Below are positions 1 to 64,000 of a DNA stretch of 64,000 nucleotides, piece by piece; position 1 is the first letter of the stretch, and each line of letters opens with the position of its first letter. The position numbers and the translations under genes were made by a program. This DNA is from Gammaproteobacteria bacterium (GTDB taxonomy: Bacteria > Pseudomonadota > Gammaproteobacteria > JABCZS01), in contig JAJFKJ010000018.1 in assembly GCA_021773275.1 (NCBI GenBank), positions 46,390-110,389 on the forward strand, in the 5' to 3' direction. Under the pieces are notes generated by a model. That model did not search any database and was not told the DNA's origin. It saw nothing but the letters and a program-made list of their open reading frames with translations.

Positions 1-8
1 AACACACC

Positions 9-785
9 ATGAATAAAAAACTGCCAATTTGGGGAACTGTTGGCGAAGCTTTTGTGATGTTGTGGCAAAGGTTGCCCAAATTGCTTTTGGCCTGGGCCGC
101 ACCTGTTGTGGTTGCTATCGTGCTTGGGTTTTTTTCAGGGCGTTATAGTGGTCAAACGATACCCTTATCGTTAGTTTTGTTGGGTGCGATTTCCCCAATG
201 GTGGCGCTGGTATGGGCGTTTGTATCGGTAACACAAGTTGCATTGCATAATCGCGTGCCTGCAAGAGGCTTACCCTACTGGACGATGCGTGAAACTTGGT
301 TGATTATTCGTAGTTTTTTATTGTATTTGATTTGCCTTGTACCCATACTGCTAACGGTTCTTTTGATTATTGCAATAAACCTCATCATGCCAGGCATCTT
401 CGGTCTGATGCCACAAATCATTATTGGCGTTATGGGGTTCCTTGCTATTTATTTTGTAGCTGTGCGCCTGTTGTTGCTTATGACGGCAACCGCATCTGGT
501 GATACAACCTCATTTGGGCAAGTGTGGGAGATGACAAGAAATCATGCAATGTCTTTGCTTATCCTCTTGGCGCTCATGGGGGTGATATCCTGGTTTGTTT
601 TCTCGCCATTGGTTTTTCTAGCGCTTAATGCGACGGGGTCAGTTGAGGGGATGTCTATTCAGGAAGCTTATCAGCAAAGCGTGTTCTTCAAGTTTTTCCC
701 TTTTGTGGGCGGGATAATCATGATCCCTGTCCTGACGTTTAATTTTATTGTTCTGGCATTGGCCTACCGGCACCTCAAACAGTAG
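9..785 (+). CDS. multi-pass inner-membrane protein of unknown function (possibly YciC/UPF0259-like)
   Basis: 258-aa ORF made almost entirely of hydrophobic segments. It has no recognisable catalytic motif. It sits just upstream of atpI. Confidence 0.55.
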   Translation: MNKKLPIWGTVGEAFVMLWQRLPKLLLAWAAPVVVAIVLGFFSGRYSGQTIPLSLVLLGAISPMVALVWAFVSVTQVALHNRVPARGLPYWTMRETWLIIRSFLLYLICLVPILLTVLLIIAINLIMPGIFGLMPQIIIGVMGFLAIYFVAVRLLLLMTATASGDTTSFGQVWEMTRNHAMSLLILLALMGVISWFVFSPLVFLALNATGSVEGMSIQEAYQQSVFFKFFPFVGGIIMIPVLTFNFIVLALAYRHLKQ

Positions 786-819
786 ACAGCTTGGGGGCGA
801 TTCGGGTATACTGCGCCCG

Positions 820-1973
<1,154 letters not shown>

Positions 1974-1991
1974 CAGTTTTTTTAATATTGA

Positions 1992-2303
<312 letters not shown>

Positions 2304-2304
2304 T

Positions 2305-2775
2305 GTGGATATTAATGCAACACTATTTGGACAAGCGATAACTTTTGGTATTTTCATTTGGTTTACCATGAAGTTTGTTTGGCCACCTATTGTGCAAGCC
2401 ATGCAAGACCGTGAGCGTACCATTGCCGATGGTTTAGAAGCCGCAAAACAAGGCCAAAAACAACTTGAGCAAGCACAAGTAGAGGTGCATGCTGAGTTAT
2501 CGAAAGCCCGACATAAAGCGACTGAAATTGTCGAGATGGCGCAGAAACGTGGTGATGAAGTCATTAAAGAAGCGCAAGTAAAGGCTGTCGACGAAGGTCA
2601 GCGCTTATTGGCTGCAGCACAGGCACGGATGGAGCAAGAGATAGAGGCTGCACGGCAAACACTTCGGGCTGAAGTGGTCAGTATGGCTATGGCAAGTGCT
2701 GAGAAATTATTGCAAACATCTATGGATGATGCCAAACACCGAGAACTACTCGATAGAGTGGTTGGTGAATTGTAG
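2305..2775 (+). CDS. atpF: F0F1 ATP synthase subunit b
   Basis: GTG start, one N-terminal TM helix followed by a long charged coiled coil. Position between atpE and atpH. Confidence 0.9.
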   Translation: MDINATLFGQAITFGIFIWFTMKFVWPPIVQAMQDRERTIADGLEAAKQGQKQLEQAQVEVHAELSKARHKATEIVEMAQKRGDEVIKEAQVKAVDEGQRLLAAAQARMEQEIEAARQTLRAEVVSMAMASAEKLLQTSMDDAKHRELLDRVVGEL

Positions 2776-2786
2776 GAGAAAGTGGA

Positions 2787-3323
2787 ATGTCACAAGCTAT
2801 TACAATTGCAAGACCTTACGCGGTTGCTGCTTTTGAGTATGCGCTAGAACAAGATGCGCTATCAAAATGGGAAGAAGCGTTGGATTTGCTCGCGCAGGCG
2901 ATGAGCAACAAAGAAATTCAAGCGATATATCGTAACCCAGAGGTTGCGCGCCAGGATTTTATGGCGGTACTAGCGGATTTGTTAAAGCTAGAGAAAGACA
3001 CCCCTATTCACAACTTTGTGCGTTTGTTAATGACCAATAAGCGTTTATTGGTTGCTTCCGAAATCAGCGCTCGCTTTAAGGTGCTGAAGCATCAGGCGCA
3101 AGATGTGCTTGACGTGAATGTAACGACATCCGTTACCATGAGTGAAGATGAAAAAGCAAAACTAGGAAGCCGATTACAAAAAAAGTTAGGCTCAAAAATT
3201 GCACTGCATTGCCATACCCGGGACGATATATTGGGTGGCATGGTTGTGCAATACGGCGATAAGGTAATTGATGCCAGTTTAAAAACGCAAGTCGAAAGGC
3301 TTGCACATGATTTAATAGTATAA
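2787..3323 (+). CDS. atpH: F0F1 ATP synthase subunit delta
   Basis: 178 aa, N-terminus [12 protein letters not shown] typical of the OSCP/delta family. Operon position fits. Confidence 0.9.
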
Positions 3324-3334
3324 ACCGAGGTGAA

Positions 3335-4882
3335 GTGATGAGTATGCAACTCAACGCTGCTGAAATAAGCGAAGTTATAAAACAGCGTATCCAAAATTTT
3401 GAAGTGGTATCGGAAGCACGTTCCGAAGGCCACATTATCAGCCTAATGGACGGTATTGCCCGTCTTGATGGCCTAGGTGATGTGATGCAGGGGGAGATGA
3501 TTGAGTTTCCGAACAACGTTTACGGGCTCGCATTAAACCTTGAGCGCGACACCGTGGGTGCAGTTGTTCTCGGTGCTTACGAGGGTTTTTCTGAGGGTGA
3601 CAAAGTGCGTTGTACAGGGCGCATTTTGGAAGTTCCTGTAGGCGAAGCTTTACTGGGCCGCGTGGTTAACGCTTTGGGTGAAGCCATTGATGGTAAGGGT
3701 GCGATTGATACAAAAATAACATCACCCGTTGAAAAAGTAGCACCCGGCGTAATTGAGCGTAAATCAGTATCACAAGCCGTGCAAACAGGTTTGAAATCAG
3801 TGGATGCAATGATTCCTATTGGCCGAGGCCAGCGTGAATTAATTATTGGTGACCGCCAAACAGGTAAAACAGCTGTTGCTATTGATGCCATCATTAACCA
3901 AAAAGGTACAGGCGTTAAATGTATCTACGTAGCCATTGGGCAAAAAGCTTCTTCTGTCGCACAAGTTGTGCGCAAACTTGAAGAGCATGGCGCGATGGAG
4001 CACACGATTATTGTTGCAGCAACAGCATCGGATCCTGCATCTTTGCAGTATATTGCACCTTATGCTGGTTGTGCGATGGGTGAGTACTTCCGCGATAAAG
4101 GCGAAGACGCACTTATTATTTACGATGATTTAACGAAGCAAGCCTGGGCTTACCGCCAAATTTCATTGTTACTACGTCGCCCTCCGGGTCGTGAAGCATA
4201 CCCTGGTGATGTATTTTACTTGCACTCGCGTTTACTAGAGCGTGCAGCACGTGTTAACGAAGCATATGTTGAGAAAGCAACCAACGGTAAAGTTAAAGGT
4301 AAAACAGGTTCACTGACGGCTTTGCCGATCATTGAAACGCAAGCAGGTGACGTATCTGCATTTGTACCCACTAACGTAATTTCAATTACCGATGGGCAAA
4401 TTTATCTTGAAACAGATTTATTTAATTCAGGCTTCCGCCCAGCGATTAATGCGGGCTTGTCAGTATCACGTGTAGGTGGTGCAGCACAAACCAAGATTAT
4501 TAAGAAGCTTGGTGGCGGTGTTCGTTTAGCATTAGCACAGTATCGCGAGCTAGAAGCCTTTGCGCAGTTTGCATCTGACCTTGATGATACAACACGTAAG
4601 CAGCTAGAGCGTGGCCAACGTGTCATGGAGATAATGAAACAAAAGCAATATTCACCACAATCTGTTGCACAGATGGCGGTTGTATTGTTTGCTGTTGACC
4701 GGGGTTACTTGGATAATGTTCCATTGACTGATGTTAGCCGTTTCGAAGAAGAATTATTAAGCACAATGCGTTCAGAACATGCTGATTTAATGCAGCAAGT
4801 CGATAAAAAAGGTGCTTGGGATGATGAAATCGAAGCTCAATTTAAATCAGCAATAGAAGACTTTAAAGCTAGTTTTGCATAA
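3335..4882 (+). CDS. atpA: F0F1 ATP synthase subunit alpha
   Basis: Walker A GDRQTGKT and an alpha-subunit signature throughout (515 aa). Confidence 0.97.
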
Positions 4883-4893
4883 GTAGGTGAGAG

Positions 4894-5751
4894 ATGTCGG
4901 GCGCAAAAGAGATCCGCACAAAAATTAAGAGCATCAAGAACACGCAGAAAATTACGCGCGCGATGGAGATGGTTGCAGCGAGTAAAATGCGCCGTGCGCA
5001 AGATCGCATGAGTGCATCAAAACCTTATGCGGAACGTATTCGTGATGTAATTGGCCACTTGGCGCATGCGCGTCCAGAGGTTGAAGTGCCATACATGCAA
5101 AAGCGTGAAGTTAAACGTGTTGGGCTGATTATTATCAGCAGTGATCGTGGTCTTTGTGGTGGCTTAAATAACAACTTATTTAAAACCACTGTAAATCGCA
5201 TGATGGATTTTAAAGAAAAAAACATCGATATCGATATGTGTGTGATCGGCACGAAAGCGCTAGGGTTTTTCAAACGTCTTGGCGGTAATATCAAAGCGCA
5301 TGCTAACCATCTTGGCGATACGCCTGAGCTCATGGATTTGATTGGCAGCATCAAGATCATGTTAAATGCCTTTTTGGAAGGTGAAATTGATGAGTTGCAT
5401 GTGATATACAACGAGTTTGTAAACACCATGACGCAAGAACCTAGGGTTGCACAACTTTTGCCTTTCCCCGAAACAGAAGTTGTGCAAAAAACACAGTGGG
5501 ATTATTTATACGAACCTGATCCAGAGGCCTTGTTGAATTTATTGTCACAACGGTTTATTGAGTCACAGGTTTATCAAGCAGTGGTGGAAAACATTGCTTG
5601 CGAGCAAGCTGCACGCATGGTGGCAATGCAAGCCGCATCTGATAATGCGGGCGATCTAATTGATGAGTTGCAGTTGATTTATAATAAGGCGCGGCAAGCG
5701 GCGATCACACAAGAGATCTCCGAAATTATTGCTGGTGCTGAGGCTGTATAG
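4894..5751 (+). CDS. atpG: F0F1 ATP synthase subunit gamma
   Basis: N-terminus [29 protein letters not shown] and C-terminus [13 protein letters not shown] are gamma hallmarks. Confidence 0.95.
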
Positions 5752-5760
5752 GTTTAAAAA

Positions 5761-5790
5761 TGTAGGGGTCGCACGTAGTACGACCCGCGC
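5761..5790 (+). repeat. REP-like palindromic element, copy 1 (TGTAGGGGTCGCA..TACGACCCGC)
   Basis: Imperfect hairpin in the atpG-atpD spacer. It shares a consensus with copies at 7213, 17729 and 63043. Confidence 0.7.
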
Positions 5791-5819
5791 GAGCGAAGCG
5801 AGCAATAATAGTTTAATAG

Positions 5820-7211
<1,392 letters not shown>

Positions 7212-7212
7212 C

Positions 7213-7240
7213 TGTAGGGGTCGCATTGTATGCGACCCGC
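7213..7240 (+). repeat. REP-like palindromic element, copy 2
   Basis: tgtaGGGTCGCAttgtaTGCGACCCgc, a perfect 8-bp stem immediately after the atpD stop. Confidence 0.75.
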
Positions 7241-7273
7241 CGCTGTGAAACAGTGGGAGCAAAGAGGTAAAGC

Positions 7274-7708
7274 ATGAAACTAAAAGTAGCAATCGTTAGC
7301 GCAGAAAAAGAGCTTTATATTGGTGAAGCCGAAATGCTTATTGCGACGGCTGAGTTTGGTGAAATTGGTATTTTGCCTGGCCACACGCCATTGCTTGCAC
7401 AATTAAAGCCTGGCCAAGTACGTGTTATTCTCGACACCCACAAAGATGCCATCGGCAACGATAAAGAAGAAGTGTTTTATATTTCTGGCGGCAGTATTGA
7501 AGTGCAGCCTAATGCCGTGACTGTGCTTGCTGATACAGCTGAGCGCGCCAGCGACCTTGATGAGGCCGCAGCCCAAGAAGCGATGCGCGCTGCAGAAAAA
7601 ACCCTCAGCGAACAGCATGAAGATTTCGATTATGCGAAAGCACGCATCGAATTGGCCCACGCCGCTGCACAGCTGCAAGCCATTCAAAAGCTACGCGAGC
7701 GCGGCTAA
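7274..7708 (+). CDS. atpC: F0F1 ATP synthase subunit epsilon
   Basis: 144 aa. The beta-sandwich N-terminus (VSAEKELY..GILPGHTPLL) plus a helical C-terminus mark it as the last gene of the atp operon. Confidence 0.93.
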   Translation: MKLKVAIVSAEKELYIGEAEMLIATAEFGEIGILPGHTPLLAQLKPGQVRVILDTHKDAIGNDKEEVFYISGGSIEVQPNAVTVLADTAERASDLDEAAAQEAMRAAEKTLSEQHEDFDYAKARIELAHAAAQLQAIQKLRERG

Positions 7709-8401
7709 ATGCAACCACGGCTACTGTGGTTTCTAATACTTTCCTACGTGATGGTCATTATTTTTTCGAACTGGTTCGACTTGCGTTTAATTCATTTATT
7801 TGGTTTAACCACAGATGTAGGGACACTGATATTCCCGCTAACCTTTATTTTTGCCGATCTAATCACCGAAGTTTATGGCTATAAAAAAGCACGTTTAGCC
7901 ATTTGGTGTGGCTTCTTATTCAATTTTATTTTCGTGGCGTTTGGTTTGCTGGTAACCATGCTACCAAGCCCTGATTTTGCCGTGCATAATGATATGTTTG
8001 ATGAGTTGATGGTTTTTAATACACGTATTGTACTGGCTGGCATGGTCAGCTATATTATTGCAGAGCCCATAAACTCCATGATGGTCGCGAAGTTGAAAGT
8101 AAAAATGCAAGGTAAACACATGGGGGTTAGGTTTGTGCTATCGACCTTTGTTGCCTCAGGAATAGATAGCTTCATTTTTGCGACGATTGCTTTTTACCAC
8201 ATTATGCCAGCGGACAAATTTATACTGTTTGCGTTCACCATGTGGTTCATCAAGGTCGCGATAGAAATACTGGGCCTGCCGATTGCTATCAAAGCCGCTA
8301 AAAAGTTAAAAGATTACGAAAATATTGATGTATACGATACAGATACACAATACGGAATTTTCAGCCTTGATGCGGATTATCAGCGCTCAACACATAAATA
8401 G
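7709..8401 (+). CDS. yhhQ: VUT/YhhQ-family membrane protein (queuosine precursor transporter family)
   Basis: Contains the FPLTFIFADLITEVYGYKKAR motif and the hydrophobic layout typical of DUF165/YhhQ proteins. Its start abuts the atpC stop. Confidence 0.72.
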   Translation: MQPRLLWFLILSYVMVIIFSNWFDLRLIHLFGLTTDVGTLIFPLTFIFADLITEVYGYKKARLAIWCGFLFNFIFVAFGLLVTMLPSPDFAVHNDMFDELMVFNTRIVLAGMVSYIIAEPINSMMVAKLKVKMQGKHMGVRFVLSTFVASGIDSFIFATIAFYHIMPADKFILFAFTMWFIKVAIEILGLPIAIKAAKKLKDYENIDVYDTDTQYGIFSLDADYQRSTHK

Positions 8402-8591
8402 TATGTGGAGTCGTTTCCCATTCCGACTTCCATGCTAGGCCATCGTCTGGATGGCCTCGTGGCAAGCTATCTCTTCACAGTGCCATAAGTAGGCTCAAAA
8501 AATCCTGGAGTAGCTCCTTTCACTCTGTTATATTAATTATTAGAGATGCAACTCAAGAACCACGAAATTTTTTTGGGAGTGTTATATCGCC

Positions 8592-9569
8592 ATGTTAGCT
8601 GCTTACCAACGTTCTAAAGGCCGGGAAGAGAACCAAAAATATGGCAACATCATTGAATTAATAAGCCACTTAGCAGCTACCTACCTGGCGGACCCTGCTA
8701 ACACTACATTATTAGTGTCTGGTCCTTTTGGGGGATATGGAAGGTTCGCTAAATTTGATAATTCAAATACAAAGCCCTTACAGCTCAAATTACTCACAAG
8801 TAGCGACGCAGGTTATCCAGGTTCAATGGGCAAAAATTGGCTAGAATATGTGACATGGGCCAAACATTTAGATGCAATTGACAGTTTAGAAACTGATCAT
8901 TCTGTGTGTGGTGCTGATAGCCCGGGTTTTAAAAAAGTTGCAGATGTTGCCTCGATAGATGTTTTTTATTTTTTAAAGGCGGAAATTCAAGATGCCGTCG
9001 AGTTGTTAGATGAGCAGGGCCTGAGCAAACAACAAGAAAAAAAATATGAAAAACTCCGAAAAATCGCACAAAAAGTGAGAGCTTCTGGAATATTAAAACA
9101 AGCATTAGCAACTTCAATTGCTGAATGTTGGGGATGGATGCCTAAAAAAGTTGTTACAACATATGCTTCAATAGGTGAAATACCATCAATAATTGACGAT
9201 TTGATGGAAAGTTTAAAAAAAGAGGTGACGCTGCCTCACCTGGAAACAGAGCAGAGGCGTGCAGCAGATTCTTTATTTTTTGTAGCCGTCTGTGAACACT
9301 TTAGGAATCCTGGCGCAGTTAAGTATATGCGGAGTTGCTTAGACATGCTGAAAGAAAAAGAATTGACCTTTCAAGATGTCTTTGGGGAAAACGCTAGTTG
9401 CACCTTGGCATTAACGGGGGGGACCGCTAGGGCTAGAGATGTCTTTAAGGGAGAAATAGTTCTGCCTGCATCATCTGAAAAGGAATCCTATGATTATCTT
9501 TCTGAGGACAGTGATTCCGACCCCGACTCTGCTATACCTACACTCAAGCAAAAAAAGTATAAAAAGTGA
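8592..9569 (+). CDS. hypothetical protein (orphan; acidic Ser/Asp-rich C-terminal region ending in KQKKYKK)
   Basis: 325-aa ORF in an AT-rich spacer between conserved genes. I recognise no family motif. Confidence 0.55.
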   Translation: MLAAYQRSKGREENQKYGNIIELISHLAATYLADPANTTLLVSGPFGGYGRFAKFDNSNTKPLQLKLLTSSDAGYPGSMGKNWLEYVTWAKHLDAIDSLETDHSVCGADSPGFKKVADVASIDVFYFLKAEIQDAVELLDEQGLSKQQEKKYEKLRKIAQKVRASGILKQALATSIAECWGWMPKKVVTTYASIGEIPSIIDDLMESLKKEVTLPHLETEQRRAADSLFFVAVCEHFRNPGAVKYMRSCLDMLKEKELTFQDVFGENASCTLALTGGTARARDVFKGEIVLPASSEKESYDYLSEDSDSDPDSAIPTLKQKKYKK

Positions 9570-9676
9570 AAAAGGTAAATAGTTTCGCCAAACAATTGAC
9601 TCACATTTAAAAACTGGAATGGACAGAGCATTCAAACTATCTTTATAATTACCATAACTATAATTGGGCTTTGATT

Positions 9677-10828
9677 ATGTCAGTTGAAAAAATGTATCGT
9701 ATTCTCCCTGCTTTTATCGCAATTTTTTCATTACTTGCATGCGGTGGCGATGCCCATACGCAGTTACCCCCTAAGGTTACCGTTGAGCAAGTCAAGCGCC
9801 AGGACGTAAAAGAGAGCAAAACATATATTGCGACTATTGAGTCCATCAGCACTATTGATTTGGTGCCACGCGTAGAAGGCTATTTAATCGAGCAACATTT
9901 TAACGGTGGTGATGATGTAGAGGCCGGGCAGTTGCTGTTTAAAATTCAGCAAGAAGAATATATTGCAAACTTAAAACAAGCACAAGCCGATCTTTACAGC
10001 GCACAAGCCACCCTAACAAATAACACGCACATGTTGAAGCGTATAAAAGACCTAGCAGAAAAAGACTTTGCTTCGCAGTCTGATGAAGACAGAGCAGAGG
10101 CAGATTATGAAACAGCCTTGGGTGGTGTTGAGGCTGCGCAGGCTAACCTCATTAACGCCGAATTAAATCTTTCTTATACAGAAATTATATCACCGATAAA
10201 TGGACGCATTGGTTACCCAAAAGTATACGTTGGTGATTTGCTTGCGCCAAGGACAGGCGTTATTACAACGGTTGTGCAGCTTAACCCGATTCGTGCCGTT
10301 TTCGCTATGAGCGAAAGTGATTTACTTAATTTAAAACTCAATAATATCAATGATTCGCAGCAGGCGATTAATGAATCGTTTACGCCCACTATTCAATTCC
10401 AAAATGGAAACTCATATCCGATGGAAGGCGTGATTGAGTCAATGGATAATGTCATCAATGCAGGAACAGGCAGCATTACGGTAAGGGCATTGTTTGAAAA
10501 CCATAACGCGATATTATTACCCGGGCAGTTTGTAAATATAATTTTGCGCAAAGGTGAGCCGCGCATGGCCTTAACGGTTCCGGCTTCCGCTGTTCTGTAC
10601 GATAAGCAGGGGTACTTTGTGTTAATTGTCAACGGAGAAAATACCGTTGAGGCAAAATACATTGAAGAAGGCGTCAAAAACAATAAGTTTGTAGAGGCAA
10701 TTTCTGGTTTAAAAGAAAGTGATCGCATCATTACGGTAGGTTTGCAAAAAGTGCAGCCAGGCATGGTAGTAGATCCAGGTGCGGCATCTGAACAGCAAAG
10801 CGAAAAAAACGAGAAAAAACGTGAGTAA
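9677..10828 (+). CDS. efflux RND transporter periplasmic adaptor (membrane fusion protein), lipoprotein
   Basis: Lipobox FSLLAC|GG. HlyD/AcrA-like features follow: a coiled-coil hairpin with QAQADL..AQANL, and [15 protein letters not shown]. The start could be 9671, 9677 or 9692. Confidence 0.85.
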
Positions 10829-13800
10829 AAACGACGCGCAGAAAAAAAAGCCTTTTTCTGAGATATTTATTAGACGGCCGCGTTTTGCCATCGTTATTTC
10901 TACGGTATTTTTATTAGCGGGGTTTATCGCTCTTCAAGTTATCCCGGTTTCACAGTTTCCTAATATAACACCACCGCAGGTAAACGTTACCGCAAGCTAT
11001 CCTGGGTCTTCTGCTGAAGTGGTTGAAGCTACTGTTGCTATCCCTATCGAAGAACAGGTCAATGGTGTTGAAAATATGCTGTACATGTCATCAACCAGTG
11101 ATAACAGTGGTGACTATAGCTTAACTGTAACTTTTGAAATAGGCACAGATCCTGATATCGCATCTGTTAACGTGCAGAACCGAGTTGCACTAGCAGAACC
11201 TGTATTACCTGACGAAGTAAAGCGCACGGGTATTAGTGTTAAGAAGCAGTCGTCATCATTTTTAATGGTTATTGGTGTAATATCACCCAACAGCACTTAT
11301 GACCCTTTATATTTAAGCAATTATGCAAGCATTAATGTGGTCGATGCGCTTGCGCGTGTTCCTGGCGTTGGTAATGCAGCTTTGTTTGGTGCACTTAATT
11401 ATGCTATGCGTATTTGGTTAGACCCTGATCGCATGAGTAATATGCAGGTTACGACCGATGACGTTACGAAGTCATTACGCAGTCAAAATATACAAGCATC
11501 TATCGGGCAAATAGGATCGCCTCCAACGATAGATGACCCTGCACATCAATTTAACTTACACGCACGTGGTCGTCTTAAAAGCATTGAGGAATTCGAAAAC
11601 GTCATTGTTAAGGTAGGCGCTAACGATAGCTTGGTTCGCATAAAAGACATTGCAGATGTGGAGCTTGGTGCACAAAGCTATGCCTCATATAGTGAGCTTA
11701 ACAGCGTGCCTGCAGCTAATGTCGCTATTTACCTGTTGCCAGGGGCAAACGCAATGCAAGTTGCGGAAGATATTATCAAAGAAATGAAGAGCATTGGAGA
11801 AAGTTTCCCTGATGACATGATCTATGAAATACCCTATGACACGACATTGTTTGTAAAAGAAACCATGCAAGAAGTAATGATGACTTTGTTGTTCACCTTT
11901 GCTTTGGTGGTGATAGTAACGTTTGCGTTTTTAGGGGATTGGCGTGCAACGCTTATTCCAACCTTAGCTATTCCCGTGTCCTTAATAGGAACTTTTGCTT
12001 TTCTGATAGCCTTGGGCTTTACCATGAACACAATCACCATGTTTGCTTTAATTTTGGCAATTGGTTTGGTGGTGGATGATGCCATTATTGTTGTGGAAAA
12101 TGTGTCTCGCTTATTGCGCGATGGGGAATATACGCCGGTTGAGGCGGCTATTGAATCGATGCGAGAAATTACAGCACCCATTGTTTCAACAACGTTAGTA
12201 ATTTTGGCGGTATTTGTGCCGGTGGCATTTTTGCCAGGTATTGAAGGAAAAATGTACCAACAGTTTGCGGTGACTATTTCCGCTTCTGTGATCATTTCAT
12301 CTATTGTGGCGTTAACGCTAAGCCCTGCAATGTGTGCGCTTATTCTAAAAAAAGACTACGAAATGCCAAAGTTTCTCGACAGATTTCAAGCATTGCTTTA
12401 TAGGGCGCGTGATTTTTATGTGGAAAAAGTAAAAGTATTGCTAAACCATAAAAAATGGGTGGCCTTATCTATTGTTGGCGTTTATGTTGCATTTAAAGTT
12501 ATCTACGGCATCGTGCCTACAGGGTTCTTGCCAACCGAAGACCGTGGCGTGATCTTTGTGAGTGCGCAACTTCCCAATGCAGCAACTATCGACCGTACAG
12601 CAAGAACCATGACAGACATTCAGAAAATCATCACCGCCACCCCTGGGGTGAAAGATATTTTTAATGTAAATGGTTTTAATATTATTAATGGTGCGACCGA
12701 GTCTAACGCAGGCTTATTAGTGGCCGTGCTGGAGGAGTACAAAGATCGCCCGAAAGAAGCAAAACATTTTTTCAAGCTCTTAAGAGATTTGCAAATGCAG
12801 TTGGCGGCTTTATCTTCTGCAAATATTAACGCGTTTTCCCTGCCGGCTATTGAAGGTGTAGGTACAACAAGCGGATTTGATTACTGGCTGCAAGACACTA
12901 AGGGCCAGACGTCACAAGAATTAGCGGCTGCTACCAATGCAATGATTGTTTCAGCAAATCAAGAAAAAGAGTTGCAAGCGGTATTTAGTACTTTCGATGC
13001 AAATATATTACAGTATTTCGTGGATATAGATGTAGATAAAGCAGAAAACATGGGTGTCTCGCTTAACGATATTTACACGACCATGCAGGCGCAATTAGGC
13101 TCATTTTATGTCAATGATTTCAATTATATTGGCCGTGTGTTTCAGGTTATTATCCAGGCGGATAAAAAATTCAGAATGGATTTAAGCGATATTCCTCGGC
13201 TTTATGTGCGTAACAAAAAAGAAGAGATGGTGCCCTTGGGCACACTGATCAATATCGAGCCAATACAAGCACCGCAATTGATAACCCGATATAATCTGTT
13301 TCGTGCCGCGCAAATCAATGGTGGCGCAGCACCAGGGTACAGCTCAGGTGATGCAATTAAAACTATGCAAACGCTTTCCCAAGAAAAAATGCCGGAAGGT
13401 TTTAATTATGCATGGTCATCTTTGTCGTATCAAGAGGTGCAGCAGGAAGGCAATATTGGGATTATTTTCTTACTGGCACTTATTTTTGCTTATTTGTTTC
13501 TAGTTGCAAACTATGAGAGTTTTGGCCTGCCAATAGCTGTATTGGTTTCTATAGCTTTTGCATTATTGGGTGCAGCCATTGCAATCTGGATAGGACCCAC
13601 TAACAACAATATCTATGCACAGATTGGCCTGATCTTGTTGATTGCTTTAGCCAGTAAAAATGCTATTTTGATTGTGGAATTTGCTGCCGATGCACGTAAA
13701 GAAGGCGCTAGCATTTTTGATGCAGCAGTTAAAGCAGCTCATCTGCGTTTTAGAGCAGTGATGATGACGGCCTTTGCCTTCATTATTGGGGTGTTGCCGC

Positions 13801-13967
13801 TGGTATTTGCTTCAGGCGCTAGCTCGATCAGCCGCCAGTCAATAGGTATCACGGTGTTTGGCGGCATGCTGATGGCAACCTGTATAGGTATTCTGGTCAT
13901 TCCGGTGCTTTTCGCCATTGTAGAAATCATTCGTGAAAAATTCGATGCATGGCGCCATAGAGAGTAA
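10821..13967 (+). CDS. efflux RND transporter permease (AcrB/HAE1-like)
   Basis: N-terminus [14 protein letters not shown], about 1048 aa, 12-TM RND layout with [12 protein letters not shown] moved the start to the GTG at 10821, which overlaps the adaptor stop by 8 nt. The ORF-track ATG at 10779 lies deep inside the adaptor gene. Confidence 0.92.
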
Positions 13968-14058
13968 GCTAACCACCAAATATTGGTAACAAAACATTAT
14001 GTTGCCTATCCTAATATGTTAAAATAGCCACTTTTAGAACAGCGAATAGGGATACCCC

Positions 14059-15423
14059 TTGAACGACCTAACGATAGTAATTCTCGCGGCTGGCAAAGGC
14101 AGCCGTATGCACTCTGAGCACCCGAAGGTGCTACAGCTTTTGGCCGGGCGCCCTCTGCTTAGCCACGTGCTACAAGCTGCCAGGGGCATCAAACCAGCAC
14201 AAATTATCTGTGTTGTGGGTGAGGGTCAAGATGCTGTAAAACATGCGCTAGCGCCCGCTGATTGCATCTGGGTTGAGCAAAAAGAAGCCAAGGGTACGGC
14301 ACATGCAGTGAGCCAAGCATTGCCACATATTAAAACAGATCGCGTATTAGTGCTGTTGGGCGATGGGCCACTTATTACGAGCAAAACGCTTCAGCAATTT
14401 ACCCAGGAAGTGACTACCGATGCTTTAGGCTTGGTCAGCTACAATGCGAAAAACCCGCATGGCCTTGGTCGTGTTTCGCGTAATGAGCACAACCTTATTG
14501 CGGGCGTCATAGAAGAAAAAGACGCGAGCGACAAAGAACGTTTGATTACCGAAGTTGCCTCCGGTATTTACCTTGCGCGACGCACTGATTTGGCAGCATG
14601 GTTGCCACAAATTAAAAACAACAATGCCAGTGGTGAATACTATTTGCCTGATATTGTGCCGATTGCTGCTAAGCAGTCTGCAGTTATAGGGATGATGTTA
14701 AACAATTCTGATGAGGCTTTGGGTGTAAACGATAAAGCGCAGCTCGCCCATGCAGAGCGCACCTTGCAGCAGCGTTATGCACAGCAATTATTGCAACAAG
14801 GTGTAACGATTTTAGACCCCAGCCGTTTAGATATTCGAGGTGAGGTAACGATTGGCCGCGATGTCACGCTTGATGTGAATGTGATTTTAGAAGGTAAAGT
14901 AAATATTGCAGATAACTGCAGCATCGGTGCCAACAGCATTTTAAAAAATGTCGAGCTAGGTCCAGGTTGCGAGATTAAAGCAAACACCATGATCGAAGAT
15001 GCAACCATTGCAGCAAACGTTAGTATTGGGCCATTTGCACGCATTCGCCCGGGTACGCAGTTAGCAGAGGGCGTTCGCATTGGTAATTTTGTTGAGCTCA
15101 AGAAAGCGACGCTAGGTAAAAACAGTAAAGCTAATCATTTAAGCTATATTGGCGATGCGACTATTGGCTGCAATGTAAATATCGGCGCAGGCACCATCAC
15201 TTGTAACTACGATGGCGTTAATAAGCATCAAACCATCATTGAAGACCGCGCATCGATTGGCGCAAATAGCAGTTTAGTTGCGCCTGTAACGGTCGGTATT
15301 AATGCGACCTTGGGTGCGGGTACGGTGCTCACTAAAGATGCACCCAAAGATAAGCTAACGATTACACGAGCAAAACAAGCAAGCGTTCCCGGTTGGGAAC
15401 GACCTGACGAAAAAGAGGCCTAG
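14059..15423 (+). CDS. glmU: bifunctional UDP-N-acetylglucosamine pyrophosphorylase / glucosamine-1-phosphate N-acetyltransferase
   Basis: LAAGKGSRM nucleotide-binding motif and C-terminal left-handed beta-helix hexapeptide repeats. TTG start. Confidence 0.95.
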   Translation: MNDLTIVILAAGKGSRMHSEHPKVLQLLAGRPLLSHVLQAARGIKPAQIICVVGEGQDAVKHALAPADCIWVEQKEAKGTAHAVSQALPHIKTDRVLVLLGDGPLITSKTLQQFTQEVTTDALGLVSYNAKNPHGLGRVSRNEHNLIAGVIEEKDASDKERLITEVASGIYLARRTDLAAWLPQIKNNNASGEYYLPDIVPIAAKQSAVIGMMLNNSDEALGVNDKAQLAHAERTLQQRYAQQLLQQGVTILDPSRLDIRGEVTIGRDVTLDVNVILEGKVNIADNCSIGANSILKNVELGPGCEIKANTMIEDATIAANVSIGPFARIRPGTQLAEGVRIGNFVELKKATLGKNSKANHLSYIGDATIGCNVNIGAGTITCNYDGVNKHQTIIEDRASIGANSSLVAPVTVGINATLGAGTVLTKDAPKDKLTITRAKQASVPGWERPDEKEA

Positions 15424-15424
15424 T

Positions 15425-17260
15425 ATGTGTGGTATCGTTGGAGCAGTATTGCAGCGTCATGTTACCCCCATCTTGCTAGAAGGCTTAAAACGCATGGAGT
15501 ATCGTGGTTACGACTCCGCAGGTTTAGCCGTTTTAGATAATACACAGTCTTTAAAGCGCGTGCGCTCGCAAGGCAAGGTCGCAACCCTTGTTGAAGCCGT
15601 TAAAGGTAAGTCACTGGAAAGCTATATCGGCATCGCACATACACGCTGGGCAACGCATGGCGTGCCTAATGAGCAAAATGCCCACCCACATGTTTCTGGT
15701 GATGAGCATCATGTTGCTGTCGTGCATAATGGCATTATTGAGAATTTTGAGAGCTTGAAATTGCAATTGCAAGCTAAAGGTTACGAATTTAGCTCTGACA
15801 CAGACACTGAAGTTATCGTGCATTTAATTTATGATTATTTGAAGAAAGATAAAGATCTTAAAACGGCAGTTAAAGCGGCCAGCAAGCATCTTAAGGGTGC
15901 TTTTTCTTTAGGTGTGCTTTCTACTCAGCATCCAGATTGCGTTATAACGATGCGCCAAGGTAGCCCCTTGGTCATCGGTGTTGGTTTTGAAGAAAACTAT
16001 TTCGCCTCTGATTATTTGGCCTTGTTACCTGTTACGCAACAGTTTATGTATTTACAAGAAGGTGATTTAGCAGAGGTTCGCGCTGATAAAGTTACCGTGT
16101 ACGATAACGATGATAATTTAGTAGAGCGAGAGGTTAAAACGTTTTCCGCTGATGCTTATTTGAGCACAGATAAAGGCCCTTATCGTCATTACATGCAAAA
16201 AGAAATTTTCCAACAGCCAGAGGCTTTGATAGATACGCTGCAAGGCCGTATTAGTGAGGATAATGTTCTCGACGCAGCCTTTGGCCATAAAGCGGTTGCG
16301 CTGTTAGAAAAAATTAAAAATGTGCATATAGTTGCCTGTGGTACTAGCTATCACAATGGTTTGGTTGCAAAGTACTGGTTTGAGTCTTTGGCGAAAACCC
16401 CGTGCAATGTTGAAATTTCGAGTGAGTATCGTTACCGTGATGTTGTGGTGCCTGAAAACACATTATTTATAGCAATTTCACAATCAGGCGAAACAGCTGA
16501 CACACTCGCTGCTTTACGCAAGGCAAAACAAATAGGTTATTTAAGCACGCTGGCAATTTGCAATGTGCCAGAATCAGCCATGATTCAAGAAGCTGATTTG
16601 TCTATGTTAACGCGTGCCGGCCCAGAGGTGGGTGTTGCTTCAACAAAGGCGTTTACTACGCAGCTAGTGTCGCTCGCATTATTTGTATTGGCTTTAGCGA
16701 AACGTAATGGTCTGGTAGATATTGCGAAGCATGTGCAAGCTTTAAAAGCACTACCAAAGCAGGTTGAAGATTTATTAAAAGTTGACACCTTAATTCAAGA
16801 CATAGCGCCCCGTTTTGCGGACAAGCCCAGCAGTTTGTTTGTTGCGCGTGGTGCATTATTTCCGATTGTTTTAGAGGGTGCGTTAAAGTTAAAAGAAATC
16901 TCTTACATTCACGCTGAAGCTTACCCAGCAGGGGAGTTAAAACACGGGCCGTTAGCATTGGTTGATGATAATATGCCTGTAGTGGCGATAGTCCACGATG
17001 ATGAGATGGCAGAAAAAGTCTTGGGGAATCTGCAAGAAGTGCGCGCCCGTGGCGGCCAGCTTATTATTTTTACTAATATAAGCGATCTTGAATTCCCAGA
17101 TGCTGTTATCGTTAAACTGCCACAAGCTACAAATAATATTTTCACAGCGCCGGTTGCTTATACGATACCGCTGCAATTATTGGCTTATCATGTTGCCGTG
17201 CACAAAGGCACCGATGTTGACCAGCCCCGCAACCTTGCCAAGTCAGTTACCGTAGAATAG
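15425..17260 (+). CDS. glmS: glutamine--fructose-6-phosphate aminotransferase
   Basis: MCGIVG N-terminal nucleophile, two SIS domains, and C-terminal DQPRNLAKSVTVE. Confidence 0.97.
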   Translation: MCGIVGAVLQRHVTPILLEGLKRMEYRGYDSAGLAVLDNTQSLKRVRSQGKVATLVEAVKGKSLESYIGIAHTRWATHGVPNEQNAHPHVSGDEHHVAVVHNGIIENFESLKLQLQAKGYEFSSDTDTEVIVHLIYDYLKKDKDLKTAVKAASKHLKGAFSLGVLSTQHPDCVITMRQGSPLVIGVGFEENYFASDYLALLPVTQQFMYLQEGDLAEVRADKVTVYDNDDNLVEREVKTFSADAYLSTDKGPYRHYMQKEIFQQPEALIDTLQGRISEDNVLDAAFGHKAVALLEKIKNVHIVACGTSYHNGLVAKYWFESLAKTPCNVEISSEYRYRDVVVPENTLFIAISQSGETADTLAALRKAKQIGYLSTLAICNVPESAMIQEADLSMLTRAGPEVGVASTKAFTTQLVSLALFVLALAKRNGLVDIAKHVQALKALPKQVEDLLKVDTLIQDIAPRFADKPSSLFVARGALFPIVLEGALKLKEISYIHAEAYPAGELKHGPLALVDDNMPVVAIVHDDEMAEKVLGNLQEVRARGGQLIIFTNISDLEFPDAVIVKLPQATNNIFTAPVAYTIPLQLLAYHVAVHKGTDVDQPRNLAKSVTVE

Positions 17261-17324
17261 TTGTCTAACACGGTTTTTTGCTATACGCTGTAAGTTACAT
17301 TTTCATGTTTCAAGGAGAGTTCTT

Positions 17325-17714
17325 ATGTCTAGAGTATTACAAGTTTTTATGATGTTATTAACGCTGGGTATGTTCACAAGTGCTTATGCTGCGTGTTCGC
17401 CGATGGTAAATACATATACCGAAGATTTCATGGCGGAACTGCAAGAAAAAGTTGAACTATCCCCAGAGCAACAAGCGGCAATGGAAGAAATCATGCGTAA
17501 TGGTATTAATGCGCGCGAAGATGTTATTGATAGCTACCAAGGCCAAAAAGGATTGCGAGTAAAGAAAAGCATGCGTGATGAGCTGCAAGCTGCTAATGCA
17601 ACGACACGCTCGGAAGTGCAAGAGGTACTTAATGAAGAGCAGTACAAGGCTTTTCTAGAAGTGCAAGACCAGACACAAGAAAAAGTTCGTGAACGTATTA
17701 ACCGCGATTTCTAA
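17325..17714 (+). CDS. small secreted protein with LxxEQ repeats (Spy/CpxP/ZraP-like periplasmic protein?)
   Basis: Signal peptide ending SAYA|AC. Two motifs, LSPEQQAAMEEI and LNEEQYKAFLEV, resemble LTXXQ-family periplasmic chaperones. Confidence 0.55.
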   Translation: MSRVLQVFMMLLTLGMFTSAYAACSPMVNTYTEDFMAELQEKVELSPEQQAAMEEIMRNGINAREDVIDSYQGQKGLRVKKSMRDELQAANATTRSEVQEVLNEEQYKAFLEVQDQTQEKVRERINRDF

Positions 17715-17728
17715 TTTTTGATCCACCT

Positions 17729-17760
17729 GTGTAAGGGTCGAACAGTGTTCGACCCGCGGG
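17729..17760 (+). repeat. REP-like palindromic element, copy 3
   Basis: tgtgtaaGGGTCGAAcagtgTTCGACCCgcggg, an 8-bp stem between two convergent genes. Confidence 0.7.
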
Positions 17761-17769
17761 CAAATTTCC

Positions 17770-18468
17770 TCAAGCCTTACTTACTAGCCCTGGATCATCG
17801 CTAAATACAGAAGAAACACCCCAATCAAACAGACGCTGCGCGCGAGTGGCTTGATTTACGGTGTAGGCTAATACTTTATAACCTTCAGCACAAAGTTTTT
17901 TAACCAAGGCTTCATCTAAGACCTGCTCATTAAGATGCAAAGAATAAAACGATAAGCCTGATTGCAAGCCTAGTTCTAGCGCACTTAAATTATCTGCTAT
18001 CCAGCCGTAATGCAACTCGGGAGCAATTCCCATAGCTGTTTTTAAAGCCTCGAGCGAGCTGCTCGAGATGAGGAGTTTATCAGGCGGAAAGCGTTTGCCA
18101 AGCAATGTTTTTATGGCAATTTCTGCAGTGTCTTTTTCTTTACCTGGTAAGGGCTTAAGTTCTAAATTAAGTTTTAAGCCCAGGGTGTTAAGGCATGTCA
18201 AAGCAGCTGCTAGTGTAGGAATGGGTTCACCACCTGCCTCTAGACTTTTTATTGTTTCGTAAGGCGTGTCAGCGACATTGGCCAGCATGCCTGTGGTGCG
18301 CTCTAGTGTTTCGTCATGATGTAAAATGGGGACATTATCTTGGGTGAGCATTACATCTGTTTCAACCCATTCAGCCCCGAGTGACTTTGCTTTTTTAAAA
18401 GCAGCAATGGTGTTTTCAGGTGCGTATTGGCTGGCACCACGGTGTGCAATAATGGGTTCTAAGCGCAT
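17770..18468 (-). CDS. ugpQ: glycerophosphodiester phosphodiesterase
   Basis: N-terminus IAHRGASQYAPENT and the EWVETDVMLTQDNVPILHHD motif of the GDPD family. Confidence 0.85.
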   Translation of the reverse strand: MRLEPIIAHRGASQYAPENTIAAFKKAKSLGAEWVETDVMLTQDNVPILHHDETLERTTGMLANVADTPYETIKSLEAGGEPIPTLAAALTCLNTLGLKLNLELKPLPGKEKDTAEIAIKTLLGKRFPPDKLLISSSSLEALKTAMGIAPELHYGWIADNLSALELGLQSGLSFYSLHLNEQVLDEALVKKLCAEGYKVLAYTVNQATRAQRLFDWGVSSVFSDDPGLVSKA

Positions 18469-19040
18469 TATTTTTTCTCATCAACCACATAGGAAATAAG
18501 CGGTAGCGCTGTACTGTCGTCAAATTCTGCGGCGGCTTTAATGCCAAGTTTTGCGATATCTTCAGCAGAAAGTTTATCGTTGTCAGAAGCATTAAACATT
18601 GCACCTAAGGCGTATTCATTGCCAGAACCATAAGCATAAAATGACTTAAACTCTTGAATATCGCGGTAAGAGCCTACGGCAAAAATCCCGTGCTCATTGG
18701 CAATGAGAATATACATGCTGTTGGGTTCAAAGCCCGTATCCTCGGATTTTACCTCGAAGCTATAATCATCTTTTAGCGCCTGCTGAATATCTTTGAAAGT
18801 AATAAAAATCTCATCAACATTATCAAAGTTATATTTATTTTCGGTATGTTTGAAATAATGCTTCAGCGCTAAAATACCTGCTGCTGGGCCGGTAACTGCA
18901 AGGTAGCTGCCGTCTACTTTTAGAATTTTGTTGTGGTTGGTGATATATTTGGCGGTATTTTTTTCATTACCCCATTTAATCAAAGAGTCACAAGCGATGG
19001 CAATTTTTCCGTCTTTTTTTACTGCGGTAACCGTAGACAT
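18468..19040 (-). CDS. stand-alone proteasome-beta/HslV-like Ntn hydrolase
   Basis: MSTVTAVKKDGKIAIACDS aligns with HslV TTIVSVRRNGHVVIAGDG. YAYGSGNEYALGAM..LSAEDIAKLGIKAAAEFD aligns with HslV IAIGSGGPYAQAAA..LSARDIAEKALDIAGD. There is no HslU next to it. Confidence 0.7.
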   Translation of the reverse strand: MSTVTAVKKDGKIAIACDSLIKWGNEKNTAKYITNHNKILKVDGSYLAVTGPAAGILALKHYFKHTENKYNFDNVDEIFITFKDIQQALKDDYSFEVKSEDTGFEPNSMYILIANEHGIFAVGSYRDIQEFKSFYAYGSGNEYALGAMFNASDNDKLSAEDIAKLGIKAAAEFDDSTALPLISYVVDEKK

Positions 19041-19130
19041 AAATACTTAGCTCCTTAACATAATCGCCCATTTGGAATTTTCTTACTTTAGCGTTATCCT
19101 AGCATATCTTTGAACAACTGGCCCAAAATA

Positions 19131-21293
19131 ATGGATGTCTCACACATACTTAACTCCCTCAACGAGGAGCAACGCAAAGCGGTTACCGGCGATCCTGGGC
19201 ATATGCTGGTACTGGCAGGTGCCGGGAGCGGCAAAACGCGCGTATTAGTGCATAGAATCGCTTGGTTGATGCAAACGCAGCAGCTTTCGCCACAGAGCAT
19301 CTTGGCGGTTACATTTACGAATAAGGCGGCGCACGAGATGCGCTCCCGCATCGAAGAATTGTTGCAAATTTCAACGTTTGGCATGTGGGTGGGAACATTC
19401 CACGGTTTGGCGCATCGTTTGTTGCGTCAGCACTACGAAGAAGCAAAATTACCTAAAGAATTTCAGGTCTTGGACAGCGATGATCAACATCGCACCATCA
19501 AGCGTATTATGAAAGCCATGGAGGTCGATGACAGCCGTTGGCAACCACGGCAAGTGCAGAGTTACATTAATCAGAAAAAAGATGAAGGCTTGCGCGCCGC
19601 ACATATTGAGCCTGGCTACGACATCTACACCAAAACCATGCAGCGCTTGTATCAAGCCTATGAAGAAACCTGTGAGCGGGCAGGGGTGGTTGATTTTGCA
19701 GAGTTGCTGCTGCGCAGCTTAGAGTTGCTTCGAGATAATGCAGGCTTGCTGGCCCATTATCAACGTCGCTTTCAGCATGTGCTAGTAGATGAGTTTCAAG
19801 ATACCAACGCCATCCAGTATGCCTGGATTAAACTATTGGCTGGTCAAGAAGGTAAAGTCATGATCGTTGGCGATGATGACCAATCTATCTATGGCTGGCG
19901 TGGCGCAAAGATCGAAAACATTCACCGTTTTTCACGTGACTTTGCTGATGCGATGACGATACGGCTAGAACAAAACTACCGTTCAACACAAACCATTTTA
20001 AGTGCGGCCAATCAGCTGATTAGTTACAATCAAGATCGCCTGGGTAAAGAGCTTTGGACCGATGTTTCTGGTGGCGATCCAATCGATTTATATGCAGCGT
20101 TTAATGAGATTGATGAAGCACATTATATTGTTGCACGTATCGAGCAATGGGCTCGTGAAGGTGGCCGTTACAGTGAAGCAGCCATACTGTACCGTTCTAA
20201 TGCGCAGTCACGGGTGATTGAAGATAGCCTTATTCAGGCGGGCATACCTTATCGTGTTTATGGGGGCTTGCGCTTCTTCGAACGCGCAGAGATCAAAGAT
20301 GCACTAGCTTACTTGCGTTTAGTATTGCACCATGATGACGACATCGGCTTTGAGCGTGTGGTGAACCTGCCAACAAGAGGCGTGGGTAATAAAACCTTAG
20401 AACAACTTCGAGTTTATGCACGCGAACATAATGTATCACTTTGGCAGGCATCGATTGCGATGATCCAAGCGGGTGACTTCACGGCTCGCGCAGCACGCGC
20501 GCTGCAGATATTTATTGATCTTATTATTACGCTAAAAGATGATATCGAAGATTTAGAGCTGGATGAACAAGTGGGTTGGATCATCACAAACAGTGGCTTG
20601 GTAGAGCATCACAAATCACAAAAAGGTGAAAAAGCGCAAGCAAAGGTTGAAAACCTTGAAGAGTTAATTACTGCCGCCAAGCAGTTCGAGCCTGGCGAAG
20701 CAGAGCAAGAACTTCCAGCTTTACAGGCATTTTTGGCGCATGCCGCATTAGAAGCTGGCGAGGCACAAGCGGCAAAACATGCTGATTGCGTGCAAATGAT
20801 GACCATGCACACAGCAAAAGGTTTAGAATTTCCCTTGGTGTGTATTGCAGGCTTAGAAGAAGGTTTGTTCCCACATCAAATGTCGCTGGCAGAAGGCAAC
20901 CGCTTAGAAGAAGAGCGTCGTTTGTGTTACGTCGGCATGACGCGCGCTATGCAACGCTTAATATTAAGCTATGCGGAATCACGCATGTTGCATGGGCGAC
21001 AAACGTTTAACCCGCCTTCACGTTTTTTAGATGAAATTCCCGATGAGTTTTTGCATGAAGTTCGGGCGCGCAAACAAAAAGCCGTAGCGCCACGTTTCAC
21101 ACAACAAAAGTCATCGCCTGAGCATCCGCATAGCTTGGGTAGGCGCGTAAGGCATCCGAAGTTTGGCGATGGTGTAGTAGTATCAGTTGAGGGCCAGGGT
21201 GCGCATGCGCGCGTACAAGTGAACTTCGATCAACATGGTAGCAAATGGCTGGTATTGGCCTATGCAAAATTAGAACCGGCAACAATGGTGTAA
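19131..21293 (+). CDS. uvrD: DNA helicase II
   Basis: LNEEQRKAV..AGAGSGKTRVL, DEFQDTN, QNYRST and VTLMTMH-type motifs, about 720 aa. Start placed at the internal ATG 19131; the ORF-track start is 19110. Confidence 0.92.
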   Translation: MDVSHILNSLNEEQRKAVTGDPGHMLVLAGAGSGKTRVLVHRIAWLMQTQQLSPQSILAVTFTNKAAHEMRSRIEELLQISTFGMWVGTFHGLAHRLLRQHYEEAKLPKEFQVLDSDDQHRTIKRIMKAMEVDDSRWQPRQVQSYINQKKDEGLRAAHIEPGYDIYTKTMQRLYQAYEETCERAGVVDFAELLLRSLELLRDNAGLLAHYQRRFQHVLVDEFQDTNAIQYAWIKLLAGQEGKVMIVGDDDQSIYGWRGAKIENIHRFSRDFADAMTIRLEQNYRSTQTILSAANQLISYNQDRLGKELWTDVSGGDPIDLYAAFNEIDEAHYIVARIEQWAREGGRYSEAAILYRSNAQSRVIEDSLIQAGIPYRVYGGLRFFERAEIKDALAYLRLVLHHDDDIGFERVVNLPTRGVGNKTLEQLRVYAREHNVSLWQASIAMIQAGDFTARAARALQIFIDLIITLKDDIEDLELDEQVGWIITNSGLVEHHKSQKGEKAQAKVENLEELITAAKQFEPGEAEQELPALQAFLAHAALEAGEAQAAKHADCVQMMTMHTAKGLEFPLVCIAGLEEGLFPHQMSLAEGNRLEEERRLCYVGMTRAMQRLILSYAESRMLHGRQTFNPPSRFLDEIPDEFLHEVRARKQKAVAPRFTQQKSSPEHPHSLGRRVRHPKFGDGVVVSVEGQGAHARVQVNFDQHGSKWLVLAYAKLEPATMV

Positions 21294-21294
21294 T

Positions 21295-21864
21295 ATGGCA
21301 ATAAATGAACTAGGCCCGCAAGATCTTTTTGTATTAGATAATATGCTACGCAAGCATAAAGCTTTACCGATAGTGGGTACGCATGGGTTTTTAACGGCAG
21401 CCGCGAGCAGCCCGAAGGCACGCGATATCGACGAATTGTTGCCCTTTTTATTTGGCGGCGAATTGCCACCGATTTTAGATGATCAAAAAGAAATATTAAG
21501 TAAACTACTCAATGCTTTGTATCTAAGTATTCAACAACAGCTAGCCAACAATATTGAAAATTTTTCACCACTAGACTTTTTAAAAAAAGCCGATGAAGTT
21601 ACACAGCAAGCGCAAGAAAAAGCGTTAAACATGTGGTGCCTTGGTTATTTGCAAGGCATGCGCCTAGATGTAGAGTATTGGCGTGAGTCACAAGACGGCG
21701 AGGTCGATCAGTATTTTTACCCGATGATATTGTTAGCAGGTGATACCAGTAGGATAGCCTCCAGCTTAGACGGCGTTACGCAGGAGCATATCCATGAGGC
21801 GCTGCAGCAAGCCAGAGACAATCTGTTAAACGCGATTATGTCTATCTACCAGGTCACCCATTAA
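21295..21864 (+). CDS. UPF0149/YecA-YgfB family protein
   Basis: 189 aa with the GTHGFLTAAASSP motif characteristic of the family. Confidence 0.65.
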   Translation: MAINELGPQDLFVLDNMLRKHKALPIVGTHGFLTAAASSPKARDIDELLPFLFGGELPPILDDQKEILSKLLNALYLSIQQQLANNIENFSPLDFLKKADEVTQQAQEKALNMWCLGYLQGMRLDVEYWRESQDGEVDQYFYPMILLAGDTSRIASSLDGVTQEHIHEALQQARDNLLNAIMSIYQVTH

Positions 21865-21869
21865 AAATA

Positions 21870-22988
21870 TTAAAGTTTACTGCGCGCATGCGTTTGTTTT
21901 AAGTAGTCTTTGCTGAACATCTCGCGCAGGCGACTACTTGTGCGCATGAACTCAGCTTTTAGATCTTGGCCTTTGTAGAGCTCAGTGATATCGACCTCAC
22001 TGCTCATGATCAGGGTCGCATGGTTATCGTAAAGCACATCGATCAGGTGCACAAAACGCTTGCTGGCGCTTTTGTCCGCGTTATGTAATTGTGGAACATC
22101 GGTTACAATAAAAGTGTCAAACGTTTCTAGCAACGCTAGATAATCATGTGATGAACGATTAGACATGCAAATATCTTTAAAGCTAAACCAGATCAATTTG
22201 TGTGCTATTGCTATCGTGGGGATTTTGCGGTCTATGATCTCAATATCATGGCCGTAAGTTATTTCACCGGTAGCAAGTGTCTTAAACTCCTTTTTAATAG
22301 TCATTTGTGTATGAGCATCAATAGGTGTAAAAAACACACCTGTTTCTAATAGGGTTCTTAGGCGGTAGTCTTCACCAGCATCAAGATTGATGACCTGAGT
22401 AAAGTTTTTAATAAGGCGGATGGTGGGTAAAAATAAGTGTCGTTGCACGCCGCTTTTATATAATGCATCTGGCGCCGTATTAGAGGTAAAAATCAGCGTC
22501 ACGCCCTCATGAAAAATCTGCTCTAGTAATTCGCCTAAAATTAATGCATCGGCAACATCATCAACAAAAAACTCATCAAAGCAGATCACATGTGTTTCTT
22601 TAGCAATTTCTTTAGCTACGGCGCGTAGTGGGTTTTTCATGCCTTGTAGTTGGGTCAGTTGCGCATGTACGTGGCGCATAAAGGGATGAAAGTGCACGCG
22701 CTTTTTGGCGCGAAAAGGTAGGTTTTGAAAAAACAAGTCCATGAGCATAGACTTGCCGCGACCCACGCTACCCCAAAAGTAGATGCCTTTGACGGGGTGC
22801 TGCTTAAAGCCAAAAAGCTTGTTGAGGTGATGCTTGATTTTGTGGTGCGTAAGTTTTTTATGGGTGCTACTGAGCTGTTCTGCGATCGTAGCCAGCTGCT
22901 GCATGGCTGCCCGCTGCTCGGAGTCCGGTTTTATCTGTTTCTCACCTAAGATGCGCAGATATTCATTTAGTATCTTCTCAGTGTTCAT
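21870..22988 (-). CDS. zapE: cell division protein ZapE (AFG1-like ATPase)
   Basis: GIYFWGSVGRGKSMLMDLFF Walker A and VICFDEFFVDD Walker B. Size is as expected. Confidence 0.9.
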   Translation of the reverse strand: MNTEKILNEYLRILGEKQIKPDSEQRAAMQQLATIAEQLSSTHKKLTHHKIKHHLNKLFGFKQHPVKGIYFWGSVGRGKSMLMDLFFQNLPFRAKKRVHFHPFMRHVHAQLTQLQGMKNPLRAVAKEIAKETHVICFDEFFVDDVADALILGELLEQIFHEGVTLIFTSNTAPDALYKSGVQRHLFLPTIRLIKNFTQVINLDAGEDYRLRTLLETGVFFTPIDAHTQMTIKKEFKTLATGEITYGHDIEIIDRKIPTIAIAHKLIWFSFKDICMSNRSSHDYLALLETFDTFIVTDVPQLHNADKSASKRFVHLIDVLYDNHATLIMSSEVDITELYKGQDLKAEFMRTSSRLREMFSKDYLKQTHARSKL

Positions 22989-23080
22989 GGTGCTTAAATT
23001 TAGCCATCTTACAATTATGTATATAACAGATATAATTCTAGCATGTTATTATTTGGCAATAGCCTAGGAGCCAATATTAC

Positions 23081-25789
23081 ATGAGCAAACGATTTGTACT
23101 CGTTGACGGGTCATCATATTTATACCGCGCCTACCACGCGCTGCCGCCGCTAACCAACAAAGCCGGAGAGCCCACAGGTGCCATTTACGGCGTGGTCAAC
23201 ATGCTGCGTCGTTTACTCAAAGACGAAAAGCCCGAGCATATCGCGGTGATCTTTGATGCTAAGGGTAAAACCTTCCGAGATGACCTTTATCCGGAGTATA
23301 AAGCCAACCGCCCCCCGATGCCTGAGGATTTACGCCCACAAATTGAGCCTTTAAAGATGGTTGTGGAGGCGATGGGCTTGCCATTATTGGTCATCGAAGG
23401 CGTAGAGGCTGATGATGTGATAGGCACCCTTGCCAAGCAGGCAGAAGACCATGGTTTGCCGGTATTGATTTCTACTGGCGATAAAGATATGGCGCAGCTG
23501 GTAAATAAACATGTTGAATTGATTAATACCATGAACAACAAGCGCATGAATGAAGAAGGTGTGTTTGAAAAATTTGGCGTGCGCGCAAATCAAATGATTG
23601 ATTATTTAACACTGGTAGGCGATAGTGCTGACAATGTTCCCGGGGTGCCTAAAGTCGGGCCCAAAACCGCAGCAAAATGGTTGGGTGAATATGGAACGCT
23701 TGATAATATTGTTGCTAACGCAGAGCAAATTAAAGGCAAGGTCGGTGAATATTTACGCAATGCGCTTGACACATTGCCACTTTCAAAAGAGTTGGTAACA
23801 ATTAAATGCGATGTTGAATTGCCGTACACGCCAGATAGATTAAATCGCAAAGAGGAAGATCACAAAAAATTACGGGAGCTGTTTGCAAACTTATCCTTTA
23901 AAAGCTGGCACAAAGAACTAGATGAAATTGAAGACACGGCGCCACCTGATGTGGCTGGCCCAGAAGATGAAGATGAAACAGAAAAAAATTATCAGTGCAT
24001 CACTAATGAGCAAGTGTTGGCTAAATGGATAGATGCGATTAAAGCGGAAAAACAATTGGCAGTGGATACTGAAACCACGAGTCTCGATGCGCGATCAGCG
24101 CGTGTGGTGGGTGTTTCTTTATCGCTTGCATCGGGTCATGCGGCTTATGTGCCATTTGCGCACGATTACGAGAACGTGCCAAAACAGTTAAGCGAAGAAA
24201 CTGTTTGGAAATATTTAAAGCCCATTTTAGAAGATAAAAACATTAAAAAAATTGGCCAAAATTTGAAATACGATTTAACTGTGCTGCGCAACCATGGTGT
24301 TGATTTGCAAGGTATTGCATTTGATACAATGCTTGAATCGTATATGAATAACAGCACGGCACATCGCCATGATCTTAACACCCTGGCGGAAACTTACTGC
24401 AACCACAGCATGATTCCATTTTCAGAGGTTGCCGGAAAAGGTAAAAAACAAATTACTTTTGGCCAGGTCGAGCTTGATAAAGCTACAGAATATGCGGCAG
24501 AAGATGCCGACTATACTTTGCGGGTCCATGAAGCTCTTTGGCCGCAGTTGCAGGAAAAGCCGGGCCCCTTAGATTTGTTTACCACTTTAGAAATGCCACT
24601 GCTAAGCGTGCTGGCAGATATAGAATATTATGGGGTGTTGATCGATGCTGATGAGCTTGCAAAGCAAAGTGCAACGCTAGAGAATCGTATCAACATTATT
24701 CAAGAAAAAATATTTAAAGAAACGGGCGAGGAGTTTAATCTTGATTCGCCTAAGCAGCTCCAGCATATTTTATTTGAAAAAATGGGTTTGCCTGTTGTCA
24801 GTAAGACGCCAAAAGGGCAGCCTTCAACCGGGGAGTCCGTGTTGCAAGAGCTGGCGGCTAGCTATGAGTTCCCTGCTTGGATTTTAGAGTATCGCAGCTT
24901 AAGTAAATTAAAATCAACATACACTGATAAGCTGCCGCTGCAGATTAATGCCATCACGGGCCGTGTGCATACTTCATATAACCAAATGGTTACGGCAACC
25001 GGGCGTTTATCTTCGTCTGATCCAAACCTGCAAAACATTCCAATTCGCACCGAAGCCGGCCGCGCTATCCGTAAAGCATTTATTGCGCCGCAAGGTTATA
25101 AAATCGTTGCAATCGATTATTCACAAATTGAATTGCGCATCATGGCGCATTTATCAGGCGATAAAACGTTGCAAAAGGCTTTTCATCAGGGACATGATGT
25201 TCATAAAGCAACAGCGGCAGAAGTGTTTGGTGTAAAGCTCGATGAAGTAAGTCATGAGCAACGCCGTCGCGCTAAAGCAATTAACTTCGGGTTAATCTAT
25301 GGCATGAGTGCATTTGGTTTGGCAAAACAAATTGGTTCTTCGCGCGATGAAGCACAACAGTATATGAATATTTATTTTGACCGCTACCCGGGTGTTAAAG
25401 CTTATATGGAAAATACTCGCAAACAAGCGGCTAAAACAGGTTATGTTGAAACTTTGCGTGGCCGACGTTTATATTTGCCTGATATCAACGCTAGCAATCA
25501 TATGCGTAAAATGGCCGCTGAACGTACCGCGATTAATGCGCCGATGCAAGGCACAGCCGCTGATATTATTAAACAAGCGATGCTTGATGTTGCAAAATGG
25601 TTGCGCGAATCAAACACCGACGCGAAAATGATTATGCAGGTACACGATGAATTGGTTTTTGAAATAAAGTCTGAGCAAGCTGAAGCGGTCACAGCAAAGC
25701 TTATAGAGCTGATGGACAAGGCCTACCCATTAAAAGTACCGGTCAAGGCCGAAGCGGGCATCGGCAATAACTGGGACGAAGCCCACTAA
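23081..25789 (+). CDS. polA: DNA polymerase I
   Basis: 5-prime nuclease N-terminus (LVDGSSYLYRAYHA), a 3-5 exo domain, and pol motifs DYSQIELR and QVHDELVFE. Confidence 0.97.
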   Translation: MSKRFVLVDGSSYLYRAYHALPPLTNKAGEPTGAIYGVVNMLRRLLKDEKPEHIAVIFDAKGKTFRDDLYPEYKANRPPMPEDLRPQIEPLKMVVEAMGLPLLVIEGVEADDVIGTLAKQAEDHGLPVLISTGDKDMAQLVNKHVELINTMNNKRMNEEGVFEKFGVRANQMIDYLTLVGDSADNVPGVPKVGPKTAAKWLGEYGTLDNIVANAEQIKGKVGEYLRNALDTLPLSKELVTIKCDVELPYTPDRLNRKEEDHKKLRELFANLSFKSWHKELDEIEDTAPPDVAGPEDEDETEKNYQCITNEQVLAKWIDAIKAEKQLAVDTETTSLDARSARVVGVSLSLASGHAAYVPFAHDYENVPKQLSEETVWKYLKPILEDKNIKKIGQNLKYDLTVLRNHGVDLQGIAFDTMLESYMNNSTAHRHDLNTLAETYCNHSMIPFSEVAGKGKKQITFGQVELDKATEYAAEDADYTLRVHEALWPQLQEKPGPLDLFTTLEMPLLSVLADIEYYGVLIDADELAKQSATLENRINIIQEKIFKETGEEFNLDSPKQLQHILFEKMGLPVVSKTPKGQPSTGESVLQELAASYEFPAWILEYRSLSKLKSTYTDKLPLQINAITGRVHTSYNQMVTATGRLSSSDPNLQNIPIRTEAGRAIRKAFIAPQGYKIVAIDYSQIELRIMAHLSGDKTLQKAFHQGHDVHKATAAEVFGVKLDEVSHEQRRRAKAINFGLIYGMSAFGLAKQIGSSRDEAQQYMNIYFDRYPGVKAYMENTRKQAAKTGYVETLRGRRLYLPDINASNHMRKMAAERTAINAPMQGTAADIIKQAMLDVAKWLRESNTDAKMIMQVHDELVFEIKSEQAEAVTAKLIELMDKAYPLKVPVKAEAGIGNNWDEAH

Positions 25790-25993
25790 AGGCGGCCGCA
25801 AAGCACGCCTCGCTTTGTTAATAAGGGCTTAAAAAAGAGCCCTGAGTACCTGGGGGAGTGCTCAGAGCCAGAATAGCTCAGCGCGAACTGAGCGAGTAGA
25901 AAGCTATGGGAGATAGCTCCCCACCTATATATTTAGACCGCCAAAATGGGCGTAAGTTTGCATGTATTTTTTTAGTGCTTATTTTTCAAAGGG

Positions 25994-26590
25994 TTATTCT
26001 TCGACTTCAAACCACTGATCTAGAATGTCTTGTGCGTCCTCTACACCCTGTTTCTTTAGGCCAGAAAAGAGAATAACTTGCGCGTTACCAGGTAGGTTTT
26101 TTTGCACCTGCAGCAGGGCATTTTTGGCGGCACCAAACTTGAACTTGTCTGCTTTTGAAAGCAATACTAGAACAGGAATTTTGCAGTGTTCCGTCCATTC
26201 TAACAATACATTATCGATTTCTTGTAGGGGGCGACGAATATCCATCAACAATACTAGGCCTTTTAAACATTTACGCTGTTGCAAATAGCCATCGACGAGA
26301 TCGTGCCATTGTTGCTGCACTTTTTTCGGTGCCTTGGCAAAACCATAGCCGGGTAGGTCCATGATGCGGCGCTCAAAGTCGAGCTCAAAAACATTAATCA
26401 TCTGCGTGCGCCCGGGTGTGCCGGAAGTGCGAGCAAGGCTGTTTTGCCCACAGATGACATTAATAGAGGTAGATTTGCCGGCATTGGAGCGGCCGGCAAA
26501 AGCGACTTCATAGCCTTCATCGTCAGGTAAGCCATCTAGGCTTGCCACGCTTTTTTCAAATTCTGCCTGTTGATACGGAGATCTGCTCAT
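25994..26590 (-). CDS. engB: ribosome biogenesis GTP-binding protein YihA/EngB
   Basis: GRSNAGKSTSIN G1 motif, DLPGYG G3 motif and SKADK G4 motif. Confidence 0.93.
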   Translation of the reverse strand: MSRSPYQQAEFEKSVASLDGLPDDEGYEVAFAGRSNAGKSTSINVICGQNSLARTSGTPGRTQMINVFELDFERRIMDLPGYGFAKAPKKVQQQWHDLVDGYLQQRKCLKGLVLLMDIRRPLQEIDNVLLEWTEHCKIPVLVLLSKADKFKFGAAKNALLQVQKNLPGNAQVILFSGLKKQGVEDAQDILDQWFEVEE

Positions 26591-26658
26591 GGGGCTATTC
26601 TACCCCATATCCAAGATTGCTGAAATACGGTAAAATGCCTAAAAACCATATTAAGTAG

Positions 26659-27330
26659 ATGCGTGGGGACATTGTGAGTAAATTAGCTAGAATTTTGTTA
26701 GTAATCTTGGGGTGGGCGGCTATCACGGCAAATGCCCAGAATGTGATTGAAGAGGGCCTAGAGGCAGAAGTTGTTGCGCAGCCAACGACTAAAGCGAAGG
26801 TTGAAACCTGTGTTGCCTGCCATGGCCTTGATGGTAAGGGTCTCACGCCTGATATTCCCAATATCGGTGGCCAATACGAATCTTACCTGTTAGAAGAATT
26901 ATTAGAATATAAAGAAGCGGCTGATGGCACAGGCATGGGGCGCCCCAACCCGATCATGATGGGCATGGTGGCACCGCTATCAGAAGAAGATTTAGCAGAA
27001 TTAGCTAAATATTATTCTGAACAAGAAGTAGCCGTTGGCGAAACAGACCCTGACTTAGTTGATTGGGGCGAGAAGATTTATCGTGGTGGTATTGTGTCTG
27101 AGCAAGTACCAGCATGTATTGCTTGTCATGGTGCGCAAGGTGAAGGAAACGAATTGGCTAATTTTCCGAAACTGTCAGGGCAGCATGCGCTGTATGTTGC
27201 GCAGTCTTTGCGAGCCTTTAAAGAAGGTGAGCGCGAAGGTGGCCCTAACGACATGATGCACAGTGTCGTGCACCACATGACAACATATGACATGGAAGCT
27301 GTTGCTAGCTATATTCAAGGTTTGCACTAA
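26659..27330 (+). CDS. dihaem cytochrome c4
   Basis: Signal peptide plus two CxxCH motifs (CVACH, CIACH), each followed by a distal Met region. Confidence 0.88.
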   Translation: MRGDIVSKLARILLVILGWAAITANAQNVIEEGLEAEVVAQPTTKAKVETCVACHGLDGKGLTPDIPNIGGQYESYLLEELLEYKEAADGTGMGRPNPIMMGMVAPLSEEDLAELAKYYSEQEVAVGETDPDLVDWGEKIYRGGIVSEQVPACIACHGAQGEGNELANFPKLSGQHALYVAQSLRAFKEGEREGGPNDMMHSVVHHMTTYDMEAVASYIQGLH

Positions 27331-27342
27331 AAAGGAGATATT

Positions 27343-28146
27343 ATGCGAGGCATTTGGACAACGCTTTTCTTATTGATTTTCAGTATTACAAGTTTTGCGC
27401 AAGCAGTGGAGCTTGAAAGTGAACCTTACGAGGCTGGCAAAGAGTATATTGTTTTACCTGAGTCGTATTCACTAGGTACGACGGCACAAGCCTCGCTGCA
27501 ATCGCATCCTGATAGCATCGAAGTGCTTGGCTTTTTCAACTACGGCTGCCCAGTTTGCTATCGTATGGAGCCAGTTATTGAAGAGTGGCATAGGCAACAA
27601 GAAGAGTTACAGTTGGTGTCTTTTACCGACGTGCCTGTTGCATGGAACCACCCCGGTTGGGATAACTTAGCGCGCGCTTTTTACATTGCAGAAGCCCTGG
27701 ATGTTTCTGATCTCGTGCAACCACGTTTATTCCGCGCTGTGCATCAGCAAGGTAAACGTTTTACTACAAAGGAAGACTTGGAAGAGTTTTTTATTGGCGA
27801 AGCTGGCGTCAGCCGCAAGCAATTTGAAGAAAATTATAATAGCTTTGATGTACGTAGAAAGCTAAAACAAGCTGAGCTATTACGCGACGCCTATCATATT
27901 CGCTCGATTCCAGCATACATCGTTGCTGGCAAATACATGGTTGATGTACAGACAGCCGGCGGCCCTACGCAAGTAGTAGACGTTATAGAGTTTTTGGTGA
28001 GCAAGGAATCGTTTAGTGAAGGCGTTGAAGAACTGGGGTTTGACGATGTCCAGCAGGGCATTGACCACTCGCAGGACGATGTTTACCAGTTGGGTGACGA
28101 GCAAAATAACCATGAAGATATAGCACCTAGCACAGCGCCTGAATAA
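27343..28146 (+). CDS. dsbA: thiol:disulfide interchange protein DsbA-like, with an acidic C-terminal extension of about 50 aa
   Basis: Signal peptide, FFNYGCPVCY active site, and the cis-Pro region IRSIPAYIV. Confidence 0.8.
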   Translation: MRGIWTTLFLLIFSITSFAQAVELESEPYEAGKEYIVLPESYSLGTTAQASLQSHPDSIEVLGFFNYGCPVCYRMEPVIEEWHRQQEELQLVSFTDVPVAWNHPGWDNLARAFYIAEALDVSDLVQPRLFRAVHQQGKRFTTKEDLEEFFIGEAGVSRKQFEENYNSFDVRRKLKQAELLRDAYHIRSIPAYIVAGKYMVDVQTAGGPTQVVDVIEFLVSKESFSEGVEELGFDDVQQGIDHSQDDVYQLGDEQNNHEDIAPSTAPE

Positions 28147-28190
28147 GGTTTGTGCATAGGGCGTAAATATCCTGGTATCATAGGCCTCGT

Positions 28191-28267
<77 letters not shown>

Positions 28268-28325
28268 CTACTCTAGCTTCACGGGTCAATTCAAGGTATA
28301 CTTGCTCGCGAATATTGATGTAAAT

Positions 28326-28760
28326 ATGGGTGAAAACGAAGTGATTTACGATTGGTTACAAATGGCAATAGTGGGTGGAATAATCTGCCTATTCGGAATG
28401 GGCAACGCGAACGCACAGACGTTAACGCGGCAGCAAATCATTGATATGAATACGCGCCCAGCGGCAGAGGTAAATGTAGCAGGGGAGTCCATGCGTGGCG
28501 TGGTCGTATCAGCTGCCATGACACCAGCACAACGCTATGATGCCAGCTGTGCCTTTTGCCACGATACAGGTACCGCAGGTTCGCCGAAAATAGGTGTTAA
28601 GGCTGCATGGCAGCCTCGTTTAGCCAAAGGCGGTATAGAAGCACTCATCCACAATGCAATCGTTGGTATTGGCACAATGCCACCCAAAGGAATGTGCCCA
28701 AGCTGCACCGATGAAGAGATTGCGGCGGCGGTCCAATACATGGTCGATAAAAGCTCTTAA
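28326..28760 (+). CDS. monohaem cytochrome c (c5-type)
   Basis: TM/signal segment, CAFCH haem site, and GTMPPKG distal Met region. The ORF-track start 28206 was trimmed because it runs through the tRNA-Arg gene. Confidence 0.8.
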   Translation: MGENEVIYDWLQMAIVGGIICLFGMGNANAQTLTRQQIIDMNTRPAAEVNVAGESMRGVVVSAAMTPAQRYDASCAFCHDTGTAGSPKIGVKAAWQPRLAKGGIEALIHNAIVGIGTMPPKGMCPSCTDEEIAAAVQYMVDKSS

Positions 28761-28771
28761 TATACTTGCTC

Positions 28772-28793
28772 GGGCGGGGTGAACCCGCCCTTC
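28772..28793 (+). terminator. stem-loop after the cytochrome c5 gene (GGGCGGG-gtgaa-CCCGCCC)
   Basis: Perfect 7-bp GC stem 12 nt after the stop. The T tract is weak (ttcgt). Confidence 0.5.
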
Positions 28794-28859
28794 GTGCTAA
28801 AGGGGAAGAGCTGCGCCTCTCCCCCTTTGAAAAGCCCGATTGCAATAAGGCTTTCATTA

Positions 28860-30050
28860 TTACAAGACATCTAGCGGAAAAATGTTTGTAGTATTACGCT
28901 GTTGTGATTGTTTGCCGCCATAAAGCAAGAAACTTTTTTCTATTTTTGCCAGCGTACAAAGTTTATCGAGGGGTTTTAACCAGTCTGAAGCGATGGTTTG
29001 TCCTGCTTTTATTTCGATAGGTAGTAATTGATTATCAGGCAAGGCTAATAATAAATCGACCTCATTTTTTTGTGCATCACGCCAAAAATAACATTCTGGC
29101 TCTATCCCATGATTAAGAAAGGTTTTATAAATTTCCGTTACTGTATAGGTTTCAACAATAGCCCCCAGCGCAGGGTGGGTTTCTAAATGTTCTTGCGTTT
29201 TAATCATCAGCAAATGGCACAATAAACCTGTATCAAGAAAATATAGCTTGGGTGACTTCACAATACGTTTTTGGAAGTTATTATGGTATGGTTTTAATAG
29301 CATTACTAGGCCACTTTGCTCAAGTAACCCCAGCCAGCGCCTACATGTGGTTTCACTGATTCCTGTATCAGAAGCGAGGTTTGCATAATTCAGAAGGTGA
29401 CCGGAACGCCCTGCGCATAATTTTAAAAACCGCTGAAAAATACTTAAATCTTCAACTTTGATTAAACGGCGTACATCGCGTTCTAAATATGTTCGAACAT
29501 AATCTGAAAACCAATAATCCATGGCTCCTGGTATGCGATAAAGCTCCGGGTAGCCGCCTTTTAAAATAAGTGGCCATAAGGTATCTATTGAATGAGGTTC
29601 TTTTGGCGGTATCATAAGCTTATCTTCCAATGACACCCAAGGCTTATGCTCAATCTCTGCTTTACTGAGCGGCAAAAGATTCAGTATCGATATCCTGCCA
29701 GCCAGCGATTGTGAAATAGATTCCATCATTAAGAAATTCTGCGAGCTGCTCAAAATAAACTTTTTGTTGTTAAGGTCGATTTCACTTTGCAAATAAGAAA
29801 AGAGATCTGGATAGCGTTGCGGTTCGTCAATAATACCTCCCTCTTTAAACTGTTGCAAAAAGCTTCTTGGGTCACTAATGGCATAATCAAGGACATCCGG
29901 GTCTTCTAGCGTGACGTATGGCAGATCAGGGAAACTAGACCTTGCCAGGGTTGTTTTGCCTGACTGCCGGGGACCGTATATATACACAGAGCGTGCCTGT
30001 TTATATCTAGAAATCAATATGTTAGACAAGTGGCGGTTCAGCACGTGCAT
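28860..30050 (-). CDS. AAA ATPase with DUF4143-type C-terminal domain
   Basis: Walker A GPRQSGKTTLAR. The layout matches the AAA_14 plus DUF4143 family. It is a paralog of 61567-62685. Confidence 0.82.
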   Translation of the reverse strand: MHVLNRHLSNILISRYKQARSVYIYGPRQSGKTTLARSSFPDLPYVTLEDPDVLDYAISDPRSFLQQFKEGGIIDEPQRYPDLFSYLQSEIDLNNKKFILSSSQNFLMMESISQSLAGRISILNLLPLSKAEIEHKPWVSLEDKLMIPPKEPHSIDTLWPLILKGGYPELYRIPGAMDYWFSDYVRTYLERDVRRLIKVEDLSIFQRFLKLCAGRSGHLLNYANLASDTGISETTCRRWLGLLEQSGLVMLLKPYHNNFQKRIVKSPKLYFLDTGLLCHLLMIKTQEHLETHPALGAIVETYTVTEIYKTFLNHGIEPECYFWRDAQKNEVDLLLALPDNQLLPIEIKAGQTIASDWLKPLDKLCTLAKIEKSFLLYGGKQSQQRNTTNIFPLDVL

Positions 30051-30156
30051 ATCCTCCTTTCAAAAGTGGATTTGCATAGTATAGCAAAACGGCTAGTTAT
30101 TCACAATCCCACGCGGCACAGGTTGCGTACGAAACTTCAAGTAGGGCGTTTCCCTG

Positions 30157-32142
30157 TCAGCCCAACAAATCCTTCAGTGCGGACAAATGCGATTGCGCGT
30201 TTTCTTGCTTTTCTTCTTCGGTTTTTTCAATCTTGCCGGGCCAGTCTAAGCAGTCTTCGGGTAGTTCTTCTAGAAAGCGGCTGGGTTCAGGGGTGTATTC
30301 CGCACCATGGCGCATGCGTTTTTTACAAAAACTGCAATGCAACTGTTGTTGTGCACGCGTGATGCCCACATAACACAATCGCCGTTCTTCTTCGATATTG
30401 TCTTCGTCAATGCTATTAGCATGCGGCAACAATTTTTCTTCTACACCCACTAAAAAGACATGTGGGAACTCCAGGCCTTTTGCCGCATGCAAGGTCATTA
30501 GTTGCACCGCATTAGGTGTTTCTTCTTTTTTCTGTTCTAGCATATCAAACAAGCAGAGCTTGCTAATAACATCATTGAATTCAGGTTTGTCATCACTTTC
30601 TAGTAAACGACCGGTCCAATTTACTAGCTCCCAAACATTTTCCATGCGTTTTTCAGCAGCTTTGGGGGTGTTTTGCGTATCGAATAAATAGGTTTCATAG
30701 CCGATATCTTGGATCATGTCTTTGATGTTGGCAAGTGTATCACCACGCTGGCAGCGATCGCCCAGCTCTATGATCCAGCGGGCAAAGCGTTGTACCGCTT
30801 GCAAGCTGCGTTCCGGCAATATGGCACTTAAGCCAATTTCCAAGCTGGCAGGCAGCAAATTCAAATTCCGAGACTGTGCGTAATTACCGAGCTTTTCTAA
30901 AGTTTGCGAGCCAATTTCACGTTTTGGTGTGTTTACAATACGCAAAAATGCCGCATCGTCATCCGGGTTAACAAGCAGACGCAGATAGGCCATGATGTCT
31001 TTAATTTCCGCACGTGCGAAAAATGATTGTCCGCCGGTGATTTTATAAGGAATTTTATGTTCGCGTAGCAGTTTTTCAAAGGGTCGCGACTGAAAGTTGC
31101 CACGATATAAAATCGCATATTGATGAAAAGGTAAGCCACTGCGTCGCTGGTGTTGAATAATGTTCATCACTACTTGTGTGGCTTCGTCTTCTTCGTCATG
31201 GCAGCTAAGCACGTGAATTTTATCGCCATGGCCCATTTCACTCCACAGTTTTTTCTCAAACAAGTGTGGGTTGTTAGCAATCAGTGCATTAGCCGCAGAA
31301 AGAATCGTTTGTGTAGAGCGATAGTTTTGTTCAAGCTTGATCACTTTCAACCGTGGATAATCTTCTTGCAGTTGCAGAAGGTTGTCAGCGCGTGCGCCAC
31401 GCCAGGCGTAAATGGATTGATCGTCATCGCCTACAACGGTAAAATTACCTAAACTGCCGGTTAGCATTTTGACCCATGCATACTGTGCAAGGTTGGTATC
31501 TTGATACTCATCGACCAATAAGTGCCGAATACGATTTTGCCAATATTCCTGAATTTTTGGATTGTTTTGCATCAGCAAAACGGGCAAACGAATCAGATCA
31601 TCAAAATCAACACTATTGTAAGCGCGCAGGGCATTGTCGTAAGGTTCATACAAAACAGAAGCTTGTCGTTGCCAATCGTTTTCTGTGGTTTGTACCGCCT
31701 CATCATAGTTCAATAAATTATTCTTCCACTGACTAATTTGGTTTTGAAAAAACTTCGCTTTTTCAAGATCAATCGCAGTTTTACCAGCAATATCACGCAA
31801 AATATTTAAACTGTCTTCCGGGTCTAAAATAGTGAATTGCGATTTGCGTTGCAAATCATGTGCATGCTCACGAATAAAGCGTAAACCCAAAGAATGAAAA
31901 GTTGATACCAGTAAACCCTTTGTATTTGATGCTTGCTTGGTGACGCGCTGCTTCATTTCCAGCGCTGCTTTGTTGGTAAACGTTACAGCAATTATTTGCT
32001 GGGGTTTTACCCCTTGTTCAATCAACTGGGCAATTTTTTGTGTAATAACACGGGTTTTCCCGCTGCCAGCACCAGCAAGGACAAGTAGGGGGCCAGATTG
32101 ATATAAAATAGCTTGTTGTTGTTGTTCATTAAGTTTATTCAT
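30157..32142 (-). CDS. rep: ATP-dependent DNA helicase Rep
   Basis: LNEQQQQAI..AGAGSGKTRVI, DEYQDTN and QNYRST motifs. At 661 aa it is shorter than UvrD and lacks the UvrD C-terminal tail. Confidence 0.9.
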   Translation of the reverse strand: MNKLNEQQQQAILYQSGPLLVLAGAGSGKTRVITQKIAQLIEQGVKPQQIIAVTFTNKAALEMKQRVTKQASNTKGLLVSTFHSLGLRFIREHAHDLQRKSQFTILDPEDSLNILRDIAGKTAIDLEKAKFFQNQISQWKNNLLNYDEAVQTTENDWQRQASVLYEPYDNALRAYNSVDFDDLIRLPVLLMQNNPKIQEYWQNRIRHLLVDEYQDTNLAQYAWVKMLTGSLGNFTVVGDDDQSIYAWRGARADNLLQLQEDYPRLKVIKLEQNYRSTQTILSAANALIANNPHLFEKKLWSEMGHGDKIHVLSCHDEEDEATQVVMNIIQHQRRSGLPFHQYAILYRGNFQSRPFEKLLREHKIPYKITGGQSFFARAEIKDIMAYLRLLVNPDDDAAFLRIVNTPKREIGSQTLEKLGNYAQSRNLNLLPASLEIGLSAILPERSLQAVQRFARWIIELGDRCQRGDTLANIKDMIQDIGYETYLFDTQNTPKAAEKRMENVWELVNWTGRLLESDDKPEFNDVISKLCLFDMLEQKKEETPNAVQLMTLHAAKGLEFPHVFLVGVEEKLLPHANSIDEDNIEEERRLCYVGITRAQQQLHCSFCKKRMRHGAEYTPEPSRFLEELPEDCLDWPGKIEKTEEEKQENAQSHLSALKDLLG

Positions 32143-32181
32143 TGCTTGGCTATTATATCGGAATAAGGTAAACTGTCCAGC

Positions 32182-34041
32182 ATGTTAGGTGTAAGCAAAC
32201 TAGGTATGCGCTTCGGCGCTCAGCTCCTCTTTGAAGAGGCGGATTTTCAATGCCGTCCGAATCAGCGTTTTGGTATTACTGGCAAAAATGGTGCCGGTAA
32301 ATCAACTGTGCTAGAAGTACTAGCGGGTTCAGATAATTCTTACGAAGGTGAGATTAGCCTGCCACAAAACACGCAAATCGGCATATTAAAGCAAGATCAC
32401 TTCCAGTACGATGAATGGCGTTTGATCGATGTAGTGCTTGCAGGCAAACCTGCACTTTGGGATGCGATACAACAAAAAGAAGTGTTGTTTAGCAAAGAAG
32501 ATTTCACCGAAGAAGATGGCATCAAGTTAGGTGAGCTAGAAGAAGTGGTGGCCGCCAACAATGGCTACGAAGCTGAAAGTTTCGCGCAAACATTATTATC
32601 AGGCCTAGGAATAGCACAAGAAAAACACCAGGGGTCGATGAAAGCATTATCGGGTGGTTTTAAACTGCGCGTTCTACTGGCGCAAGTATTGTTCCAAGAG
32701 TCAGATTTATTATTACTGGATGAGCCAACCAATCACTTGGACATCACGTCGATCCATTGGTTAGAGCAATATTTAACTTATGAGTTTGAAGGGATTTTAT
32801 TGTTTGTTTCACATGATAAACATTTTTTAAACTCGGTAGCAACCCATATTTTAGATATCGACTACGATACCATTATCCCATACACCGGCAACTACGATGC
32901 TTTCATGCTGACTAAGGCGCAGGTCGAACAGCAGAGCAAACACTCGCGTGGTTTGCAAGAGGCAAAGGTAGCGCAGCTAAGATCATTTGTTGATAAATTC
33001 GGTGCTAAAAACACCAAAGCGAAACAAGCGAAATCAAAACAAAAACAAATTGACCGTATTGAATTAACAGAAATTAAAGCAACAAATCGGCGCGCACCGT
33101 TTTTTAAATTTACGCAGATTCGTCCTTCAGGCAAGTCGGTGCTAAAAGTAAAAGAACTGAACAAAACGTTTGGAGAGCTGCAAGTATTAAAAAATGTGAG
33201 CTTCGAGTTGTTTCGTGGTGAAAAGGTGGCGATTATTGGGCCGAATGGTATGGGTAAGTCTACTATTCTGAAAATTATTCTAGAGCAGCTTACAGCTGAT
33301 CAAGGTGAGTATCAATGGGGCCATGAAACTTACAAAGGTTATTTTGCGCAAGATCATCACGAGCAACTTAAAGGTAGCCAGTCTGTTTTAAGCTGGTTAG
33401 AAGATGTTGCGCCGGCCTTGCAACGTGCCAATGTGCGTAGTTACTTAGGGCAGATGCTTTTCAGTGGCGATGACGTTAAAAAACAAATATCAAATCTTTC
33501 GGGCGGTGAAGCAGCACGTTTATTAGCAGCAGGCTTAATGATCACACAACCTAATGTTTTGATTTTAGATGAGCCCACTAACCACTTAGACTTAGAGTCA
33601 TTGGCGGCACTGGCTGAGGCGCTGAAAAAATTTGAAGGCACAGTTCTATTCGTGAGCCATGATAGAGATTTTGTGCGCAAAATTGCGACACGAATTATTG
33701 TATTAACACCGGATGGCTTGCACGATGTTACACAAACATACGATGAATACCTAGATGCAGCCGGTGAAGACTATCTTGACCGCAACAAAAAAGAAGCAAA
33801 AAGCAAACCTGAAAAAGAAGAAAGGTCTAAAAAAAGCGGCGGCAAGGGTAAGCAAGAAGGAAAGTTGCAGAAACAAATCACCGAGTTAGAGCAGGAACTG
33901 TTGCTTATCGATGAGCAGATGGCTGCTCCGGATTTTTACAAGAATACGCAGTCGGATGATGTTCAAGGCCTGAGAGAACAGCGTGAATCTCTGCAAAAAT
34001 GCATTGACGAAAAGCTATCAGAATGGGAAAATCTAGAGTAA
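32182..34041 (+). CDS. ABC-F family ATPase (two ABC domains plus a C-terminal coiled coil)
   Basis: Two Walker A motifs (GKNGAGKST, GPNGMGKST), two LSGG signatures, a Lys-rich inter-domain linker, and no TM segments. Confidence 0.92.
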   Translation: MLGVSKLGMRFGAQLLFEEADFQCRPNQRFGITGKNGAGKSTVLEVLAGSDNSYEGEISLPQNTQIGILKQDHFQYDEWRLIDVVLAGKPALWDAIQQKEVLFSKEDFTEEDGIKLGELEEVVAANNGYEAESFAQTLLSGLGIAQEKHQGSMKALSGGFKLRVLLAQVLFQESDLLLLDEPTNHLDITSIHWLEQYLTYEFEGILLFVSHDKHFLNSVATHILDIDYDTIIPYTGNYDAFMLTKAQVEQQSKHSRGLQEAKVAQLRSFVDKFGAKNTKAKQAKSKQKQIDRIELTEIKATNRRAPFFKFTQIRPSGKSVLKVKELNKTFGELQVLKNVSFELFRGEKVAIIGPNGMGKSTILKIILEQLTADQGEYQWGHETYKGYFAQDHHEQLKGSQSVLSWLEDVAPALQRANVRSYLGQMLFSGDDVKKQISNLSGGEAARLLAAGLMITQPNVLILDEPTNHLDLESLAALAEALKKFEGTVLFVSHDRDFVRKIATRIIVLTPDGLHDVTQTYDEYLDAAGEDYLDRNKKEAKSKPEKEERSKKSGGKGKQEGKLQKQITELEQELLLIDEQMAAPDFYKNTQSDDVQGLREQRESLQKCIDEKLSEWENLE

Positions 34042-34066
34042 TTATTTTTTATTCAGGGGGCGCCCG

Positions 34067-34393
34067 ATGAGCGATAACAAAGAAGAAAAAACAGAAGCAC
34101 TACAAGAAAAAGAGCAGGAATTCAAAATCGATGCTGCACTGAACTCATTAGCAATGGATACCTTGGCGCATATGAGTGATGCAGTCAAGAATAACCCAGA
34201 TATCCCCGAAAAAGAACACTTGTATGTGATGCTGCATGCTGCAGAGGCCATCACCTTTAACATCATCATGCATATTGCGGAACAAGTAGATGTTGACCCA
34301 GTAGATATCGCTGAAAAAACCAAAGCCAATCTTTTTGATGCGCTAGATGCTATTAGCGATGAACTGGATGCAGAAAAAAAGCATGTCCATTAG
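34067..34393 (+). CDS. hypothetical acidic protein
   Basis: 108-aa ORF with an RBS (cagggggcgcccgATG). No family recognised. Confidence 0.5.
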   Translation: MSDNKEEKTEALQEKEQEFKIDAALNSLAMDTLAHMSDAVKNNPDIPEKEHLYVMLHAAEAITFNIIMHIAEQVDVDPVDIAEKTKANLFDALDAISDELDAEKKHVH

Positions 34394-34862
34394 CGACGAA
34401 GATAAAAAACTATTCCGTGATACTGTGCGCGAGATGAAACCGCAGCAGCAGGTAGAACAATCGCAAGAAGATATGGAAGATATCCCGCGCGAACACTACA
34501 GCGACCACCTAAACGATGAAAATGTTTCAGCTGATGCTAAGCTTTCTTATTTCAACCAAACCTTGCCTCATAAGGTTCGCAAACAATTGCAAAAAGGCCA
34601 GTTTGATATTGAAGACATTTTAGACCTACATAGACTAACGGTTGAAGATGCGCGCGAAGACATCGCTGATTTTTTGCAAGCGTCCAGCGCTCAAGGCTGC
34701 CGTTGTGTGTTGATTGTTCACGGTAAAGGCCGCGACCTTAATACCCCGATTCTAAAAAACAAAGTCAAACAATGGCTGCCGCAATCAAAGTATGTCTTGG
34801 CTTTTTGCTCATGCCTGCCTAAACATGGCGGCACCGGCGCTGTCTACGTATTACTTCGCTAA
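34383..34862 (+). CDS. Smr-domain protein (SmrA/YdaL-like endonuclease)
   Basis: C-terminal LDLHRLTVEDAREDI..VLIVHGKG..LKNKV is the Smr signature. Start placed at the internal ATG 34383, which overlaps the preceding stop. Confidence 0.8.
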   Translation: MSISDEDKKLFRDTVREMKPQQQVEQSQEDMEDIPREHYSDHLNDENVSADAKLSYFNQTLPHKVRKQLQKGQFDIEDILDLHRLTVEDAREDIADFLQASSAQGCRCVLIVHGKGRDLNTPILKNKVKQWLPQSKYVLAFCSCLPKHGGTGAVYVLLR

Positions 34863-34953
34863 ATAATCAAAAATACTAGCATTTGCTGGGTTGTTTTTAT
34901 GCCCAAGCTCCCTCATCATGGTGATTCCTAAAATAATAATAAAGGGATTATTG

Positions 34954-36456
34954 ATGCACAATGCCACAGCCACAACCCGCGCAAATCTTGGTATGCAAGC
35001 ACCAGAAGTGCGCGTTGAAGTACACATGCGCGGTGGTATACCAGGGTTTTCAATTGTGGGCTTACCAGAAACAGCCGTTAAGGAAAGCAAAGATCGCGTG
35101 CGTGCGGCGCTACTTAATGCTGGTTTTGAAATACGTCCACGTAAAGTCACGGTAAACCTAGCACCGGCAGATTTACGCAAAGAAGGCGGCCGCTTCGATC
35201 TGCCAATAGCAATGGCTGTGCTTGCGGCATCGGGGCAGATACCCAAGAAAAGTTTGGATGAGTATGAATTTGCTGGTGAGCTAGGTTTAACAGGTGAGTT
35301 GCGGCCAGTGCGCGGCATGTTGCCTTTTGCAATTGCAACAAAACGCAAAGGTAAAAAATTAATATGCCCACAGGCTAATCAGACGGAGGCGGCTTTAAGT
35401 GGCGCAGAGATCTATGTTGCCAATGATTTATTGTCAGTTACGGCACATTTAAAAAATATTGAGCCCTTGCCAATGGCCGAACGGATAAAGCCAAAACCCT
35501 ATGACCAAACACTAGATATTGCAGATGTTCAAGGCCAAACAATGGCCAAACGTATGTTGACCATTGCGGCAGCGGGCGGGCACAGTATATTAATGAGCGG
35601 CCCACCAGGCACGGGCAAAAGCATGTTGGCGCAACGCTTGCCAACGCTACTACCTGATTTAAATGAGGATCAAGCTTTGGAGGTTGCAGGTTTATATTCG
35701 ATCAGTCATGAAAATTTTAAAGCGGAGAACTGGGCACGCCGACCTTTTCGATCACCGCACCACACTACATCGAATATTGCTTTGGTAGGCGGTGGCAGTG
35801 AACCTAAGCCTGGTGAAATTTCCCTAGCACATCGCGGCGTATTGTTTCTAGATGAATTGCCCGAGTTTTCCCGAAAAGTGATCGAATCGCTGCGTGAGCC
35901 GATCGAAAGTGGTGAAATCAATATTGCGCGCGCTGCACAATCGATTAAATTGCCTGCCCGATTTCAGTTGGTGTGTGCGATGAACCCATGTCCTTGCGGT
36001 TATCTTACTGATAGAACCCGAGAGTGTCGATGCAGCCCACAACGCATTGAGCAATACGTCAACAAAATATCTGGCCCCATGCTTGATCGCATTGATTTGC
36101 AAATTGAAGTGCCCAAGGTTGATATCAAGTCGTTGATGCAGTCGCAGAATACTACACAAGAAACCAGCGCTCAGCTGCGCGCAAAAATCACTGCATTACA
36201 CGAAAAACAATATCAGGAGCAGGGTTGTTTAAATGCCCATATGTCGACACCACAAATGCAAAATTTGCCCATTGACAAAGCAACGCAGAATTATTTTTTT
36301 ACCGCCACTGAAAAGCTAGGTTTGTCATTGCGCAGCTATCACCGCATTTTAAAGGTGGCAAAAACGATTGCGGAGCTAGAAGGCATCAAGTATGTGAAAA
36401 ACGACCATATGCACGAAGCATTGTTTTATCGAAAAATAGAACAAAATAGCGGATGA
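34954..36456 (+). CDS. comM: YifB/ComM family Mg-chelatase-like ATPase
   Basis: Lon-like N domain (GIPGFSIVGLPETAVKESKDRV), Walker A GPPGTGKSML, DELPEF Walker B, and a CPCG zinc-ribbon segment. Confidence 0.92.
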   Translation: MHNATATTRANLGMQAPEVRVEVHMRGGIPGFSIVGLPETAVKESKDRVRAALLNAGFEIRPRKVTVNLAPADLRKEGGRFDLPIAMAVLAASGQIPKKSLDEYEFAGELGLTGELRPVRGMLPFAIATKRKGKKLICPQANQTEAALSGAEIYVANDLLSVTAHLKNIEPLPMAERIKPKPYDQTLDIADVQGQTMAKRMLTIAAAGGHSILMSGPPGTGKSMLAQRLPTLLPDLNEDQALEVAGLYSISHENFKAENWARRPFRSPHHTTSNIALVGGGSEPKPGEISLAHRGVLFLDELPEFSRKVIESLREPIESGEINIARAAQSIKLPARFQLVCAMNPCPCGYLTDRTRECRCSPQRIEQYVNKISGPMLDRIDLQIEVPKVDIKSLMQSQNTTQETSAQLRAKITALHEKQYQEQGCLNAHMSTPQMQNLPIDKATQNYFFTATEKLGLSLRSYHRILKVAKTIAELEGIKYVKNDHMHEALFYRKIEQNSG

Positions 36457-37272
36457 TTAACGTTTGGGCTTAGCAACACCAGCCGCAGGCGCAGCTTGTA
36501 TGGGGCCTGTGCCTGTTGCTGTTGGATGCGCTTTCTCTTGCGCTGCCCGCAGTTTTGCAAACATGTCAGCAGATGGGGGTTTGAAAGCGCCTGGTTCTTT
36601 TTGTGAAAAAACATTGCGGAATGCATCAGCAAGCCTTGATAGTGCTGAGCTTAGTTTAGCGAGTGCGCGATTAAGCTTTGATGGCTCGCCAGAGGTTTTT
36701 GTGCTTGCCGCTAAAGAGGCAAACTTTTCTTGCGGCTTATCGCCTACCAGTTTTTGCAGTTGTTGTGATTTGTTCAGTAAAGATATTTTGTTGTTGTTAA
36801 TAACAACATCTACTTTGTTTAATAGCTTTGTTAAATCTTTATTGCCGGCAGATTCTGCTCTGGCTTCAGTTACTGCTTGTTTTACGCTGTGTATTTCAGC
36901 GCTGAGTTGCGATTGCTGATTTTTTTGCAGCCTAATTTCGCTGTTGATAACGGCTAGCAAAGCCATTTTATAAGTGTCACAATAATCAGCATTGTCACCA
37001 TTAAAAGACCAATTTTCCACCTGTACCTTATATTGCTGTAACGCTTCAATACCTGCATTTTTAAATAATAAAGCGCCGTCGGCTTTTACTGTTTGCAGTA
37101 ATGCTGCTGTATAAAGCTGAGGCTCACCTGCATCGTCGCAAGCTTGTTTTGTATTCCCGCATACAGTTTTAGCTTTACTCTCTAAATCAGAGTTTTTGTT
37201 ATCACCGTCGAATTTCTTGATCACTACATCAAGGGCAGTTTTGAGGTTTCTTGAACGAGAACGACCGGGCAT
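36457..37272 (-). CDS. hypothetical coiled-coil protein with Ala/Pro/Lys-rich tail
   Basis: Start set at MPGRSRS, where a strong RBS precedes it (aaggagtgtgctATG). The ORF-track start is 37314. No family recognised. Confidence 0.55.
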   Translation of the reverse strand: MPGRSRSRNLKTALDVVIKKFDGDNKNSDLESKAKTVCGNTKQACDDAGEPQLYTAALLQTVKADGALLFKNAGIEALQQYKVQVENWSFNGDNADYCDTYKMALLAVINSEIRLQKNQQSQLSAEIHSVKQAVTEARAESAGNKDLTKLLNKVDVVINNNKISLLNKSQQLQKLVGDKPQEKFASLAASTKTSGEPSKLNRALAKLSSALSRLADAFRNVFSQKEPGAFKPPSADMFAKLRAAQEKAHPTATGTGPIQAAPAAGVAKPKR

Positions 37273-37356
37273 AGCACACTCCTTAACAGCTGGTACTTTT
37301 AAGTTTAACGACAAAAATATGCTAAGGCAAGCTGTTAATCTATTGTTTTAAAACGC

Positions 37357-37575
37357 TTATTTTAAAACGGCCTCAAGCTCATCCAGGCGCTCTTCTAGGG
37401 CGCTTAGTTTTTGTCTGGTGCGCAATAGCACTTGTCTTTGTGTTTCAAAGGCCTCGGATGTGACCAAGCCTTGGTTTTCTAAAGCCTTTTGCAGTTGGCT
37501 TTGCAGTTGTGATTTTACGTCAGTGCCTACTTCACTCAGGCTATCTAATATTTTATCGATAACAGAACTATACAT
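37357..37575 (-). CDS. ubiK: ubiquinone biosynthesis accessory factor UbiK (YqiC/BMFP family)
   Basis: 72 aa. LVTSEAFETQRQVLLRTRQKLSALEERLDELE matches the family coiled-coil signature. Confidence 0.78.
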   Translation of the reverse strand: MYSSVIDKILDSLSEVGTDVKSQLQSQLQKALENQGLVTSEAFETQRQVLLRTRQKLSALEERLDELEAVLK

Positions 37576-37630
37576 AGGGCCTCCCAGCTCAATGCCTCAT
37601 GATACCTGTCATATGGGCAATCTATCAACC

Positions 37631-37790
37631 CCTTCATATGAAGGGGGCAGGAGTTTCGCAGATTACGCCATACTGCGTTAAAAGCCGCGTTCATAAATGC
37701 TCATGTACGCGTGTACACTGCGCTTTCCTCAGCGTCTTTTGCCTTGTCTGACGCAATCTGCAAAGACTCCTGAGAACCTTGAAGGCGGCT
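37631..37790 (-). ncRNA. candidate structured sRNA with 6S-RNA-like rod architecture (strand uncertain)
   Basis: A long irregular helix (37648-37669 with 37750-37772, about 19 bp) encloses an asymmetric internal bubble. Inside are a second helix (37681-37688 with 37720-37726) and an apical TGTAC-gcgt-GTACA hairpin. The element lies in a 349-nt non-coding gap. Confidence 0.3.
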
Positions 37791-37924
37791 GAGGCGCTAA
37801 AGCTCAGGGCAAAAAAATAGAATTACCGCAAAAAATCAACGACTTATGATGTTTCGGTTCAGCTTGGGTTCAGCTTCACAAGCATATAATGAAGTTATAG
37901 TAATTAATCTTGATGAGATAGAGC

Positions 37925-38596
37925 ATGAGCTTAGACCCAAACAGCGTATTAAACACATACAAAATTGCTTCTCGGCAAGCAGGCGATGATGTTGAGCTAT
38001 TACGCACTGCGCAGCTAGCAGCAGTTCAAGGTTTAACGCAAATGTTGCAAGTAGAGACCCGCGTGTTGGTCAATGACCTGGAGCAAATGACAGTGGCGCT
38101 CTGTCTTGATAAAGGCCCTAAAGAGTTTACTGATCTTGCAGAGAGGCAAGCAACGCCTCACCGCGAAAAATTAAAAAATATTTTAGAGGCTATTGAAGTC
38201 TTCGCAAAAGATATGGGCAATGCTCCTTTGGCTCAACAGAGTCAAGCAGCGCAAAGCAATCTTGGTGGTTCACAGGTAATAGTCTTTTTACAGCAACTCT
38301 TCATGGGCTTATTAAATGCGTTGAAGCAATTAATCGGCTCAAAGCAAGAAAGTGGTGTGCACCTACCAGAAGCTGAAGAAAGCGCGCTAATAGAAGCAAT
38401 CGTTGATCGCGGCAATGTGGGCAACATAGCACAACAAGACAGAGGGACAAGCGAAATGGTCATTGCTTATGCCGATAACGTTGCAAGAGCTGTGGCAAAA
38501 GCTGTTGCGCCTGATGTTATAACAGTGCTTTCTGGTGCAGAGGCCGATCAGCAGGCTGCCGCTGAAACAAAACGTGCTACTAGCCACAGCCGCTAG
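37925..38596 (+). CDS. hypothetical helical protein (phasin-like composition?)
   Basis: 223-aa Ala/Gln/Leu-rich ORF with no TM segment and no motif I can name. Confidence 0.5.
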   Translation: MSLDPNSVLNTYKIASRQAGDDVELLRTAQLAAVQGLTQMLQVETRVLVNDLEQMTVALCLDKGPKEFTDLAERQATPHREKLKNILEAIEVFAKDMGNAPLAQQSQAAQSNLGGSQVIVFLQQLFMGLLNALKQLIGSKQESGVHLPEAEESALIEAIVDRGNVGNIAQQDRGTSEMVIAYADNVARAVAKAVAPDVITVLSGAEADQQAAAETKRATSHSR

Positions 38597-38661
38597 TTTT
38601 GCACCCCTTTAAACACAATCTTTGAAACACCTGTTAAAATGTAGGGCTCTAGGAGCTATAC

Positions 38662-39375
38662 ATGAACAAATCTTTACTGAGCCATATTGCCGCTTTCGCA
38701 TTTTTATTGCTCGGCATCTTATTAAAAAACCCTTACCTGACAAGTATCGGCCTATTTGCATTGGCTGGGTCGGTCACCAATGCTTTGGCAGTGCATATGT
38801 TATTTGAGAAAGTGCCAGGTTTGTACGGCTCAGGTGTTATCCCTAATCGTTTTGAAGATTTTAAAGTCGGCATCTATCAGTTAGTAATGCAACAGTTTTT
38901 TAACCAAGATAATATGACCCGATTTTTTCATGATACCAAGCAAAAAGAAATGGTAAACTTCGATGATATCATCGACGATCTTGATATATCTCGATCTTTC
39001 GACGCATTTACTGAGATAATTATGAGTTCGCAATTTGGTGGAATGTTGAACATGTTCGGCGGCATGAAAGTACTGGAAACCTTCCGCGAGCCGTTTTTAA
39101 GCAAGCTAAAAGGCGAGATTAAAGAAATCGCACACGGTGAAACCTTCCAGCTTGCCCTAGAAGATAAGATGCAAGCCTCGATGCAATCGGATCAGGTGCA
39201 TGAAAAGGTTTCACAGATCGTGCAAAGTCGTTTAGACGAGTTAACGCCACGCATGGTCAAAGACATCGTTTCCGATATGATCCGACTACATCTAGGGTGG
39301 TTGGTGGTTTGGGGCGCAGTATTTGGTGGTTTGATCGGTTTGCTCGTAGAGTTATCCACACGGCTGCTCGGCTGA
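38662..39375 (+). CDS. DUF445-family membrane protein
   Basis: TM helices at both ends with a soluble middle. N-terminal AGSVTNALAVHMLF and C-terminal LGWLVVWGAVFGGLIG are typical of DUF445/YjiN-like proteins. Confidence 0.7.
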   Translation: MNKSLLSHIAAFAFLLLGILLKNPYLTSIGLFALAGSVTNALAVHMLFEKVPGLYGSGVIPNRFEDFKVGIYQLVMQQFFNQDNMTRFFHDTKQKEMVNFDDIIDDLDISRSFDAFTEIIMSSQFGGMLNMFGGMKVLETFREPFLSKLKGEIKEIAHGETFQLALEDKMQASMQSDQVHEKVSQIVQSRLDELTPRMVKDIVSDMIRLHLGWLVVWGAVFGGLIGLLVELSTRLLG

Positions 39376-39437
39376 AAGATGAGAAACCATAAGGCCTCTG
39401 ACAATAATCCCCAGTTCATGCACAGAGTTATCCACAA

Positions 39438-40085
39438 ATGAACGTTGAATTAATCAAAAATGGGCAGGTTTATACGCTGCGGCGTACCACGCCACCCCAA
39501 ATTGAATGGGTGCTCGATTTTACCCTGCCAGCTTATCAACAGCGCTTGCAGCAACGGGGCCGTAAAAACGACCCGCTGGCAAAAGCCGTAGGCCTTAGCA
39601 AGCAAAAAGAGTTACGCATTTTGGACATGACAGCAGGTCTAGGCAAAGATGCCTACTGGCTGGCGCACTGCGGCGCTAGTGTACAAATGTTAGAGCGTCA
39701 TCCATTGCTCGCTGAATGCCTTGAGCATGCGGTGCAACTACTTGCACAAGACTCAGAGGGTGTTGATGTCGCTAAGCGTATGCAAGTACAGCAAGCGGAT
39801 GCCTTAGATTTTTTGCAAGCTGTAGCCCCTGGGCAATTTGATGTGGCCTATTACGACCCGATGTTTCCCGAGCGTAAAAAATCTGCTTTAGTTAAAAAAG
39901 ACATGCAAATCATGCAAGCATTGCACGACGAAGATATTTTATCTGAAAATGTTATTGCAACGGTTTTAAAGAAAATACCAAAGCTTGTGGTTAAGCGCCC
40001 AATCAGTGCAGACTTTCTCGAAGGTATTGCGCCGCAGCATCAAATTAAAGGCGATAAAATCCGTTACGATGTTTATATAAAATAG
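39438..40085 (+). CDS. rsmJ: 16S rRNA (guanine1516-N2)-methyltransferase
   Basis: ILDMTAGLGKDAYWLAHCGASVQMLERHP and YYDPMFPERKKSALVKK match RsmJ/YhiQ. Confidence 0.86.
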   Translation: MNVELIKNGQVYTLRRTTPPQIEWVLDFTLPAYQQRLQQRGRKNDPLAKAVGLSKQKELRILDMTAGLGKDAYWLAHCGASVQMLERHPLLAECLEHAVQLLAQDSEGVDVAKRMQVQQADALDFLQAVAPGQFDVAYYDPMFPERKKSALVKKDMQIMQALHDEDILSENVIATVLKKIPKLVVKRPISADFLEGIAPQHQIKGDKIRYDVYIK

Positions 40086-40086
40086 A

Positions 40087-40110
40087 AAGGGCGCTTGCGC
40101 GCCCTTATTT
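40087..40110. terminator. bidirectional intrinsic terminator (AAGGGCGC-ttgc-GCGCCCTT)
   Basis: Perfect 8-bp stem flanked by A and T runs, between the convergent rsmJ and DUF1488 genes. Confidence 0.7.
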
Positions 40111-40128
40111 ATATCCGCTGGTCGAATA

Positions 40129-40425
40129 TTATTTGAATGAACGTAAGTCTTGTTCACTTAACAGGATTTCTCTTTCTGGAACTTTCCATTCTTTAAGCTG
40201 AATTTTATGCATGACAGCTTGTTGAATTTGTTGTTCGTGTTGTTTAAAGGATTGCAAAAATTCTTTTTCGCCGCCTTTTGCTTGGTACACTTCTTTCAAA
40301 GCATCTTCAGTAATTGAGCAAGTGATTTGGTTTTTGCCAAGCTTGCCTTTTACCTGAATCAAGTGTTTCGCTTGGTCGTAGTTTACCGGGCCGAAAGAAA
40401 TAGAGTTCTGTTTTTTCTGCTTCAT
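40129..40425 (-). CDS. DUF1488-family small protein
   Basis: 98 aa. ITCSITEDALKEVY...FLQSFKQHEQQIQQ resembles the DUF1488 pattern. Confidence 0.6.
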   Translation of the reverse strand: MKQKKQNSISFGPVNYDQAKHLIQVKGKLGKNQITCSITEDALKEVYQAKGGEKEFLQSFKQHEQQIQQAVMHKIQLKEWKVPEREILLSEQDLRSFK

Positions 40426-40526
40426 AATTGACTCCCATAATATGGAAAAAGTTATTATATTAACTATCGCTTAGGATCGGGGTTGTGTCAAATAATTGGC
40501 AATTATAAGTTATCTTCTTGTTTCTT

Positions 40527-41111
40527 CTAAGAAAAACTATCCACAGGCATTTCTAATAAGCCGTAGTAGACCTCGCCAGCTCGCTTGTGTTGCGCGAGAG
40601 CGAGCCCTGAAGGTAGGTTTAGCTGTTCTAGCGTAGAGGCTTGCTCCACATAGATCGCTGCACCAGGGGCCAGCCAGTGGTTCTCCTGCAGTAATTGCAG
40701 GCATTCAGGGATTAAGGCTTTATTGAAAGGGGGGTCTAGAAAGACAATATCGAAGACTTGAGTGGCAGGCTTTCTAAGCCAAGCTAGCGCCTCTAAGCAA
40801 ACGCATTCAAAATCGCTTGCTTCAAATGCTGCACCCTGTGTTTCAAGGTGAGTAATGATGCCAGCATGATTATCGACAAAAACAGCATTCGCTGCCCCGC
40901 GTGATAAAGCTTCAAAACCCAAAGCACCACTGCCTGCAAAAAGATCTAAACATTGTGCGCCCAAAATACGGGTTTGCAACCAGTTAAACAAAGTTTCACG
41001 GATGCGATTAGGTGTGGGGCGGATACTATCAAACTCAGGAAAATTGATGACCCGAGAGCGCCATTTCCCAGCAATAATACGTAGCTGGTTGGGTTTATGG
41101 GGCATGCTCAC
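40527..41111 (-). CDS. rsmD: 16S rRNA (guanine966-N2)-methyltransferase
   Basis: LRIIAGKWRSR..RPTPNRIRETLFNWL, DLFAGSGALGFEALSRGA and the DPPF motif. Confidence 0.9.
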   Translation of the reverse strand: MSMPHKPNQLRIIAGKWRSRVINFPEFDSIRPTPNRIRETLFNWLQTRILGAQCLDLFAGSGALGFEALSRGAANAVFVDNHAGIITHLETQGAAFEASDFECVCLEALAWLRKPATQVFDIVFLDPPFNKALIPECLQLLQENHWLAPGAAIYVEQASTLEQLNLPSGLALAQHKRAGEVYYGLLEMPVDSFS

Positions 41112-42477
41112 CTACAGAAACTTGCACGAAATCATTAACGCTCAGGTATTTTTTAAACACGCGTTCGATGTCATCTTTTGTGACTGCATTAATATTATCT
41201 TGGTATGTTTCGTAATAATCCCAGGGTAGATTGTAAAAAGCAAGCATGGCGATATGGCTGGTGATTGCCTGATTGCTACCTAAACCCAAAGCAAAGCGCC
41301 CGTTGATATTAGCTTTTGCATCTTTAATTTCTTCTTTGCTGGGGCCATTTTTCATGTAGGCATCTAATGTTTTTTCTACAAGCGCCATGGCTTTTTTCGC
41401 TTCATTGCCGCGCGTTTGTAAATTAATAATAAAAGGGCCGGGCTGTTTTAAAGTAATTAGATGGCTGCCAACACTATAGGCAAGCCCATGTTGGTCACGT
41501 ACAATATTGAATAATTGTGATACCAGCGGGTTGGCACCCAGTACATGGTTGCCTACAGAGAATGCAAAAAAGTCTGGGTTGCCTTTTGCCATAGCGGGCA
41601 TGCCAAACAATATATGTGTTTGTGTAGAAGGAAACTTAATATGTTCCTTTTTAGCTTGAGCTCTTGGCACTAAGGGAATTTGCGTGTCGGCGAGGCCAAT
41701 AGGTAGCTCTTCTAATAAATCGCTGGCAATTTTGCGTGCTTGGTGCAACGAGATATCACCACTGATGGCGATCACAGCATTATTTTTTGTATAATAAGAG
41801 CGGAAAAAGTTTTCTAGGTCAGCGGCTGTTAATGCCTCTACAGCATCTTGCGTACCTGTAACTGGGGTAGCGTAAGGATGGCCCGCATAAGCTTCTTCAA
41901 AGAAAGCTTGACTTGCCATATCGCCAGCCGATTGCTCGCGCATTTTTATCGCTGCAAGTAGACGATTTCGCTCGCGCGCAAAATTGCTTGCTTCGAATGT
42001 TGTTTCTGCAAGCAAATGCCGCAGCATTTCCATAGAGGTTTCTAGCGGCTTGTTGTCGCTTAATGTACGCAGGCTTAATGCTGCATAATCTCTGCTGGCG
42101 CTGGCTGAAAACTGGGCGCCAACATTCTCAAAGGTTTCGTAAATACTTTGAGCGTCTTGTGTTTTTGTGCCTTCACCGATCATCTGCGCGGTAAGATAAG
42201 CAAGCCCAGGTGTTTCTTTGTCGTATGCAGAGCCTGCAGGAAATAATACGTGAATATCAACAATAGGTAGCTCTGGCAGCGGTACAAATGCAATTGTGGC
42301 ACCATTTTCTTGCCAATAGTGAATTTCAAACAAGCCTTGCTCTGTACTTACGCGGGTAGATTTTGTTGCACCATCGTGGGGCCAAAAATGTTGCGCGACA
42401 AGGATTGCCGGCAATAAAATAACTAGAATAAAACCAATGATGACTTTTTCAGGGTGTTTCTTAAACCATGGCAACAT
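41095..42477 (-). CDS. M16-family peptidase, non-catalytic-type subunit
   Basis: Insulinase fold (GLAYLTAQM..EGT) but no HxxEH motif. It is paired with the upstream catalytic M16 gene. Confidence 0.85.
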   Translation of the reverse strand: MLPWFKKHPEKVIIGFILVILLPAILVAQHFWPHDGATKSTRVSTEQGLFEIHYWQENGATIAFVPLPELPIVDIHVLFPAGSAYDKETPGLAYLTAQMIGEGTKTQDAQSIYETFENVGAQFSASASRDYAALSLRTLSDNKPLETSMEMLRHLLAETTFEASNFARERNRLLAAIKMREQSAGDMASQAFFEEAYAGHPYATPVTGTQDAVEALTAADLENFFRSYYTKNNAVIAISGDISLHQARKIASDLLEELPIGLADTQIPLVPRAQAKKEHIKFPSTQTHILFGMPAMAKGNPDFFAFSVGNHVLGANPLVSQLFNIVRDQHGLAYSVGSHLITLKQPGPFIINLQTRGNEAKKAMALVEKTLDAYMKNGPSKEEIKDAKANINGRFALGLGSNQAITSHIAMLAFYNLPWDYYETYQDNINAVTKDDIERVFKKYLSVNDFVQVSVGEHAP

Positions 42478-42478
42478 A

Positions 42479-43846
42479 TTAAGACTCCTCGTTTTGCATA
42501 GCTATGGGTTGCAATACAGCAACAGTTAGGCTGTCACGAGAAAAATATTTCTGTGCAACAGCTTGCACTTGTTTTGCTGTTACCTTATCGATGTCTTCTA
42601 AAAATTCATCGCTTGTTTGCCAAGGCAGACCGACGCTTTCAAGAGCGCCAATTTCCCAAGCTTGGGTGCTGATGGAATCTTTCTTAAAAATATCACTGGC
42701 TTTAAACTGCGTTTTTGCACGTGCTAGTTCTTGCCGGCTAACAGTTGTTTCTTGCAGTGCAACTATTTCTTGCCAAATAGCACTTTCCAATTCTTTTATA
42801 GTTTTATCTTGTTTTGGAATGGCTTCAATGACAAATAAGTGATCTTGGCGCATCATTGGCATGTACCCTGCAGACCCGCTTGCCGCAACAGCTTGCCCAC
42901 GCACTAAGTTTTTAGCAAAACGTGCACTTTGCCCGCCATCTAAAATGCTGGCCAATACAGTGAGCGCTGGAATATCTGATTTATCTTCAGCCGTTAATAA
43001 AACGGGCACAGGAAAGCCCATGTAAAGTTTCGGTAGTTTTGCAGGGCGCTTTACCTCGATGCGTTTTTCACCTAATGACACAACCTCTTGTTGCGGAAAT
43101 ACAACAGGAATGTCTGATGTTTTGATGTTGCTAAAATATTTTTTTGTATATTTTTCTACTTCTTGCGGGTCGACATCACCGACAACCACGACAGTTGCGT
43201 TGTTGGGTGCGTACCACATTTTGTACCAATCATATGACTCTTGTCGTGTGGCATTTTTAAGGTCATCGGGCCAGCCAATAATGGGGTGCCGATAAGTGCT
43301 ATTGGTTAAAGCAACAGCTTCAAAACGTTCGTAAGCGAGACTGTCTGGCACGTCATCTATGCGTAAGCGACGTTCCTCAATGATGACTTGCAACTCTGTT
43401 TCAAAAACTTCTTCGCCAAAATTGATGTTGCGCATGCGATCGGCTTCAAGTTCTAAGGCAATCGCTAGTTGGTCTTTGGGTAGCGATTGATAGTAGCCGG
43501 TGTAGTCATAACTGGTAAACGCATTAAGGGAGCCGCCCAGTTTTGTGATGGTATCAAGGAATGTGCTATCTGGATGTTTAGTAGTACCCTTAAATAGCAT
43601 ATGCTCCAGAATGTGTGAGACACCTGTGATGCCGGTGTGTTCGTAGCTAGAACCCACTTTATACCAGATTTGCACAGTAACGATGGGGGCACGATGGTCT
43701 TCTCGGACAATCAGCTTTAAACCATTAGAGAGTGTGTATTCGGTGGTGGGCAGGCTTTGTTGTGTTAGACCGGTTGTCCAGATTAGACACAACAAGGTAA
43801 AAATTGTTATCCTTAGACGCATTGATAATAGCTCCATGCTGTACAA
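42479..43846 (-). CDS. M16-family zinc peptidase (pitrilysin-like)
   Basis: Inverted zinc motif HILEH within GVSHILEHMLFKGT, plus a signal peptide. Confidence 0.9.
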   Translation of the reverse strand: MYSMELLSMRLRITIFTLLCLIWTTGLTQQSLPTTEYTLSNGLKLIVREDHRAPIVTVQIWYKVGSSYEHTGITGVSHILEHMLFKGTTKHPDSTFLDTITKLGGSLNAFTSYDYTGYYQSLPKDQLAIALELEADRMRNINFGEEVFETELQVIIEERRLRIDDVPDSLAYERFEAVALTNSTYRHPIIGWPDDLKNATRQESYDWYKMWYAPNNATVVVVGDVDPQEVEKYTKKYFSNIKTSDIPVVFPQQEVVSLGEKRIEVKRPAKLPKLYMGFPVPVLLTAEDKSDIPALTVLASILDGGQSARFAKNLVRGQAVAASGSAGYMPMMRQDHLFVIEAIPKQDKTIKELESAIWQEIVALQETTVSRQELARAKTQFKASDIFKKDSISTQAWEIGALESVGLPWQTSDEFLEDIDKVTAKQVQAVAQKYFSRDSLTVAVLQPIAMQNEES

Positions 43847-43896
43847 GCTTAATGTGCTAGCATAGGCAATCTTGAAGGCTGTGTAAAGGTATTAAA

Positions 43897-44871
43897 ATGA
43901 TATTCAATTTCAAAAAGAAAGCAGAAGAAAAGGCACCAAGCGAAAAACAAGGTTTGTTTTCTCGTATTAAGCAGGGCTTAAGCAAAACTAGACATCAACT
44001 TACCGATAATTTAGCTAGTTTGCTTCTTGGCGCTAAAGTTATCGATGAAAACCTGTTGGAAGAAATAGAAACACAACTGCTAATGGCTGACGTAGGTGTT
44101 GAGGCGACACAAGAGATTATTAAAGACTTAACAGGCAGATTAAAGCGTCACGAGCTCACGGACGGTGAGGCAGTATTTGCGGCGCTTAGCGAAGATTTGG
44201 TAAAGTTATTGGCCGTGCCACAAGTAGCATTACACGAGACAACTGCGAAGCCGAAACTAATATTAATGGTGGGCATTAATGGTGCCGGCAAAACAACCAC
44301 GATCGGCAAGTTAGCAAAACATCTGCAGGAGCAAGGCAAGACAGTACTCTTGGCCGCAGGTGACACGTTCCGCGCTGCCGCGATCGAACAGCTACAGGTG
44401 TGGGGTGAACGCAACGGTGTGCCAGTGATTGCACAAAAACACGGCGCTGACTGTGCAGCAGTGGTATTTGATGCCTTGCAGGCAGGTATTGCAAGAGGGG
44501 TTGATGTTGTCATTGCGGACACAGCTGGTCGGCTACATACGCAGTCACACCTCATGGAAGAGTTGAAAAAAGTGACCCGCGTTGTTAAGAAACTCGACCC
44601 AGATGCACCGCATGAAGTAGTTTTGGTATTGGATGCGACTATCGGCCAAAATGCGTTGCAACAGGCAAAAGAATTTAAACAAGCAGTTGACGTTAATAGT
44701 CTAATATTAACTAAACTAGATGGAACAGCTAAAGGCGGCGTGGTATTTGCCTTGGTCAAGCAGCAGGGCATACCGATACGCTACATTGGTGTGGGTGAAA
44801 AAATAGATGATTTAAAACCGTTCGATGCCGACATGTTTGTTCAGGCATTACTGCAACACGATAAAGGTTAG
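43897..44871 (+). CDS. ftsY: signal recognition particle receptor FtsY
   Basis: NG domain with GINGAGKTTTIGKLA, DTAGRL and TKLDGTAKGG. Confidence 0.95.
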   Translation: MIFNFKKKAEEKAPSEKQGLFSRIKQGLSKTRHQLTDNLASLLLGAKVIDENLLEEIETQLLMADVGVEATQEIIKDLTGRLKRHELTDGEAVFAALSEDLVKLLAVPQVALHETTAKPKLILMVGINGAGKTTTIGKLAKHLQEQGKTVLLAAGDTFRAAAIEQLQVWGERNGVPVIAQKHGADCAAVVFDALQAGIARGVDVVIADTAGRLHTQSHLMEELKKVTRVVKKLDPDAPHEVVLVLDATIGQNALQQAKEFKQAVDVNSLILTKLDGTAKGGVVFALVKQQGIPIRYIGVGEKIDDLKPFDADMFVQALLQHDKG

Positions 44872-44880
44872 AACCAGCAC

Positions 44881-45549
44881 ATGATTACATGCAAACAAGT
44901 ATCCAAAAAATACCCAGGTGAAGTTACCGCGCTGCGAGATATAAACTTCTCCTTGCCGAAAGGCAAAATGGCTTTCTTAACAGGGCATTCCGGTGCGGGT
45001 AAAAGCACATTATTACGCCTATTAACCTTGCTAGAGCGCCCGAGCAATGGCCAAGTTATGGTAAATGGTGTAGATCTTAGCTCTTTGAAAGGCGCGAAAA
45101 TTGCTAAGTTTCGACAAAACGTGGGTGTCGTTTTTCAAGACCCGATGCTTCTCAATGATCGCAGCGTTTATGAAAATGTTGCCTTGCCGCTTTACGTTGC
45201 GGGCTATGCGCCGCTAGATATCCGCAAGCGTGTACAAGCTGCTCTAGAAACAGTAAAGCTTCTTGGAAAGGCTAACGTGATGCCGGCAAGTCTTTCAGGT
45301 GGTGAGCAACAGAGGGTGGGCATTGCGCGTGCTATTGTTAACCGCCCATCAATTTTACTGGCGGATGAACCCACCGGTAACCTCGACGCTGAATTGGCAC
45401 ACAGCATTATTCGTTTGTTTGAACGTTTTAATCAAGTGGGTGCCACCGTGTTGATTGCAACACATAATGTAGAATTAATTGAAAGCGCACAGTACCCTGT
45501 GCTTGGTTTAACTAAAGGCCAGATAACTCATGAAATCGAAAACACGTAA
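44881..45549 (+). CDS. ftsE: cell division ATP-binding protein FtsE
   Basis: GHSGAGKSTLL, LSGGEQQRV and ILLADEPTGNLD. Position between ftsY and ftsX. Confidence 0.95.
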   Translation: MITCKQVSKKYPGEVTALRDINFSLPKGKMAFLTGHSGAGKSTLLRLLTLLERPSNGQVMVNGVDLSSLKGAKIAKFRQNVGVVFQDPMLLNDRSVYENVALPLYVAGYAPLDIRKRVQAALETVKLLGKANVMPASLSGGEQQRVGIARAIVNRPSILLADEPTGNLDAELAHSIIRLFERFNQVGATVLIATHNVELIESAQYPVLGLTKGQITHEIENT

Positions 45550-46495
45550 GTCCAATAAGCGACAAAAAACCAAGTCATCGCATCGTTTTGGGATGTGGCG
45601 TTGGCAGCATCTAACCGAATGCAAGCGCAGCTTTAAATATCTATGGCGTACACCGCTAGCAACTTTAATAACCTTAGGGGTGTTTGCAGTAGTATTGTGC
45701 ATGCCTGTAGGGCTTTATTGGGCCAGCAATAATTTAAATACAATAGGCCAGCAGTGGGAGCAAAGTGGTGAGATCACATTGTTTTTGCAAGATGGCCTGC
45801 CGCAAGAGCAAGCCATTGGCTTGGTAAACCAATTACACATACAAGATAATATTGCCAAAGTAACATATTTGTCGCCAGACGAAGCATTGCAACAATTTAA
45901 AACGATGTCGGATATAGGTGATTCGTTAGCAGTATTAGAATATAACCCTTTGCCGGCAGTGCTTACCATTTTACCTGCAGATGTAACAGTGGCTGCACTG
46001 GAACAATTGCAAAAAGATTTAGATCAAATGCCCGAGGTTGCCACGGCGAGTATCGATGTAATTTGGGTATTACGCATGCAGGCCATTTTAAACTTATTAC
46101 AAAAAACGGTGATCGTTTTAGGCGCACTATTAGGCTTAGGTTTATTACTAGTGGTGAGCAACACCATCCGCGGCCAACTGCTGCAACGCGAGCAAGAAAT
46201 TGCGGTTAGCAAGATGGTGGGTGCCAGCAATGGTTTTGTGCGCAGGCCCTTTTTATACACGGGTTTTTGGATCGGCTTGTTAGGCAGCTGTTTTGGCTTG
46301 TTGATATTAACGCTAGCAGGCCTGTTTTTAAGACAACCGCTAAATGACTTATTGCTGGCTTATGGCAGCCTCTGGCAGCCAGTCAGTATCAGCCTAGAAA
46401 TCAAAGCAATGATTATCGTAGGCTCTTGTGTGGTGGCTATGATGGGTGCCTGGATAGCTGTAACGCGCTATCTTTACCAGCTGCGCCCACGCTAA
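45530..46495 (+). CDS. ftsX: cell division permease-like protein FtsX
   Basis: Four-TM FtsX layout with a periplasmic domain. It overlaps the ftsE end. Confidence 0.9.
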   Translation: MKSKTRKSNKRQKTKSSHRFGMWRWQHLTECKRSFKYLWRTPLATLITLGVFAVVLCMPVGLYWASNNLNTIGQQWEQSGEITLFLQDGLPQEQAIGLVNQLHIQDNIAKVTYLSPDEALQQFKTMSDIGDSLAVLEYNPLPAVLTILPADVTVAALEQLQKDLDQMPEVATASIDVIWVLRMQAILNLLQKTVIVLGALLGLGLLLVVSNTIRGQLLQREQEIAVSKMVGASNGFVRRPFLYTGFWIGLLGSCFGLLILTLAGLFLRQPLNDLLLAYGSLWQPVSISLEIKAMIIVGSCVVAMMGAWIAVTRYLYQLRPR

Positions 46496-46514
46496 GAATA
46501 TGCTAAAATTACCA

Positions 46515-46541
46515 TTAGCACTCTAGTGATTTGAGTGCTAA
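46515..46541 (+). promoter_or_regulatory. 9-bp perfect stem-loop in the ftsX-rpoH spacer (TTAGCACTC-n9-GAGTGCTAA)
   Basis: Seen directly. No T tract follows, and it lies 24 nt upstream of the rpoH ATG. Confidence 0.35.
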
Positions 46542-46564
46542 GAAGCAGTATAGAGGTAAATGGC

Positions 46565-47413
46565 ATGCTAAACAAAGACTTACAAGCTATATCGATAACC
46601 CTGCCTGGCAGCAGTATAGAGGCATACGCTGCCTATGCTAACGCTATACCCATGCTTTCCCAGGAGCAAGAATTTGAGCTTGCTCGTCGCCTACAAGAAG
46701 ACAACGACCTTGATGCAGCCCGTGAGCTAGTCCTTAGCCACCTGCGCTTTGTTGTGCGCGTAGCGCGCGGTTATTCTGGCTATGGCCTGGCTGTGGCAGA
46801 CCTCATTCAAGAAGGCAATATTGGCCTGATGAAAGCCGTTAAACGCTTTGATCCGAAAATGGGGGTGCGCCTGGCTGCCTACGCCGTGCACTGGATTAAA
46901 GCAGAAATGCATGAATTTATTTTACGTAACTGGCGGATTGTGCGTGTTGCAACCACAAAATCGCAACGCAAATTATTTTTTAATTTACGCAAAATGAAAA
47001 AACGCTTGGGTTGGTTCAGCGAAGAGGAAATTAAAGGTGTTGCAAGCGATCTGGATGTACCAGCAGATACCGTGCGCGAAATGGAAGCACGCTTAAATGT
47101 ACATGATACAGCTTTAGATGTGCAATACGACGGTGAGACCTATGCCTTGCCAGCGCCGCAGCTTGAAGATCACCAAGCTAACCCGGCATTAATGCTCGAA
47201 CAGCATAGCGAAAATGAAAACATTAAAATGCAACTTCACAGTGCATTACTGACACTCGGCGAACGTGAGCAAGTTATTTTACAAGAACGTTGGCTACAAG
47301 AAAAGAAAGCCACATTACAAGACCTGAGCAAGCGTTTTGGTGTTTCTTTGGAACGCATCAGACAGCTAGAAAAAGCCGCACTTAAAAAGCTAAAAGATCT
47401 AATTGCCGCGTAA
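46565..47413 (+). CDS. rpoH: RNA polymerase sigma-32 factor
   Basis: [26 protein letters not shown] and the RpoB box QRKLFFNLRKMKKRL. Start at ATG 46565. Confidence 0.95.
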   Translation: MLNKDLQAISITLPGSSIEAYAAYANAIPMLSQEQEFELARRLQEDNDLDAARELVLSHLRFVVRVARGYSGYGLAVADLIQEGNIGLMKAVKRFDPKMGVRLAAYAVHWIKAEMHEFILRNWRIVRVATTKSQRKLFFNLRKMKKRLGWFSEEEIKGVASDLDVPADTVREMEARLNVHDTALDVQYDGETYALPAPQLEDHQANPALMLEQHSENENIKMQLHSALLTLGEREQVILQERWLQEKKATLQDLSKRFGVSLERIRQLEKAALKKLKDLIAA

Positions 47414-48127
47414 TTCTTTTAAATTAAAGAATTGGCAAATCTGAACACAAATAAACAATGGAATGCCAATAATGGTTGCTGCGGCATTAAAGGCCATTTG
47501 CAATAGAGGTGTATCATTTAGGTGCGGATTCACAAAGGTTAAAATAACAAAAAACGAAAACATATAAACAAATAGCACCCAAAATGTTAACCACATATGA
47601 TGATGCTCAATACGAATACTGGATTTAAATGCGTCAAAAATATGTTTGTTTTCAAGCAGCACGAACATATTGGCAAAATATATTTTTATTGCAATATAAA
47701 AGTAAGCGATAACCAGCAAAAAAGAAGAAATAATAAGCACGGGAATATTAAAAGAGGCCAGCCCCATAACTATAACCATAAAAAGCGATAAAAAATTCAG
47801 CAAACAAACGATGATCACTAAGCGCACATAGTGGGTAAAAAACCCATCAAAAGCATGTTGTGTGCTGATGGGCAGCCCCGCGCCAGCACTGTAGATGCGC
47901 TTAACTATAGGAATAAAAAATACCAAGCCCACCAAGGCTGTTACAAAAGATACCATGACGTCGTTCAGTACCGTATATTCAGCAAGCCCGGTATAGCAGA
48001 TGGTTAATGCTAAAGCGAGAGAAACCACCAAGGCCAGCGAGTATTTGAAGCTGGCAAAATACAAACGAAAGCCCGCGGCAATAACGCTGCGAGGCGATTC
48101 TGGGTTTCTAGGCAAGAATTTAAACAT
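47399..48127 (-). CDS. multi-pass membrane protein of unknown function
   Basis: 242-aa hydrophobic ORF that overlaps the rpoH end convergently by 15 nt. Confidence 0.55.
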   Translation of the reverse strand: MFKFLPRNPESPRSVIAAGFRLYFASFKYSLALVVSLALALTICYTGLAEYTVLNDVMVSFVTALVGLVFFIPIVKRIYSAGAGLPISTQHAFDGFFTHYVRLVIIVCLLNFLSLFMVIVMGLASFNIPVLIISSFLLVIAYFYIAIKIYFANMFVLLENKHIFDAFKSSIRIEHHHMWLTFWVLFVYMFSFFVILTFVNPHLNDTPLLQMAFNAAATIIGIPLFICVQICQFFNLKELRGN

Positions 48128-48141
48128 GCTACAAGTATAGT

Positions 48142-48486
48142 TCAGATTTCGAGCATTACGCCAACGGTGTTGGCCGTAGGCAGGGCGCCAGGCTTATACA
48201 AGGTAAGCTTAAGCTTGCTGGCCCCGAACTCATCGCAAATCAAGTCGGCGATATGTTGCGCCAGCGTTTCGATCAGTTTAAAGGAGGTGCCCGCAACATA
48301 GGCCTGCACCCGCTCACTCAGTGCGGCATAGTTAATAGCTTGTTCAATATCATCGCTGGCGCTGATTTTTTTGCAATCGGTGCCGAGCTCAACATCAAGC
48401 AGCAACTTTTGGGTAATCTCACGCTCCCAATCAAGGCAACCAATCACACACTCAAGCTGCAGTTCTTTTATAAATACGATATCCAT
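48142..48486 (-). CDS. folB: dihydroneopterin aldolase
   Basis: 114 aa. MDIVFIKELQLECVIGCLDWEREITQKL and YAALSERV are FolB hallmarks. Confidence 0.9.
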   Translation of the reverse strand: MDIVFIKELQLECVIGCLDWEREITQKLLLDVELGTDCKKISASDDIEQAINYAALSERVQAYVAGTSFKLIETLAQHIADLICDEFGASKLKLTLYKPGALPTANTVGVMLEI

Positions 48487-48501
48487 ATTTGTATTTTACA
48501 G

Positions 48502-48624
48502 CATGCAAAAAAATGAAGCAAATGGCCCCCTCAAATGAGGGTGTATTGTTTATGGTCATGCAAAAAAAAGCAAAAAAAATTCAAAAAAATGAAAAATACT
48601 AGAGTTTGAGGGGTTGTTGTTCAT
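48502..48624 (+). promoter_or_regulatory. two-unit imperfect direct repeat upstream of the RiPP operon (CATGCAAAAAAA ... TGAGGGnnTnTTGTTnAT, twice)
   Basis: CATGC(A)7-8 occurs at 48502 and 48557. TGAGGGTGTATTGTTTAT at 48536 matches TGAGGGGTTGTTGTTCAT at 48607 in 14 of 18 positions. The second copy overlaps the putative -35. Confidence 0.4.
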
Positions 48625-48642
48625 ATTTCTTTTGGTGATAAT
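48614..48642 (+). promoter_or_regulatory. putative sigma-70 promoter of the RiPP operon (TTGTTG-17 nt-GATAAT)
   Basis: Hexamers and spacing read by eye. It lies about 30 nt upstream of the precursor ATG. Confidence 0.3.
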
Positions 48643-48672
48643 GACTCCACTACAACAATAAAGGGAGGAAAT

Positions 48673-48822
48673 ATGAATAATAATACTAACCCCAACGATG
48701 CAAAATCAGTGGCTGAAATCTTCGAGGTAATTGAAGCAAATGAAGGCGACGTTAATCTAGGTGAAACACGCCAGGGATGTATCTCTGTGCAAGTCCCCAA
48801 TGATGACGAAACTGACGAGTAG
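48673..48822 (+). CDS. RiPP precursor peptide, trifolitoxin-like core (49 aa): MNNNTNPNDAKSVAEIFEVIEANEGDVNLGETRQGCISVQVPNDDETDE
   Basis: Strong RBS (aagggaggaaatATG). It is the first gene of the operon and was missed by the ORF track because it is shorter than 60 aa. It has an acidic helical leader, and NLGETRQGCIS resembles the TfxA core DIGGSRQGCVA. A hairpin follows the stop. Confidence 0.75.
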   Translation: MNNNTNPNDAKSVAEIFEVIEANEGDVNLGETRQGCISVQVPNDDETDE

Positions 48823-48833
48823 CTAAGCAGGTC

Positions 48834-48861
48834 AGGGGGGAGCTTGCTCCCTCCTGTTTTT
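48834..48861 (+). terminator. attenuator-type intrinsic terminator between precursor and modification genes
   Basis: AGGGGGGAG-cttg-CTCCCTCCT forms 9 bp (one G-U), followed by GTTTTT that runs straight into the RBS (aaggagg) of the next gene. Confidence 0.55.
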
Positions 48862-48872
48862 AAGGAGGAAAC

Positions 48873-49937
48873 ATGTCTTTGTTAGTTGCAGATTCAGCGT
48901 TAAGAATACATTGTGTTAATGGCACATGCTATGTTCATCATCCGCTTAAGCAAAAAAGCTTTGATTGCAAAATTTTAGAGAATAAACCTTTAAAAAAACT
49001 GATGAACTATCTTGAAAAGCCAAAATCAAAATCTGATGTTCATGCATTCATTGCAGTTATGTTGAATGTGACGCATGAAAATGCCGCGGAAGCCGCGACA
49101 GAACTAAAGAAAAACGGATTTATAAAAGAAATTGAAAGCCAAGGAATCTCGCTCAGCTGGGAAAAACACAATTGGCGTGAAGCGGGTATTTTACATGAGC
49201 ATACTATCAACACACCGAGAATTTTATATAACAACAAAATGGGCAATATATATGACGTTGCTCTGATGAAGCATTATGTTAAAGAAACCCCACCGCCGGC
49301 AAATCACAAAGAGTACGAAGGCACCAAGATACAGTTAGAAAAACCTGATGTAGATGAAAGCATTACTTTAGATAGTATGCTGCGGGGTTCTAAAAAACCA
49401 GAGATCCTAACTTTTAAGAAGTTGAGTAGACTTTTGTATTATGCATTCGGGAAAATAGGTGATAGGCATATGCAGGTAACAGGAAAGCATATGCGGAAAA
49501 CAGTACCTTCGGGCGGCGCTAGGCATCCTTACGAATTCTACCTTCTTGTACATGACATTGAGGGGCTTGACCCCGGGATATATCACTATCAGTTTAATGA
49601 TCATCATCTGACGGTTCTTCAACTGCGGAATGCATCTTTGGTTGCAAGCTTGATAGATCAGTATTTAGTGATTGACCCTAAGCGACTTTGCTTTTCTCCG
49701 CAGATTGCGATTATCTATTCATGTATGTTTGAGCGTAGCATGCACCGATATCGGTATTCACGAAGTTATCGTGTTATGCAATATGATCTGGGTCATATCT
49801 ATCAGAATTTAGAATTCTTGGCTAAATCCTATAGCTTAAATATATACGCGGGCTACTCTTGTCATGAGCAAAAAATCGAGCAAGCTATCGGCATAGATAG
49901 TATCACTGAATCTTGTATGGGGTATGCAGTATTATGA
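48873..49937 (+). CDS. SagB/McbC-type (nitroreductase-fold) dehydrogenase with N-terminal RRE-like domain, paralog 1
   Basis: VPSGGARHPYEFYLL..GLDPGIYHY and YRVMQYDLGHIYQNLEFLA are SagB-type dehydrogenase hallmarks. The first 90 aa or so look like a small winged-helix domain. Confidence 0.85.
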   Translation: MSLLVADSALRIHCVNGTCYVHHPLKQKSFDCKILENKPLKKLMNYLEKPKSKSDVHAFIAVMLNVTHENAAEAATELKKNGFIKEIESQGISLSWEKHNWREAGILHEHTINTPRILYNNKMGNIYDVALMKHYVKETPPPANHKEYEGTKIQLEKPDVDESITLDSMLRGSKKPEILTFKKLSRLLYYAFGKIGDRHMQVTGKHMRKTVPSGGARHPYEFYLLVHDIEGLDPGIYHYQFNDHHLTVLQLRNASLVASLIDQYLVIDPKRLCFSPQIAIIYSCMFERSMHRYRYSRSYRVMQYDLGHIYQNLEFLAKSYSLNIYAGYSCHEQKIEQAIGIDSITESCMGYAVL

Positions 49938-50998
49938 TAAAAAAGGTTTATTTAAATCCACTGTTAAAAGCCACGAATATATTTTCAGACACCATTAATT
50001 TGGAGGCGGTTTATGATGAGCAATCAATAGCAATGAGCAGAGAATTGTTTATACACACGATTATGGCAATCGCAAATTGTACAGATGCAGACAAAATAGC
50101 AAAATACTTGGCTAAAGTATTTGATCTTGATTTGGCTAGAGCTAGAGATCTCCTGGGAAACCTTCAAAAACATCAAATATTAATAAATGACCTCAGCGAC
50201 TACCCCGTTGATCAAATTAGCATGTGGCAAAATCACAAATGGCTTAATGCGCTTATATACCATCTAAAAAGCCAAAACATCAATTGCATTGATGACAAGC
50301 GCAAAAGCGAAAAACAAGATAGACGAATTTTTCCAAAAAGAGCGCTCAGCAAAAATGAAATTTGGAAGAGAGTCCCGAGTGTAAAATTTGTAAGCTTCCA
50401 AAAGCCAGCCGGAATAGATCTGAAAAAAATTAATGTTGAAAAAACGCTGCTTAAACGCAGCTCATGCTTGTCTCTGCGCGCAAAGAACATTAAAAAAGAG
50501 GAGCTCGGAGAGCTTCTCAGCTTGTCAAATAAGGATTTAGTTTTTTATAGAAGAAAAATAGAAAAATCAACGCGAAGCTTTTATGAGTCAAGATTTATAG
50601 CATTAGAAACATATGTGGTGATTCATAAGGTCAAGGGTATAGAAGCGGGCGTATATTTTTATGACCCGAAAGATCACCAGCTTTGCTTGGTTTCATGGGG
50701 GGATTTCCGTATGCAGGTGGCAGACATTTGTATAGGCCAAACGAAAGCAGGCTCCGGAGCTTTCTCCATATTCATTACAGCATGTTTGGAGCGTTACATG
50801 TCGCGCTACAAACATGAAAGGGCCTATAGAAATTTACTGACAAACACGGCGGAGCTTGCGCAGCAGTATATATTTTTTGCAACGGCCCTTGGGCTAAATA
50901 CCTGGCTTACCCCCGCAATTATAGAGACGCAGGCTGCAAATTTATTAAAAATAGATAATAAAACTGAAATCCCAATTTATACCGTGGCGGCGGGGTAG
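49934..50998 (+). CDS. SagB/McbC-type (nitroreductase-fold) dehydrogenase with N-terminal RRE-like domain, paralog 2
   Basis: LLKRSSCLSLR.., GIEAGVYFYDPKDHQL and ERAYRNLLTNTAELAQ..ALGL. The ATG at 49934 overlaps the upstream TGA (ATGA coupling). The ORF-track start is 49913. Confidence 0.85.
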   Translation: MIKKVYLNPLLKATNIFSDTINLEAVYDEQSIAMSRELFIHTIMAIANCTDADKIAKYLAKVFDLDLARARDLLGNLQKHQILINDLSDYPVDQISMWQNHKWLNALIYHLKSQNINCIDDKRKSEKQDRRIFPKRALSKNEIWKRVPSVKFVSFQKPAGIDLKKINVEKTLLKRSSCLSLRAKNIKKEELGELLSLSNKDLVFYRRKIEKSTRSFYESRFIALETYVVIHKVKGIEAGVYFYDPKDHQLCLVSWGDFRMQVADICIGQTKAGSGAFSIFITACLERYMSRYKHERAYRNLLTNTAELAQQYIFFATALGLNTWLTPAIIETQAANLLKIDNKTEIPIYTVAAG

Positions 50999-51001
50999 TC
51001 A

Positions 51002-51706
51002 ATGAGAAAAACAACAGCAGAAAAAATATATGAACTTGGGTCTTATAGAGTATTAGGAAGTGCAACACAATATGTGGCAGATATGCACCTATATTTACCT
51101 AGCGCTAAGTTTAATAACCATAAGTTATTCCAGGCAAAGCAAGCTTTGGAGTCACCCGCTTTCTTTCAAGTTCTGGAGTCAAGGCATAGCTGTCATAAAT
51201 TTTGCAGTGAAGAGTTGTCTTTAAATAAGATACGTAGTTTACTTCTTTGTGGGTACGGCCTAAAAAGCAGGCATGGTTCTTTCACTGTGCCATTGGCTGG
51301 TGGCTTAGATGTGATGCAATTGAAAGTAGCTTTGAGGGAACGCGGGCGCTGGGGCGCATATGATTGGGATCATGTGGGGTATAGGCTGAATAAAATTAAC
51401 CGCATGCTGAGTGATCCAAATAAGCTGTTCTTTGCAAGGAGCACAGATATAAGTCTGTCCTCAGCCGCAATAGTAATCAGTGCAAATCTTGGGGTTCTTG
51501 CCAAAAGATACACGGCCAGAGCATATAAGTTTGCTTGTATCCAGGCGGGGCATATTGCGCAAAATATTATACTGGAAGCTACATCTTTGGGGCTTAGCAG
51601 TTTAGTGTTGGGCTCATTAAAAGAAGAGGAAATCATCAATTCATTCGGTATTATTTCAGAAAAACCGTTGTATGCAGTAGTCATTGGAAAAAACCTTAAG
51701 GAGTAA
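51002..51706 (+). CDS. nitroreductase-fold (SagB-type) protein, paralog 3, with no N-terminal extension
   Basis: LESRHSCHKF..LSLNKIRSLLLCGYGL and ARAYKFACIQAGHIAQNIILEATSLGLSSLVLGS. 234 aa. Confidence 0.85.
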   Translation: MRKTTAEKIYELGSYRVLGSATQYVADMHLYLPSAKFNNHKLFQAKQALESPAFFQVLESRHSCHKFCSEELSLNKIRSLLLCGYGLKSRHGSFTVPLAGGLDVMQLKVALRERGRWGAYDWDHVGYRLNKINRMLSDPNKLFFARSTDISLSSAAIVISANLGVLAKRYTARAYKFACIQAGHIAQNIILEATSLGLSSLVLGSLKEEEIINSFGIISEKPLYAVVIGKNLKE

Positions 51707-51709
51707 ATT

Positions 51710-52444
51710 ATGCAGGATGTGGCTCTTATATGGGAAGCTATAAATAGAAATCTTGATTTGGCAGGAAGCAGTGTTTCAATTTATCCATTTTGCTACACCA
51801 CGGATTTGATAGCGAGTGTGCCAGATAACAAGTTTTTTATTAAAAATATATCAGCCTCAGGTAGTGATTCTAGCAAAGATATATCATTAAAGAAGGCGCT
51901 GATGGAGCTTGTAGAGAGGGTGGTGTTTATAAAGGAAATGGACCGGGTATATTCAAAAGGCATGGGCAGAGTCAGCTCCAAAGGATGGGCTTGCCATCCC
52001 AGTAAGGCGCGGGCAAAAGAGCAAGCTGTCTTGGAGTTCTACGAAGATCAATGCATAAAAAATGCAGAAAACATTTCAGAAAAACTTAAAAATAAAGTAA
52101 AAAGCCCCGCAAATGACAATGACTTTAATTTTATGGTATTGAAAATAGATAAGGTATTTTTCTCCGCCGTTTGGTTTCTGAAAGACGGGGTTTATTCAAT
52201 AGGTAGTGCTTGCGCTACAAGCTCAGCACAATCCTATAAAAAATCACTGCAAGAAGCTTATGTTAAATGGAAAGCTGGAATTTCAGACAGCATCAGCAAA
52301 GTGCCCGTTACTTTTCCAACAGGGTATTATGAACTTGATGTGGGCTTACCAGAGCCCAGCATTGAACCGTTATACGATGATCTTTTGAATAAGTTAAATC
52401 TTTATATGTTTAAGGCGACAGAATGCAAAACCATATTGCACTAA
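51710..52444 (+). CDS. short YcaO-like protein (candidate cyclodehydratase or partner); functional assignment tentative
   Basis: ASGSDSSKDISLKKALMELVERVVF and GWACHPSKARAKEQAVLEFYED resemble the two N-terminal YcaO/SagD motifs (G.G....A...A..E..ER). At 244 aa it is far shorter than canonical YcaO proteins. Confidence 0.55.
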   Translation: MQDVALIWEAINRNLDLAGSSVSIYPFCYTTDLIASVPDNKFFIKNISASGSDSSKDISLKKALMELVERVVFIKEMDRVYSKGMGRVSSKGWACHPSKARAKEQAVLEFYEDQCIKNAENISEKLKNKVKSPANDNDFNFMVLKIDKVFFSAVWFLKDGVYSIGSACATSSAQSYKKSLQEAYVKWKAGISDSISKVPVTFPTGYYELDVGLPEPSIEPLYDDLLNKLNLYMFKATECKTILH

Positions 52445-53487
52445 GCCTAGAGACAAAAAAAGATATCGTTGATTACGGCGAAAATCTGTATAAATGCGAG
52501 CAAAAAGATGTGAGAGAGATAAGCTTTTCCAGAGGGACGACCGGGAATGTTGATTATGTGTCTTTCTATGGCCAAGAAAAAACTGTTTTTGCCATAAAAC
52601 CCTATCAAAAAAAGTTTCTAAATAGATTAATGTTAGAAAATAATTTCGAGCTAGACGAGCACCGGTTTTGCATTCCCCCAATTGCAGAATTGTTTGTGGG
52701 CGATCTTCTGTATGCCAAGGGAGGCGTGTTTGATCTAAATGAAATACATGTTGCCGTGTTTCTGCCATATTTTGCCCAGTGCAAAAGGACGTTAGCTAAG
52801 AAATCTTTTGTATTTGCAAATCTCATGGAAGAGCGTTTTGTAAAAATGGCACAAAGTACAATGCAGAAATTTTCAATGAATTTAAAGCTAACAAGCCAAG
52901 ATTTTGCGAATTGGGTATCGCTGCACGAGGGCTTCCATAACAGTGGGCCATTACCTCTGTTTTCAGGCAAGGTCAATAAGTTTAGTAAAAAGTCATATGG
53001 CTTTGTTGAAGAGCTCAGAGTCGACCTTTCAATTATCTACTTTATTTTAAACTGCATACCTAGTGAAGGCAGAAAGTCGTTAATAAATGTGGTTTGCTTG
53101 GTTATTGCTGACCGTGTTTTTCGAGCAGCACGCTTCCACTTTAACACTAGTCATGCCCCCAGGCATAACATGTATGCAAAAATGGTAGAAGGTGACGCAG
53201 CAATTTGTCTGCTTTGTTTATTGGTTCACAATGAGCTACTTGATTTGCCAGGTCGAAAATTTGTCTTTTGCTCGAAAAAGTTATCGGCGGCAATAAAGCC
53301 AGTTTTAAAAGATATCTATGATTATGAAAAAAGCATAAACAATAAAGACAGTTTTTATGCTAGTGAACCGAGTTTCTGTAAATATTTACGACAGAAGTAC
53401 TTTAAATTGAATGCTGGTGTGCGTTTATATTTAGAAGCTAATTCCTGCACAAACTGTACTTACGAGCTGGTATTTAGGCCTGTATGA
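52423..53487 (+). CDS. HExxH-motif protein (candidate leader/follower metallopeptidase or HExxH-type peptide hydroxylase)
   Basis: HEGFH at nt 52924-52938, with EE 28-29 residues downstream (gluzincin-like spacing). It overlaps the upstream gene by 22 nt and the downstream gene by ATGA. Confidence 0.7.
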   Translation: MQNHIALSLETKKDIVDYGENLYKCEQKDVREISFSRGTTGNVDYVSFYGQEKTVFAIKPYQKKFLNRLMLENNFELDEHRFCIPPIAELFVGDLLYAKGGVFDLNEIHVAVFLPYFAQCKRTLAKKSFVFANLMEERFVKMAQSTMQKFSMNLKLTSQDFANWVSLHEGFHNSGPLPLFSGKVNKFSKKSYGFVEELRVDLSIIYFILNCIPSEGRKSLINVVCLVIADRVFRAARFHFNTSHAPRHNMYAKMVEGDAAICLLCLLVHNELLDLPGRKFVFCSKKLSAAIKPVLKDIYDYEKSINNKDSFYASEPSFCKYLRQKYFKLNAGVRLYLEANSCTNCTYELVFRPV

Positions 53488-54752
53488 TAAATATAAAAAT
53501 CACACGCAAACTAATTTCACACGCGTTCCCAATTATCAGCTCCAGCCTGGGTTTATTGCTAATGGGCGTTACTGACACGATTGTTATTTCATTGTTAGGT
53601 GAATCAGCGTTAGCCGCACAATCTCTAGCCTCGTTTATCCATATGGCAGTTTTTATGTCCTTGGTTGCATTCGTCTTCCCTGTTGCCAATCTGTATAAGT
53701 TAAATCAACATGACGCTATGCCAATATTAAAGTCGGGGCTTGTGTTAACAGTAGGGTTAATATTACCGCTTACTGCAGTGTATCTATTTGGCATCCCTGA
53801 TTTTATTGTCTATTTTCTGAATTCAGAACAGCAAGACTTGTTTAATGCTTATTTTAAAACTATTGCAATGAGCTTGCTGCCTGGAGCGTTGTTTTTTTAT
53901 TGTCGCATGCTGCTGTATACGCAGGTTAAGCCAAAGCAGATTGGGCACTGGATTGTTATATGTATTATTTTAAATGCAGGGCTAGATTATTTGATTTTAC
54001 ATGTTTTTGAAAGCCCTGGGGTTGTAGTGCAAGGTATTGCATTAATAACAGTGTTGGTTTTTTGTATATTGGTACTTTTAACCAATCATAGCTTGCCGGA
54101 AGACAAAAAATTACAGAAAATAATTAATGTTAAAAGCAACAAGCAATCTTATTATGCAGTGTTAAAAACTTCTGGGCCAGCCGGTATTACAGCGTTGGGC
54201 GAGTATGGTTTTTTTGCCGTGCTTGCAGTGATGGTAGCGTTATATGCACCATTAGAAGCGGCTTCATACCGAATTATCTTACAGCTCGAAGAAATGCTAA
54301 TTATCATTTTTTATGCATTTGCAAGAGTGCTGTCGCTAGAAGTCTCGCAGGAAGATGGCGGATACAAAACACTCAAGTCCAGCTATTATCACGCAACAGC
54401 CTTGCTATTGCTGGTGGTTTTCCTGCTACCTATTTTTCATCCGTTTGTTTTAAAAGTATACGGTATTAATATCAGCTTTTCACAGCATTACTTCATTATC
54501 ATTATGTTATTGCTTTTCGCAGAAGCGTTGATGTTATACATCTGTGCGTTTTTGTGGGGCTTTGCTCGCTATACCATCGTGGCGATCATCACTTGTACGG
54601 TAAACTGGGGCATTATTCTTCCCATGCTTTGGCTTTGGCCGCCAGCTCAAATTGAAACCTTCTACTATGCCCTGATCGCCAACTATGCTTTGATAGCTGT
54701 GCTGCTTTTAATTTTTTGTAGAACTTGCAACATAACTAAATATAACCTATAA
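53484..54752 (+). CDS. MATE-family efflux transporter (candidate exporter/self-immunity)
   Basis: N-terminus KLISHAFPIISSSLGLLLMGVTDTIVISLLGESALAAQSLA is the MatE signature. 422-aa multi-pass membrane protein. Confidence 0.85.
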   Translation: MINIKITRKLISHAFPIISSSLGLLLMGVTDTIVISLLGESALAAQSLASFIHMAVFMSLVAFVFPVANLYKLNQHDAMPILKSGLVLTVGLILPLTAVYLFGIPDFIVYFLNSEQQDLFNAYFKTIAMSLLPGALFFYCRMLLYTQVKPKQIGHWIVICIILNAGLDYLILHVFESPGVVVQGIALITVLVFCILVLLTNHSLPEDKKLQKIINVKSNKQSYYAVLKTSGPAGITALGEYGFFAVLAVMVALYAPLEAASYRIILQLEEMLIIIFYAFARVLSLEVSQEDGGYKTLKSSYYHATALLLLVVFLLPIFHPFVLKVYGINISFSQHYFIIIMLLLFAEALMLYICAFLWGFARYTIVAIITCTVNWGIILPMLWLWPPAQIETFYYALIANYALIAVLLLIFCRTCNITKYNL

Positions 54753-54771
54753 TATAACTAGTAAGACAAAA

Positions 54772-55029
54772 GTGTACCGAATAGTAATACATCGCCAAGT
54801 AAAAAAGCAATTGCGGTCCTTGCCAGGGGTTACACGAAACCAGGTGGTCGAGCAAATTCAAAAGTTAGGCCATAATCCGCATGATAATCGACTTGACATC
54901 AAAAGACTAAAAGGAGAGGTGCGCTTTCGTTTACGTGTTGGTTTATGGAGAATTGTTTTTGAGAAGCATGAAGATGTAAAAATCATCAGTATTGAAAAGA
55001 TAGGTGCGAGAGGGGATGTGTATAAATGA
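54772..55029 (+). CDS. type II toxin, RelE/ParE superfamily (HigB-like gene order)
   Basis: 85 aa. KRLKGEVRFRLRVGLWRIVFEKHEDVKIISIEKIGARGDVY is the RelE-fold C-terminal pattern. GTG start. Confidence 0.82.
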   Translation: MYRIVIHRQVKKQLRSLPGVTRNQVVEQIQKLGHNPHDNRLDIKRLKGEVRFRLRVGLWRIVFEKHEDVKIISIEKIGARGDVYK

Positions 55030-55325
55030 ATTTACAAATAATTAAGTCTGTAGAAGGTGAGGCAGAATACGTTTTGCTGCCTATAAATGCTTATAAAGCC
55101 TTAAAGCATCAGATCGACAAAGTGATTGATGAAGACTACGCACCCTTCAAGCTTGAAGACTACGTCGACAACCCCGTTGCTTTGGCAAGAATAAAAGCAA
55201 ATTTAACACAAGAAGAGTTAGCGCAACGCATGGATGTATCGCAAGCCTACATCAGCAAGCTTGAATCGCAAGATGCTGTTTCAGCCAAGGTTATGGCAAA
55301 AGTGATGACTGCGCTTCAGCAGTAG
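55026..55325 (+). CDS. type II antitoxin with XRE-type HTH (HigA-like)
   Basis: LARIKANLTQEELAQRMDVSQAYISKLES forms the HTH. ATGA overlap with the toxin stop. Confidence 0.82.
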   Translation: MNLQIIKSVEGEAEYVLLPINAYKALKHQIDKVIDEDYAPFKLEDYVDNPVALARIKANLTQEELAQRMDVSQAYISKLESQDAVSAKVMAKVMTALQQ

Positions 55326-55337
55326 CTTTTATACACA

Positions 55338-55418
55338 GAAATATTTTATTATGCCTTAATCGCCAACTATGCTTTAATAACATTAATCTTGTTTATTAAC
55401 GTGAGAAGGCGTGTATGA
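55338..55418 (+). pseudogene. relic 3-prime end of a MATE gene (..[26 protein letters not shown])
   Basis: Nucleotides 55347-55380 match 54662-54695 in 29 of 34 positions, and both encode YYALIANYALI. The relic stop (55416-55418) overlaps the plsY ATG. Confidence 0.6.
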
Positions 55419-56001
55419 CATTTTTCTTAATTATGTTCGTGGTGAGCTACTTATTAGGCTCGATTTCTAGCGCAATTTTAATATGTAAATTGTGTGGCTT
55501 ACCTGACCCACGCTCTAAAGGTTCTGGTAATCCTGGGGCTACCAATGTTTTACGTTTTGGTGGAAAAAAGATCGCCACAGCGGTGTTGCTAGGCGATGTG
55601 TTAAAAGGCTTGATTCCCGTTATTATTGTGGTGATGTTTGATGCTCCCAACTGGGTTGTAACTCTAACGGCATTTTTTGCGTTCTTAGGCCATGTGTTCC
55701 CAATATTTTATGAATTTCAGGGGGGCAAAGGTGTTGCCACTTACCTCGGCACGATGCTTGGTGTTTATTGGTTATTAGGCCTGATTGCTATCGTTAGTTG
55801 GTTATTGGTGGCGGCCATTACGCGGTATTCATCGCTTTCTGCTGTAGTGATGTCGCTTGTTGTGCCTATTGCAGCTTATTTCTTTTTAGGTGTTGAAGCA
55901 ACCTTACCACTGCTGCTCATGACAGTTATTTTATTGTTTCGCCACGCTGCTAACCTTAAAAGATTGTCTGCTGGCAAAGAGCCTAAGATCGGGAAAGATT
56001 A

Positions 56002-56002
<1 letters not shown>
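55415..56002 (+). CDS. plsY: glycerol-3-phosphate acyltransferase PlsY
   Basis: [24 protein letters not shown] and GGKGVAT motifs. Confidence 0.93.
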
Positions 56003-57018
<1,016 letters not shown>

Positions 57019-57102
57019 ACACGGTTCTCAAAAGCATCTATAATGACCTAGTCCCAAGGGGCAGTATTTTGTTAACGAACTAATTTTAAGGTGGGTGATT
57101 TA

Positions 57103-57372
57103 ATGCCGAGTACCCGTGCTCGAGATGGAGAGACAGTTGATTCTCTCATGCGTCGATTCCGTCGCAACTGTGACAAAGAAGGTCGCGCTGCGCGTTCACG
57201 TAAACGCCAACAAGGCCATCAAACCAAATCTCAAGAAAAACGTAGAGCGAAGCAAATGGCTCGCAAGCGTCATCATAAGAAAATTGCAAGAGAAATTAAA
57301 ATCTTGTTGAATGGTCGCGAGCATCATAAAGGTGGTGTTGGTGGTTCTGGCGGTTTAGCTGGCTTCTTATAA
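57103..57372 (+). CDS. rpsU: 30S ribosomal protein S21 with an unusual C-terminal extension of about 18 aa rich in Gly and His
   Basis: MPSTRARDGETVDSLMRRFRRNCDKEG..KRRAKQMARKRHHKK follows the S21 pattern. The tail NGREHHKGGVGGSGGLAGFL is extra. Confidence 0.85.
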   Translation: MPSTRARDGETVDSLMRRFRRNCDKEGRAARSRKRQQGHQTKSQEKRRAKQMARKRHHKKIAREIKILLNGREHHKGGVGGSGGLAGFL

Positions 57373-57818
57373 TGTCTGCATTAAAGCAACGTTTAATGGA
57401 CGATATGAAAGCGGCCATGAAGGCAAAAGAAAAAGATCGCCTCATGACGGTTCGTTCAATCCAAGCTGCAATTAAACAACGTGAAGTTGATGAACGTGTT
57501 GAATTAAGCGATGCGGATGTGTTGCTGATTTTAGACAAACAAGCAAAGCAGCGTCGTGAGTCTATTGCACAATACCAAGATGGTGGGCGTGATGATCTCG
57601 TTGCGCAAGAACAACTAGAACTTGAAATCATCAAAACCTATTTGCCAATTCAGCTAAGTGATGAAGAACTCAGCAGTCTTGTTAAAGATGCGGTTGCGCA
57701 GACAGGTGCCAGCAGCATGCAAGATATGGGCAAGGTGATGGCAATCATCAAGCCTAAAGCGCAAGGCCGCGCTGATATGGGCCAACTTAGCAAATTAGTT
57801 AAAGACGCCTTGTCATAA
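57372..57818 (+). CDS. GatB/YqeY domain-containing protein
   Basis: LKQRLMDDMKAAMKAKEKDRL..IKTYLP is the YqeY signature. This is the classic rpsU-yqeY-dnaG-rpoD context. Confidence 0.88.
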   Translation: MSALKQRLMDDMKAAMKAKEKDRLMTVRSIQAAIKQREVDERVELSDADVLLILDKQAKQRRESIAQYQDGGRDDLVAQEQLELEIIKTYLPIQLSDEELSSLVKDAVAQTGASSMQDMGKVMAIIKPKAQGRADMGQLSKLVKDALS

Positions 57819-57842
57819 GTCGTTATAAGTTATAATAAGTAA

Positions 57843-59567
57843 ATGCGCATTCCTTCTACATTCATAGATGACTTATTAGCACGCATTGATATTATTGATG
57901 TGGTGCAAAACCATGTACCCTTGAAAAAGTCAGGTAAAGACTATTCGGGCTGTTGCCCATTCCATAAAGAGAAGACACCATCATTCACCGTGAGTCAGGC
58001 AAAACAATTTTATTATTGTTTTGGTTGCGGAGCGAGCGGCAATGCGGTTGGTTTTTTAATGGCACACGACCATTTGTCGTTTGTAGAAACAGTTGAGACC
58101 TTAGCGCAGCAAGCAGGCATTGAAATTCCTTACGAACAGTCGCCACAGCACCAACAAAAAAAACAAGTACAGAAAAGCTTGTATGATCTTCTGGGAAATG
58201 TTTCGAAATTCTATCAACATCGCTTAAAAATCGATAAAAGCGCCGTAGATTATTTAAAGGCGCGCGGCTTAACGGGTGAAATTTGTAAAATGTATGGTGT
58301 CGGTTATGCGCCGGATGCCTGGGATGCACTGCTTACACAGTTTCCGCAAGACACAAAAGGTTTGCGACAAACAGGGATGCTTGTACAAAAAGAAAACAGC
58401 GAAAGACATTACGACCGTTTTCGTGGCCGTATTATGTTTCCCATACGTGATAAACGCGGTCGTGTTATTGCGTTCGGTGGGCGTGTTATTAAAGATGAAC
58501 AACCGAAATATTTAAATTCACCCGAAACAACTTTGTTTCATAAAGGGGGTGAAGTTTACGGTCTATACGAGGTGTTGCGTCAAAATACAAAACCAACACA
58601 ACTTGTAGTGGTTGAGGGCTATATGGATGTCATTGCTTTAGCACAACATGGTGTAACAAATGCCGTTGCGTCTTTAGGTACAGCCTTAGCTGCGCAGAAC
58701 CTAAGTAAACTGTTTAATATTGTGCCAGAAGTAGTGTTATGTTTTGATGGTGACAATGCTGGAAGATCGGCGGCGTTACGCGCAGTTGACAACAGTTTAC
58801 CAATTTTAACTGATGGCAAGCAATTAAAGCTTTTATTTTTACCAGATGGTGAAGACCCTGACAGTTTAATTCGTAAAGAAGGTAAAGAAAATTTTTCAAA
58901 AAGAATTTCGCAATCATTAAATTTATCGTCTATGATCATGGAACACTTACTGGACCAAGTTGATGTAAGTAGTGTGGATGGCAGAGCACGTTTGGTAGAA
59001 TTAGCTAAGCAATATTTGAACAAAATTAGTTCAAAAATTTACCAAACATTGATGCTAGAAGAATTGGCACGATATACACGGTTAGATGTGCAGCGACTAC
59101 ACAACATGTTGTTGCAATCTGAAAATGTTGTCAAGCCGGTGCGCAGCAGTCAGCAGAAAAGTTTGTGCGAGCATGCCATCATGTTGTTGTTAAAGAAACC
59201 TGTTTTGGTTAGTTTGTTTGAGGTCGGAAAAGATTTTTTAGCCTTGAAAGATGTTAAAGCGGGTTTGTTGGTATCTTTGGTACAGCAGTTAAAAAACAAA
59301 GAGCCACTCAATGTAGGACAGATATTAGGCATTTGGCAAGATGAGAGCGAAGCTAAAATGTTAGCAGCCCTTGCCGCCCAGCCCTGCATACTATCAGAAG
59401 AAGAAATAGAAGAAGAACTTAAAGATACAGTATGTCAATTAGTGAAGCAGTTAAGAGAAGTAGACATCGGAGGTCTACTCGCAAAAGCAAGGAAGCAAGG
59501 CCTTACTGGCCTGTCAGAAGCTGAACGCGAGCAAATCCGTGACTATCTAGCTCAATCTGATAATTAA
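57843..59567 (+). CDS. dnaG: DNA primase
   Basis: Zinc ribbon CCPFHKEKTPSFTV..YYCFGCG, TOPRIM VVEGYMDVI and CFDGDNAG. Confidence 0.95.
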   Translation: MRIPSTFIDDLLARIDIIDVVQNHVPLKKSGKDYSGCCPFHKEKTPSFTVSQAKQFYYCFGCGASGNAVGFLMAHDHLSFVETVETLAQQAGIEIPYEQSPQHQQKKQVQKSLYDLLGNVSKFYQHRLKIDKSAVDYLKARGLTGEICKMYGVGYAPDAWDALLTQFPQDTKGLRQTGMLVQKENSERHYDRFRGRIMFPIRDKRGRVIAFGGRVIKDEQPKYLNSPETTLFHKGGEVYGLYEVLRQNTKPTQLVVVEGYMDVIALAQHGVTNAVASLGTALAAQNLSKLFNIVPEVVLCFDGDNAGRSAALRAVDNSLPILTDGKQLKLLFLPDGEDPDSLIRKEGKENFSKRISQSLNLSSMIMEHLLDQVDVSSVDGRARLVELAKQYLNKISSKIYQTLMLEELARYTRLDVQRLHNMLLQSENVVKPVRSSQQKSLCEHAIMLLLKKPVLVSLFEVGKDFLALKDVKAGLLVSLVQQLKNKEPLNVGQILGIWQDESEAKMLAALAAQPCILSEEEIEEELKDTVCQLVKQLREVDIGGLLAKARKQGLTGLSEAEREQIRDYLAQSDN

Positions 59568-59709
59568 TTGAAAAAAAATTGAACTTTTTGCGTGAGCGCT
59601 GTCTTACTATTGATTGGTATTATTGTAAGAAAATGCTCACAATGAGAATAGTCTTTTTCATACAAAGGGTTACGAGGATTACTTAGTTTCTAATAATGTA
59701 GGATTGCTT

Positions 59710-61521
59710 ATGACAGACATAAATCAAGAAAAAGGATCGCAACTTAAGTTGTTGATTGCCAAAGGGAAGAACCAGGGGTATTTAACTTTTGCTCAAGTTA
59801 ACGACCACCTGCCAAAAGAGATCGTTGACCCAGAACAGGTTGAGGATATTATTGTTGTACTCAATGATATGGGGATAAAGGTCTTCGAAGAGACGCCTAA
59901 TGCTGAAGAGGCCTTATTGCTTGCTGAAGAGGCAGAGGGTCCTAATGAAGAGGAAGTTGAGGAAGCTGCAGCAGCGCTGGTATCGCTGGAGCAAGAGCTA
60001 GGACGTACAACAGACCCAGTCCGCATGTATATGCGAGAAATGGGGACGGTTGACCTACTTACGCGTGAGGGCGAGATTGAGATTGCCATCCGTATTGAGG
60101 AAGGTATTCGTGATGTGATGCGTGCCATTTCTAGCTACCCACCACTCGTTGCTTATTTATTGGAACAATTTGAGGAGATGATTCAGGGCAACCTGCGCGT
60201 TGTAGACTTCTTAATTGGCTTTATTAATGACAGTGAAGATGCGAAAGACGATAGCGTTGGATCAGGCACTACAAGCGATGCTGAAGAAGAATCGACAGGT
60301 CCCGATTTTGAATACACAAAACAGCAGTTTGAATTATTGAACCAGCTTTACCCGGCTTATAAAAAAGCGTGGGAAAAGCACGGTCCAGAACATAAAACTA
60401 CCATAGCTAAATACAATGAAATTTCAGGTGTTTTGGAATCTTTAAAATTAGTTCCAAAGCAGCTTGAGCAATTAGTTGGTATGGTGCGCGATATTGTTGA
60501 TGTTATTCGTCAGCAAGAACGTGCGATTATGAAAGCCTGTGTTAAAGATGCAAAAATATCAAGAGAGGCTTTTATTGCTTCGTTTCCTGGCAACGAGTCA
60601 AACCTGAAATGGTTGTCTAAGTTTGCTAAGGAAAAAGCAGTTAAAGAAAAAGCCGATGCTTTGCTTGAAAACAAAGACGTTATTATTGCGGCACAAGAGA
60701 AATTATTAAACTTGGAAGAAACTTACAAGTTATCTATTGCTAGCATAAAAGAGTTGAACCGTCTTATCTCTGTAGGTGAAGCGAAGGCTCGCCGCGCTAA
60801 GAAAGAGATGGTAGAAGCTAATCTACGACTTGTAATTTCGATTGCTAAGAAATACACGAATCGTGGTTTGCAGTTCTTGGATTTAATTCAAGAAGGTAAT
60901 ATTGGTTTGATGAAAGCGGTTGATAAGTTTGAGTACCGTCGTGGGTATAAGTTCTCGACTTATGCGACATGGTGGATTCGCCAAGCGATCACACGTTCAA
61001 TTGCAGACCAAGCACGCACTATTCGTATTCCTGTGCATATGATTGAAACGATTAATAAGCTTAATCGCATTTCGCGTCAAATGTTGCAAGAAATGGGACG
61101 CGAAGCATCGCCAGAAGAGTTAGCTGAGCGCATGGAACTTTCAGAAGATAAGATCCGCCGCATCATGAAGATTGCGAAAGAGCCTATTTCCATGGAAACG
61201 CCGATTGGTGATGATGAAGATTCGCACTTGGGTGATTTCATCGAAGATGTAAACATCTTGTCGCCGGTAGATTCTGCAACACGTGAGAATTTGCAAGAAG
61301 CAACACACGGTGTTCTTGAAAGCTTAACTTCAAGAGAAGCAAAAGTGTTACGTATGCGCTTTGGCATTGCTATGAATACTGACCACACGCTTGAAGAAGT
61401 GGGTAAGCAGTTTGATGTGACCCGCGAGCGTATTCGTCAGATTGAAGCGAAAGCATTGCGCAAGCTACGCCATCCTTCACGTTCGGAACAGTTGAAGTCG
61501 TTCCTGGAAGATGAAAGCTAA
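59710..61521 (+). CDS. rpoD: RNA polymerase sigma-70 factor RpoD
   Basis: Regions 1.1 to 4.2 are present, including [31 protein letters not shown] and [28 protein letters not shown]. Start at ATG 59710. Confidence 0.97.
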
Positions 61522-61540
61522 GAGAAGCCCCGCAGTAATC

Positions 61541-61568
61541 AAAAAAGGCCGCAATCGCGGCCTTTTTT
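61541..61568. terminator. bidirectional intrinsic terminator (AAAAAA-GGCCGC-aatc-GCGGCC-TTTTTT)
   Basis: GC stem flanked by A6 and T6, between the convergent rpoD and AAA ATPase genes. Confidence 0.78.
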
Positions 61569-62685
61569 AGTCGATATCTGAAAAATAATCATTAAACGGT
61601 ATAACATTAATGCCATCTGATTGATAAGGTGCTCGACAATGATAAACAATTTGCGTTGCCGGAAAATTATATTTTTTATGAAAAAATGCTAAAGAAGGGT
61701 GGATGTTTGTGTCTCCTTGTTTAATCTCAATAATTTTTTCAATATTGCCATCGTTAATAATGGCGAAATCCACCTCTTTTCCGTCCTTTGTTCTCAAGTA
61801 ATGTAATTTATATTCAGCGCCTTCACAATCGTTTTTAGTATAAAGGGATTTTAATAGTGAAATGGCTGCAAAGTTTTCCAATCTTGCACCGTCGTTATTT
61901 TCAACCATGGCTGTGTCAAAAAAGTAAATTTTTGGTTCTTTAAGCAGGCTTCTCGCTATATTTTTATGGAATGGAGTTACCCTGACAATTATAAACAATG
62001 CCTCCAATAGCTGAATATATTTTTTGACGGTGTTTGGTGAGACATTAACATCTTCAGCAATAGATTGAAAAGATACGGGTGAGCCTACTCTGCAGCGCAG
62101 CAGTGAAAGCGTCAGCTCTAACGCTTTTAAGTTATGAATTATTTCAATATCAAAAACATCCGTACGAATAAGGCTGTTGATGTATTGTTGCCGCCAGCGT
62201 TTTGCATCGACTGGGTCTTCTGCTAAAAATGGCTCTGGGAAGCCGCCTCTTTCCAAAAACCGGGATAAGTCGTGCTCAAAGGGAGAGCCCCTAACTTCGG
62301 ACAGGCTAAAAGGTAACAAGCGGTGCATAAAAAAACGACCAGCCAGCGAGTCTCCCATTCGGTGGAAGACCTCTAGCTTGGCGCTGCCAGTCACCAGTAT
62401 TTGCAAGCCTTCGGGCTTTGTATCGAATAAGCCCTTTAGATAGTTTTTCCATTTTGGCATTTTATGAAGTTCATCTAGAATGAGCAGTTCGGTAGTGGGC
62501 AGCCAATTTTGCTTTTTAATGATGCTGCGGTCTTGGGCATTGTCATAGTTTAGGTATAGGCTGTACTTAAAATCATTGGCAATATCTTTCGCCAACCAAG
62601 TTTTGCCAGACTGCCGAGGGCCAGCCAAAAAAACCATTTTTTTGGTTAAATCTTTGATTATTCGTTGACGTACAGTGCGCTTCAT
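61567..62685 (-). CDS. AAA ATPase with DUF4143-type C-terminal domain (paralog of 28860-30050)
   Basis: Walker A GPRQSGKTWLAK and LILDELHK Walker B. The domain order matches the first copy. Confidence 0.82.
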   Translation of the reverse strand: MKRTVRQRIIKDLTKKMVFLAGPRQSGKTWLAKDIANDFKYSLYLNYDNAQDRSIIKKQNWLPTTELLILDELHKMPKWKNYLKGLFDTKPEGLQILVTGSAKLEVFHRMGDSLAGRFFMHRLLPFSLSEVRGSPFEHDLSRFLERGGFPEPFLAEDPVDAKRWRQQYINSLIRTDVFDIEIIHNLKALELTLSLLRCRVGSPVSFQSIAEDVNVSPNTVKKYIQLLEALFIIVRVTPFHKNIARSLLKEPKIYFFDTAMVENNDGARLENFAAISLLKSLYTKNDCEGAEYKLHYLRTKDGKEVDFAIINDGNIEKIIEIKQGDTNIHPSLAFFHKKYNFPATQIVYHCRAPYQSDGINVIPFNDYFSDID

Positions 62686-62921
62686 ATGACTATTATGAAC
62701 GTTATTGCGAAATAGTCAAGACTATTCTGCATTCAATTGAATAATCGTCAGAAATTAGCTTTTTTACTGTAAGTTATTGTTTTTAAATATAAGTTTATTA
62801 CTTGCTGCCATAGAGCACGCTTCTCAAGCAGAGCAGCCGGCGATGCGCAGCAATGTGATTACTATATATGCCATTTTGTCGAACCAACGGTCCGAGTCTA
62901 CTCGGCTTCGCCGTGCCAAAT

Positions 62922-62947
62922 AAAAAAGCCCCCTAAAGGGAGCTTTT
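62922..62947 (-). terminator. intrinsic terminator downstream of the CAT-anticodon tRNA
   Basis: On the minus strand: AAAAGCTCCC-ttta-GGGGGCTTTTTT. Confidence 0.6.
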
Positions 62948-62956
62948 GTATTTGTA

Positions 62957-63033
62957 TGGTGGGCCCACTAGGACTCGAACCTAGGACCAAAGGATTATGA
63001 GTCCTGTGCTCTAACCAACTGAGCTATGGGCCC
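62957..63033 (-). tRNA. tRNA with CAT anticodon, probably tRNA-Ile2 (lysidine type) rather than elongator Met
   Basis: Reverse complement: GGGCCCA-TA-GCTC..GAGC-A-CAGGA-CTCATAA-TCCTT..CTAGG-TTCGAGT-CCTAG-TGGGCCC-A-CCA. The C4 and C5 acceptor pairs resemble ileX. Confidence 0.9.
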
Positions 63034-63042
63034 GAAACTTCT

Positions 63043-63070
63043 GCGGGTCGTATGCAATCGCGACCCCTAC
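63043..63070 (-). repeat. REP-like palindromic element, copy 4 (inverted orientation)
   Basis: The reverse complement, GTAGGGGTCGCGATTGCATACGACCCGC, matches the consensus of copies 1-3. Confidence 0.7.
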
Positions 63071-63282
63071 GCTAATTATACGGGCTATTGCCCTGTAAGG
63101 TTTAGATTCTCTCAAATTAAAGGGGATTAGTCCATAGCTACCCCCTTGCAAAGCCTCCCTGGGCTATGTTAGAATATCAACTTATTTGGGGTGAGAGCTA
63201 TAGCTTGCTATTTTTACGATGGCTAGTTATCATACGTAACTAATTGAATATTATAACATAACGATATGGCAGAGGGCTTGCA

Positions 63283-64000
63283 GTGTTGTGGTCTATCACA
63301 AAGAAATTTAAATTACCGTTAATTTTGTTGGGTGTATTGCTTTTCCCTTACTTTTTGGGCGGCTATGTCCCCGTTGAAATAAAGTCAGGGCTTTATGCGC
63401 TCAGCCTGACCATGAAATCCCTACTTGAATTTGCACTGCCTTTTATTATTTTCAGCTTTTTGTTTTTATGCCTGATTTCCTTGGGCAATGGTGTTATCAG
63501 TTTTATCTTGATGTTAATCGGTTTGGTGTTCGCCTCAAATTTTACAGCGATTATGGTTGGCTATGGTGTAGGTGTTAATACGATAGGCGCCCTGGCTAGC
63601 GATACCGGAAATGTTGCCGGGCATCTATTATTGCAACCCGCTTGGGACTTTACCGTGCGTAAATTGGTTAGTAATCAGCAAGTACTCGTCTTTGGTTTTG
63701 CAATAGGTATGTTTTTTGCGCTACGCCCGAGTGAACCTGTTCTTAAGTTTGCGCGAAAAATTAATGGCTACGCGCATATTTTTTTAAAGAGAGTTTTTGT
63801 GCCTCTGTTGCCACTATTTATTCTAGGTTTCGTATTTAAACTAGAGCAAGATGATATTTTAGAGACTGGCCTTGCAGTTTATGCACCCATACTATTTTTA
63901 GTTGTTGGCCTGCAGATTTTTTATATAACAATGATTTACCTGATTGCAGCTAAATTTTCGCTTAAGAAGTTTTTCTTTTACATTAGAAATATCCTGCCTG
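63283..64000 (+). CDS. polytopic membrane transporter, 5-prime partial (possibly a dicarboxylate/amino acid:cation symporter family member)
   Basis: The frame stays open from GTG 63283 to the window end (about 239 codons) and is strongly hydrophobic. The family call is weak. Confidence 0.45.
   Translation, partial: MLWSITKKFKLPLILLGVLLFPYFLGGYVPVEIKSGLYALSLTMKSLLEFALPFIIFSFLFLCLISLGNGVISFILMLIGLVFASNFTAIMVGYGVGVNTIGALASDTGNVAGHLLLQPAWDFTVRKLVSNQQVLVFGFAIGMFFALRPSEPVLKFARKINGYAHIFLKRVFVPLLPLFILGFVFKLEQDDILETGLAVYAPILFLVVGLQIFYITMIYLIAAKFSLKKFFFYIRNILP

Follow-up and report, generated by a model that had tools for sequence, protein, structure and literature searches.

A probable trifolitoxin-like (tiarin) biosynthetic operon between folB and plsY in a gammaproteobacterial chromosome

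A compact operon of seven genes in an unplaced gammaproteobacterial lineage very probably directs the synthesis of a tiarin, by the pathway proposed below and with a product that would inhibit arginyl-tRNA synthetase (ArgRS). Tiarins, the trifolitoxin-like RiPPs, were defined in December 2025 (Travin et al., bioRxiv 10.64898/2025.12.02.691738); they are newly recognised Trojan-horse inhibitors of aminoacyl-tRNA synthetases (aaRS), and any cluster added to them may offer a scaffold for an antibiotic. The assignment is carried by gene content, by homologies, by the conservation of a short precursor open reading frame, and by collinearity with a published tiarin cluster of Legionella birminghamensis. 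Since experiments on that nearest relative are already in the literature, the operon joins the tiarin family and is no new category of system; what it adds is a variant that sits in the chromosome and lacks immunity genes of its own.

Operon layout and genomic setting

The operon occupies positions 48673-54752 (+) of the window, the 64,000-nucleotide stretch of DNA that was analysed. A check of the reading frames found all seven same-strand genes, here called A through G, intact and at the positions given in the original prediction. The features of the region are as follows.

48673-48822, + strand: gene A, TfxA-like precursor, 49 aa
48833-48856, + strand: GC-rich hairpin followed by a T-run, in the A-B spacer; the top terminator-like site in the region
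48873-49937, + strand: gene B, TfxB-like SagB-type FMN-dependent dehydrogenase, 354 aa
49934-50998, + strand: gene C, TfxC-like SagB-like dehydrogenase, 354 aa from ATG
51002-51706, + strand: gene D, small nitroreductase-fold flavoprotein, 234 aa
51710-52444, + strand: gene E, short divergent YcaO-like protein, 244 aa
52423-53487, + strand: gene F, DUF6421/PolE-like protein containing HEGFH, 354 aa
53484-54752, + strand: gene G, MATE-family exporter, 422 aa
54772..55325, + strand: ParE/RelE-type toxin (85 aa) and HTH antitoxin (99 aa); PF05016, PF01381
55338..55414, + strand: orphan MATE 3' end, duplicated from the final part of G and since diverged, with a 42-nt direct repeat

For gene C the ATG at 49934 is used as the start, while the mechanical list of reading frames begins at a TTG at 49913. 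Genes B and C, like F and G, overlap by 4 nt (ATGA), E and F overlap by 22 nt, and 3 nt separate C from D and D from E. The two ATGA overlaps and the 22-nt overlap had been described correctly; gaps of 0-4 nt throughout had not, as the spacer between A and B measures 50 nt.

The operon and the toxin-antitoxin pair are inserted together between folB and plsY. The pair adjoins the operon and lies outside the pathway; it is missing at the syntenic locus L003, where plsY follows directly after G. The 42-nt direct repeat in the orphan MATE fragment is 83% identical to positions 54654-54695. All told, the reading frames are intact at one chromosomal site in three genomes (that of the window, L001 and L003) whose proteins differ by 35-55%, which argues for maintained function.

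The precursor and its hairpin

Gene A has a strong Shine-Dalgarno sequence (GGGAGGA) and encodes an acidic/aliphatic leader (..VAEIFEVIEANEGDV..), a core (..GETRQGCISVQVPN) and an acidic tail, DDETDE. The leader includes the motif EIFEVIE, kept across the compared loci as EIFE[VI].E. Short reading frames with an RQGC[IL]SVQxPN core occur at four other loci (L001, L004, L005 and L085) as well as in the L. birminghamensis cluster; RQGC itself is invariant in the window and those four loci, with a strong Shine-Dalgarno sequence before each copy, and the placement of a short precursor gene directly upstream of the dehydrogenase pair recurs in four related loci. Strong translation signal and conserved core together argue that gene A is not a chance reading frame. 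Its designation as the precursor in the original prediction is borne out, as is the expectation that homologous loci would conserve a short RQGC-bearing frame. RQGC is also the tetrapeptide that undergoes modification in trifolitoxin. The core has one conserved Cys and lacks a tract rich in Ser, Thr and Cys; a gene for a leader peptidase is absent.

The hairpin that follows gene A has a 10-bp stem and a folding energy of -18.4 kcal/mol, and a hairpin of differing sequence is found at the equivalent position in all five loci compared. It resembles an intrinsic terminator or attenuator, which would give an excess of precursor transcript or stabilise it.

Relation to the Legionella cluster and to tfx

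The hallmarks of tiarins are a neighbouring pair of TfxB/TfxC-type dehydrogenase genes, a short precursor gene with a strong Shine-Dalgarno sequence just before them, a conserved Gln in core motif 2 with the specificity residue ahead of it, a leader motif 1 in which aliphatic and acidic residues abound, and a fluorophore derived from the Gln (10.64898/2025.12.02.691738). The same study treats the cluster of L. birminghamensis DSM 19232 (its Supplementary Data 1 and 2) as a close homologue of the trifolitoxin (TFX) cluster and uses it experimentally. This cluster and the window are collinear over the seven genes, with protein identities of 52% for A, 45% for B, 41% for C, 38% for D, 27% for E, 38% for F and 33% for G, and with protein matches at E-values from 1e-10 to 1e-112. 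The two agree in the order A-G and in the leader motif EIFE, their cores are nearly the same (RQGCISVQxPN), and in both a hairpin follows the precursor gene. To these genes the Legionella cluster adds a resistant ArgRS, a GNAT and a fourth dehydrogenase of the SagB-like type, and it lies within a mobile element that also carries integrase and type IV secretion genes; the window has none of these, and its operon sits between folB and plsY. The E and F proteins of the window are the shorter ones.

The tfx cluster of Rhizobium anhuiense T24 is described as encoding the RRE-bearing FMN dehydrogenases TfxB and TfxC, a third dehydrogenase (TfxF), a YcaO-like protein (TfxE) and a MATE pump, TfxD (Travin et al. 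2025). The window likewise has RQGC, a dehydrogenase pair plus a third dehydrogenase, a YcaO-like protein and a MATE protein, with ArgRS as the predicted target; this homology was traced through the L. birminghamensis cluster as a bridge and through the published description and figure legend of tfx. The gene orders differ, the pump and YcaO genes of tfx standing ahead of the third dehydrogenase. Moreover, tfx has TfxG (a phosphotransferase) and TfxH (a GNAT) and no DUF6421 gene, the reverse of the window, and TfxA stops two residues after its Cys while the precursor of the window continues for 13.

These comparisons support the earlier proposal that a gammaproteobacterium here encodes a RiPP pathway of the trifolitoxin family, whose product would be a congener distinct from TFX. 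The features said to set the locus apart fare unevenly. A third nitroreductase, a YcaO-like protein and a MATE pump do not, since tfx has TfxF, TfxE and TfxD; the HExxH protein and the C-terminal extension of the precursor do, and so does the lack of TfxG- and TfxH-type genes. That the locus belongs to a different bacterial class is correct as a statement about this genome, which is gammaproteobacterial, but is no novelty, because the published census already includes Legionella, Acinetobacter, Pseudomonas, Xenorhabdus, Pantoea and Acidithiobacillus (10.64898/2025.12.02.691738).

Export and self-protection

Protein G passes the cut-off of PF01554 (MatE) with 28.7 bits and scores 59.5 bits on TIGR00797, in agreement with the exporter expected from the original prediction. 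It is a MATE-family exporter, the counterpart of TfxD, and likely has a share in self-protection. A gene for self-immunity, encoding either a GNAT or a resistant aaRS, is frequent among tiarin clusters but not universal (Travin et al. 2025). Translated searches of the 64 kb with three GNATs, the L. birminghamensis ArgRS and an E. coli ArgRS sequence found no match to a GNAT or a second ArgRS, which leaves the MATE pump as the one protective function present, and no fourth dehydrogenase is present within the 64 kb.

A rival reading takes the operon for a reduced or domesticated derivative from which the genes for the GNAT, the ArgRS and the fourth dehydrogenase have disappeared, and which now makes no active antibiotic, or makes a peptide for some use other than killing competitors. 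All three genes are carried by L004, L005 and L085 and are missing from both the window and L003; E and F are some 30-35 residues shorter than in the L004/L005/L085 clade; and the relic of a MATE 3' end marks a past rearrangement at the end of the operon. Against these signs, the seven reading frames are intact and keep their catalytic motifs in three genomes 35-55% apart in protein, and the core of the precursor is strictly conserved. Nor need missing immunity genes mean inactivity: the cluster-encoded ArgRS of L. birminghamensis does confer resistance to TFX, but TfxD alone shields a sensitive strain, and some housekeeping ArgRS enzymes, such as that of E. coli, are naturally resistant. We consider such a derivative unlikely.

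The flavoproteins and the YcaO-like protein

The nitroreductase character predicted for the two proteins of about 355 aa and the one of 234 aa is supported by profile scores. Protein B reaches 109.4 bits on the SagB model TIGR03605 (cut-off 78.4), and its profile matches McbC (6gos, E-value 1.7e-15) and CyaGox (5lq4) among PDB entries; C falls just under the same cut-off at 71.7 bits and passes that of PF00881 (26.7 bits against 23.5); and D scores 55 bits on PF00881. B and C each bear an N-terminal extension of about 140 aa, the part in which tiarin dehydrogenases carry a RiPP recognition element (RRE); the search there gave a weak winged-helix match in B (HTH_Crp_2, E-value 0.013) and no match in C. 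By the published description of tfx, D would be the counterpart of TfxF.

Protein E appears to be a YcaO relative by remote homology only, transitive and profile-profile. It scores 11.6 bits on PF02624 (YcaO), under the gathering score of 25.7, and its homologues score 11-15.7 bits, while 8 of the 10 distant HMMER matches scanned, from an exhaustive search, pass the cut-off. Aligned with hhalign, E matches YcaO at a probability of 99.15% (E-value 3.9e-19), over only about positions 50-211 of the 333-column profile. The YcaO assignment made earlier for this 244-aa protein accordingly survives at the level of profiles and fails at the Pfam threshold. Residues E66/E69/R70 and E109/E112, which include the two Mg/ATP-binding ExxE motifs, are invariant in the alignment; the AF2 model is poor (pLDDT 51), with the M. 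kandleri YcaO among its weak fold matches. Azoline-forming YcaO proteins have a full-length domain with a proline-rich C-terminus. Protein E ends in ..LYMFKATECKTILH, about 100 C-terminal residues short of the full domain and without the proline-rich end, so its cyclodehydratase activity is uncertain.

SagB/McbC-type dehydrogenases accompanied by a YcaO-like protein, an exporter and a short precursor would equally make up a conventional linear azol(in)e peptide (LAP) cluster of the microcin B17 or streptolysin S type, which would make azole heterocycles, hit a target other than an aaRS, and carry no Gln-derived warhead; the match of B to McbC, and the flavin dehydrogenase fold and YcaO-superfamily protein shared with the microcin B17 and cyanobactin machinery (McbBCD, CyaGox/ThcOx), would suit it. 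It is very improbable, given a core with one conserved Cys in place of a Ser/Thr/Cys-rich tract, no match of any of the seven genes to an E1-like/ThiF-like or McbB-like family, a truncated YcaO-like protein, two SagB paralogues with extensions of putative RRE type rather than one, and an RQGC and full gene order that agree with a catalogued tiarin cluster, whose hallmark is modification centred on Gln.

Protein F, a DUF6421/PolE-like member of the operon

The HEGFH motif noted in the 354-aa protein F is present, and its owner can be placed more precisely than as a generic metalloprotein. The motif belongs to a metal site, H168-E-x-x-H172...E196 (HExxH-X23-E), and the family alignment keeps H168, E169, H172 and E196 without exception; that of the PolE family is HE/DxxH-X21-23-E (PMC12614342). 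The profile of F matches SmPolE/SnPolE in the PDB at an E-value of 4e-7, and the top six Foldseek matches are all PolE, at probability 1.0 and TM 0.43-0.51, with identities of 16-20%. F itself is under the threshold of PF19985; among its homologues, that of L019 reaches 29.6 bits (cut-off 25) and Lbir_1371 of L. birminghamensis 23.7 bits. F is thus a putative DUF6421/PolE-like Fe/pterin-dependent oxidase that would tailor the peptide.

Polyoxin PolE (PDB 9j2e/9j3g) shares the HExxH-X23-E motif, profile similarity and fold with F, but desaturates free L-isoleucine (PMC12614342), whereas F, in a RiPP operon, would need a peptide substrate. Homologues of F are present in 19 of the 86 loci examined, and wherever such loci had an identifiable precursor, Q[GC]C is followed by Ile or Leu (RQGC[IL]S, EQCCIR, [KM]QGCIR). 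A tentative reading, possible though rather less than probable, builds on this pattern and on the PolE substrate: F would be the first DUF6421/PolE-type Fe/pterin oxidase to work on a ribosomal peptide, modifying the Ile/Leu after the thiazoline, and this chromosomal lineage would be protected from the ArgRS poison that it makes by export alone, or by a housekeeping ArgRS that is resistant by nature. The locus hints that the DUF6421 oxidase family may also tailor peptides.

Proposed pathway and target

Each chemical step of the pathway, like the target, is proposed by analogy with TFX. Gene A would yield a leader-core precursor, with the hairpin behind it setting the ratio of precursor to enzyme mRNA. 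B and C would bind the acidic/aliphatic leader and make the fluorophore of the family from the Gln in R-Q-G; E may then cyclise the following Cys to a thiazoline, presumably by ATP-dependent cyclodehydration, and D and F would add further oxidative tailoring. The pump G would carry the product out of the cell and help to protect the producer. Once taken up by a target cell, the peptide would be cut back by aminopeptidases, and its modified warhead would inhibit ArgRS. The structure of the TFX fluorophore is under revision, and the naturally minimal set found here (three dehydrogenases, a short YcaO, the DUF6421 protein and a pump) could ease reconstitution, including work to settle that disputed structure.

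The choice of target follows from the published rule that the residue before the conserved Gln names the aaRS that is inhibited (10.64898/2025.12.02.691738); here that residue is Arg, so the product probably poisons ArgRS. One further locus, in a Micavibrio MAG absent from the published precursor list, fits the rule: its EQCCIR precursor adjoins a gene for a Glu/Gln-type tRNA synthetase, together with a GNAT.

The operon as a member of the tiarin family

Trifolitoxin (TFX), the product of the tfx cluster of Rhizobium anhuiense T24, enters cells through YejABEF, is trimmed by PepN and then inhibits arginyl-tRNA synthetase (ArgRS; Travin et al., bioRxiv 10.64898/2025.12.02.691738, December 2025). 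The same study defined a family of tfx-like clusters, the tiarins, with 79 representative clusters from nine phyla. TfxA is the precursor, TfxB and TfxC are FMN dehydrogenases with RiPP recognition elements (RREs), TfxD is a MATE pump that protects by itself, TfxE is a YcaO-like enzyme, TfxF a third dehydrogenase, TfxG a phosphotransferase and TfxH a GNAT that confers immunity. Across the family, where a cluster carries an aminoacyl-tRNA synthetase gene, its specificity agrees with the residue before a conserved Gln. Travin et al. compared one cluster, from Legionella birminghamensis, gene by gene with tfx; in their summary its operon consists of three nitroreductases, two proteins left unassigned, a MATE protein and a fourth nitroreductase, and they report that the ArgRS it carries protects Rhizobium against TFX.

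Genes of the window operon

48673-48822, + strand: A, precursor, 49 aa
48873-49937, + strand: B, flavoprotein, 354 aa
49934-50998, + strand: C, flavoprotein, 354 aa
51002-51706, + strand: D, flavoprotein, 234 aa
51710-52444, + strand: E, YcaO-like protein, 244 aa
52423-53487, + strand: F, DUF6421/PolE-like protein, 354 aa
53484-54752, + strand: G, MATE pump, 422 aa

The original prediction of a trifolitoxin-family pathway is correct in its main interpretation: genes A to G are homologous to those of the catalogued L. birminghamensis tiarin cluster, with identities of 27-52% (A 52, B 45, C 41, D 38, E 27, F 38, G 33%). The operon is real, and with it a recently described family gains a member, not a new kind of system; it is a further representative of a subgroup already published and partly tested. 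Its gene order is also that of the Legionella cluster (L085), which adds a fourth dehydrogenase, a GNAT and an ArgRS. That cluster (UGNW01000001, 3013733-3034902) is set in a mobile element with genes for an integrase, transposase, relaxase, type IV secretion, TraM, VirB8, TraG and AbiEii, in contrast to the window copy, which occupies a fixed chromosomal site.

Comparison with tfx itself rests on the description by Travin et al. and on the Legionella cluster; a tblastn search of a plasmid collection with TfxA gave no match, and an alignment search of GTDB representatives with TfxA found no locus. Five features had been proposed to set the window apart from tfx. Three of them are in fact shared with tfx as described, namely a third nitroreductase paralogue (TfxF), a small YcaO (TfxE) and a MATE pump (TfxD). 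The other two stand: the published tfx gene list has no DUF6421 gene to set beside the HExxH protein F, and the precursor tail after the Cys is longer in the window. TfxG- and TfxH-type genes, both present in tfx, are missing from the window. The interest of the operon lies in its immunity-poor minimal gene set, in a possible peptide-level role for a DUF6421 oxidase, and in a long conserved precursor tail (SVQxPN) with a second Gln.

Precursor and expression signals

The related loci fall into two clades. L001, a MAG contig from an uncultured gammaproteobacterium, carries rpoH, a gene for a 250-aa membrane protein, folB and then A-B-C-D-E-F, in the same neighbourhood as the window; in L003, a JGI metagenome contig, plsY-tsaD-rpsU-yqeY-dnaG-rpoD comes immediately after genes B to G. 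Both belong to the window's own clade. Two Logan contigs, L004 and L005, have A to F, with a GNAT, a fourth SagB-like gene and a MATE pump on the opposite strand, and form a Legionella-type clade with L085.

The precursor is MMNNNNINPTNEKSVTEIFDIIEENEGDINLGEARQGCISVQIPNEDEADE in L001 and MENQVNSIDEIFEISEIEKDMNGVVARQGCISVQTPNASESKEEANAN for L. birminghamensis in the published tiarin table (Travin et al.), and those of L004 and L005 end ..VLRQGCLSVQTPN.. The small ORF is conserved, being kept in all five loci compared together with a strong Shine-Dalgarno sequence ahead of it (GGGAGGA in the window) and a 3' hairpin that differs in sequence but is of similar stability. Following RQGC, the motif [IL]SVQxPN is strictly conserved in the window (48781-48801, precursor residues 37-43), L001, L004, L005 and L085. 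This tail holds a second Gln, preceded by Val, which may be a second modification site, since some tiarin precursors carry two cores.

The tight packing first described for the operon holds at the junctions between enzyme genes, with ATGA overlaps at B/C and F/G, 3 nt between C and D and again between D and E, and a 22-nt overlap of E and F, but fails between A and B, where the spacer is 50 nt long. Within this spacer lies a GC-rich hairpin of 10 bp with a TTTTT tract behind it (48833-48856; -18.4 kcal/mol). A promoter scan returned 17 candidates against 20.9 expected, at or below chance, and none was convincing 5' of gene A; the 186 nt preceding this gene likewise yielded no convincing sigma-70 promoter. 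They do contain direct repeats, three A-rich copies of 21 nt (CATGCAAAAAAATGAAGCAAA and variants, 48502-48598). An Rfam search of the window found only two tRNAs, both distant from the operon. At 39.0%, the operon is lower in G+C than its flanks (44.0% and 42.4%).

Flavoproteins and the YcaO-like protein

The nitroreductase-type assignments of the three flavoproteins are borne out. Neither outcome named beforehand as counting against the prediction, the lack of a SagB signal or of a conserved small ORF, was observed. B scores 109.4 bits against TIGR03605, the NCBI SagB model, above the cut-off of 78.4, and C falls just under it at 71.7 bits; C and D (55 bits) both pass Pfam Nitroreductase, as G passes Pfam MatE. 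Among solved structures, a profile of B homologues matches McbC, the cyanobactin oxidase CyaGox and BmdC. A Pfam search for a putative RRE in the N-termini of B and C gave no clear-cut signal either way.

Protein E had been called a mini-YcaO, which is right in substance. Scanned directly against Pfam and NCBIfam it has no significant match (YcaO, 11.6 bits only), and its profile matches no PDB sequence. A three-sequence E profile, run exhaustively with HMMER against 1.84 billion representative proteins, retrieved 20 of them; of the 10 distant matches scanned, 8 score above the Pfam threshold for YcaO (38-60 bits). Profile-profile comparison (hhalign) of the E family with those distant proteins gave 99.15% probability (E 3.9e-19, 155 columns), a value that is not independent, the comparison set having been picked by the E profile; the Pfam scores of the proteins are independent. 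Both ExxE motifs, E66/E69/R70 and E109/E112, are invariant. An AF2 model built from the three sequences is of low confidence (pLDDT 51), and its Foldseek list, where the YcaO of M. kandleri is mixed with noise, lends weak support. The Pfam-passing matches, the profile-profile score and the invariant motifs place E, on sequence grounds, in the YcaO superfamily as a short and divergent member.

A DUF6421/PolE-like protein in tiarin-type loci

The gene for F was among those marked "not_found" in the published domain table, and neither DUF6421 nor HExxH occurs in the text of that paper (Travin et al.). A Pfam scan of F itself gave no match, but a profile of its family picks out the PolE structures 9j3g and 9j2e (E 4e-7). 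PolE is the founding member of DUF6421 (PMC12614342). The AF2 model of F (pTM 0.76, core pLDDT 80-98) retrieves PolE at Foldseek ranks 1-6, and an HExxH-X23-E arrangement (H168-E-G-F-H172 and E196) is invariant in the family. A zinc protease was considered and rejected: yeast DPP III ranks only seventh (E 0.017), and the resemblance is accounted for in the PolE paper (PMC12614342).

Of the 86 loci examined, 19 contain an F homologue by HMM search. DUF6421/PolE-like genes recur in tiarin-type loci (L006, L007, L012, L014, L015, L017-L019 and L021, besides window 52423-53487). Wherever a precursor could be identified at a locus with an F homologue, Ile or Leu directly follows Q[GC]C.

Precursor types at loci with an F homologue

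RQGC[IL]S: Legionella-like group
EQCCIR: Micavibrio, gammaproteobacterial MAG, three Xenorhabdus species, Terricaulis
[KM]QGCIR: three Streptomyces species

QGC-type precursors at examined loci lacking an F homologue have Val next in L008 and Ile in L038 (KQGCIC); the TFX precursor has Val at this position (Travin et al.). PolE acts on isoleucine (PMC12614342), so by analogy F may tailor the Ile/Leu after the precursor Cys, a hypothesis with about three independent lineages behind the pattern. The co-occurrence offers a lead beyond the work of Travin et al. The specificity rule held in the Micavibrio MAG locus (L006, QFQB01000044), which is absent from their precursor list: its EQCCIR precursor lies beside a Glu/Gln-type synthetase gene. 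This class I synthetase gene and a GNAT gene (316-1845 and 10479-10964) flank the locus.

Proposed pathway and self-protection

To the observed parts list, homologies and conservation can be fitted a pathway whose steps are all inferred from what is published on TFX. B and C would recognise the leader and build a Gln-derived fluorophore at R-Q-G, E would form a thiazoline from Cys37, D and F would add oxidative tailoring, and G would export the product. Once imported by a target cell and trimmed, the product would block ArgRS, the predicted target because Arg precedes Gln in the precursor.

A tblastn search of the 64 kb found none of the fourth dehydrogenase, GNAT and ArgRS of the nearest relatives, and argS is not within the window. 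Self-protection in this lineage may rest on pump G, since TfxD alone protects, and perhaps also on a naturally resistant housekeeping ArgRS, such as that of E. coli, which resists TFX (Travin et al.). The E. coli enzyme and the ArgRS of the L. birminghamensis cluster have a resistance signature in common among their arginine-pocket residues.

Genomic setting

Features flanking the operon

47399-48127, - strand: multi-pass membrane protein, 242 aa, between rpoH and folB
54772-55325: ParE/RelE-type toxin and HTH antitoxin, between the operon and plsY
55338-55414: orphan 3' end of a MATE gene (last 26 codons), just downstream of the toxin-antitoxin pair

The genes folB and plsY are divergent neighbours in 37 of 80 other gammaproteobacterial loci, with roughly 60-370 bp between them; 6.9 kb separates them in the window, and the operon and toxin-antitoxin pair are therefore an insertion between them. 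The insertion site is common to L001 (folB side) and L003 (plsY side), so the insertion is old in the window's lineage. The toxin-antitoxin pair is absent from the syntenic L003 and was therefore probably acquired separately from the operon. The plsY-tsaD arrangement of the window occurs in none of the best 80 loci.

The first 42 nt (14 codons) of the orphan MATE end are 83% identical to G (compare 54654-54752), and although seven nucleotides differ, 13 of the 14 codons specify the same amino acid, the exception being T to I at codon two. This looks like the scar of a cassette replacement, or of recombination between diverged alleles, at the end of the operon. The 242-aa membrane protein has no Pfam or NCBIfam match. 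It is conserved in the related loci L001 and L002, but a check of 80 further gammaproteobacterial loci around tsaD did not reveal it.
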